In this document: positions 1-52,864 of the stretch, in pieces
Layout of the letters: every line of letters begins with the position of its first letter
Position numbering within the stretch: the first letter of the stretch is position 1
Source: Vitrella brassicaformis CCMP3155
Lineage: Eukaryota > Protista > Chromerida
Length of the DNA stretch: 52,864 bases
Direction of reading: 5' to 3'
NCBI GenBank assembly: GCA_001179505.1
Contig: CDMY01000552.1
Coordinates: forward strand, 1-52,864
Translations under genes and position numbers: made by a program
Notes under the pieces: generated by a model
Database searches by the model: none
Told to the model about the DNA's origin: nothing
What the model saw: the letters and a program-made list of their open reading frames with translations, nothing else

Positions 1-1534
1 CAGAGTGGCCGTCCGCTGCCGGCTCAGCATCGGCTGCCGCTGATGGGTGTGCCTCCGTCGGCTCTCAGCGACCCGAGGGCGTCAATGCCGAGTTGAGCAG
101 CGGCAGTCCAGCCGCCGTGGCCTTGTCGTTATCGCCCGGCAGTCCTTCTGATGACTCTGCGTGGGTGAGGGGCATGGAGGCTGCTTGGTCTGAGTGGGAG
201 ACAAAGCGGGGCAATGACACGATGAGGCAGCAGGAGGGTGATGGAGCAGCATTGGGCGATCCCGCACGCGCCATGGCCTTAGAGCAGAAGCGGCAGGCTG
301 TCAAGAGATTGCAGGAGTAAGATGGGCGGCTGGGTGAAAGGGTGGCACTTTCAACGCAACATTGTGTGTGTGTGTCTGTCTTGGGATGCTTGTGTAGGTT
401 GAGTGGTGAGTTGGATGGCAAGTTGGCGGCCATCGCCTCGCTGGAGAAGCGCAAAGCCAAACTCATACACGAGAAGGAAGCCGCCATGCGCAACGCACCC
501 AAGTGAGACGAACCGCACACACACACACACACACACACAGGGCGGAAGGAACCTTGACGCACCTTGTGTCGTGTGTGTTTATGTGTTTCAGGTCTGTTGA
601 CGAGTTGGATGAGGTAGTTCGTGCGGGCGGCGTTGAGGGCATCCGGCAGTTCTCGGCTGAGGCCGAGACTGAGAAGGCCGCCCTGCAGCCCATCTACGAC
701 GCCGCACTCGCCAAGATCCAACAACTCAGCAGCGGATCGACAGCAGTGGAAGAGCCACACACAGAGAGGGAGCAGGGCACGGCCGGTGACGGACCAGCGG
801 CAGCAACGGCGTCGTCCTCGGCTGATGCGGGTGGCCCCTGTGGGCCGCTGGAGGAGGGCAGCTCGTCGGGTGCTGGTGTAGCTGATGACATTGGCGGTTT
901 GCGGCTCGACGAGCAGCTGGCAGCACTCACGCAGCGCATCTCAGAGTGAGCATAGAACAGCGGGGATTCTCACTCCGCCATATGTGTGTCTGCGTGTGTG
1001 GCATTCAGGGTCGAGCAGCGGTTGGTAGCGGTGAGCTGGATCGTCGGCTGCGGTGCCTCTCGGATGAGGTGGGGAAGCTCCAGTCGCGTGTCGATGCCAT
1101 CAAGGACGACAATCGCAACAGGTACGTCCACGCACACACACATAAGCTGTCCATCTCTATCCATCTGTGTGGGGGTGTGCAGGCCTTCGGTGACTTGCCT
1201 TTCGTCCATCCACACGGTGGCCGACGCCACAGCCTTCATCGCCCGGGTCATTGCCCGCATTCAGCAGCTCGACGGGCTCGTCATTCGGGCGCACCAGGAG
1301 GAGAATCGGCAGCTCCAGCGGCGCATCGACGACAGGGAGGACGATGAGTCGTGTGCGGTGTGCCACGACGGGCAGCGGACGGTGGTGCTCATCGGCAAGG
1401 CGCCGTCCACCTGCCGCCACCGATGTCTGTGTGTCGCCTGCTGGCGCAAGAGCTTTGCGCCGGGGCGGGGCAACACACAGTGCCCCATCTGCAGAAGCGA
1501 GATTGACTACAGGAAGTCGGGGCCCACCATTTAG
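1..1534 (+). CDS. 3' part of a RING-finger (C3HC4, IAP/MDM2-like spacing) E3 ligase gene; paralog of the gene at 47588-51222; 5' end lies outside the window
   Basis: Exons about <1-316, 398-502, 592-945, 1029-1121, 1183-1534 join in frame through GT-AG introns. They give a coiled coil (ELDRRLRCLSDEVGKLQSRVDAIK) then CAVCHDG...CRHRCLCVAC...CPICR; stop TAG at 1532-1534. Confidence 0.85.
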
Positions 1535-1790
1535 ACGAGCTGGGGTGTACAGTTGGTGGTTTGATGATTTGTATTTGGGGCTGAGGGGCGCTATGCAACG
1601 TGATGACTTTGAGCCATGTGCACATGTGCCGATGTTGATTGCATTTGTCTGAGAGGATTGCGTTGGTGCATTTGTGTAGTTCATGACGCTTCATGCTCAG
1701 TCCTTGTGTTCGGCTGCTGTGTGGTGGCTGTGCAGCTCAATCTTCCACGACGGCGATAAAACAGTGGGACGTTGGAAACAATACGACAGA
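1..1790. repeat. Inverted segmental duplication; partner at about 47350-49107
   Basis: Base 1 (cagagtggccgtccgctgcc) is the reverse complement of the sequence ending at 49107. Near-identity continues through exons, introns and 3' flank to gtgggacgttggaaaca (about 1764-1780 vs 47362-47378). Confidence 0.95.
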
Positions 1791-1877
1791 GAAGGGCTGG
1801 AGTGAATTCCCACAGGAGAGCTGGAGTGAGTTCCCCCAGGTTGGAAACAATACGACAGGGAGAGAAACAATACGACA
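1771..1877 (+). repeat. Nested short direct repeats at the duplication boundary
   Basis: gttggaaacaatacgacag at 1771 and 1840, partial copy gaaacaatacgaca at 1864; gctggagtga(a/g)ttccc(a/c)cagg at 1796 and 1820. Confidence 0.85.
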
Positions 1878-2779
1878 TTAAGTAGTTGAAGCGAACCACC
1901 TTCCTCCTGCTCTCTCCCTGTTCTGAGGCAACGCTGAGCGAGTTACTCAGCTGTGCAATGACGCCGGCCAGTTCCTTGGCGTCTACCTGTAACCGCCAGG
2001 GGTGATGTGCATGTAACGCGGCTGCAGCAGAGAAGGGAGGGGCGTCCACAGAGGTTGTTGGTTCGTCTGTCCGATTGGATGAATGGACATTCAGACATGG
2101 ACTCACGCACAACAGTGTTTCTCTTCATGCGCCATCCATCCAGCAGTCCACTCCTCGTGTGTATTCTCCATCCATCCCTCCACACCACCCACACTCCAAT
2201 TGATCGCTACAGCAATCGGCTATGGTACACGGATGGCAAAACAAGGCAGGCCACTCGAGGCACTGCCCCCGTCCCACCCATCCATCCACACACACTTGAC
2301 ATGCACTCACTCATTACAATGATGGTGCGATAGCTGGCTGAATTCTCTTCGTTAGTATCTCTACGTGTCCCTTGGTCTTGCTAGTCTACACGGGGTGGTG
2401 CCTACCTACTACCTCTTAACAATCCCTACTTATCTGCTGGCTGCACGGCTGCACACGGGCAGAGCAGCGCACCGCAGCCAGAAAATACACATACTTGTCC
2501 ATCTACGCGGGGCTCACTTGACGCGGGGTAACTTCAGAACTGTCTTGCCTGTCCTGTCCTTCATCTACGAGCATGCAGTCCTCTCTTCTCTCTCACACAA
2601 AATGACAAACAGAGGGCCATTATGTAGTTAGTGTACACCCACACACAGACCTGCCCACCCGCCCACACACAGACACACCCTTCTGCCCACACACAGACAC
2701 CCTTCTGCAGACAAACACTGCATCGACAAAAGTACCACGCCACACACAGGAAGGACACTCGCGAGCTCTCCAAAAACTC

Positions 2780-4631
2780 CTATGTTGGCGTGGAGTGCGT
2801 GAGTGGCAGGGGCATGGTGAACTGGACCTCGGTGCCCCTGGCCGACCTCATGGCCTCGATGAGCTGCACCGACGTGACCTCCACGGCGATGCGCAGCGAC
2901 CCGTCTGCATCGAGCAGCAGCTGCTGCAGACACTGGGCAGAGCAGAAGGTGCCGCAGCCCCAGGCCTTGCCCGCCAGAGTGTCGTCTCGCGTGAAGATGT
3001 GGCAGTGCCGCGTGCACTTGACCATCCCGGACGAGCCGACAATCAGCCGATACTTGAGCTTCGCTGACATGCCTGAAGCGCCAAGTGGACAGACAGAGGG
3101 AGGGGGGATGAGGTTAGGTACCATAGCATCAGGTGGGTGGCTGCAGGTGATGCCTGTGTATACCTGCGGGTGGCTGCAGGTAGACGCCGACGTATCCCGT
3201 CTTGCACTTGGGGGTGATGCGGATCTTGAAGCCATCGTGACCCATCACTGCGAAGGACGGCGTGTTGATCTGCTCGCCAACGCCGCACTCGCGCAACACC
3301 TGTGGCGACACACACGAGACACACAGGCGCTGGGACACACAGGCGCTGGGGTGACGTGCAAGACGCCTCTCTGTGTATGTGTGTATGGGTGTGTACCTCT
3401 GCGGCGCGCTGCAGCCGACACTCCCACGTAAATGGCCTCCGGGTCCTCTCCTGGGCCGACCGCTGATGCTCAGTCACACTGTCGACCCTGTGTGACACAA
3501 AACAGACGACGACAAACATGAAGGAAGTCGCCTCTTCCCCTCCCTCCTTCCCAATTGCTCACTTTTCCTGTATGTCCCTCAGCTGCTCCTGCACCTCCTC
3601 GAGCCCCGCCAGCTTCCTTCCCAACACGTCGATGCGCTCGGCCGCCTCCTCGCAGCAGCAGCACGGCTCCGTCGACTCCAGCCACCGGCGCAGGCTGGAG
3701 ATCTGGCGGTCCACCGGCTGCAGGGCCTGTAGGCGCGTCTGCAGCAGGGCCACGTGGCTCGCCGCCTGGCTCACGTTGTGCTCTGGCAAATGCGCTGCGA
3801 TCACCTACAAATGCCGTGCACAGAGAGATCGGTCGAGTGCGTGTGTGTGTGTGTGTGCGCCCTTCCCTCCCTGGCTGACCTGTTCGCCACAGATGTCACA
3901 CTCCACCCATCTGGCCGGGCAGTGCAGCCCCAGATGCCGCTCCAAATCCGCGTAGGTGCCCCTCCACGCACATCCCACCGCTCCCCGCCCCCCCTCCTCG
4001 CCATCACCACTCAGCAGCGGCGGCAGGGTCACATTATCGCCGCCGTTGCCCTTGCGCTTCTTCTTGGAGCGCTGCTGCTGCTGCTGCTGTTGCTGCTGTC
4101 GGCTGGTCGGCGATGAGCTGCTGGGTTGGTCTGATAAGTCGGGCGATGGCTGTGTGTCGGATGCTGGCGATGGGAGGCATCCAGGGTGCATCCCATCGCC
4201 TGCGTTGGGGCAGACGACGGAGAGGTTGCTGAGCATTCGATACAGGGCGGGAACAGCATCTGCCCAGACACACAAACGACGAAAGACACAATGGGTGGAC
4301 AGAAGCTGCTGGGCAGATGTCAACACCGACCGTTGAGCGGCTTGATGGTGACGCGTGCATGTCTGCAGGAGGGGCACTTGTCGCCTCTAAAGCAGTCGGC
4401 GCAGAAGATGTGCTGACAGGACGTGATCACCGGATCACTGACCACATCAAGGCACACCTGAACGAACGCATTGATTGCATAACAATCAATCCATCAATCA
4501 ATACACATCAATCAATACACACACGATCAGCTGATCCCACCATCCCATCCTGTCTACGCACTTACCGCACAGAGGAACTGTCGGAGGACTCCGCTGTCCG
4601 AGCATTGGAAGATACCCTCCCTGTAGCCCAT
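2780..4631 (-). CDS. TRAF-like protein: RING - TRAF/SIAH-type zinc finger - coiled coil - MATH domain
   Basis: ATG at 4631 (MGYREGIF...QFLCA) splices to VCLDVVSDPVITSCQHIFCADCFRGDKCPSCR (RING). Then come LSVVCPN...GCAWRGTYADLERHLGLHC, the coiled coil LQTRLQALQPVDRQISSLRR, and MATH-like strands TPSFAVMGHDGFKIRITPK..GYVGVYL and AWGCGTF...DGSLRIAVEV. Confidence 0.85.
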
Positions 4632-4987
4632 GTGCCTCAAACAAAACAGGAGGACGGCAGCCAAGTAGAGGGCAGACCAAGGGCAGCCGGCCAGCCGAAA
4701 GCAAAGGATCGGCTCCCCTCCAGTTGCCGGTCACTCCATGGTAGGGTCTCTCAGCGGCTCTATTGTCCAACAGAGATGCCACACCAACAGCTACGCCATC
4801 CTGTGCAATCGATACGGCTGGCTTCTGTGGTCTGCGTTTCCTTCGCTTCCCTCCTCGCCCTGCAAGCTTCTGAGCTCGCAAGAAAGGCGAGAAAGGAGAG
4901 AGGAAGGAAGAAGGGAAAGAAAGCACGGGCAAGCACTGCTGTGTTTGTTGAGCAACGGCAGCACGATTTGATTCCAGGATCGTCAGG

Positions 4988-6217
4988 ATGAGGCCTCTCA
5001 CCAAGTGCTGCTGGTGCCTATCGCTACGGTCAGGCGTCTTCGTCATCTGTGTCATAGGTGCGCGACAATAAGGACAGCAGCCCACCTCTAACACACAGCC
5101 CTCTGTTTGCTTGTCATGGTGTGTTCTGACGTGTGTGCAGATGTGTGCATCGCGATGCTGGCACTGGCAGGGGCCATATTCACCCGCGACGAAGGATCCG
5201 GCAGGCTGGAGGGGGCTCAGCTGGTGGCGGTGGCTTTGCGCATCTTGTTTGCTTCGCTGTGCTTGTACGGCGTCCGGCGGCAGCAGCCCTTCTGGATCCT
5301 GCTTTACCTGTGTTGGCTTGCCTGTCTGGTCGTCGAGGAGCTGTTCTGGTGCATACTGGATCTGGTGCGCGACGACTGCCGTGACGGCGAGGGTGCAGTG
5401 GTCAATGGTGATCAGTGCAACGTCAGGTGGACGGGCATGTTTGTGGTCTCCCTCATCGAAGTCATCGTCGGAGGTGCGTGGCCTGGCGTGGCCAACTCAT
5501 CAGACAAATTGTTGGATGGCTGATGAACCAACATGATGATTGCTTGTTTGTTTGTGCAGGCTACTGCCTGTTGGTGCTGTGGTCTCTCTGGAAGGTCATG
5601 CGGGAAGGCGGCACGGGTACGACGCACAACGCACACGAAATTGCTTGCCTGTGCCTCATGTGCGCATCTTGCCTTCGTTCGTCGATCCCATGCAGGTGAG
5701 TTGTCGTCCAACGACCGCTTCAGCCGCTACCGCAGCCGCACACTCGTGGCTGAGCCGTACTCTCTTGACCCCACACTCATCGGTAGGTAACCCACCCTCC
5801 ATCTACAACACAACGCGCAACAGCATAGCTGCTCATTCATTGTCTTGTCATCCATCTCTTGCCCCAGGAAACCCGATGATAGTGGTGCAGGGGGTGCCCG
5901 CCACCAGCTCTGGGTTCGCCATGGGCGAGGCCCCTACGGATGACACGCAGCCACATCAGCGAGAAGAAGACGATGATAACGAGGAGGCCGAGAGCGACGA
6001 ATGCAGCGCCGACGCGACGCCCAAGGAGGACAAACCGCCGTCACGGTCATCGGAGTCTGGCGAGGGCGGCGAGAGGAGCGCCGAGGGCACACATGAGGGG
6101 AGTGAACACTCAGACAGCGGCCGCAGTGGGGGCGGCGGTGGGGAGGGCAGGGCAGAGGCATATCGGCAGACACCATTGCCGGCACCTATCAGTGAGAGGC
6201 AGGCAGAGGGAAGCTAG
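4988..6217 (+). CDS. Four-TM membrane protein of LAPTM-like type with an acidic low-complexity tail
   Basis: MRPLTKCCWCLSLRSGVFVICVI (CCxCxxLRxG-type N-terminal motif) is spliced to hydrophobic exons (ILFASLCLYGV, FWILLYLCWLACLVV, GMFVVSLIEVIVGGYCLLVLWSLWK). All junctions are GT-AG and in frame; stop at 6217. The family name comes from motif recall only. Confidence 0.7.
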
Positions 6218-6434
6218 TATAAAGGCAGACAGGCAGGTGTGTTTTCTGTCTCGTCCCTGCCTTCACGAGGAAGCAATGATGGTTGGGTGGGCGGGGCGGA
6301 TGAGTCTGTCGGTCTGCCTTTTGACTGACTGCTGGTGAGAGTAGCCAGTGCGGTTTTGTTCATGCGTGGTGTGTCCGGCTACTGAATGAGTGTATTTGTT
6401 ACTCCCCCATGGCATGGGCGAGAGGCACATATTT

Positions 6435-9400
6435 CTATGACCGACTCACATGTAAGTGCATGTGTGGAACTTTTTGCCCTGTTGATGGTGTGCCTTGTCG
6501 AGGCTGAATAATGTTCGATTCACAACGATCAGTCCCTCCTTGCAAAAATTCCGGCATGTCATCATATGTGTGTGGGTGGGAATCGGAAACCTGCCGGGGA
6601 GACACAGGCATACCGTGAGAGTCCGTGGCTCTGTGGATGCCATGGGTTGATGTGTTATGTGCGTACCTTTGGATGGTATGTTCCCCGTGTGGTGTGCCCC
6701 TGTGCCCTGGGACGGGGGGTTGTCCTCCCTCTTCACACCCACCTTGCGGCTGACACACACACATACACATGCACATGAATTGATGGATGGATGGATGGAT
6801 GCCGACAGGTTCGTGTAGAATGCGCAGCCACCTGGGAGACAGCGTGGTTTGGTTGAGGTTGAAGGGGTCTGCCGGTGCTGCTTGTGCTGGTGCCTGCTGG
6901 TGCCGTTTTGAGTCGAAAAGAGCGTGGCAGAGGGTCGCGAGAGATACGACGACCCAACGATCAAAGGCTGCGTGTTGGACGCGGACTGCCCATCCGATGT
7001 ACCTAGACAAAGATTAGACACCGGAGACTGCTGCACCCTGCTCTCGTTCGTGGCCTCCTCGCCATTCTCCTCACCCGCAGTCGTCTGCCTGTTCCAGGGA
7101 TTCGTAGGCGGCCCGCCATTGCTGCTGCCGTTGGTGGTGGCGAGCCCGTTGGAACGCTTCTTTGGCACACCAGGGCGGTAGCGAACAGCCGTGTGTGTGC
7201 CGCCAGGGGGGATTCTCACCCTCGAGCCCTCAGGAAGCCTCCCCGCCGCACTATTGCCCGCCCGTCGCCCGTCTCCGCTGCCGCCCACCTCGACCGGGGT
7301 CACGTGTTTGGGGACCGCGCCCGTGCGATGGTTCTGATGGGTGGTGAGGCGGGTGCTGCTGGGCTGGGTCGAGTGGGATGGGGGGACGGACCCCCGCAAC
7401 ATCCTCGACGCCACCGCTGTCTCGCTCAGCCCCCTGCCAGTGGGTCGGTCCTTGTTCTTGCTCTTCGTCAGCTGCCCCTGCCCAGCCTGGCAACCGTTGC
7501 GACCGGCACGATTCTCTTTGCTGGCCTTGATGTGGTTGAGCAGTGAGGGGCGCTCTGTGGTCGTGCTGTCTGTCGGGGGGATGGTGTTTCGCGAGTAGTG
7601 GTCGGATATGATGGGGGCCTGCCGCTGGTTGTTGGTGTGAGAGTGGGGGTGGGCCCTAGCGTTGGACGCCAGGCATCCGCTGTTGCCCAGGTTCTGCCTG
7701 TCGAGTGAGAGGCTGGGGCGGTGGGCCGGGAAGGAAGAAGAAGACACAGTGAGAGTAGCTGCCGGCTGCTTGGGCTTGGGCGGCACCACAGGGGCGCTGT
7801 TGCCGTTGACACCGGCTATCGTCTGGAAAAACGAAAGAGAGAGAGAGAGTAGGAGAAGAAACATACAGTGGGCAGTTGTGTCTGTCTGCAATGCGTGTTG
7901 CGCACCTGTCGGCCTCGTGTTAAGGTCTCCTGATCTGCAGCATTCACACCCGTCCCTTCATCGCCCTCCTGCGTTCCACCAACCACACCACCGCCAGCTG
8001 CTGCGGCTGGGGCGCCCACGCTCAGGTCCGTGTGAGCCAGCGATGCCACGTGCAGCGGAAGGCCTGGCGAAGCATCGGGAGCCGTGTCTCGCGCGGCCTC
8101 GCCTACAGCAGTCTCATTGCGATCGCCGTCCCGACCAGCACCACGACCCTCACCGCCATTCGGCACCACCTGTGTCACTTGGCCCTCTCGCTCCCTCGCC
8201 TCGCCGATGAACCCCTCCTCTCCCACGTTATGGCGCCCCGCCGGCTGACCCGGGTTAACCGCTCGACCGCCACCTGGGTGGAAGTTGCGCTTGTCATGCA
8301 TCATCAGCCCGGCCGGGCCTCGGTTAAGTACATTGAGATCACCGAAAGCCACCGGCTGTTTCTTGATGTGGTTGAGCAGTGAAGGGCGCTCTGTGGTCGC
8401 GCTGTCTGTCGTGGGGATGGTGTTTCGCGAGTGGTGGTCGGATATGATGGGGGCCTGCCGCTGGTTGTTGGTGTGAGAGTGGGGGTGGGCCCTGGCGTTG
8501 GACGCCAGGCATCCGCTGTTGCCCAGGTTCTGCCTGTCGAGTGAGAGGCTGGGGCNNNNNNNNNNNNNNNNNNNNNNNNNNNNNNNNNNNNNNNNNNNNN
8601 NNNNNNNNNNNNNNNNNNNNNNNNNNNNNNNNNNNNNNNNNNNNNNNNNNNNNNNNNNNNNNNNNNNNNNNNNNNNNNNNNNNNNNNNNNNNNNNNNNNN
8701 NNNNNNNNNNNNNNNNNNNNNNNNNNNNNNNNNNNNNNNNNNNNNNNNNNNNNNNNNNNNNNNNNNNNNNNNNNNNNNNNNNNNNNNNNNNNNNNNNNNN
8801 NNNNNNNNNNNNNNNNNNNNNNNNNNNNNNNNNNNNNNNNNNNNNNNNNNNNNNNAGAAACACACACTGGGCAGTTGTGTCTGTCTGCAATGCGTGTTGC
8901 GCACGTGTCTGGCTCCTGACAAGGTCCCCTCCTCTGTGACACCGGCTATCGTCCAGTGCAAAAACGCTATCGTCTGCAAAATCGCCTGAGAGAGGAAGAG
9001 AGAGAGAGAGAGAGTAGGAGAAGAAACACACACTGGGCAGTTGTGTCTGTCTGCAATGCGTGTTGCGCACGTGTCTGGCTCCTGACAAGGTCCCCTCCTC
9101 TGTGACACCGGCTATCGTCCAGTGCAAAAACGCTATCGTCTGCAAAATCGCCTGAGAGAGGAAGAGAGAGAGAGAGAGAGAGAGAGTAGGAGAAGAAACA
9201 CACACTGGACAGTTGTGTCTGTCTGCAATGCGTGTTGCGCACGTGTCGGGCTCCTGACAAGGTCCCCTCCTCTGTGACACCGGCTATCGTCCAGTGCAAA
9301 AACGCTATCGTCTGCAAAATCGCCTGAGAGAGGAAGAGAGAGAGAGAGAGAGAGAGAGTAGGAGAAGAAACACACACTGGGCAGTTGTGTCTGTCTGCAA

Positions 9401-12400
9401 TGCGTGTTGCGCACGTGTCGGGCTCCTGACAAGGTCCCCTCCTCTGTGACACCGGNNNNNNNNNNNNNNNNNNNNNNNNNNNNNNNNNNNNNNNNNNNNN
9501 NNNNNNNNNNNNNNNNNNNNNNNNNNNNNNNNNNNNNNNNNNNNNNNNNNNNNNNNNNNNNNNNNNNNNNNNNNNNNNNNNNNNNNNNNNNNNNNNNNNN
9601 NNNNNNNNNNNNNNNNNNNNNNNNNNNNNNNNNNNNNNNNNNNNNNNNNNNNNNNNNNNNNNNNNNNNNNNNNNNNNNNNNNNNNNNNNNNNNNNNNNNN
9701 NNNNNNNNNNNNNNNNNNNNNNNNNNNNNNNNNNNNNNNNNNNNNNNNNNNNNNNTGTGTCTGTCTGCAATGCGTGTTGCGCACCTGTCGGCCTCATGTT
9801 AAGGTCTCCTGATCTGCAGCATTCACACCCGTCCCTTCATCACCCTCCTGCGTTCCACCAACCACACCACCGCCAGCTGCTGCGGCTGGGGCGCCCACGC
9901 TCAGGTCCGTGTGAGCCAGCGGTGCCACGTGCAGCGGAAGGCCTGGCGAAGCATCGGGAGCCGTGTCTCGCGAAGCCTCACCCACAGCAGTCTCATTGCG
10001 ATCGCCGTCCCGACCAGCACCACGACCCTCACCGCCATTCGGCACCACCTGTGTCACTTGGCCCTCTCGCTCCCTCGCCTCGCCGATGAACCCCTCCTCT
10101 CCCACGTTATGGCGCCCCGCCAGCTGACCCGGGTTAACCGCTCGACCGCCACCTGGGTGGAAGTTGCGCTTGTCATGCATTATCAGCCCGGCCGGGCCTC
10201 GGTTAGGTACATTGAGATCACCGAAAGCCACCGGCTGTTTCTTGATGTGGTTGAGCAGTGAAGGGCGCTCTGTGGTCGCGCTGTCTGTCGTGGGGATGGT
10301 GTTTCGCGAGTGGTGGTCGGATATGATGGGGGCCTGCCGCTGGTTGTTGGTGTGAGAGTGGGGGTGGGCCCTGGCGTTGGACGCCAGGCATCCGCTGTTG
10401 CCCAGGTTCTGCCTGTCGAGTGAGAGGCTGGGGCGGTGGGCCGGGAAGGAGGAAGAAGACACAGTGAGAGTAGCTGCCGGCTGCTTGGGCTTGGGCGGCA
10501 CCACAGGGGCGCTGTTGTCGTTGACACCGGCAGGCAGGAAACCGGCTGCCTTCTGCAAAGTCGCTATCGTCTGCAAAATCATCTGGAAAAACGAAAGAGA
10601 GAGAGAGAGAGAGAGTAGGAGCAGAAACACACACTGGGCAGTTGTGTCTGTCTGCAATGCGTGTTGCGCACGTGTCTGGCTCCTGACAAGGTCCCCTCCT
10701 CTGTGACACCGGCTATCGTCCAGTGCAAAAACGCTATCGTCTGCAAAATCGCCTGAGAGAGGAAGAGAGAGAGAGAGAGAGTAGGAGAAGAAACACACAC
10801 TGGGCAGTTGTGTCTGTCTGCAATGCGTGTTGCGCACCTGTCGGCCTCNNNNNNNNNNNNNNNNNNNNNNNNNNNNNNNNNNNNNNNNNNNNNNNNNNNN
10901 NNNNNNNNNNNNNNNNNNNNNNNNNNNNNNNNNNNNNNNNNNNNNNNNNNNNNNNNNNNNNNNNNNNNNNNNNNNNNNNNNNNNNNNNNNNNNNNNNNNN
11001 NNNNNNNNNNNNNNNNNNNNNNNNNNNNNNNNNNNNNNNNNNNNNNNNNNNNNNNNNNNNNNNNNNNNNNNNNNNNNNNNNNNNNNNNNNNNNNNNNNNN
11101 NNNNNNNNNNNNNNNNNNNNNNNNNNNNNNNNNNNNNNNNNNNNNNNNCACCCGTCCCTTCATCGCCCTCCTGCGTTCCACCAACCACACCACCGCCAGC
11201 TGCTGCGGCTGGGGCGCCCACGCTCAGGTCCGTGTGAGCCAGCGATGCCACGTGCAGCGGAAGGCCTGGCGAAGCATCGGGAGCCGTGTCTCGCGCGGCC
11301 TCGCCTACAGCAGTCTCATTGCGATCGCCGTCCCGACCAGCACCACGACCCTCACCGCCATTCGGCACCACCTGTGTCACTTGGCCCTCTCGCTCCCTCG
11401 CCTCGCCGATGAACCCCTCCTCTCCCACGTTATGGCGCCCCGCCGGCTGACCCGGGTTAACCGCTCGACCGCCACCTGGGTGGAAGTTGCGCTTGTCATG
11501 CATCATCAGCCCGGCCGGGCCTCGGTTAAGTACATTGAGATCACCGAAAGCCACCGGCTGTTTCTTGATGTGGTTGAGCAGTGAAGGGCGCTCCGGGAGA
11601 GCAGCCAGCTCTCCGTCAGGTGGCGGCGGGAATGTGGGAAGGACGGACGGTTCGGCGACGGGCAGGGCGGTGATGGCTGCCTCTTGTGGGACCTCCTGTG
11701 CCGAGAGGATCTGTGAGTCAGACTGTGACCTCATGGCGCGGCTGTGGTCGAGCTGCTCCTGGCACTGCACCTGCTCCAGCTTCACCTTGAGGTCATTCAC
11801 CAGCTCCTGGAGCTCCTTCTTTTCCTCCTTGAGCGTTTCATTCTTCATCCGCAGATCCTTATTCTCGTCGCTGAACCAAAGCAAGGGAAAGTGACACCGG
11901 GAGGGAACGAAGGCAAGGATGGGCTCAGGCGCGCAGGGTTGTGTTGGGCTGGTCATTCACTCACTGTAGTTCGATGCCTTTGTCGAAAAGGAAGACCGCC
12001 TCCCCTCTCTGGGACAGCCAGTCGCGCATGGGGATCTGCTTCACATCTCCGTTCAACTTTTCATTCAGCGTCTTTACGTCGGCCATGTTTTGGGCTGCAT
12101 GAATGGACACATACGAGACACAAAAGGGAGGAAAGATGGGTGGGGTAGGCAGACGCCAGGAGAGCGCTCGCACGTACGTGGTGTCTCGCCCGCCTCTCTC
12201 AGGAAATCGACCTCAGGAATGTCTACCAATTCTGCACAAAGAGAAAGAAGGATGCGTATGTGTGCGTCTGCGTGGCTATCTGTGTGGGGGCCCTGTGAAG
12301 GGACATACGTGTTCTCCCCCCCTCAAACCCCTCGAGCTCATCCGTATCGAAAAGATCCTCAGCTGCTTTACCGTACCGCTATAAGACACAGGAAAGGCAA

Positions 12401-13862
12401 GGCACAAGACACACACGCACACACCCAAAATACATGGCTGTGCTCTCGCCGGCCCGTGCAGGTGTGTGTGTACCTCTCCAAGGATGCGCTCGAATTCCTT
12501 GGAAGCCCTATAGCATTTGTCCAGCAGGGCCTCGAGCTGGGTGACACCGAGTTGGGCGTACAGCTGGTCCCAGTCGAGCAGGTGACGGCACCGCGCCTTC
12601 TCCTCAAGGGTGATCGCTGCCGCTTCGTCTTCCTCCCCCTCCAGCCCACCGTCATCTCCCCCCTCGTGCTGATCCTCCTCGTCTATCATCTCCTCCTGCA
12701 CTCCGTGCTGATCCTCCTCGTCTATCGTCTGATCCTCGTGCTGATCCTCCTCGTCTTTCGTCTCCTCCTCCACCCCGTTCGTCATCCCAACACCATGACC
12801 GTTGTCAGCCCGATCGTGGCCCACGGTATCGTTGGTCATCCGAGCCTCCCCGCGCCCCTCTTGCCCATCCTCTGGACCCACCCCCTCTCCATCACCCTCT
12901 CCCTCTCCGTCTCCGTCCATCCCGCTCTCACCATCACCCTCGCTGTGGCCATTCACCATCTCCTCCTGGGCGTTGGCATCGGCGTGTTGCCGCCTGGCGG
13001 CCTCCCGCTTGGCGGCCTCCCGCTTGGCGGCTTCCTGCCTGGCGATATTCCGCTTTTCTGACTCGGTGAGGGGGAAGTCGTCCATGAAGTCTGGGTCCCG
13101 GAGCCTGTGGAGCATGCTGAGAAAATTCCACCCAGAGGGAGGTGGCGGGACGGGTGGGCATGGCACACGAGGGCATAGCACACGAGGGCCAGGCGATGGT
13201 GTCTCGGTTGTCGGTGCGATGGTGCTGGCGGGGTCCGCGCCCTCGAGGTGCTGGGCCAGCTTGTCTTCGGGCATAGGGAATCCATGGTTGATGAGTTCGT
13301 TCAAAATGCGGAAACGAAGAGGGTCTCCGAACATGCGCAGATGACTGATGAGCTGGCACCACATGTGCTCACGGTGCCGGTCGTTAACCTGCAGCAAAGT
13401 GCATGACAAAGACGAGTCCGTCAAGGGCATGTGGCGTCGATGCGGCCATGGAAGCTTACACGTCGAATGCTCTGCGTCACCGCCAACATGGATCGGACCC
13501 GACGTCGAATGTGGGCTGTCTGCAGCGAGAATACCAGTGCAAATGAGGGCCTCTGCCGACGTTCCTCCTTTCCTTTCGCCAGCCTCACCCATATCTTCAT
13601 GTCCTGCAACATTTTCCTCTCGCGCTCGGGCAATTCCAGCAAACGAACCTGTGATATGCATCGAATCGGATGGGCTCTTTCTCTGTCTCCCTCCCCCTCC
13701 CTCCTGCGCTGCTAATGCGTGTCTTACTGGCTTGGTCCTCTCCAAATCGTTGTCTTCAGACCCTTGGCCTTGATCCGGCTCACGCCTTGCTTCACGCCGA
13801 CGGGCCGGGCCCGGGGTAGGTTCTAGGTCCACGGGTCTGCGCTCGTTGATGGTGTCCATCAT
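6435..13862 (-). CDS. Large multi-exon hypothetical protein: possible winged-helix motif, acidic repeats, coiled coil, then tandem exon modules; in-frame stop at 9794 in one module copy
   Basis: In-frame splice chain: ...ERILGE|RYGKAAEDLFDTDELEGFEGGRT|QLVDIPEVDFLREAGETP|PQNMADVKTLNEK...GIEL|HDENKDLRMKNETLKEEKKELQELV. This links the 12276-13931 ORF to the 9794-11956 and 6446-7891 ORFs. The 3' end is uncertain and three gaps interrupt it. Confidence 0.6.
8556..8855. other. Assembly gap (300 N); others at 9456-9755, 10849-11148, 31524-31823, 36058-36357
   Basis: All five are exactly 300 N. The flanks of 10849-11148 lie only about 30 bp apart in another repeat copy, so the sizes are placeholders. 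The last two gaps abut poly-C or poly-G runs. Confidence 0.98.
8856..9455. repeat. Tandem array of 166-172 bp units (81-nt exon + intron); another unit near 10620-10848
   Basis: Units start at 8856, 9022, 9194 and 9366; length varies only with the (AG)n tract. On the minus strand each reads ctctctcag|AILQTIAFLHWTIAGVTEEGTLSGARH|gtgcgc. Confidence 0.95.
12660..13040 (-). repeat. Coding minisatellites: DEEDQH-type acidic repeats and three EAA(K/R)R helical repeats
   Basis: Recurrent gtgctgatcctcctcgtct motif at 12665-12760; 15-bp unit cggcctcccgcttgg twice plus a variant at about 13006-13050. Confidence 0.85.
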
Positions 13863-14221
13863 TACTGCGATGCGACAATCGTTGCAACGTTGACAGCAGA
13901 ATGTACAACCCCCAGAGTGTTTAGAGCGCATGCATGTGTTTAACGGTCGGTTTTTTGGCCAAGTTCAGTAGATTGTCTGTGGCCTCCGTCCCTATCTCCT
14001 AGGGTGCTCCCTGAAACCTCCCCTTCCAGCCCACGCTGCCCACACGGCAGCAACAATCCTGCATGCCTGCATGTACAGTACAATGCCACCATACACACGT
14101 CATGCCGCCGCTCTCAGTCCAGCTCTCCTCCTATGTGTGTATCAAGTATCAATCAACCACCGCCTATCCGTCCCGTCCGTCCCATCTTCGAAAGCGCAGC
14201 CACCAGCACAGCATACATGTA

Positions 14222-14261
14222 GGCATGGCATGGCATGCCATGCCATGGCATGCCATGGCAT
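14222..14261. repeat. Self-complementary GGCAT/ATGCC pentamer array
   Basis: ggcatggcatggcatgccatgccatggcatgccatggcat; 14227-14244 is a perfect 18-bp palindrome. Confidence 0.9.
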
Positions 14262-14666
14262 TGCACGACGACACGGCACGAGGCACGCCACCAGCTGGAC
14301 TGGAGGGACACTGACTCAACGACCGCCACACGCTCACTCACACACATGAATGAATGCCATTGCCGACACGAAAAAAAGAGGGCAGTGAAAGAATACGCAG
14401 TGACATGGGCGACGATACAAATACCGTGGCAGACAGACGAGACACGGACGGCCAGACAGACAGACAGGCAGACAGGCAGACAGGCAGACAGGCAGACAGG
14501 CAGACAGGCAGACAGGCAGGCATGTCGTGCGTGTCAACTGTCAGCCTTCGCACCAGCCCGCCATGCGAAACACACATTGTCAAACAAGTAGGCCGTACTT
14601 AGGACGGTCCAGCCGGGACAGGCAGCCCTCGCTGATGTGTATGAAGAGACATTCGAGAAGGCCCGG

Positions 14667-17148
14667 TCAGACAATGGGGTCAATCCAGTTGGGATCAACA
14701 GCAGTGGCCGAGTCCGGCTGTGTCGTGGCCGAGTCGGGGCTGCGGATGGGCATGTCGGGTATCAGAATGAAGACCAGTGGGATGGCGGTTGCAGGCAGAA
14801 TGATATGGGCCACCAGCACCAGATAGGTGAGATTGCGGAAGTTGCACGTGCTGTCGGCCTCGTTGCCCGTCTGGATGGCGAAGGCCTCGATCAGCCACAC
14901 ACCAAAGGCCCGGGAGGCATTCATGCCGAAGTTCATGAATGATTGCAGGACCGCGTATGACGTCGTGGCGCTGAGACAAAACGAGAGAAGAGACATCACC
15001 GAACAATGCCATCTTCTCCTGTTGATGTGACTTACGCGAGCGGCGATGTGAGCTTGGAAAGGAGCAGGATAGCAGGCATCAGATCCAACATTTGGGTCAG
15101 GTTCAGCAGCATCGCATCACCACTAAACGAGGCAGTCCATATGGAGGCCACACATACATGTCTCTATCCTTGGTTTGGCTCACAGGATGAATGCGGCCTT
15201 GTCGGGCAGGCCGATCTTCAAATTGACGCGCTCAATGATGATCAGATCCACACACGACACCATGATGCGCACTAAGGTCGTGATCCAAAACGCCGAGCGA
15301 AAGCGCCATTTGGTGATGACAGTCTGGAAGATGAGGAGCGCCAATGCTGACGCCAGCGCCCCCACCAGTTGCGAGACTGTCTGGTAGTAGGTGAAGTCGA
15401 AGTTAGGTCCATTCGGGACGCACGAGGGCCCCGCTGTGTACCAGAAGTCAATCGCTCCAGGAATTTGAACATACAGCGCGACTAACGAGACAAAAGCAGA
15501 TGCAGCAGGTATTGTGTCTCGTTTCTCATATCTTGTGTCTCCTCTGTCGCTCTCCGCTCTCTGACCAGACAAGAAAAAGTAGAGCTTGGATGCGGCCTGT
15601 GCCGAGCTGAGTAGGGCGAAGGCGATGACGCTGACGATGATCGCCACGATGGCCGAATAGATCAGCTGCACCATGGGAGACGAAAATGCACCTACAAGAG
15701 ACGAACAAACAGATCATGCAACACGCCTCGCCCATGGCCCATGGAAAGGTTTCCTCGTACCAACGATGGCCAGCCCCAGAGCAGCCACACCACTGATCGC
15801 CCCCATAAGAAAGGTCTTCCATTCGGCCCTCAACTTCGCCACCTGACGTGTCCAGCCATCCAGCGTGTCATGAGCTTGTGTGCTGATATGCAGACATACC
15901 TGTATGCGGCTGCCATGTGGCGGGGGTATTCTCTCTTCGGGCAGCCACCCCTTGAGGACAGGATAGACGGACTGCAGCGACATTGGCAGACACAGCCAAA
16001 ACACCAAATCCGGCCCTAAAAACATGAATTGGTGGCAGACAAAACACAGTGCCACAAGGCCCGCTGTTGCCATTCCTTTGAAGGTGACGTACCGACGTTG
16101 TCGCTGATCGGCCCGACCGATGCGCTTGCGATGATAACACCACACGTAGCGAGGCCCCACACATAGGTGACAATCTCAGGCCTGCGCAGCGACACGCATA
16201 GCCAGTGCGTCCATGCCTGTGTCTCCCTGTCTGTGTGTCACCCTTCACCCGTCCACTTACCCGTGGTCGGGTCTGAGTGCCATCATTTCGGTGTACTTGC
16301 CGTCAGTCAGCATGTCTTGCAGGGCACACTGAATCTGACTGAAGAAGAAAAACGCCCCCACCGCCCACACGTGACGCTTGGCGCCTGCAAACAGACAAAC
16401 ATACATACCGCAATATGAATGTTTGTTGGGAGGGACCACATGGTGGAGGCGCTTTGTGTTCCGCTTCCACTCACTGTCGTGCGACATGGTAGCGAGTCCG
16501 AGTAGGCCGATGACCCCAAAAATATTCGAGATGAACATGTACCACTTGCCGTGGTAGCCGCCTATGGGGAGGATGTCAGTCAAGGCACCGAACAGACCTG
16601 AACAAAGGAAGACACGTCGACTGCCGACTCTGCTGTGCCCCTTCCATCCTCCCTTTCTCTCTCTCGACTGGCTGACCCTTCATGGCCCACGGGGTCCAAC
16701 TTATGGTCATATTGGTCTGGTACTGCACTCCATCGAGCTTCAACTCTCTGAAGTAAGGCAGCTGCACCGTCTTGAGGTAGTGGTACATGACGCCTTTGAC
16801 CCCGAAATGGATGGACGCCAGAATCCTGCGAACCACACCAAGTCACGCCATCCCTCCCTCACCTTCGCTTCCCCCACAAGACCTCTCTCGTCGCTTCGCT
16901 TACCGCAGGAAGTCCCGTCCATACTGATCTTCAAGTTTTTGATAGAAGGACCTGCCCGGCGTCCCGAAGCTCCAGCCGTGCTTGAGTAGACGGAGTTTGC
17001 TGTCGCGCCGAGGGAGATGCGATGTGGCGGTGGTGTCGAAGGCCGGTGACGGGACCGAATCGGCTGACGGGAGCGGGGGAGTGCCACGCGGGGTGCCCAC
17101 CAGCTCGGGGTCAGGCGCACTGGGGCTCTCCGTCTCGTCTGACGACAT
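14667..17148 (-). CDS. Folate/biopterin transporter, BT1 family (MFS-like)
   Basis: Family-typical segments: TDILPIGGYHGKWYM, DMLTDGKYTEMM, FWYTAGPSCVPNGPNFDFTYYQTV, KWRFRSAFWITT, DLIIIERVNLKIGLPDKAAF, TTYAVLQSFMNFG, CNFRNLTYLVLV. Likely start MSSDETES at 17148. Confidence 0.9.
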
Positions 17149-17562
17149 TCTCTTTCGAGGAACGACCAGTGCTGTCGATTTACAAAGTGCCAGTGCGAGC
17201 TGAAAAAACGCGGAGATCTGTGGGAGCTGAGGTCCCGAGAGAGACACAGGAGGTGTGCCGGATACATAGCCACAAGTTAGTCCCGCTTGAAGCAAAGAAG
17301 CACAGACAGCCACTCAGACGTCAACGTGGAGCACTCCACTCCCCGTAGTCTCTCCCCGCCCCGCCCGTCCCTCTCAGCATATGAACACTATGAACTCCTA
17401 TCTATCTACAGAGCAATACCAGACAAAACATCCAGACATCCACCTGCCCATCTTGACAAACAAGACTCGGCGCACTGCAGTCTCCTTCAAAAACCAAAAC
17501 AAAACCACCAGCCCACCACACACACACAGGCACTGCACTGCACTGCACACGTGGTCTCACAA

Positions 17563-20500
17563 TCAGGCGCCCATCTGACTCCCCTCCAGCCCTTTCCCGT
17601 CGGCATCCTTGTGTTTCTCCGCTGCTTCTTTCTGCAGCTGTGCCAGTGGGGGCGGCGAGGGCACCTTGGCCAGGTCGTGGAGGAAATCCCTGCCGCTGAT
17701 GAGGTCCCAGGGGGTGTAGCCGAGCAGATGGGTCGCCACTATCATGCCCGAAAAGACGGCAGCTGCTCACACACACACAGAGCATTGAGTATTCTCATCT
17801 TGTGTATCTGCCCTGCCCCTCTGTGGTGTGGTGGGGGGTGGGCGAGTGCTCACCCATCCATCCACACCCGACGAGGTCCTGCCCGCTAAGGTAGAGGTTG
17901 CGAATGCCCGTGGCCACACGGGGGACCGGGCTGGCCGCCCTCTCGCACGTGTGTCGCAGCCCGTAGGTGCTGAAGCGCTTCAAAAAGTGGTGCATCGACA
18001 GTGGAGTCGACACCTCAATGCTGACGATCTTGTCTGTACGCAGTACACGGACAAAGACAGACAGACAGACAGACAGAGAGACAGAGTGGGTGTGGACGTG
18101 GCAGCGCAGGTGGTGCATCTTCGGTCTGTCTCACCTTGCAGGCTTGGGAAGTGTCTGGTCAGGGATCTCTTGAACTTGTCTTCCAGCTGCCTCTTCACGT
18201 CCTTGTAGGCCGCCGTCCGGCGGGTCGTGTCAGCCCCTCCAAGTGCTGCGATGCAACAGAAACGGACACAGCAAAGTGCGAAGGGATCGGTGGGTCTTTC
18301 TGGCTGCTGGGTCGCTGACCTTCATTCAGCTGTTCGAACATCTCTGGTGCGGCCTCCATGATGATCTCGCAGGTGGAAATGCCGGGATGGCGAGCCGCGT
18401 ACTTGGGGTCCTTGGCGGAGGGGAAGGCTGCATGGCACACACACACACACACACATGGATGGATGGATGGATGGATGGGTGATGTGCGCACGGATCGACA
18501 GTCAGCTGGCGGCACGCATGGCTTACAGATCAAGCACCACGCGTCACGGTCGGCGTCCAGCAGGGTATTGCCATACTTGGAAACGAGCACATCGAGACCC
18601 TGGCCCTACACGCAGGCAGACGAGACAAGCACATGAATGCCCCATCCACCACCCATCGCGCGACATACATCTCGTTGTTTTCTGTCTCAAGCTGCAGTAA
18701 GTACCTCTGTGGGGCCCTGAGGGAATTAGAACAGGTTGTTGGTGGGCAGCAGCAGCTCGTCCGAGTCGCCCCTCAGGGTGACGAATCCGATGACGTTCGA
18801 AATGCCCTCGCCCACGTCCTTGACCAGCTTCGCTTCGCTCGCCATGTAGCGGTCCACTTCCTCGCGCGACAACAAGTGGCCCTGAATGCACAGACACACA
18901 CACGCTGTTCTGTTCCACGTGTGTAGGGTCTTGTGTGTCGCGTGTTGGTCGGTCGGTACCTGCCAAGATGACAAACGTACCAGTGTGGCGGAGAGGCCGA
19001 CAGAGGAGATGACGCCCCGCCTGCTTCTCAACACATCCCCGCCAGACAGCTCCACGCCCTCAGCCACACCTAATTTATCACACACACGAATGAAAGCAGC
19101 GACATCCATACCGACCGATCCCATGCCCAGCCAGCCTTAGCCAGCCTTGTGTGTCGCGTGCGTCCTGCATTGCCTTGCCTGTCTACCTTTGTTGACTAGA
19201 ATCTTGTCCACCTTGGCCCTCACGAACACGCGGTTGCCGGCCTTGTGAATGGTCGATATGAGCGTCTCGACGAATCGGAGTGGGCCACCCACAGGGAAGT
19301 ACGCCCCGTGCAGGTAGTGCCTCGTGATATTGGCTTGGACGGTGAAGCTTGCTGTGTTTGGCGCCTCGCCGAAGTCCAGACACTGCCCGGCGAGAATGCC
19401 CTCCTCACGCAAATCGCCACCCAGCTCCTGCACCACCTGCACACACACACACAGAGAGAGATGCATGGATGGATGGATGGATGGAAGGGGCGTCCTGTGT
19501 AGCGCTGCGCACCTGTCGTGTCGTCTTTCTTGCCCACTTGAGGCCATCCCCGCCGAGCAGCAGCAGCCAGAACCACTGACAAGGACACAGACAGCACCAC
19601 AAGGGTCTCGTTCGATCATCCCTCCCCTCCCCAGGCGCACCCACCTACCTGCACGATGGGTGAGAATGCTTTGGAGATGGCGACCATCCCATTGCTCTTG
19701 GCGGCCCGATGCACCGTCTCCAGCCAATCAGACACTAGCTGGGGGCGCATGTGCCGAGTCATCTCACTCACGAACGCTTCCTTGCCCGCACGGAGCCTGC
19801 TCAACCACAACCACATCAACAACCACGACCACACCCATGCGCACACATCGACCCGCCCCGCCCCTCTCCCGTCATCACACCGTCATCGCACCCACCTGAT
19901 CTCCTGCTCTCCAAATTTGATGATGTCGTACAGCCCCTTGCCGGTGCCGTCCCTGGCCCTTGTGTCCTCATTCTCTCTGCCCATCTGCTGCCACGGGACG
20001 GGATGCTCGGCATCTCCGACCAGACGCATGAGCGAGTCTGCTAGCTGCTTGTCGCCGATGTAGTGGATGCCCGTGTCAAACGTAGCCCCTGATAGAGGCA
20101 GGACACACAACACAACACAACACAACACAACACGGCACAAGGACACGCAATGGATGGATGGATCGATGGATGGATGAATGGATGGATGGATGGATGAATG
20201 GATGGAGAGGTGAATGCGTGTGTGCGCGTGGGCGTACCTTTGTCAGTGAAGACATGGCAGCACCCTCCGGCGATGTAGTGCTGCTCCAGCACCACCACCC
20301 TGTACCCGCACTTGCTGAGGGCCGCCGCCAGCCACAGCCCACCCATCCCGCTGCCGATGATGATATAGTCAATGGGGTCTTTCGGCAGCCGGGCAGCCTT
20401 GTAGGCGTATCGCGTCATGTCCTCCGCATCGGGCGGCGGCGGCTGCCACTTGACCTTTCGGTAGCCTCTGGGTGCTCGGAGCGAGAGGTAGGACTTGATC

Positions 20501-20604
20501 ACGGCGGCAGACACTGCAATGGACGCTGCGCAGCCGCCGATGAGGAGCCATCGGTCTGAGGCCCAGACGGGCAGACTCACACCCAGGTTCAAGCCGAACG
20601 CCAT
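17563..20604 (-). CDS. RETSAT: All-trans-retinol 13,14-reductase-like FAD oxidoreductase (RETSAT / CrtISO-phytoene desaturase superfamily)
   Basis: An N-terminal hydrophobic anchor precedes [39 protein letters not shown]|..FDTGIHYIG. Later come [42 protein letters not shown] and [18 protein letters not shown]. The substrate is not established. Confidence 0.85.
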
Positions 20605-20964
20605 GCTGCTGACTCAGATGTGCTGGAGGGTGGTCGCTTCAGCTTGGCTTGATGAATCAGAGGTCCTTCATTCATCATTGGGACTTCAGTCCTTCGCCGG
20701 TCGGCGGTATACAGTGGGTCAGCCGACCCGGGCAGATCTCGCTGAAATGGAGTCGTGTTTGCTTCTGGCATCATGTTCCTCACATGGTGGGATGCTCCTC
20801 ATGGCGTTATTTGGCGCTCTTCCCCCTCGTTTCCGACTGCGAGCTCATGTGCCAGCTCGCACACGTGGAGGAAAAGTCGCCGTGCCCTCTACTCACCTTT
20901 CGGCTGCAGCAGACGGTGCATGCAGGTGTAGATCCAGAGCAGCCACCAAGTGATCACCGACGCG

Positions 20965-23934
20965 ATGCGGCTGCATCTCTCTGCCGCCCTGCTGCTGCTG
21001 GCGCTGCTGTGCCTCTCGCAGCTGGCCGTGCCGTCGGTGGCCCAGGATGACGACCCAGAGGTCACCGAGGGAGACGACCCCATGATGGACGATGACATGG
21101 GTATTCCCTGACCACACACACAACAGACACAGACAACACAGACACGCGGCACAGAGGCAGGCCGGCAGGAATTGGGTGTGCGTAAGTCACATGCCGCCGG
21201 TCTCTGTTTGTTGTGCGTGTCTGTGCGGTGTGTGTGCAGATGAGGAGTATGGCGAGGATGACGACATGCCCTATGACGACGAGATGATGGGCGGCGGCGG
21301 GCCGCCTGGCATGGGCGAGGAGATGGAAGACGAGGAGGAGGGACCGAGCGAGCCCGTCCAGACGGTGGACTACGCCAAGCCGGACACCGAGGGGCTGCTG
21401 TTTGCCGAGCTGTTTGACGCCGACTGGTCGACGCGGTGGCAGAAGAGCAAGGCCGACAAGTTCACGGGCGAGTGGAAACACAGCCTCAGGGAGAAGGAGG
21501 CCATCGTCGGCGACTACGCCCTCGAAGTCGGCAACGAGGTGAGGGCCTCACCCACACACACATTCACACCACAAGCTGTCTGCGCACCGCACCGTCTGCA
21601 TGTCGGTGGGTGCGTGTGTGGTGTTGGCAGGCGCGTCATCACGGCGTTGCGGTTGAGATCCCCGAGGTGACGAGCAACAAGGACGGCCACTTCGTGGTGC
21701 AGTACGAGGTGAAGTTCCAGCGCGAGCTGCAGTGCGGCGGGGCCTACCTCAAGCTCTTCAAACTCGAGAGCGGCACCAAGCCAGAGGACTTCACCAACGA
21801 CACTCCATACGTCATCATGTTCGGGCCTGACCGGTGAGGCAGGGAGGCAGGGAGGGAGGGAGGCGGGCAACGAGGCAGGGAGGGAAGGAGAGAGAGAGAG
21901 GTCTTTCTGTGTGTGGTCAGGTGTGGGACGACCAACAAGGTGCATTTCATCCTTCGCCACCAGAACCCCACCAGCAAGGAATGGTCAGCCCACACCACCC
22001 CACCCCACCCCACACACATGAGTGTGTGTCCCTTCGGCTGCAGGTCGGAGAAGCACTTTTCCTCCCCTCCCTCGGTGCCCTATGACCAGCTGACGCACCT
22101 GTACGCCCTGCACATCAAGCCCGACAACACATTTGACATTCTCATCGACAACAAAGTCGAAAAATCGGTCAGACTGCAGCAACAAGGAGAGGAAAGGGGA
22201 GGGGAGGCCAGCAGACGATGACGCGTGCACGTATTGGCATATTGGTTGGTCGGTTGTGTGGACCTGCGTGTGCAGGGTAGTCTTCTGAAGGACATGGAGC
22301 CGCCCATCAACCCACCAGAGATGATTGACGACCCCACAGACAAAAAGCCAGACGACTGGTGGGCTGGGCTGGCTGGCTTGCCATGTCACCACACGAACAC
22401 GGAGGACTTTTTGTTTGTGTCTCTTGACACATTGTTGTGTGTGTGTGTGTGTGTAGGGTCGACAACCCCAAGATGGAGGATCCCGAAGCTAAGAAGCCCG
22501 ACGATTGGGACGAGGACGCGCCCAAGAGGATCAGAGACCCTGACGCAAAGATGCCCGAGGTGAGCAAGCGATGAATTTTCTTGTCAAGAGTTGAATGATT
22601 GCACGTGGGTGCGCCTGTTGTGTAGGGCTGGTTGGAGGATGAGCCCCTGCAGGTGGCCGATCCGAGTAGCGTCAGGCCAGAGGACTGGGACGATGAGGTA
22701 GAGGCACACACAGACCAGACCAGACCGTCACACAATCCCATCTACGAGTCCATCCATCCATCCATCTATGTCGATCATGTGCTGGATGTGTGTTGTGTGT
22801 AGGAGGATGGTGAGTGGACGGCTCCTTTGGTGGACAACCCCAAGTGCAAGGTGGGGTGCGGCAAGTGGGAGGCGCCCATGATTGACAACCCCAACTACAA
22901 GGGCAAGTGGACACCGCCACTCATCGACAACCCAAACTACAAGGTACACACACACACACAGGCAGGCAGGCAGGCAGGCAGACAGGCTCTTGCAGCAAGA
23001 CGGATAAGGATGCATGACGTCTGATGTCCAACAGGGCGAGTGGAAGGCGCGACAGATCAAAAACCCCGACTACTTCGTCGACAATGTATGTATGTTGCTG
23101 TCTGTGCCCCCCATCGATTCACCCATTATATGTGTCGGTTGGCTTGTGCACATCCATCCATCAGGCCCCCCACGCCCTCTCGCCCATCAACGCAATCGGC
23201 ATCGAGCTCTGGACCATGCAGGTACGACCACACACACACACACACACACCACATCACACACGACATCCCACTTTGTGTCTGCCTATTGTCTGTGTGCAGA
23301 GCGGTATACTGTTCGACAACATCGTCGTGTCCCGCGACATGGCCAAGGCCAAGGCGTTCGGGGAAGCGACGTGGAAGGTACGTGCAGCATAGCAGCATAC
23401 GTTCCCGAACGACAAAAAAGAGGCCGATGGCGGGGCTGGGCTGTGTGTGAATGTGTGTGTGTGTGCAGGTTCGCCACGACATTGAGGACAAGCAAAGCGG
23501 CGCTGCCTCGAGCAAGAAGAAAGACAAGGCATCCTCCTTCATCAACACTATCAAGGTCGGACCCACACCCACACCCACACAGACACACACCCACATGCCG
23601 TCTGTCCACTCGTCATATGTGTGTGCAGGAGGGTTTCATGAGCCTGAGCCTCTCCTTCCAGCTGTCCATAGTGGCCATCGCCCTCAGCACCATGATTCTG
23701 ATGGCCTACGGCTTCGGCCGCCGGTCCGCCAAGCCCACCACCAAGCGCAAGGGCGGCAGCAAGAAGGACAAGGGGGCGGCAGCCTCGAGCAAGGACGACA
23801 AGGACAAGCAGGAGGGCGCCGAGGGCGACGACGAGGCGGAGGATGAGCAGGAGGGCGAGGGAGAGGGGGAGGGGGAGGGTGAGGAGAGGGAAGGCGAGGA
23901 CAAGAAAGACGACAAGGCCAAGAAGGACGAGTAA
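20965..23934 (+). CDS. CANX: Calnexin (ER membrane lectin chaperone)
   Basis: Signal peptide [26 protein letters not shown]; [19 protein letters not shown]; [11 protein letters not shown]. The P-domain has 4 type-1 (DP..KKPDDW) and 4 type-2 (G.W.AP.IDNP) repeats. [17 protein letters not shown], a TM helix and an acidic tail ending KKDE (KKXX retrieval) follow. All introns are GT-AG and in frame. Confidence 0.96.
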
Positions 23935-26310
23935 TGAGTAATAAGTAGTCGGGAGGGAGGGATTGCGTAGAGGGAAGGAGGGAGGGAGGGGTTCTGTCAG
24001 TTCGCAGCAGTCGGTGTGTTGTCTTGATTGGGTGGGGTCACTTTGGTTTCTCTACCTATGTATGTATCCGCCCGCCCATGCATTCATTCTCATGCGAGAT
24101 TCTCTTTCCCTCTGTCTCTATCTCTCTCTGATTTCCTGCTTCCCTCATCCTTCCTTTCCCCTTTCCATGGCTGCCCTGCTTGTCTAATGGGTGCTCAAGT
24201 TGACTGACAGGGGTGTGTCAATACTCACCCTCCCCCTGCCAATCACACACCCACTAATTCATCGGCAAGCAAGGCGGACACACAGACACACAGACAGACA
24301 GACAGCCTCGACCTGCCTTGCCTTGCCTTGCTCTCACTGTGCGCCTGCCTGCCTGCCTGTCTGCCTGGATGCATGGATGGATGGACTGGTTCTCGATAGC
24401 ACCAGGGCCTTTAATGCGACAGACGTGTGTGTGTCGTGATGTGATCGACGTTAGGGATAGATGGATGCGACAGACATCGGCTATCGTCTGTAGGGGACCG
24501 GACCACGGTGTTGCTTGCTTGTTTCTGTCTGTCTTATGTACCTGCCTGCCTCTGCAAACCTACCTGAGTGCCGTACCCGGCCCAGTGGATGGATGGATGG
24601 ATGGTGGTGTGTATACCTCACTAACTCAAGAGATGATCAAATGCGTGTGTGCATTCGTGTGGGTGCGTTTTGCGGACACAGACGCCGTCCCTGTCTGTCT
24701 GTCTGTCTGTGTTTGTTCCCCGTCAAGTGTGATTTGAGTCAGCAGCCATTCTGGCTCACTTCGCGATGCCATCCATCCACCACATTGATTGATGTCGAGT
24801 CGACTGATGCCACGCCGCGATAGGTAGGTACAGTATGTCCCAAAAGAAAAAAATGTGGGCAAACAGGCGAGGTCAGCAGCACAACCACGCGTGACAACGA
24901 CGAGAGAGTGAGCACGTGTGAACTCACGCACCCACCCTCCCCACCCACCCACCCACCCAAAGAGGCATGTAGGCATGCATCCACATGGATCCGTTGCTCG
25001 TGGACAGACGTATCATGGACTAACGACAGGTAGGCAGGCAGGCAGGCAGGCAGAGTCAGTGAGCAGATGACTTTCGTCAGAATCGCATCGACCACGTCGC
25101 ATCAAAATCACCAAACACACGAACACTCACACACCCACATGCACCCATCCGTGTCTCCGTGTGTCCATCTAGGTAGGTATCACACACAGACACATACACA
25201 CACACACACAGACAAGACAGAGGTAGGGTAGGTAGGTAGGTAGGTCGGTAGGTAGGCACCACGTTGAATTACGTACGTACGTCTACCATGACATGATCAC
25301 ACACACCTACCCTTTGCCCCATGACCCACGGGCGCAACACAGCTAGCTGACAGGCAAAACCACAAGTGAGACTGACAACTTAAACCCTTAAGCCCCTCCC
25401 CCCTCACAGACACACACACGCAGAGAGTGACAGATAAAAATAGAGGTAGACACTGAGAGAGAGAGAGAGAGAGAGAGGCGGGGCAGGCAGACAGGCAGGA
25501 CGAGTGGACGCCACTAAAGCGATCGATCGGCAGGTAGGCTAGGCAGACTAACGGTTTCCGTACGGTAGGTACACAGACACGGTACGGTACGGTATGGGGG
25601 GGGGGAGAGACAGACAGAACACAGAGGCGCACAGAAAGACAGATGGGCAGATGGGTAAAAAGTGGCATGGCATCGCACTCACACACACACACACACAGAC
25701 ATGCACACACACATCGGTCAAGGCAGGTGGGCAGGTAGTCAAGGCAAGCCAAGCCAAGCCAAGACAAGACAAGACGAGTGAAGGGAAAAAGAGGAACCTC
25801 TCCCTATCCAGAGAGGGCATTGATTGCATCCGTGCGATGGTCGCAGGAGGGTGGGCGGAGACAGACAGACAGACAGACACAGAGAGACACAGGCAGCCTA
25901 GAGCTTCACAGACGGGTGATAGTGTCCACAGACGAGTGAGCAGATTGACATCCAGACAGACAGGCAGGCAGGCATCGACATATCAACAGCTGAAAAACGC
26001 TTACAAGACATGTATGTATGGGTGTATCCATGTGTGTATGCATGTCACGTCACACGAACGAACTGCGATCCTCCCTCCCTCCGTCTGTCCTTCCCTCCCT
26101 CCCTCCCTCCCTGTTACGTGATACGGCGCTTTGCGGTCAGTCTGGTGTGCATGGCTCTGTCTGTCTGTCTGTCTGTCTAGGGCGGGCGGTATGGGTGATG
26201 CTCCCGTCTGTTCGGCGAGTGACAAATACCGGCGTCCCTAACGAAACCCCCCTTGTCATGTAGTTAGCTGTGGCAGTGCTGCTGCTGAAAGGTTTGTAGG
26301 TCCCCCCCCT

Positions 26311-26352
<42 letters not shown>

Positions 26353-27986
26353 TGTCCATGTGCCACCGAGTAGGTAGCGAAGTAATCAAGTGCCTCTCGT
26401 CGGCGGCCCGGCCCACCATCCCATATGAGGTGGGGTGAGGTGGGGTGGGGAAGGCGGCGCCTGAGAGAGTGAGTGGCGGGGCCGAGGGCTTGCTTGAGCT
26501 CGGGCCGGCGAGGACACGCGACACGACGGCGTCAAGTCAAGAGAGAAGATACACGACCGACACATCCATGCCCTCTGTGACATTCAAAAAGATGACACAC
26601 ATGACATGACACAGACACAGACACAGACATACATAGATAGGATAGGTAGAGACAGACAGATGGGATGCACGAACCCATACGCACAGTAGGTAGAGAGATC
26701 GAGATGCATGACGACAAAAGAGCAAAGTCAAGTCGAGAAGCCAGCCAGTAGGGAGGGAGGGATGGAGGGCGGGAGGGGAACGGGAAGGCAGGAAAGAGGT
26801 CGATCACGAATTGGCCGTGAGTGACTGGCCGACCGACTGACTGTGGGGGCCATGGCGTCACGACACATACAAAACCAGGTAGGCACAGACAGACAGACAG
26901 ACAGACAGACGTGCCTCGCCAAGTACCGGTGGGTCTTCATCCGCTCGTTCGGTCAATCAACTGACACACGGCTCACTACGTAGAAGCCCGTACGTAACGT
27001 AAACACCAACACCAAAGCACAAGAGAGACCAAAGCAACGGCCGGCGCCCCAGACTCTTCTCTCGCCCTCTCGCCCTTCCTCCCTCTCTCCATCCCTCCCT
27101 CTCCGTTCCCCTCCCAGGCACACAGCCACACAAGTATCGCAGACACTCGCTCGTCGATTTGTGGTATGATCAAGACAGACAGACAGGCAGGCAGGCAGAC
27201 AGGTACAGGCAGCAATCGGCCAGTGCGCCGACCACCAGGCAGACCCCACAGCTGACCCGCTCACCCGCCCCCCTACGTACCTACCGACCCAGGCAAAAGG
27301 GGCATGGACCAAGGAAGGAATCTATCTATCTATGAAATGGCAAAAATCTGAATGAAAGGGCCTGGCCTTCCGTCATGCACATACACATACACACAAACGC
27401 ACACGCACGCACTAGGGCAAGGAAGGCATGACAGACAGGACAAGGCAGGCAAGGCAAGGCAAAGCGAGGTGAGAGAAGGTGAGACAAGGACGAACGATTG
27501 CAGGCAGGAAGGTAGGTAGGTAACGTACTTACTGTGCGCATGCAGGTCGTGACATCCGTATGAATTGTGTTGTGTTGTGTTGTGTTGTGTGCTGTGTGTT
27601 CCGTTGTCCGTGTGTGGCATGGGATAAACCGGATGGATGCCATCAAATCGATAATAAAGGCCCCGCACCACACAGACACACACGGACAGGCAGGCAGGCA
27701 GGCAGACACCCGCACACACACACACACACATGGACATGGACACGGACACGGATGGACGGCAAGAAATGCGATTGATGCGGCAAAAACAGGGGTGTAGGGA
27801 TTTGCAGATCGAAAGGCAGGCAGAAAGGTGTATGGGTGCGGGGATGGATGGATGGATGGATAAATCAATCAAGAAAAACACTCGTGGACTGATGGAGGGG
27901 AGGGGTGTGTGTGTGTGGAAGGGTGGGGCAGTTGGTGAGGTCATCGGACAGGGCGGCAAAAGTGTCCATCCACTGTCCGGAGCGTC
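23935..27986. repeat. About 4-kb microsatellite-dense intergenic region between convergent genes
   Basis: Many (CA)n, (GACA)n, (GGCA)n, (GGAT)n, (GGTA)n, (AG)n and (TTGTG)n arrays; ORFs here are simple-repeat translations. Confidence 0.8.
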
Positions 27987-30900
27987 TCACGGGGTTTGCG
28001 AGACGGCAGCGGACGTCAACAGCTCTAGCTCCTCCACCACACCATCTGACACACACAGCACACACACACACACACAGGTGATCCTCCCTCCACCTGTTTG
28101 TGTGATTGTAGACAGACAGACAGACTGACTTACCGATGAGCACTTTGGGTTCCTTGATTGCCCGTGTGTCGGCGCACACGGCGATGGCGAGTTTGTCGAC
28201 GTACGTCAGGAATGACATGCTCAGCCCCGAACGCATCGGCCGGAAAAAATTGCACACACTGAGGATCTCCACACCTGCAACACAACAAACCACACAAGAC
28301 ACAAAGGGACCAGTGTGTCTGTGTGAGTGAAGGATGGGTAGCTCGGCAGGCAGGCACGTACCGGCAAATCGAATGGGTTGGGCGGGGCCCTTGAGCGACG
28401 AGAACATGAAGGACGCCCGAGCCATCAGCCACGGCACCAACTGACACACACAGACAGGCAGACAGACAGACAGGCCGACCACACAAGCGGAGCGCATGCA
28501 TGCTTTGCTGGAGGGCAGTGTTTCTCGGCCCCTCCCTCCCTCCGGCCCTCACCTTGCTGAATGCGGGGAGGGTGAGCACAGCACGGAGGATTCGCGCAAT
28601 CTGATGATAAATAAGTCGGAGAAGGAAGGAGCCCACACGTCTGTCCGTTCGTCTGTCCTGGTGACTCTTCGGTTCGGCTCGCTCACCACAGTGACGAGGT
28701 ATGGTTCGGCGGATGCCTTGATGCCGTCCATCGTCCTCTTGGTGCGCATCAACCGCGTTCGGCTGCTCAGGTTCAAGTCGGTCTCAAACGGGACTATCGA
28801 TCGCACCACACACGAAGAAGACAACAAGTGATGTGATTGTGAGGTGTGTGGATGCCCTCGGCTTGGCTTACCGACGATGAAGCTCAGTGAGTTTCCATCG
28901 GCCTCCGGGACCTGCAGACGGCTGTCGGCCAGCCCGCCACCCACCCCTCCCTTGCACCCACGGTCGCTCCCGTCTCCCTTAGCAAAGGCGCCCAGCTTGG
29001 TGGTGTGCGCCGCGGCTATGGGGCTGCTCAAGGCCGTGCTGGCGTCGCTGAAGCCCCTGCTCATCGTCCGGCGCACGCACCCAATCTCGATGTCCGTCCC
29101 GGTGTCGCTCAGAGCGTCGCTGCGCACCGACCGGGGCGGCGAGGCCATGGTGCGGCTGTGGTGAAACGAGGCTACCTCTGAGAAGGCCCTGGGGGACGAG
29201 TCGTCGACGGTGGCGGCAATGGTCGGGGCTCTGAGGCCATCTGGGAGGTTGGGAGGGCTCTGGGGGAGTGGTGCGAAGGACATGTGTGAGGTGGATGTGC
29301 TGGCGGATGGTGAGGGAGAGGAGGCGGCCGGGGGCGGGTCGCGCTTGCCGGACGGGCCAGGCTGGTTTTGCTGCTGCTGCAGCTGTTTGGTGCGGAGGTT
29401 GAACATCGACACGCCGGAAATCGCACCAAAACGCTGACGACGAGTGACAGAGTGACAGACAGACAGGCGGATAAGGGTGGACACGAGTGAAGGTACGTGC
29501 TCCGGTCCTTGTGAGTGTTTGTGTATGTAGCCACGTACCTGCTTCATGGCCTTGTCGTCCACTGAGTGCAGGTACCTCGATAGGCCCCCGCCGGCAGCTG
29601 GGCACACACACACACAGACACCCAGACACACATAAGAACAACACAGCGTCCGTCGGCTGTGTGAGTTTGTGCAGATGTGTACCTACCGGTGGCCAGGACG
29701 TCGTTGACAGTGACCCCGAGCACCTTGCTGGCGCGCTTCACCTTAGGGAAACAGTATTCCCTACAAGTAAGAGGAAAAGGGAAAAGCGCATTGATGCGGT
29801 GCCAAACCAATCCAATCCACGCACGCCCTCGTGTGCCTGTCAGGTCAGCCTCACACTCCCTCACACATACATACCTGACGTGGAAGGTCCGCTGGTGCGT
29901 GCCGTCGTTTCTCGGTCCCCGCCTGAAGGTCCACAGGCGAGTCCTCCTATCCCCCAGCAGTATGGCCTTCAGGAACTTGCCCAAACTCGACACGCCCGTC
30001 GCGACCAGCTGCCCGGCTCGCCTTCCCCCAGCCACCCACCGCCACACGCACCGCGGCACCAGCCACGTGAAGGGCCTCACCACCAGCAGAAAGGCCGCCC
30101 GCCAGAGTGACAAGACCGCCGTGATGGCCGATGACACCAGACCCCTGGTGGCGGCTCGACCCTGGCCCTGTGTGAGCGATGTCGATGATGGGCAGGTCGA
30201 GAGGGATGGCGTGTCGGGCAGATCTTTGCCCATCGGGGACGGCTGGGGGGTGCTGTTGGTGCTGCTTGTGGTGGTAGTGGAAGCGCCGGTTGAGTTGTCC
30301 ATCTTGTCGGCGTAGAATGCGTCAAAAAGATCGGATCCGTCCCCGAGGGCGTGTGAGACGTGGAGCATGATGGTGAAGGTGTCGGGGTGGCCCGAGAAGC
30401 TGATGAGGCCCACCTGCCACGGCGGCAGCTCGGGGGGGAAGGCGAAGTCGTTGAGCCGAGGCGTGATGAACAAGCGAACCGCTTCCTCGGGCGACACGCC
30501 CGACGTGTCCAGGGTCACTGACGAAAACACACACACACACACACACGCACGCACGCACACGCACACGCGTGTGGAAGAACGCCTCGGTCCTGATCGTCTG
30601 TCTGTCTGTCTGTCTGTCTGTGTGTCTTTACCTTGGAATATGTTGTCTGCCATGCGGAATGAGGGGCAGGGCACCCAGTAGAATTTGTCCTTGTGCAGGA
30701 CGGCGCGGCAGACGAGTCGGGGGAATGTCACCGCCACACGGGTGAACTGGTCAATCAGCGCCGGGAGGCTGGGCTTCTCGCTCGATGTCAACAGCGACAC
30801 AATCACCTACAACCACACAGCAGTGCAGACCAGACGTGACACCAGATCTTGCACTCAGGCGCCTTCCTGCCTTGCTCTGTGACTGCTTGACTCAGCTCAC

Positions 30901-31081
30901 TCACCGGTCCGTCATCGAACAGCTCGAACCCCCTGAGCACCTCGCTCATGTGCGACATCTTCTGCACGCCAAGATGCACGCGCTTGGCAGTGCCCCCCTC
31001 CCTCTCCTCATCGCGCCCGTCGTCCCGCAGCGACAGCGAAGACTCGGACGCGCGGCTCCGCAGTGACAGTGAACAATCCAT
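27987..31081 (-). CDS. Wax ester synthase / diacylglycerol acyltransferase (WS/DGAT family)
   Basis: FPRLVCRAV, LPPWQVGLI, HVSHALGDG (HHxxxDG-type motif), VKRASKVLGVTVNDVLA, MFNLR, KRTMDGIKASAEPY, MSFLTYVDKLAIAVCAD. Terminal exon DGVVEELELLTSAAVSQTP* ends at 27987. The start could instead be 30949. Confidence 0.88.
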
Positions 31082-31469
31082 TACGTCAGGCGGCTTCGCG
31101 CAGTGCTTCGCACAACGGCTGCGTGCTTCGCCTTGCGGTGAGGAAAGCACCTCGCAGCCGCCGAAACGAATCCTTCAACTCGAATCACGAGCTTGCGGGG
31201 AGCGGTTCCCCGAAGGATCGGCTAGCGGATCTGCCCATAAGCTGAGCTCTTGTGTTGTCCGCGAGGTGGCGATGAACATGAGAGCGCAGCGGTGCGAGAG
31301 AGAGAGAGAGAGAGAGAGAGTCACCTTTTCCCCTGTGCGAGCTCACCTTACCGGAACCGTTTTACGTGTCCCAGTCCCCCTTTCCAGCTCCAGCTCGATA
31401 CTCCCTCAGCTATCAGCATCTGCATTGCGTTCGTATCGTCTTCCGTCTTCTGATAACATCGCTCCAGAA

Positions 31470-32410
31470 ATGTTTCGGTTCGGCTCCTCGTCGGCCACTA
31501 CAACGGCATGCGGACCCCTCCCCNNNNNNNNNNNNNNNNNNNNNNNNNNNNNNNNNNNNNNNNNNNNNNNNNNNNNNNNNNNNNNNNNNNNNNNNNNNNN
31601 NNNNNNNNNNNNNNNNNNNNNNNNNNNNNNNNNNNNNNNNNNNNNNNNNNNNNNNNNNNNNNNNNNNNNNNNNNNNNNNNNNNNNNNNNNNNNNNNNNNN
31701 NNNNNNNNNNNNNNNNNNNNNNNNNNNNNNNNNNNNNNNNNNNNNNNNNNNNNNNNNNNNNNNNNNNNNNNNNNNNNNNNNNNNNNNNNNNNNNNNNNNN
31801 NNNNNNNNNNNNNNNNNNNNNNNCCCTCCCCTCCCGCCCCACCCGCCGCACTGCCATTCGCAACGGCCACCAACCCAACCACACCTACGCACGGCGCACA
31901 GGCGCCAGAGCCACAGGGAATGCACCGCCCACCTGCGGCATCACCGCCATCAGCGCCAACACACCCACCACTGCCGCCAGTCCACCAGAGGCGCCCAGCA
32001 GCCCCGCCGCACCCATCGCCCAGACTCCTGAGCGCCCCGGCACTCCCGAGCCGCGCACGCCCGAGGCGCCTCGCCCAAGGCGGCCTCTCCTCGAGTGTGT
32101 GGAGGACAGCGACGACGAGTCGGACGGTGGGGAGGGGGGTGGGAGTGGCGAGCCGCCGAGGAAGCGGCTGAGGGTGTTGTGCGACATCGTAGAGGGGAGT
32201 TTGGTGGCCTGCGTGCATGCGGACGGCGGCTTCGCCCTCATCGAGGAGGAGTGGTGCGGCTTCCAAGATGTCCTGATGTTCCCGGCGGATGTGTCTGAGT
32301 GGGGGGTGGTGGGCGGGACGGTGCTCGATGAGGAGGGGTACGTGGTGCGGCTGCCCGAGGCCACCCTCAGCCACATGAGGGACCTCTACGGCACCGCCAT
32401 GCCGACGTGA
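31470..32410 (+). CDS. Hypothetical protein, probably a lineage-specific family; interrupted by a gap
   Basis: MFRFGSSSATTTACGPLP [gap] Thr/Pro-rich linker, acidic patch plus PPRKRLR (NLS-like), then a compact domain VLCDIVEGSLVACVHADGGFALIEEEWCGFQDVLMFPADV. Confidence 0.6.
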
Positions 32411-33865
32411 ATCGATACCGAACGCCGATTGAACACATTGATAGTAAGCGCACAGACACAGAGAGGGAGGGAGGGAGGGAGGGAGGGAGGGTGGGAGGCC
32501 ATGGGAGGGGTGCATTCGTTTACTTATTGTGTGTGTGTGTGGTCGATGTGTGTGCAGGTGCGTTGCACAAGTTCGGTCGGTGAGCGGTGTCGTCACGTCA
32601 GAGTGACTGACTAGCGGTGTTTTGTTGGAGCGAGAGAGCGAGTCGGTCGAGGACTTCCCGGCCGCCGAGTGTGTGGCAAGAACACACCATCATAGAGAAA
32701 CAGACAGACAGACACCACTGCAGACAGGGATGGCGTCTGCATCCGCCTATGAGAGAAGGCCACACAAAGACTGTCCGGCTGTGTACCGTCTTGTGGCTGG
32801 ATGGCTGTCTGTATTTTTCGTCCGCCGTTGTTGGCCTGGCTGTCTGTCTGTCTGTCTGTCTGTCTGTCGTCATTTGTGGAGTGTACTGCAGTGCGTCCAC
32901 CGCACATTTGGCCTGTCCTGCATCTGTTTGGTCTGTCTGGCTGTTTGGCTGCAATCATGACTGCCTGCCGGCTGGTGCTGATGAGGTTTGTGTGTGGCGG
33001 CAGAGGGCGAGTGTCGCTGTCGTGGATGCGTAGCGGTGTGTGCATCCCATTTGTCTGTGTGTGTGGTCTGGCTGGCGTGGGTCTGTTGTGTTGTGTTGTG
33101 TTGTGTGAGAAGGGCCTCGTGTACCATAGATAAGCTCACTGACTGCGTAGGTCTGGCCACCGTAAAAAAAGACAAGAAAAGGAGGGGCCCATGGCCGGCT
33201 GTCTGGCCGTGGTGCCCTTCGAAAACCTTTGTGTGATGACTGCATGCATGTGTCCCTTTCCCCCTTCATGGCCTGGCTGATGACGGCTCTGCCCCTCACA
33301 CACACAAGTGTCCCCGTGGCTGGTGGATGGGTTTTGTTTTCGCCTGTCTGTCCCTCTCATTTCGTTTGCCTGGCCTGTCTGTGTGCGTCATTGCGTTCTT
33401 TAGTCATTTTTACTGTCATTTCTGACGTCCTTTGGCAGCTAGGGTGATCTCGGGCTGCCGAGCAGCCAGATCCAATAAGGTGGGTGCGTCTTTCTGGGGG
33501 CGTCACCCACCTGTGTGTGTGTCTGTGTGCCGGGGGGAGAACAGAGAGGACAGCGAATGCCCCCAGAAGAAGGCAAACAGAGAGCTCATTAGAAAGCACA
33601 GAGAGAGAGGTCCGGCAGAGGGCCGCCACAAGAGACGAGCAAAGGCAACAGGCAGTCCACCGAGTCAGCAGGTCAGTCAGCACCTCACACCACAGCAAGC
33701 ACTCCAAAGCTGAATGAGTATCTGTGTTTCTGTGTGTGTGGTTTGTGTGTGCTTCAGGTTGGTTGACTTGGCAGCGCTGACTGACCCACATCTCTCGCCG
33801 GCCGTATCAGGCAGCGGCAGCCCCGCCGCACTGCAACAGCCTCGCCCTCGCCCTTCAGCACGGCC

Positions 33866-34947
33866 ATGAGCAGCACGCGGAGGACAAAGAGGGAGGAGGA
33901 CATCCTCGGGGCCGTCCTCAACAGAGAGATGCGTGTGGCTCCTCATACAACATCTGACGTTGGGGCGTGGCGTCTGTCCGCCTGGCCTCGCACCCCAGCA
34001 ACAAACCGGCACATGGGCGGGTGGACAGCAAGGAGACCCTCTGACTGACCGACGGGCGGGATTCACCATCTCTAGCGGCTGCCTGCGCTCGGCATCGGCT
34101 GCCGAGCAGCCCCCCTCACCCGGCCGCCCAACGTGCCAGGAGGCGCCTCTCCCACCAACAACGGCAGCTCCGGCGCCGACACCGGCCAGACGCTCTGCAA
34201 CAAGCCATCGTTGTCGACTGTCCACAGGGGGATTGGCTCGTATCGCCAGGCAATCAGGGCGGCTCGTGAGGAATGTCGACCGGGGAGGATGTCTTCGGCG
34301 GTGGCGCGGGGCGACACGGTCGGCCACTCCGCCCGCTCGGCGCCGATTGACGAGGAGGGGGCGGGGCATGGCATGCTGACGGGGCGTGGTACTGTACGGC
34401 CAGAGTGGGGCTGGGCTGCTGTGTCGCGCGACGAGACGATGCTGTGCCCATCGAGCAGGCCCCTGTGTCAGACCTACTTGGACACTTCCTCGGTAAGCCA
34501 GCCACACACACACCAACCAACCGACACAAAGAGGTGACGTGACTTGATCCTGTGTCCCCTTCAGGCTTTTTGTGCCAGGGTCCTGACGTCAAGGTGCGGC
34601 GCCGATGCCCTCCGCATCGAGCACCGGAGATGGAGAGAAACGTGTCGCTATTTGTGGAGGCCCGCAGGCAGAGCGCCCCCAGCAGCAGCATCCAGTCCAC
34701 ACCCGAACAAGACGGATCGTCCATCCACACCGAGGCCGACCGACAGAAACGCGCTGCCCTTCGTCCATCTCAGCCACCAGCACCCACCACCGGCAACAGT
34801 GACCTCCTGGAGGGGCTGAAGTCGTTCGGCCATCGGCCAGCCCGCAGCGTCTGTGCCCTCTCCGCCGACGAGAAGCACCCCACCCACCACCCACCACCCA
34901 CCACCCACCGCCACCACGAGAAGAGGCCCCCGCGCCCCCATATGTAG
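33866..34947 (+). CDS. Hypothetical low-complexity protein (tentative)
   Basis: GC-rich blocks separated by intron-like tracts with donors gtgtgg (about 33933) and gtaagc (about 34493) and acceptor ttcag (about 34565). No recognisable domain; frames not fully resolved. Confidence 0.35.
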
Positions 34948-35090
34948 ACAGACGGGGGAGGATGGCTGTTTTTTGTTTTTGTCTAGGGTATGGATGTACG
35001 TTAGTTAATTAGTGTATTGTATTGTATTGTATTGCTTTTGAGTCAGCAGCCCTACCCGTTCCCTTTTCTTCTCCTTTGTCGTATTCTTTA

Positions 35091-35200
35091 CGTCCCTCCG
35101 TATGGTGCGGACGCTGCTTTCTCCTTTTGTTTTCGTCCCTCCGTATGGTGCGGACGCTGCTTTCTCCTTTTGTTTTCGTCCCTCCGTATGGTGCGGACAC
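35091..35200 (+). repeat. 43-bp tandem repeat, 2.5 copies
   Basis: cgtccctccgtatggtgcggacgctgctttctccttttgtttt at 35091 and 35134, partial copy at 35177. Confidence 0.95.
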
Positions 35201-35541
35201 TCCCTTTTCGTTCGTGTGCGTGGATGTGGTGTGTCGCTGTCGACTCCCCGTCTGTCTACTTCTTATGTGCGTCGGCGGTGTTCTCGTTGACCGAGACAAT
35301 CGGTTGGTGGTGGTGGTGGTGCTTGTCGGGGGCGGGAGGTCGGTTGGTGGAGGGTGGGTGGATGGATGGATGGTGTCGGTAAGGGTGGAGGGTGAGTGCG
35401 GCTGGGTGCAGTGCGTGAGATGTGTGTGTGCGTGAGCGGGGGAGAGAGGGAGAGAGGATCGGTGCGCCACACCACCGCCCATAAGGTAACTACACCACAC
35501 ACGAAAGGAAGACGTTCTTCACTCATGGGCTCATCGTGTGG

Positions 35542-35574
<33 letters not shown>

Positions 35575-38500
35575 GGCTGCAGTTTCGCCCATCAAGCCGC
35601 CGGCCTCTCATTTCATTCGGTGTCTGCCCCGCTCTCTCGTCAGTCTGCCCTTCGTCCGTATCGCCGACAAACCCAGCCGGCCCAAGCTCTCTCTCTGTCT
35701 TGCATTCACTCGCCACAGCCGTCCGTCCCTCGACAACAACCGAGTCCTCAGTGGTTCGTTCAGCCACCCGACCTCTCAGTCGGGGAGAGGGGGACCTGTG
35801 AAGCAGAAGGGGCGTGCGGCTGGTGTGTCTGCGTCTGAGTGCCACCACCAGAGTGACAGAGTTGACGGGGCGGTCCATCGAATCGGATCATGTCCGTCGC
35901 GTCCACACCACAACCGCCCCAACGCCCCTATGTTTGTGCGGCGCGGCCAGCTACAACGGCATCCATCAATATATCACGGCAATGCACCTACCTACCGAGC
36001 AGTGTGGAGAGCTCTCTGTCTGTCTGTGTGTGGGGACGGCGGAGTGTGTGTGGGGGGNNNNNNNNNNNNNNNNNNNNNNNNNNNNNNNNNNNNNNNNNNN
36101 NNNNNNNNNNNNNNNNNNNNNNNNNNNNNNNNNNNNNNNNNNNNNNNNNNNNNNNNNNNNNNNNNNNNNNNNNNNNNNNNNNNNNNNNNNNNNNNNNNNN
36201 NNNNNNNNNNNNNNNNNNNNNNNNNNNNNNNNNNNNNNNNNNNNNNNNNNNNNNNNNNNNNNNNNNNNNNNNNNNNNNNNNNNNNNNNNNNNNNNNNNNN
36301 NNNNNNNNNNNNNNNNNNNNNNNNNNNNNNNNNNNNNNNNNNNNNNNNNNNNNNNNNGGGGGGGGGGGGGGGTTGGGGGTGGAGTTGACGTGTAATCTTA
36401 AGATGCCGGGTGGCCATGGGAGGGTGTGTGGGCCATGAGGGATGGGCGAGTGAGTTACATACAGAGCCGACCAGTGTGTGTGGCCATTTGCCTCCCTCCC
36501 TGTTTATTTTTCGCAACTCACCTCACCTCACTCATCTGTACGCTCCCTCCCACCACTCGTTCGTGTGCCCATGGCTGGCTTCTCTGACTGACTGACTGAC
36601 TGACTCGTTCATTCATTCATTCACTCATGGCAATGATTGCCTGTCTGTGTACGTCAATGAATGACATTTTTTGGTCCCATTTGGCGCAGTGTGTTGATTT
36701 GACTGACCGGTGCTGCGGTGCAGTGCACACCACTGACTGACCTCTGTGGGTAGGACGCTGTCGACTCACACGCACAAACCAGTCCATCCACACTGAGACA
36801 GACTTGCAGCCAGCCATCCCCCCGCCCCTGTTTGTGTGTGTCGAGTTCACCACACACATCTGTGTGGCTGTGTAGGCTTTTAGTAGCACTGGCTGGTAGA
36901 TCGAGGCCTATGAGCTCCCACCCACTGGCTGCTGTGCACAGCAGGTGTAACTTAAGTACAATCACCGCGTCGTTCTGATTTTGGGTTTGCCGCCCGCACC
37001 GCCCCCACCGCACACACGTGTGTGTCGTGCCGATTGGTTTTGGCGCCGCAGGCACACAGGGAGGGACATCGCTGACGACCCCCTGCCGACTGTACACTCA
37101 CCGCCGCAGCAGCCGTATGTATATCTATCATACTCACACACACACGTGCGGCCTGGCCTCCTCAGCTCTTTGTTGCCAGCGCTCCCCTCCCCCCTCACTC
37201 CGGCGGCAGACAGGCGTTTCATGTGTCTGTGTGCCTAGCCTCTGTGCAGGTGCGTATATGTCTGCCTTATCTGCCTGTGTGCAGTCAGCTAGTGCAGTGA
37301 GAGGTCCGCCGTCTGTGGGATGCTGTCAGCATCTTGTTTGTTTGGTGAGTCAGTCGGCCGGATGTTCTTGTGTGTCAGCTCAGCGGTTTCCTCCCCGCTG
37401 TGTGTCTGTGTATCAGCTTCGATCGAGCTTTTGTGTATGTCAAGGGACTCTTGTGTGATGTGCATGAGTCTGGCGTGACACGTTTGTTTGTCGATGCACT
37501 CACTGTCTGTGTGCGGTGCGGTCGGGTTTGTGTGGGGGTGGGGTGTGCCATGGAGAGGGTGCCGGGGTGCTGTGCTGGGGTGCTCGTCCATCCCTCCACA
37601 CAACTGTGTATGTGTGTCTCCCTCCATCGACATGACTAAGTGCAGGCAGCGGTGAGCGCATTGCCATGGTCAGAGAATACACACTCTGTCTATGTGTGCT
37701 GTGTGCTGTTTATTTCGTTTGTTTAGGTCTGCTGCCTACGGCCCCTTCACTGAGCCGGGCCCACCCATCTGCCCACCGTTACCTTACCCCGCTGGTATGT
37801 ATTGTATGCAGCACACGGGGATGAATTAAGCCACCTGTCTGGTCTGTGTGGCACACACACGACACATGACTGACATGAATATGGTCCTTTCCCTCTGCGC
37901 TGCACTGCTGCAGGCGTGACCAGCCAGCCAGCCACAACATTCATCCGTTAGTCGTCGCGGTGCGGTGGCGATCTCCTGCGGCTGGTTTGGCACGCCGACC
38001 AAGGGTGAGCGATCCGATCATGAAGACTCTCAGAAGGAACACATCTTCGTACGCACCTTCCTCTGTGTGTGCGTGTTCGTGTTGTTGTGCAGCTCAGCGG
38101 TGAGAGAATGTTGTGGCGTGTTCGGTCCCCTCACGAGGCCCTCTGCCGCTTTGGCTCCGTCGCCTGCCTCTGCTCGTCTTCCCTCGGCCATCGTCGCCAT
38201 GCCACGCTCCACGCTCCGCTCTTCGCATGAGGTGAGTCAGTCAGTCAGTCAGTCGCACACGAATAAGTGCCTGGGGATGTCTGCATTCACATCTACCCCC
38301 GTGTGTGTGGGGTGCGTGTCCGTTCTCTTTCACCAGGCCCATTGCGTAAGGCAGCCGATCTGTCGATGGAGCGGCTGAGGGGCGAGGGAGTGCCGGACAG
38401 GGCGATGCCGATGGACGTGCAGATCGATGCCGAGCTCAAGTGTCCTGCGATCTCGAGGGCATCAAAGCCACCACGTGACGTCCTGACGTAGTTAGGCAGC

Positions 38501-39082
38501 TATAGAGAGAAAGGTGGAGACAACGGTGTGGGGTGTAGGTCGAGTGCGATAGTGAGAGAAGGAATTCAGGCTGTCTATACGTGCGAAGTCGAGTTTGTCC
38601 ATGTACAACGAACGAGGTGTACGTATACAAGCAGCCTGTGTAGAAGGGGTAGCACTCTCACTCGCTCACTCGTCCGTCCTTTCGGGGGGCGTGCATAGCA
38701 TGGATTGATGCAGAGCGATCTCGATGGATGTTGGAATGAGTGAACTCTGTGTGTGTGCGTGATCGATTGAGTCTGCCTGCGTGTCTGCCTGTTTTGCTTG
38801 CAATGTGTGTTTGCCCGGTCAGGTGGAGGCAGCGATGTGCGGGATGCCTTGTGCTGCTTGGTGCTTGCCCGTGTATGCACGCACAGATGCATACATACAT
38901 GGATGGATCCGTCAATTCATTCCATCATCGTCTGTAACGCCCACAAGGGTGCACATCCAGGCTGGCTAACGGGTGATGGATGCATCTTATCGCTTCCCGC
39001 TGTGCACATACATCACATACATGCACCCAGACAGACAGACAGACAGACAGACAGACACCCAGCCAACCAACCAGTCATCTGT

Positions 39083-42000
39083 TCAGCTAAGCTGCAATGC
39101 ATTCTCTCCAAAGACAGCGAGGAAGCTCCTCGGATGAGTCAATGGGTGGTGGTCGACCCACCAGAAGTGGTCGACCCACCAGAAGCATCCCCTTGGGATG
39201 CAGTGCCGATTGCAGCAGGCCTCCATCTCTTTACGGATGGCCATCTCTCGACGGATGGCCGACTCTCTCGGGTCGTATGGGAACGAGCTCACGTGCACCG
39301 TCAGCCTGCGAAAGCGATTCGCCTTGAGAAGGGGGTCGAGGACACCTCGAAAGAAGGGCTTGACGGCAGCTTCGGTGTGCGATAAATGAAGTGCATACAC
39401 ACAGACAGATACGACACATACCCACACCCGACACCCAATCAATTATTGCGGATGGCAGGTGACATGATGCAGACGTACAGCTGATCTTGACGTCGATCCT
39501 GTCGATTTTGGGGAGCTCGTCGGCCCAGTCGCGCCAGGTGAGACCCTCCTGGGACGGCTCGTGCGATGCCAAACTGATGGACACCTTTGTGGTCTCGACC
39601 TCCCCGTCCCTCCCTATCGCCCTCAGCACCTCAAACACAGGTCCCTCCCGGCCATCCAGCCGCTGCAGTCTTGTTGCCTTCTCTGCCAGTACAGCACCAG
39701 CACCCCCTGCCAAGTCTCCTACTATGCTGATCTTGCGCAGAGAGGGGAGGCGAGGCTGAGGGATGAGCGACGAGACGAGGCCCCGAAGGGCCGCCGCTCG
39801 CTCAGCAGCCGAGAGGGCCTCGAAAGCAGGCCCCGGATTCCACCCCGGGCCCGCGGGCACGAAATTGCCATAAACAACCATCTCCGTGGTGGAGAATGTC
39901 AGGCTGTCGGCGACGCGTTGGACTGCAGGCCGGACGGCGCCCCGCTGGTGGTAGTCGAGCAGCTGCTCGGTGGTGACGTAGATCTCCATCTTCCGAGTCC
40001 TCTGAGCCAGGTGCTGGAATGTCTCTATGAGGAGGGTAGAAGGGTCGTCCGGCACGTCGAGAAGGGAGTTGATCTGGAATATGTTGGCGTGGAGCATGAA
40101 ATAACCTCTGCTGGGTGGGGGCGTCCTGAAGGCGATGATGGGGCCTCCGAATGCCTTGTGGAAGGAATCGAGTCCGCCGACAAGGTCGCGCAGAGCGGGC
40201 CCGTAGAGGACGATCGGACGAAGCTCGACATCGACGTGGTCGAGGGACAGACACCCATGCTGATGCAACACATCCTGTCAATGCAATCACACACAGACAC
40301 TTTGAGATGACCAACAAGACCCTCACAGGCAATGGGTTTTCCCTCCCAGACGTACCTTGAGATGTGTCAGCCCGATACTAGGATGAGGCGCTAGCACTGC
40401 ACCACCGTCTGTCATCAGCAGGGTGCCGATGGTCCTCAGGCCGGCCAGCCGCCCCTCCTCCCCCTCTGCTGCCCGCTGGATCATCGACAGGGCATCCACC
40501 AAGGGGTCAGGTGCCATCGTCACCACTAGCTCCTGGAGCCGCTCGGATGTCTGGATGATCTTGCCCAGTGTCGCCACGTCCAGGCGGTCTCGATCGTGCT
40601 TCATCACAGCTGTCTCGGTCACCGTGTCGAGTGCCGGCATGCGCCACTCTCGGTCGGCCATCGGGCGATGCTCCTTGTCCAGGCCGGTGATGCTCCTGAC
40701 GGCTGGCAGATAGGCCGATGCGGGGGAGGGACGGGAGGGCAGCAGGGAAAGGGCCTTGTTGACGGCCGCCCTCTCCTTCATTGACTCAGCATCAGGCCGG
40801 GCACGCTGAGGAGGAGTATGTGGTGGCTGCCCGGCAGGGCGGAGGGGGCCCCGCTCGGCGTCATCATCGTCCTCCTCAAACCAGACGTCCCCATCGTCCT
40901 CGTCTGGCTCGAAGGTGATGCTCTCGAGTGAGCCCTCAGGTATGGGCCGCCCCGACTTCCGTCGCCCCGCCACCAGTGCTGCCCGCGCCTCTGCGTGGCC
41001 CTCCACGATGCCGATGACGACACGAAGACACCATGCCGCCAGCAGGCGGGGATGGCGCACTGTGATGCTCCTGAGGTGCGGCAGCCGTCTGCCCCACTCG
41101 TAAGCCGCCGCGAAGGAGAGCTTCTCGAAGAAGGTCGCACTGGCGTCGTTGTAGTCGATGATGAGGTCAGTGTAGTTGACGGCCAGCACCTCCCACACTC
41201 GAGTGTCGACGGGCGTGAGCGAAGCGCCTGCCGCAGCAGCGAGGAGGTCTAGCGGCAGCAACGCCAACGTCGAAGCCAGCACGTCATACTGAGTGACGGA
41301 AGACGGACCCAAGACACACACCGAGGAGGTCGAAAGGTGGAGTTTGGTATTTGTCGTGTATCTCCCTGCCTGTCTGCCTGGTTGCCTCACGTACCGGTAT
41401 GGAGGCGAAGGCGAGCAAGGGCTGCCTGAGACCCGGCTCCCTACTGGTGCTACTGCTCGGCTCATCTGTGGTCTCGTCTCCAACTAAGCGTCTCTCCTGC
41501 GAGCAATGACGACCAAAAAATACAATGACGTATGTGTGAATGCATGTGCGAGTTGGTGCCTTCACCTGGCCGCCGTCCTCCCGCGATGCACCCTTAGAAA
41601 CAGCCTGAAGCACACACACACGCATTGCATTCCCACGCGGCACACGCGGGTATTGTGCATTCATCCAGACATGAACACACCTTTGCCTTGTTGACCAAGA
41701 TGGCGATCTCCAGGGGACTACTCTCCTGAGCACATCCATCGGATCAGACAGCAAGAACAGTGAAGCTTTCTTCCCGCCTGACCCCACCCACTTACCGTCC
41801 GCAGATATAGTGCGATTTTGGTCTGTGCTATCTGGATCAGACGGGGGATGTGGAGGTAGCTGGCCGCCTGATGGAGCCAACACGCAGGAGGCAAGCTGGC
41901 TGGTAGTCTGGACTGCCAAGAGAGAGTGTGCTTTGTGTGTGTGCGTGTGTACCTTGACGACGTCGCACAGCGTTTCCCAGTCCATCTCCTCCACACAGGT

Positions 42001-42429
42001 GACATCCCACTCGTCGCCAAAGACCTGCAATGCACACGACACACGCAGGCAGACCCCATAACCACGCCTGCTGTGTTGGTGTGCCTTGCGCTCATGGTCG
42101 GTCAGACGCACCTCTTCTACAGTGTTTACTGTTGTGATGAGTGTTTCTTGGATGGGCTGAGGCGCCTCGTTGTCATCATCGTGATGCTCAGACACGTACT
42201 TACACCACTGCATGACCTTCTCCAAGATGGCTCTGCGGATGTTGTGGAGAGGCACCTCACCGCCGCCCTCGCCATCTGATCAGCACATGGATGGATGGAT
42301 GGATTCAGGCAGAGATCAGCACCTCTCACCGGGTTCTTCCAGAATGTTGTCGATGGTTTTCGATAAGCGAGCGGCTTTCTCCTCCACCTCTACCGCTCCA
42401 TCCTCAGCCTGCAGCCGCACCACCGTCAT
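39083..42429 (-). CDS. Skp1-like domain fused to an F-box-like motif and a large C-terminal (possibly divergent LRR-like) domain, copy 1, apparently intact
   Basis: ATG at 42429: MTVVRLQAEDGAVEVEEKAARLSKTIDNILEEP|DGEGGGEVPLHNIRRAILEKVMQWCKY..VEE|VFGDEWDVTCVEEMDWETLCDVVK|AASYLHIPRLIQIAQTKIALYLRT|ESSPLEIAILVNKAK|AVSKGASREDGGQ|ERR..LLAFASIP|YDVLASTLALLPLDLL.., continuing into the 40323 and 39231 ORFs. The junctions checked are GT-AG and frame-compatible; the last exon is less certain. Confidence 0.8.
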
Positions 42430-42720
42430 GATGACCGCTGCAGACAGCTACGCGGCCCTCTTCCCTTTGCCGCACGGAATTTGCGACGTCACATTCCCTT
42501 CGCCGAGCCGCACGGAGTTTGCCACGCGCTGCGGCGATGGACTAGGGAGCCGCAAGATAAAGGAAACGAGGGAGGATTCAGACCTTCCCTCCACCCCGAT
42601 CCGATCTCGCAAACCAAGGGGGGGGAACAGGGTGTTTTGTGAATTGTGAGGCCACCTGAAGGTAGCCAATGGTGAATGACACGCTGTGGGGACAGTGCAA
42701 AGGAAAGCAATTCATCCATT
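41064..42720. repeat. Inverted duplication; partner at about 51340-52864 (runs off the window end)
   Basis: Exons, several introns and about 290 bp of upstream DNA align in reverse complement, e.g. 42661-42720 vs 51338-51397, and 41064-41290 vs 52640-52864. Confidence 0.93.
42663..42672. promoter_or_regulatory. CCAAT-box-like element conserved upstream of both Skp1-fusion copies (partner 51386-51395)
   Basis: tagccaatgg / ccattggcta is retained in both diverged upstream regions, about 235 and 170 bp before the ATGs. Function is inferred. Confidence 0.35.
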
Positions 42721-43447
42721 CCCTCGTGTGGGCCATCGTTCTCGGGGGAATACGTAACAACCTTTCATCCATCATTCGAGCATACTCAGCATAGAGAAAA
42801 GTCGTGAAGTGTTCACCCATGCAGTGCGAAGCTCAGCACTTCTTAAGGAATGGATCTCTTTTGGCTGCGACTCATTCACAAGTGCGTGGTGCTGCTGCTG
42901 CTGGTGCTGCAGCTGTAGCTGGCCTATTCCCATACTTACCAGACAGTGCGCGACCGTATTCCGACCTTGAGGTACTTACGTGTCGTAGACTAGCTTTGAC
43001 GGCTATTTTGTGCTTTGACGGCTATTTGTTGACGTATTAATTTTATTTGTAAGGACAGAGTGCGTTGGCCGCTGCAAGGCTTTCAGCCATTCATGCCGAC
43101 ACAGACCAGTAGACACGTACAATAAATGTCTTCCTACAGATCAATGACCACTGGAAGAGATGGCGGACCTAGCGAGAAATAGACAAGTACACGGCGGAGG
43201 TATGCAAATAGACAAATAAACGGAGAAACAGGAAAACTGGAACAGGGTGCAAGTCACCTACACACTGCACTTTACGAAGCAAGCTCCCTCCCTCCCTCCC
43301 TACCTACCACTCCTTACCTCTTCCTCCCTCCCTCCCGAGACACGTATCCACGGCCTGATTGTTTCTACACGTCAGCACGTCAAGATCGGTCGCATGACTG
43401 CGACCAATTCCCACGCCCAGCAATCCCTCTCTGCCTACATGCATCGG

Positions 43448-46400
43448 TCAGGTTGGCTGCGACACGAATGGGCTCGTGGCCCACCGCGCCATGTCATCCA
43501 CCGACCCAGCAAAAGCCACATCCGTCTTGCACTGCTCACACAGGTAGCCCCGTGCAGCAGCTCCAGCGGCTCTTTGTCTTGCTTGATGCGCTCCCTGCTC
43601 TCCTGCTCGCGCCGGGCGTTCTCGGCCTTGACCCGGGGTAGATTCTGCTGCCATGTGGTCTTGCGGCGGGCATAGCAGGTGGTGCAGATGTGCATGTGTC
43701 TGCAGGGGATGTACATGACGGTCGCGGGGCCGTGCTCGCCAAAACAGATGAGACAGTCCACCACAGCCGCACTGTTGCTGGCAGCACCGGCGGTTGTTGC
43801 TGGGGGTGAGGGGCGCTGGGGCTGGCGGGGCCTGTCGTTTCCCTCATCAAAGCTGCTAGACGGCAAGCAGGCAGGCGACCTGACACAAACAACAGAGCAA
43901 CAGCCGTACCGCCACCTCATCGGTGTTACCTCGATGCCTCACCTGTCGGGAAGTGTCACTGGTGTCACCGACCGCCCATCGCCACCGCCACAAGACGCAA
44001 ACCTGAATGAGGAAACACATATGGAGTTGCCGACATATGACCTGTCCCCTGCTATATGCCCTCACCTGCCATGGTTGACGAGTGGCGGGGGGCCTCTGTT
44101 GTGAGATGCACCAGCTTGAGCACACGCCGAACTCACCGGTGAGGACAGCTCCTTGCTGAGGGCAGCACCAGATGAGAGCTCAGGTGGGCTGGGTGGAGGG
44201 GGCGGGGGCGGGGGAAGGGGAAGGGGACGGGGAGACCGCCGATGAGCCTTCGGGTTGCTGATGACCTCCGCTGACGGCAGCCAGGGAGCTGAAGGGGCCG
44301 CGCCCATCGACGGTGGTGGAGATGCGATTGTTGGCAGCCCCAGGCCCCTCCCGGCCGCCCGTCTCCTCTGTGCTATGCTCACGCTCATCGGCAGAGTGTC
44401 GCGCGGGGTCGGGTTTGCCGTCGATGTGGCACTGCTGACAGCTCCAGACGGATGCCCCTCACTCACCCTCTTTGCAGGGCTGCTGGTTGCCGTCTGGTGA
44501 GATGAAATCGCTTGAGTCGTCCTGCCCCTCTTGGTCCGGTTCGACCGATTGCGCGTCACCGCCGTCCACTGGCGGTCATCAGACTCCATCTCGGCCACAG
44601 TGGTCGATACCTCTCGCAGCACATTGGGTGTCTGGCGGCCACTGCTGCTGCTGCTGCTGGCTGTTGGAGCGGAGGCACGGCCGCCCCCATCATTACTCCC
44701 ACCACCAGTATCAGCAGCACCAGAGGAAGGCTGAGCAACGGGCCGTCTGGGAACATTAGTGTGTCGCCCCTTGCCGCCTCTGCCCTTGTCCTTCTTATCC
44801 GCCTCTTCGCCAGCCAGCAGCTCTCTCTGGTGCCGCTCGGCTTGCTGTTCCCGTCGGTACTGCCGCAACCGCAAAATGTGGAGGTAGAGGAAGCGCCACA
44901 AACGCGGCAGCATGGCCAGGGCGGCAAGAATGATAGCGATGCCGAGAGCCCGACGTGACAAGACTCGGTGGCCGCCTGGGGTCATTGCGAGAATGCGGAT
45001 GGCCGCTGCCTTCACCGACAGGTCACCATAGTCCAGCAGCTTGGCTAGAAGGGGCAGTCCGCCCACCTCCACCAACTGAGATTTGGCTGACTCCGCACCA
45101 TCCTCCCCCAAGAGGATCTGCAGGGGGCGTAAGGCGTTGACAGGTTTCAGGGCACCAACTGCACCTCTGCCTGAGAGCTCCGTGCTGCGTGTGAGAGCCT
45201 CGACAAGAGAGGGGACCGCGCCAAGCCTGACACAAGCGGAGCCCATAAGCATCCGTTTGTGTATTGGTTTGTTTGGCCACTCAGTTACCGACCGGATGAG
45301 AGCATCGACTACCCGAGGGCCGCTCCCGGCAAACCCGCTGAGTACGTCGCCCGCTGCCCGCTGAACGTCATCGTCCCCGGTCTCGCGAGCGACACGAAGC
45401 ACAGCTTCTCCAAGCTGATCGACATACTGCAAGACCACCAGCTCCTCGCTCTGGGCAGTGCCTTTAACCATTCCCAGCAAAGTACCCACTAGCTGCAGCT
45501 TGTCGTCGCTCTGCAGTTCCAGGGCCAACATCTTGGCGGACGCCGCTACAAGCCCAGTTGGCTGGCTGCGGCCCTCAGATTCGTCAAGGAGAGACTCCGT
45601 GTCTGTGTCGTCCGCCATGCTCTCCACGTTTGCCTCCAATAGCTCCATGGCCCTTTTGGCTCTCATTTGGATGGCGTCAGTGGGGTGCTCAACGAGCTGC
45701 TCGATCGATTGCTTACAACGACCGTCACGCTGCACATACATAGAGACACAACACGACAGACGAGCCGTGCAATTGGGGTGTTTTCCCTCCCTCTTTGCCT
45801 TCCCGTGTGTGTGGTCAGTGAGTGCAGGACCTTTGTAAGGATGAAGGCTTTGGCTCGCCGCCTTAAACTGCCACTGAGCGAACTGACAGACACGTACAGA
45901 TTCAATACTCGTCGATGTGTGATGTGAGTACACACCTGAGGGCACCCGCCAAGGAGTCGACGAGAAGAGTGTCAATGTAGTCCCAGTCCCACAAAGGCGA
46001 CTGCATCTCCGCCGTAAGGAAGCCACACGCCTGTTCAACGCAGGTGTGGTCAGCTGCGTAGATTTGCTGCTGCAGCACACGCAGAGCAAAAATTAAGAAA
46101 TTAAGAAGATCTGTCTGTTGTGTCTTGCCCACTCACTTGCGTGTCAGTCCCCTCGCGTATCAGCAGGTTGCACACACGATTATACGTCAGGATGTGGCCA
46201 GCTGCATCGCTGAATTGGCCAACATTGCTGCGTGATACAGCGACTTCCATGTCACGCATCGATGCAGTGAGGACGTTGGGAAGCACTTCAGAATCGATCA
46301 TGGTCTCAATTACGGCTGCCTGCAGCCCGGGCCGCTCGCCTGATCGAACACACACACACAGTTAGGACAAAGAAACACACAAACAAACAAACAAAGGAAG

Positions 46401-47209
46401 GAGGCTTGTGGTGCGCTGTGGTGGCTGGTATGGGTCATCTTACGAAGGTCATCAAGGATGGGCATCAAGATGTTCTCTACGATGGCAATGGCATGGTGAC
46501 GCATCCTGACGTCGGGCACTAACACCATGGCCGACAGCTTTTTGAGCGCCCCATGCTCGAACAATGTGTAGGCCACATCAACACACTTAGGTCTTGGAGC
46601 CAGACACGGAGCGATTTGGAGCTTCCTGATGACGTCGGTTGCCGCTCTCTTGGCCCCTTCGTGCTGGTGGTCCAGCAGCTGCACAAGTGGTGGCAGCCCG
46701 TCGGCCTCGAGCAGCTCACTCGCCCACTGCAAGCCCTTATCATGGGCCACAAGCACCATCTGGTGCAAGGGCGTGATGATGGCTGGGGCAAGCTCCTCGT
46801 CTGGCAGCTCTACAGCTCGCTTGAGGGCCCCGACAAGGGAAGAGATGACACCCACCCTGACACAGACAGACAGACAGCCATGTGTGTCAGCAGTTCGGCC
46901 TGTCTCTTCCTGTCTGTACGTCTGTGTCAGCACTTACCGTATGAGTGCCTCCACGGTTTTGGTGCCCATTCTCCCGATTGACGTCAGCAGCTTCGATGCC
47001 TCCAGCTGCACAGCCGACTCAAATGCCCCTCCCAGCAGAGCACTGACAGCCTCCCCGGACCGCTCGGCAACGCCTGCAGCAATGTAGTCCGGCCGTGTGA
47101 TGACAGCACGAAGCTGCTTCATCAGACTGTGCACGTCATCCTTGTGAAGATCGCCCCTGACGGCTGGCGACAAGCAGTCCAGCGTGACGACGAGCACAGC
47201 CGCCAACAT
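43448..47209 (-). CDS. Signal peptide - ARM repeats - TM - low-complexity - RING protein (gene A); last RING CxxC in the -1 frame
   Basis: Start MLAAVLVVTLDCLSPAVRG; ARM-like ELLEADGLPPLVQLLDHQHEGAKRAATDVIRKL and LVEVGGLPLLAKLLDYGDLSVKAAAIRIL; TM ALGIAIILAALAMLPRLWRFLYL; RING CLICFG..CRHMHICTTC; GYLCEQCK lies in another frame after 43548-43551. Confidence 0.75.
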
Positions 47210-47587
47210 CAGGGGCGAGATGACAGTCGAGGGAGTCGGGACGGTAGGCGAAGGGCCCGTCCAGTTATTTGCTACTGTAACGGCCGATGAAAAAACAGAA
47301 GTCACGCAGCTTTGTCTCAGAACAGGCTAGTCTGAGATCAGCTCACCGCCTCTGTCGTTTTGTTTCCAACGTCCCACTATCTTCTCGCAGTCGAAGATCG
47401 AGCCGCACACAAGACAGAGCATCCCGAACACAAGGACAGAGCATGAAGCGTCATGAACCACACAAATGCACCAACGCAATCCTCTCAGACAAATGCAATC
47501 AACAGGGGCGCAAAGTCATCACGTTGCATAGCGCCCCTCAGCCCCACACACAAATCATCAGGCCGCCAACTGTACACCCCAGCTCGT

Positions 47588-50500
47588 CTAAATGGTGGGC
47601 CCCGACTTCCTGTAGTCAGTCTCGCTTCTACAGATGGGGCACTGTGTGTTGCCCCGCCCCGGCGCATAGCTCTTGTGCCAGCAAGTGACACACAGACATC
47701 GGTGGCGGCAGGTGGACGGCGCCTTGCCGATGAGCACCACCGTCCGCTGCCCGTCGTGGCACACCGCACACGACTCATCGTCCTCCCTGTCGTCGATGCG
47801 CCGCTGGAGCTGCCGATTCTCCTCCTGGTGCGCCCGAATGACGAGCCCGTCGAGCTGCTGAATGCGGGCAATGACGCGGGCGAGGAAGGCTGTGGCGTCG
47901 GCCACCGTGTGGATGGACGAGAGGGAAGTCACCGAAGGCCTGCACACCCCCACACAGATGGATAGAGATGGACAGCTTATGTGTGTGTGCGTGGACGTAC
48001 CTGTTGCGATTGTCGTCCTTGATGGCATCGACGCGCGACTGGAGCTTCCACACATCATGCGAGAGGCACCGCAGCCGACGACCCAGCTCACCGCTACAAA
48101 GCCGCTGCTCAACTCTGAATGCCACACACGCAGACACACATATGGCGGTGAGAAACCCCGCTGTTCTATGCTCACTCTGAGATGCGCTGCGTGAGTGCTG
48201 CCAGCTGCTCGTCGAGCCCCAAACCGCTAATGTCATCATCTACACCAGCATCCGACAAGCTGCCCTTCTCCAGCGGCCCACAGGGGCCACCCGCATCAGC
48301 CGAGGACGACGCCGATGCTGCCGCTGGTCCGTCAGCGGCCGTGCCCTGCTCCATCTCTGTGTGTGGCTCTTCCACTGCTGTCGATCCGCTGCTGAGTTGT
48401 TGGATCTTGCTGAGGGCGGCGTCGTAGATGGGCTGCAGGGCGGCCTTCTCGGCCTCGGCCTCAGCCGAGAATTGCCGGATGCCCTCAACGCCGCCCGCAC
48501 GAACCACCTCATCCAACTCGTCAACAGACCTGAAACACATAATACACACGACAGAAGGTGCGTCAAGGTTCTTTCCGCCCTGTGTGTGTGTGTGCGGTTC
48601 GTCTCGCTTGGGTGCGTTGCGCATGGCGGCTTCCTTCTCGTGTATGAGTTTGGCTTTGCGCTTCTCTAGCGAGGCGATGGCCGCCAACTTGCCGTCCAGC
48701 TCACCACGCAACCTACACACGCATCCCAAGACACACACACACCCAATGTTGCGTTGAAAGTGCCACCCTTTCACCCAGCCGCCCATCTTACTGCTGCAAT
48801 CTCTTGACAGCCTGCCGCTTCTGCTCTAAGGCCATGGCGCGTGCGGGATCGCCCAATGCTGCTCCATCACCCTCCTGCTGCCCCATCGTGTCATTGCCCC
48901 GCTTTGTCTCCCACTCCTACCAAGCAGCCTCCATGCCCCTCACCCACGCAGAGTCATCAGAAGGACTGCCGGGCGATAACGACAAGGCCACGACGGCTGG
49001 ACTGCCGCTACTCAGCTCGGCATTGACGCCCTCGGGTCGCTGAGAGCCGACGGAGGCACACCCATCAGCGGCAGCCGATGCTGAGCCGGCAGCGGACGGC
49101 CACTCTGCATTGGTCTGCTGTTGGACGGCAGCGGACGACGACGAGTGCTGCTTGAGGGGCGGGGTCACAAACGGAAGGGCAGTGGGGGAAGGCCTATTGG
49201 CTGTTGGACCAGTCACAGAGATGCTGCTGGCGCTGTTTGGCGTCTGCTGTGGGGGCGTCGTCTCGTGAGATGAGCTCGATTGATCAGCCTGCTGCTGTAG
49301 TAAGGACGCATCGGCTCCGCCCGACCCGCCTCTTCTGCCCTTCTTCTTTCGGTGTCTCGGCGTGGGTGCTGATTGGTTGCTGTCTGCTGCCATCGTCTCT
49401 TCTTGTTCCTCCTGCTGGTACGCCAGCGAGGTGGGCGTCAGGCAGCCACTCTGGCTGGTGGTGGTCGCGCTCCCGCCGTCATCGTCAGCAGCAGCGGAGG
49501 ATGGCTTGTCGATGGGCTCAGCGGCTGAAGCATAAGTCTGCCTGGCATGGCGTCTGCGGCCCCTCCCCTGCCCTCTGTTCCACTCTCTTTCCTCCTCAGC
49601 TATCAGCTCAGCCGCTGTGTCTTCGGCCTGAAGCTGCTGACGACGCTGCAGCCAGGGACCGACAACAAAGCGCCACAGTGCCGAAAGGCCGAGCAGGACA
49701 GCGAGGGCAACGGCAACCCAGGGCGCCCAGGGAGAGGACACCTGCAAAGGAAAGAGCCACTCGGAAAGAGAGAAGGACAAATTATTCTTTCTGTTGCCTC
49801 TTGTGCAGTACTAGATCAAGGCTTTTTGGAAGCCGATACAATCCACTGCCCTGATACGGATGGACACAGCAGAAATGCGGCTGTGCGTACGACTGTGTCG
49901 CTTCCATGAAGGTAGATCGACACACAGGTGTGCCTACCGCTATTCGCTAAATGTGCGCGCCGAAGTGCTAGCGACTCCGGCGAGTTCTTGGATGGCGCGC
50001 TTACAGCTGCTCTGAAGATACGAAGCATAAATGAACTCGGTAAGGCGTCGTCTGAGACCCTGCGTCTGACCCTCATCTGAGACGCGATTCTCATCTTTAA
50101 GGCCACACTGCCGCTGATCGATCGACAGGACAGCATGATCGTGAGCAGTACAGACGCAAGGCATCGAGTACCTTTTTGCTAATCTGAGCAATATTTGCTT
50201 GCAGGCGTCCACGCTCTCGGGATACATAATGATTCTGGACTCCAGCGTGTCGCATATTACGTCCACACACCCATGGTCGACTGCATAGTTACTCTACAAC
50301 GTCGGCAAACACAGACAACGACGAAAGTCTGACGCCTTCTTCCACACCCTCCCGCCCACCGCCGTTTCATTTCCCCACTTCCACGGGAACAAACACGACA
50401 TCAGAGGAATGTGCGTGAGCGCTTCCATCGGACGACCGAAAACTCCCGTTTCCCTTCGGTATGCCCTCATCAAATTCGGGAGGACCTCAGCGTCTATCAT

Positions 50501-51222
50501 TTGCGCCATACTGACGGGAACCGTCTCGCGGCGCTTCCCTGAGGCACCCACACAGGCAATTGGCAGACGACTGTGATGCCTTTCTGCAGCTGCATGGGTG
50601 ACTCACGTGCCATCTGATGTAGGGAGACCACCGCAACGAACAAGGCATGTAGGGCATCGTGGTTGGTCGATAGAAGTAAAGGCGAGATCCTTGACACCGC
50701 TCCATACTCGGAAAAAACATCGGCCAAACCAGACGGCAGTTCCGCGAGTCCGTAAACGCCCGTCGGGGCGACAGAAATCTGGGCCAGCAGGGCTGTCGCA
50801 GCTGTGACAACGAACTCATCGTGACGGTCCAGCAGCTGCACGGCGACCATCAATGTACTCGGCTCGATGAGCATCTTAGGGGCGACTTGTAAGAGATGCG
50901 CCAGCAGGACGACTGCTTCCCGTTCCACGTCGCTGTCCCGAGACCTTTCCAGCAGACGAGTAAGAAATCCAGCGTATCCCATAGCCTCCTCCTGCGGTTG
51001 TGTGCTGTCTGCAATATCCTCTCTGATGGTCCGCAACACGCTCAGCTGCAGGGCAGTGTCGTTGGTCTCCACAGCCAAACCAGCCAGCTCAACCGGAAGG
51101 GCGATAGATTCCTCGAAGGATCTATCGCCCTTCTGGCCCTTCTTGTCAGGAAAATGCCGGTGCTGCAAGGAGCCGCTCGGGGTGGCCATAAGGGCCAGCG
51201 CATAGAGCAAGGCCGACAGCAT
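47588..51222 (-). pseudogene. Signal peptide - ARM repeats - TM - coiled coil - RING gene (gene B) with a premature TAG before the RING
   Basis: Start MLSALLYALALMATPSG; ARM-like LMVAVQLLDRHDEFVVTAATALLAQI; MIDAEVLPNLM (gene A has MIDSEVLPNVL); TM WVAVALAVLLGLSALWRFVVG; TGG TAG GAG at 48917-48919 where the paralog has TGG TCT GAG; downstream RING exon intact. The splice path at 49750-49935 is unresolved. Confidence 0.65.
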
Positions 51223-51561
51223 CAGGAGATCCACAACAAGATCAGCCGCGGGAATCAGTTCACGGCTGTCCCACAAGAGACCACAGCCGTGACACCCCTC
51301 TACAGGGGACACCCCCGCCCGGACTTTTGGACGGACGACTGGATGAATTGCTTTGCTTTGCGCTGTCCCCACAGCATGCCGTACGCCATTGGCTACCTTC
51401 AGATGGTCACAATGCACAAAAAAACCGTCCTACCGTGTCTGCGAGATCGGATCGGGTGGAGGGGTTCTGACCTTCCAGGGTTATCCCACGCCTCCCTCCG
51501 CACGTCGCAGATTCCGTGCGGCAAAGGGAAGAGGGCCGAATAGCTGTCTGCAGCCGTCATC

Positions 51562-52864
51562 ATGACGGTGGTGCGGCTGCAGGCTGAGGATGGAGCGTAG
51601 AGGTGGAGGAGAAAGCCGCTCGCGTATCGAAAACCATCGACAGCATTCTGCAAGGTGAGGAAGCGACGAAGCCAAGATGCATCATGCACTTCCTGATTTG
51701 TCCATCCATTCATTTGTCTGTCAGATGACGACAGCAGCAGTGAGATCCCTCTCCACAGTATCCGCAGAGCCACGCTGCAAAAGGTGATGCAGTGGTGTGG
51801 GCGTCACGCCGATGAGGACAGCGAAGGCGGCACGCCTTTGGCCACGCCAGAAACACTGACGACAGCGAAGGCTACAGAGGAGGTGCGTGCGTCTGGCCGG
51901 CCACCATGTGCGCTAAACACACCAACACAGCACGCGTGGTTATGGGGTCTGCCTGCGTGTGCATTGTAGGTCCTAGACGATGAGTGGGATACCACCTATG
52001 TGGAGGAGATGAGCTGGGAAACGCTGTGCGATGTCATCAAGGTGGGTGTGGTGTGACACGTGTCACAAGACCATCCATCCATCCATCCATCGGACTACCA
52101 GCCAGCCAGCCTGCCTCCTGCGTGTTGGCTCCATCAGGCGGCCAGCTACCTCCACATCCCCCGTCTGATCCAGATAGCCCAGATCAAAATCGCACTATAT
52201 CTGCGCGCGGTATGCGGCAGCCAAGCAGGAGAGCTCACACCACATTAGGTGGTGATCGTCACGGTGGTGCTCTGCGTGCAGGAGAGTAGCCCTTCGGAGA
52301 TCGCCATCTTGGTCAACAAGGCGAAGGTGTGTGTGCGTGCACGGGAAGGCACACATACACACTCATTCGCCTGTGGGAATGAATGTCTGCTCAGGCTGTT
52401 TCTGTGGGGGCGTCGCCAGAAGATGGCGGCCAGGTGAAGAGATCGGCCGAGGGCGAGGCCAAGGGGGCGTCGGGCAGCGGCAGGCAGCCGGGTCTCAGGC
52501 AGCCCTTGCTCGCCTTCGCCTCCATACCGGTACGTGCGTAAAGCAATCAGGCAGGCAGGCAGGCAGATACACGACACGCGCCCAAACTCGTCCTTCGATC
52601 TGCTCGGTGTGTGTCTTGGGTCCGTCTTCCGTCACTCAGTATGACGTGCTGGCTTTGACGTTGGCCTTGCTGCCCCTAGACCTCCTCTCTGCTGCGGCAG
52701 GCGCCTCGCTCACGCCCGTCGACACTCGAGAGTGGGAGGTGCTGGCCGCCAACTACACCCACCTCATCATCGACCACGACGACACCAGTGCGACCTTCTT
52801 CGAGAAGCTCTCCTTCGCGGCGGCTTACGAGTGGGGCAGACGGCTGCCGCACCTCAGGAGCATC
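51562..52864 (+). pseudogene. Skp1/F-box-like fusion copy 2 with a 1-nt deletion in exon 1; continues beyond the window
   Basis: ATG at 51562; gatggagcgtagagg vs gatggagcggtagagg in copy 1 gives TAG at 51598-51600. Downstream exons are intact: EIPLHSIRRATLQKVMQWC, DEWDTTYVEEMSWETLCDVIK|AASYLHIPRLI, LLAFASIP|YDVLALTLALLPLDLL. Confidence 0.7.

What the first reader, a model, noticed from the sequence alone, without database searches (positions are those of the whole stretch)
39083..42429. Single-chain Skp1 + F-box-like + substrate-domain protein: a candidate self-contained SCF adaptor
Seen: Skp1-like exons (VPLHNIRRAILEKVMQWC; DEWD..; AASYLHIPRL) do not end in a stop. They splice in frame through a short linker into FASIP|YDVLASTLALLPLDLL, which fits the F-box pattern (LP.E.L..I...L....L), and then into about 700 more residues. 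The diverged second copy keeps the same fusion frame with a different linker. Established: Skp1 and F-box proteins are normally separate, Skp1 binds F-boxes with its C-terminal helices, and Cul3 BTB adaptors merge both roles in one chain. Here the last Skp1 helix (..EEEQIRREN.W) is missing. Inference: the Skp1 domain clasps its own F-box, giving a Cul1 adaptor that needs no free Skp1 and may escape F-box exchange. I know no canonical example, but have not searched.
Basis: partly seen in the sequence, partly recalled or inferred. Interest (0 to 1): 0.85.

Follow-up and report, generated by a model that had tools for sequence, protein, structure and literature searches.

The report
Natural Skp1 fused to F-box/LRR receptor
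An alga (Vitrella brassicaformis) transcribes a gene whose single protein chain joins a Skp1-like adaptor domain to a divergent F-box plus leucine-rich-repeat receptor, two parts of the SCF ubiquitin ligase that are normally separate proteins; I found no published natural example, and its function is untested.

Summary
Window 39083-42429 (minus strand) is a 10-exon gene of Vitrella brassicaformis CCMP3155 (CEM22146.1, 847 aa). All nine GT-AG introns I modelled appear as joints in spliced contigs of four public runs, so the Skp1 exons run in frame into the downstream protein.

- **Skp1 part:** residues 1-150 are a true Skp1 relative (Pfam Skp1_POZ E 7.7e-12; human SKP1 2-135, E 1e-11). It stops after helix H7, so H8 is absent.
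- **Receptor part:** a 40-50 residue linker leads into three short helices with an LP.D.L...W pattern, then an LRR solenoid (AF2 pLDDT 82, pTM 0.81). The best fold matches are F-box/LRR proteins (MAX2/D3, TIR1, FBXL2/20, Skp2). Only those matches cover the three N-terminal helices.
- **Weak point:** Pfam F-box profiles do not reach significance.
- **Age of the fusion:** a second locus on another scaffold (CEL94714.1, about 43% identical) has the same fusion with the same intron positions. The fusion is therefore old and maintained.
- **Copy 2:** the inverted copy at 51562-52864 is transcribed but has a premature stop at codon 13.

Intramolecular Skp1:F-box docking and cullin binding are plausible but not shown. 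"Escape from exchange" is doubtful. The scan flagged the same kind of fusion on another piece of this genome (s1-235847). Verdict: new variant of a known kind, interest about 0.6.

The parts
42330..42429 (-). Exon 1: start codon (42429-42427) and the Skp1 N-terminal strand/helix (aa 1-33).
   Evidence: Pfam Skp1_POZ E 7.5e-5 on this exon alone. Joint 42275/42330 in X6 and X7. Exon model reproduces P0001.
42112..42275 (-). Exon 2: the Skp1 VPLHNI...VMQWC core and the acidic loop (aa 34-88).
   Evidence: Pfam Skp1_POZ. Joint 42022/42110. Alignment to human SKP1.
41953..42024 (-). Exon 3: Skp1 DEWD...TLCDVVK (aa 89-112).
   Evidence: Joint 41866/41952 in all four runs. Human SKP1 alignment.
41796..41867 (-). 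Exon 4: Skp1 helices H5-H6, AASYLHIPRL... (aa 113-136).
   Evidence: Joint 41724/41795 in X6. 92% identical in copy 2.
41681..41725 (-). Exon 5: Skp1 H7, SSPLEIAILVNKAK (aa 137-151). This is the last Skp1-homologous segment. The Pro of the TPEEI motif is kept.
   Evidence: The alignment with human SKP1 ends here, at residue 135 of 163. Joint 41603/41680 in all runs.
41566..41604 (-). Exon 6: first linker exon (aa 152-164).
   Evidence: Joint 41495/41565 in X2 and X6; this intron is specific to copy 1.
41395..41496 (-). Exon 7: linker, ending in QPLLAFASIP (aa 165-198). It carries the 'IP' that opens the F-box-like motif and has no in-frame ATG.
   Evidence: X2 contig 11 (zero mismatches) runs 16 nt past the donor without matching the intron.
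41175..41288 (-). Start of exon 8: three F-box-like helices (aa 199-236; YDVLASTL, LDLLAAA, TRVWEVLAVN).
   Evidence: AF2 helices 14-21, 26-32 and 42-51 of model 186-847. They align with the F-box of Skp2, FBXL2/20 and TIR1.
40356..41174 (-). Rest of exon 8: first half of the LRR-like solenoid with an acidic insert (aa 237-509).
   Evidence: AF2 alternating strand/helix pattern, pLDDT mostly above 90. Conserved in about 70 Vitrella paralogs.
39479..40274 (-). Exon 9: second half of the LRR-like solenoid.
   Evidence: Joints 40273/40355 and 39369/39479. AF2 model.
39083..39369 (-). Exon 10: C-terminal tail and stop codon. It contains a tandem duplicated 18-nt unit (FWWVDH twice).
   Evidence: RNA contigs are continuous over 39078-39369. 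The deposited model adds a further intron here that these contigs do not show.
51562..52864 (+). Copy 2: inverted paralog with the same Skp1-to-F-box fusion, cut by the scaffold end. It has a premature TAG at 51598-51600.
   Evidence: Spliced copy-2 contigs bridge exon 1 to the F-box exon (X1 record 6 and X7 record 25).

Best explanation
SHOWN: this is an expressed 10-exon gene of Vitrella brassicaformis encoding one 847-aa chain. It has a Skp1-like domain (BTB/POZ core plus helices H5-H7, with H8 deleted), a 40-50 residue low-complexity linker, a divergent three-helix F-box-like element, and an LRR solenoid of about 600 aa. The F-box-like element and solenoid together form the conserved module of a Vitrella-specific family of at least 70 paralogs. 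The fusion arose once. It predates the split of two loci that are now about 43% identical and share every intron position from Skp1 exon 1 to the intron that cuts the F-box 'LP|xDxL'. INFERRED: the protein acts as a self-contained SCF-type substrate receptor. The F-box helices pack intramolecularly on Skp1 H5-H7, with the covalent linker replacing the clamping role of H8. The POZ core docks on a Cul1-type cullin and the LRR binds substrate. The module therefore needs no free Skp1 and is made in fixed 1:1 stoichiometry. It would still be displaced from the cullin as a unit by CAND1-type exchange.
For: - Gene and transcript: exon model equals P0001; nine spliced joints in four runs; no in-frame start codon in the linker exons.
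- Skp1 identity: Pfam Skp1_POZ 45.7 bits, E 7.7e-12. All 33 PDB hits are SKP1 or its homologs (ASK1, yeast Skp1), best E 1e-11, P0001 2-143 against human 2-135. The Atlas (ESMFold) model matches a 160-aa Skp1 cluster at TM 0.80.
- F-box/LRR: AF2 pLDDT 82.1, pTM 0.81, three N-terminal helices then a strand/helix solenoid. The Foldseek PDB top 10 are all F-box/LRR proteins solved with Skp1: D3/MAX2 and a plant LRR-F-box ligase. VIA gives Skp2 Z 9.1, model 8..450 against 108..393.
- Discriminating pattern: in AFDB-SwissProt most F-box proteins align from model residue 8-14 onto their own F-box, whereas most other LRR proteins (most NLRs, RNase inhibitor) start at residue 40-53.
- Weaker F-box support: F-box-like is the most frequent Pfam family among the paralogs' N-termini. 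The language-model neighbours are F-box clusters.
- Second locus: P0012/L001 has identical intron positions and phases, and a complete Skp1 start at an upstream ATG. The Skp1 part is 44% identical between loci, against 30% for the LRR part.
- Docking hints: F-box pLDDT rises from 58-80 (F-box modelled alone) to 63-87, mostly 81-87, when Skp1 is present; Skp1 H5-H7 reach 83-88. Structural matches to Skp1 extend to residue 240 in P0001 and 153 in P0012, that is into the F-box helices.
- Engineered precedent: a Skp1-TIR1 fusion served as the auxin-degron receptor in the earlier fission-yeast system (PMC8229956).
Against: - No Pfam F-box hit for this protein. Only 3 of 57 paralog N-termini hit F-box-like, best E 0.014. 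A family profile finds no F-box chain in the PDB.
- Generic LRR proteins score as high as Skp2 in VIA, and TM-scores are low (about 0.2).
- Docking could not be inspected because no coordinates or PAE are returned. The 1-330 model misfolded the POZ core for lack of Skp1 homologs in the alignment.
- Pfam reports no Skp1 C-terminal domain (PF01466) at E<=0.1.
- Positions I recall as Cul1 contacts differ from human (AANYL becomes AASYL, TLFELIL becomes TLCDVVK).
- Copy 2 carries a premature stop, and copy 1 against copy 2 gives dN/dS 0.61.
- No ortholog outside Vitrella was found.
Confidence: 0.55

Rival explanations
1. Cullin-independent Skp1-F-box module. The fused Skp1 domain has lost cullin binding, and the protein acts like non-SCF Skp1 complexes (from my own knowledge: yeast RAVE, Rcy1-Skp1, Ctf13-Skp1). 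In this reading the Skp1 part only stabilises the F-box/LRR scaffold.
For: The Skp1 part is divergent, about 30% identical to human over the aligned stretch. Helix H5, which I recall as the Cul1 contact, is changed (N to S, F to C, L to K). PF01466 is not detected. H8 is deleted at both loci.
Against: The POZ core and the PLxN(I/V) motif are conserved at both loci. The Skp1 part is more conserved between the two loci than the LRR part (44% against 30%). Nothing here tests cullin binding in either direction.
Confidence: 0.2
2. Trans rather than cis pairing. The Skp1 domain of one chain binds the F-box of another chain or of one of the roughly 70 unfused paralogs, while its own F-box binds free Skp1. 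This would give dimers or chains, or a dominant regulator of the family.
For: The linker is long and predicted disordered (pLDDT 50-62), so it does not by itself enforce cis docking. The genome holds many unfused paralogs with the same F-box-like motif.
Against: The effective local concentration of a tethered partner favours cis. At the second locus the linker is only about 20 residues. ESMFold and AF2 models place the F-box helices on the same chain's Skp1 helices.
Confidence: 0.15
3. A decaying or neutral chimeric gene: an accidental exon-shuffling product that is transcribed but has no selected function.
For: Copy 2 has a premature stop at codon 13 yet is transcribed. dN/dS between the two copies is 0.61. 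The family is lineage-specific and fast-evolving.
Against: Copy 1 and the distant locus P0012 both keep long intact reading frames, all intron positions and the Skp1 hallmark motifs at about 43% identity. That is not expected without selection.
Confidence: 0.07
4. Annotation or assembly artefact: two adjacent genes (a truncated Skp1 and an F-box/LRR gene) joined only by read-through or by the gene caller.
For: With the last linker intron retained, an out-of-frame ATG in exon 7 opens a frame that reads into exon 8 (ORF 40323-41483). Logan contigs are short, and no single copy-1 contig spans the whole gene.
Against: The Skp1 exons have no stop codon. Overlapping spliced contigs chain exon 1 to exon 10. 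The F-box 'IP' lies on the upstream exon. The same structure exists at an independent locus.
Confidence: 0.03

Closest known systems
Canonical SCF adaptor/receptor pair: SKP1 with an FBXL-type F-box protein (for example Skp1-Skp2, PDB 1FQV; ASK1-TIR1, 2P1M; ASK1-D3/MAX2)
   Same: The same two building blocks in the same N-to-C logic: a Skp1 BTB/POZ core plus helical extension, and a three-helix F-box directly followed by an LRR solenoid. These are the best fold matches.
   Different: Here the two are one polypeptide. Skp1 helix H8 is deleted and replaced by a 20-50 residue linker. The F-box is too divergent for Pfam. Cullin binding is untested.
Engineered Skp1-TIR1 fusion of the fission-yeast auxin-inducible degron system (described in PMC8229956)
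   Same: Skp1 is fused in one chain to an F-box/LRR receptor. The construct was the working receptor of the earlier degron system in cells, so a single-chain design can be compatible with ligase assembly.
   Different: It is man-made, and full-length Skp1 was used. PMC8229956 states that the fusion limits the efficiency of that system. It is not a natural gene.
BTB-domain Cul3 substrate adaptors (for example SPOP, KLHL proteins)
   Same: One chain provides both the cullin-docking BTB/POZ fold and the substrate-binding domain, with a helical '3-box' after the BTB in the place of an F-box. SPOP BTB/3-box was among the matches to the 1-330 model (weak, Z 5.7).
   Different: The N-terminal domain here is a Skp1 by sequence: all PDB hits are SKP1 or its homologs. 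It is not a generic BTB. The architecture looks like a secondary fusion of a two-subunit module, not descent from the BTB adaptor class.
Other long Skp1-domain proteins (a diatom cluster of about 764 aa with Skp1 plus DUF4116)
   Same: They show that Skp1 can occur as the N-terminal domain of a long protein in protists.
   Different: Most of those members keep the Skp1 C-terminal domain (PF01466 in 80%), and the partner is DUF4116, not an F-box/LRR. No paper holds both terms.

Membership tests
Skp1 family | N-terminal BTB/POZ-fold domain (Pfam PF03931 Skp1_POZ) above the gathering score | tested here: met
   45.7 bits against a cut-off of 21.9, E 7.7e-12, residues 3-60. Exons 1 and 2 also hit separately.
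Skp1 family | C-terminal helical extension H5-H7 that forms the core F-box-binding surface | tested here: inconclusive
   phmmer aligns P0001 96-143 to human SKP1 up to residue 135, including TL..(V/I)..AA.YL and the (T/S)P.EI motif. The Atlas model gives TM 0.80 to a Skp1 cluster. But Pfam PF01466 is not reported at E<=0.1.
Skp1 family | Terminal helix H8 (the ...EEE..R.EN.W tail) | tested here: not met
   The alignment ends at human residue 135 of 163. What follows is the low-complexity linker, both at this locus and at P0012.
Skp1 family | Binds the N-terminal repeat of Cul1 | not testable with these tools
   No complex modelling and no access to coordinates. The Vitrella cullin was not retrieved.
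F-box domain (PF00646 / PF12937) | Significant match to an F-box sequence profile | tested here: not met
   No F-box hit for P0001 or its 174-274 segment at E<=1. Only 3 of 57 paralog segments hit F-box-like (best E 0.014) and 1 hits F-box (E 0.097). A family profile against PDB sequences finds no F-box chain.
F-box domain (PF00646 / PF12937) | Three-helix element of about 40-50 aa with the LP.(E/D)(I/V)L...L...(D)L....W..L pattern, placed directly before the substrate-binding domain | tested here: met
   The motif IPYDVL..TL..LPLDLL...RVWEVL is at aa 197-233. AF2 gives helices 14-21, 26-32 and 42-51. These residues align with the F-boxes of Skp2 (108..), FBXL2 (14..), FBXL20 (27..) and TIR1-like (4..), while most non-F-box LRR hits start at model residue 40-53.
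F-box domain (PF00646 / PF12937) | Binds Skp1 helices H5-H8 | not testable with these tools
   Indirect hints only: a pLDDT rise in the presence of Skp1, and Skp1 structural matches that extend into the F-box helices.
FBXL class (F-box + LRR receptors) | LRR solenoid C-terminal to the F-box | tested here: met
   Alternating strand/helix repeats, pLDDT mostly 85-97. Foldseek E 2e-8 to D3/MAX2; TIR1, COI1 and FBXL2 also match. FBXL2/20/4/8/13 match in SwissProt models. No Pfam LRR model hits.
BTB-Cul3 single-chain adaptors | Generic BTB domain (PF00651) with a 3-box, binding Cul3 | tested here: not met
   Pfam reports Skp1_POZ, not BTB. All sequence hits in the PDB are SKP1 or its homologs. The resemblance is functional (one chain, two roles), not membership.

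The most novel reading that the evidence does not exclude
The Vitrella Skp1-F-box/LRR proteins are a natural class of single-chain cullin substrate receptors. An F-box protein has captured its own Skp1 and discarded helix H8, making the receptor independent of the free Skp1 pool and of H8-linked regulation. This would be a living example of how a two-subunit SCF module can turn into a BTB-like one-chain adaptor.
Probability: 0.35. Interest if true: 0.75.

Novelty: new variant of a known kind. Interest (0 to 1): 0.62.

Why it matters
Skp1 and F-box proteins are treated as obligatorily separate subunits, and their exchangeable pairing is the basis of SCF combinatorics. A naturally fused Skp1-F-box/LRR chain that has been kept at two divergent loci would have three consequences.
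- It shows that evolution has tried the single-chain solution inside the SCF branch, parallel to the BTB adaptors of Cul3.
- It gives a natural counterpart to engineered Skp1-TIR1 degron receptors, and a possible template for compact, Skp1-independent designer receptors.
- It offers a natural experiment on the role of Skp1 helix H8, because the fusion has removed it.
It also labels a family of about 70 'uncharacterised' Vitrella proteins as probable divergent F-box/LRR receptors that profile searches miss. That is relevant to the known difficulty of finding F-box proteins in apicomplexans and their relatives (PMC11570480).

Tried and rejected
- **Homolog searches came back empty.** I searched for other long proteins with a Skp1 N-terminus (search for homologous proteins, region 1-150) and for canonical Skp1s using a 3-sequence profile. 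Both returned only the window's own proteins. The word index missed even the 43%-identical P0012, so these blanks say nothing about other species. They also left me without Skp1 homologs for the AF2 alignment.
- **The AF2 model of residues 1-330 was poor.** It misfolded the POZ core as all-helical (pLDDT 35-72), and its PDB comparison was uninformative apart from weak SPOP BTB/3-box and ASK1 matches. I use only its per-residue confidence.
- **A family profile of the F-box region against PDB sequences** gave only spurious WD40 hits.
- **dN/dS between copy 1 and copy 2** (0.61) is too noisy and mosaic to argue for or against selection. I rely instead on the older P0001/P0012 comparison.
- **I considered and rejected** the retained-intron ORF 40323-41483 as an independent start for the downstream gene, and Elongin C as the identity of the N-terminal domain (no Elongin C chain among the PDB hits).
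- **Technical failures:** one busy call (8), one over-size alignment (19), one wrong exon table (45, corrected in 46) and one failed exon-finder script (67, replaced by reading the sequence).
- **Literature:** four searches for a natural Skp1-F-box fusion found only engineered fusions.
Full report
**What is there.** The window is a complete 52,864-bp scaffold of Vitrella brassicaformis CCMP3155, a photosynthetic relative of apicomplexans. The gene product is deposited as CEM22146.1 / A0A0G4G263, 847 aa, automatically named 'SKP1 component POZ domain-containing protein'. Reading the minus strand and fitting GT-AG introns to that protein gives these exons: 42429-42330, 42275-42112, 42024-41953, 41867-41796, 41725-41681, 41604-41566, 41496-41395, 41288-40356, 40274-39479 and 39369-39083.

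**Transcript evidence.** I laid the contigs of four public runs on 38700-42900. All nine introns appear as precise CT..AC joints (GT..AG on the minus strand), so the runs are cDNA.
- For copy 1, one contig family joins exons 1-2-3 (joints 42275/42330 and 42022/42110). Another joins exons 4-5-6-7 (41724/41795, 41603/41680 and 41495/41565; the last intron exists only in copy 1). A third joins exons 8-9-10 (40273/40355 and 39369/39479).
- The exon 7/8 joint (41288/41395) is listed only for a contig with copy-2 mismatches. For copy 1 the support is indirect: zero-mismatch contigs stop at 41289 and 41395 with 13-16 further letters that do not lie on the intron.
- The Skp1 exons contain no stop codon, and the linker exons contain no in-frame ATG.
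- An alternative frame exists with the last linker intron retained (ORF 40323-41483), but nothing supports it as the main form.
- No single contig spans the whole gene, so full-length cDNA is still desirable.

**The Skp1 part.** Pfam Skp1_POZ matches residues 3-60 at 45.7 bits against a cut-off of 21.9. Against PDB sequences, all 33 hits are SKP1 or its plant, yeast and other homologs, best E 1e-11. P0001 residues 2-143 align to human SKP1 residues 2-135 of 163.
- The two acidic loops sit where Skp1 has its disordered loops.
- The PLxN(I/V), (V)MQWC, DEWD, TL..(V/I)..AA(S)YL and (S/T)P.EI motifs are all present.
- The alignment stops after H7. The H8 tail is replaced by a low-complexity linker. 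Pfam does not report the Skp1 C-terminal domain at E<=0.1.
- The Atlas holds an ESMFold model of the protein. Its residues 1-240 match a 160-aa Skp1 cluster at TM 0.80, normalised by the hit.

**The downstream part.** An exhaustive HMMER search with exon 8 found 76 cluster representatives. Every one that carries a source name is from Vitrella. A few unnamed ENA or JGI contigs and two weak hits are of unknown origin. The shared module covers P0001 residues 186 to about 815. It begins with a motif that reads like a degenerate F-box, for example LSRDELANVFGHLQPWEL, DLPNDVLCLITAFLPL and LCKQW.
- AF2 on residues 186-847 with this family as the alignment gave pLDDT 82.1 and pTM 0.81. The model has three short helices (aa 199-206, 211-217 and 227-236) followed by a regular strand/helix solenoid.
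- The ten best Foldseek matches in the PDB are all F-box/LRR proteins solved with Skp1 (D3/MAX2 and a plant LRR-F-box ligase). COI1, FBXL2 and TIR1 follow lower in the list.
- VIA-align gives Skp2 Z 9.1 (model 8..450 against Skp2 108..393), KDM2B Z 8.4 and TIR1 Z 8.8. Generic LRR proteins score similarly.
- The discriminating observation comes from the SwissProt models. When the hit is an F-box protein (MAX2, TIR1-like, AFB2/3, FBXL2, FBXL20, FBXL8, FBXL13, COI1), the alignment usually starts at model residue 8-14 and at the hit's own F-box; FBXL4 is an exception, starting at 44. When the hit is another LRR protein (most NLRPs, RNase inhibitor, p95), the alignment usually starts at residue 40-53, after the three helices. 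NLRC3, LRRC14 and PRAME are exceptions that start at 9-18.
- Sequence profiles do not confirm an F-box. There is no Pfam hit for this protein. F-box-like is merely the most frequent weak family among 57 paralog N-termini (3 hits, best E 0.014). A family profile finds no F-box chain in the PDB. Language-model neighbours are F-box clusters, but at scores the tool calls leads only.
- My reading is F-box fold and position: yes. F-box homology: probable, not proven.

**The fusion is old.** P0012 (CEL94714.1, scaffold CDMY01000225) is the only other family member with a Skp1 part.
- Its deposited N-terminus is truncated. An in-frame ATG at L001:2941 adds MTLRLQAAGGEVAVD..., which is the missing Skp1 start.
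- Reading its sequence shows that every intron position of the window gene recurs there, apart from the extra linker intron that only copy 1 has. The recurring positions are after exon 1 (also phase 1 there), after ...IEE, after ...CDVIT, after ...FELM, after ...MRKAL, and after the 'LP' that opens the F-box.
- The Skp1 part also ends at the same point, but the linker is only about 20 residues.
- Between the two loci the Skp1 part is 44% identical, the F-box region 49%, and the LRR part 30%.
- One ancestral fusion, followed by duplication and long retention of intact frames, argues for function.

**The second copy in the window.** Copy 2 at 51562-52864 (plus strand, inverted, cut by the scaffold end) is a recent duplicate, about 85% identical at the DNA level.
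- It keeps the frame from exon 2 onward and lacks the 69-nt linker intron.
- It has lost one base in exon 1, giving TAG at 51598-51600, which is codon 13. The same deletion is in the RNA contigs.
- Its transcripts are spliced from exon 1 to the F-box exon.
- It is either decaying or makes an N-terminally truncated product. dN/dS against copy 1 is 0.61 overall and is mosaic.

**Mechanism.** Shown: architecture, expression and conservation. Inferred: the F-box helices pack on H5-H7 of the same chain, and the POZ core docks on a Cul1-type cullin. Three indirect supports exist.
- In the AF2 model of residues 1-330, the F-box blocks rise to pLDDT 63-87 (mostly 81-87), from 58-80 when the F-box was modelled without Skp1. 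Skp1 H5-H7 reach 83-88 although only 3-4 sequences cover them.
- In the Atlas models of both fused proteins, the match to a full Skp1 extends into the F-box helices (to residue 240 in P0001 and 153 in P0012). That is as if those helices lie where H8 lies.
- The earlier fission-yeast auxin degron used an engineered Skp1-TIR1 fusion as its receptor (PMC8229956).
I could not inspect contacts or PAE, could not build a deep Skp1 alignment, and could not test cullin binding.

This does not follow. CAND1 removes whole substrate-receptor modules from Cul1, and its beta-hairpin clashes with Skp1 (PMC5711038). A fused module would therefore still be exchangeable. What it would escape is competition for free Skp1.

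**A side point.** The Pro of the TPEEI motif is kept at both loci. From my own knowledge, this is the residue hydroxylated and glycosylated in Dictyostelium and Toxoplasma Skp1. PMC11570480 states that Vitrella has that pathway's genes.

**Novelty.** Four full-text searches found only engineered Skp1 fusions and no natural Skp1-F-box chain. UniProt's automatic name notes only the POZ domain. The Atlas shows a diatom cluster of about 764-aa proteins with Skp1 plus DUF4116, so long Skp1 fusions as such are not unique. First-stage notes on another piece of this genome (s1-235847) describe the same kind of fusion, probably at the second locus. That is not independent evidence. I rate the finding a new variant of a known kind. 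It is real and conceptually interesting, but functionally untested and so far confined to one alga.

Noticed in passing
window 51562-51600 (+): Copy 2 has a 1-nt deletion relative to copy 1, giving a TAG at codon 13. The same deletion is in the RNA contigs, so a broken or N-terminally truncated paralog is transcribed and spliced.
   Followed up: yes
L001:2941-3033 (scaffold CDMY01000225 of GCA_001179505.1): The deposited protein CEL94714.1 (P0012) starts too late. An upstream in-frame ATG adds the missing Skp1 N-terminal strand (MTLRLQAAGGEVAVD...).
   Followed up: yes
window 39083-39200 (-): The deposited model ends ...WWVDHFCGKR through a tenth intron, but RNA contigs are continuous over 39078-39369. 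An 18-nt unit is tandemly duplicated here (FWWVDH twice). The stop at 39083-39085 is followed by a (GTCT)n microsatellite at 39014-39077, which the read tool skipped.
   Followed up: partly
window 42025-42111 and 41289-41394 (-): Two introns are far more alike between copy 1 and copy 2 (88% and 84%) than the other introns compared over most of their length (48-62%). Exon 2 is the most diverged exon. This could be patchy gene conversion or a conserved intronic element.
   Followed up: no
P0004, P0005, P0007, P0016 (other Vitrella scaffolds): Several paralogs carry the F-box-like N-terminal module twice in one predicted protein, with near-identical copies. These could be tandem duplication or assembly and annotation joins.
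   Followed up: no
window 41681-41725 (-), aa 137-151: The proline of the Skp1 TPEEI motif is kept in both fused proteins (SSPLEI here, KTPSHI at the second locus). From my own knowledge, this is the hydroxylation/glycosylation site in Dictyostelium and Toxoplasma Skp1.
   Followed up: no
ESM Atlas cluster 'SconC protein': A diatom cluster of about 764-aa proteins combines a Skp1 domain with DUF4116 (and KR in 40% of members). This is another natural long Skp1 fusion, and I found no paper holding both terms.
   Followed up: partly
window 42285-42304 and 41361-41384: Short (CATC)n and (CAGG)-rich repeats inside introns attract many unrelated contigs. They show up as loose ends and a spurious 42304-to-38770 joint in the read table.
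   Followed up: no
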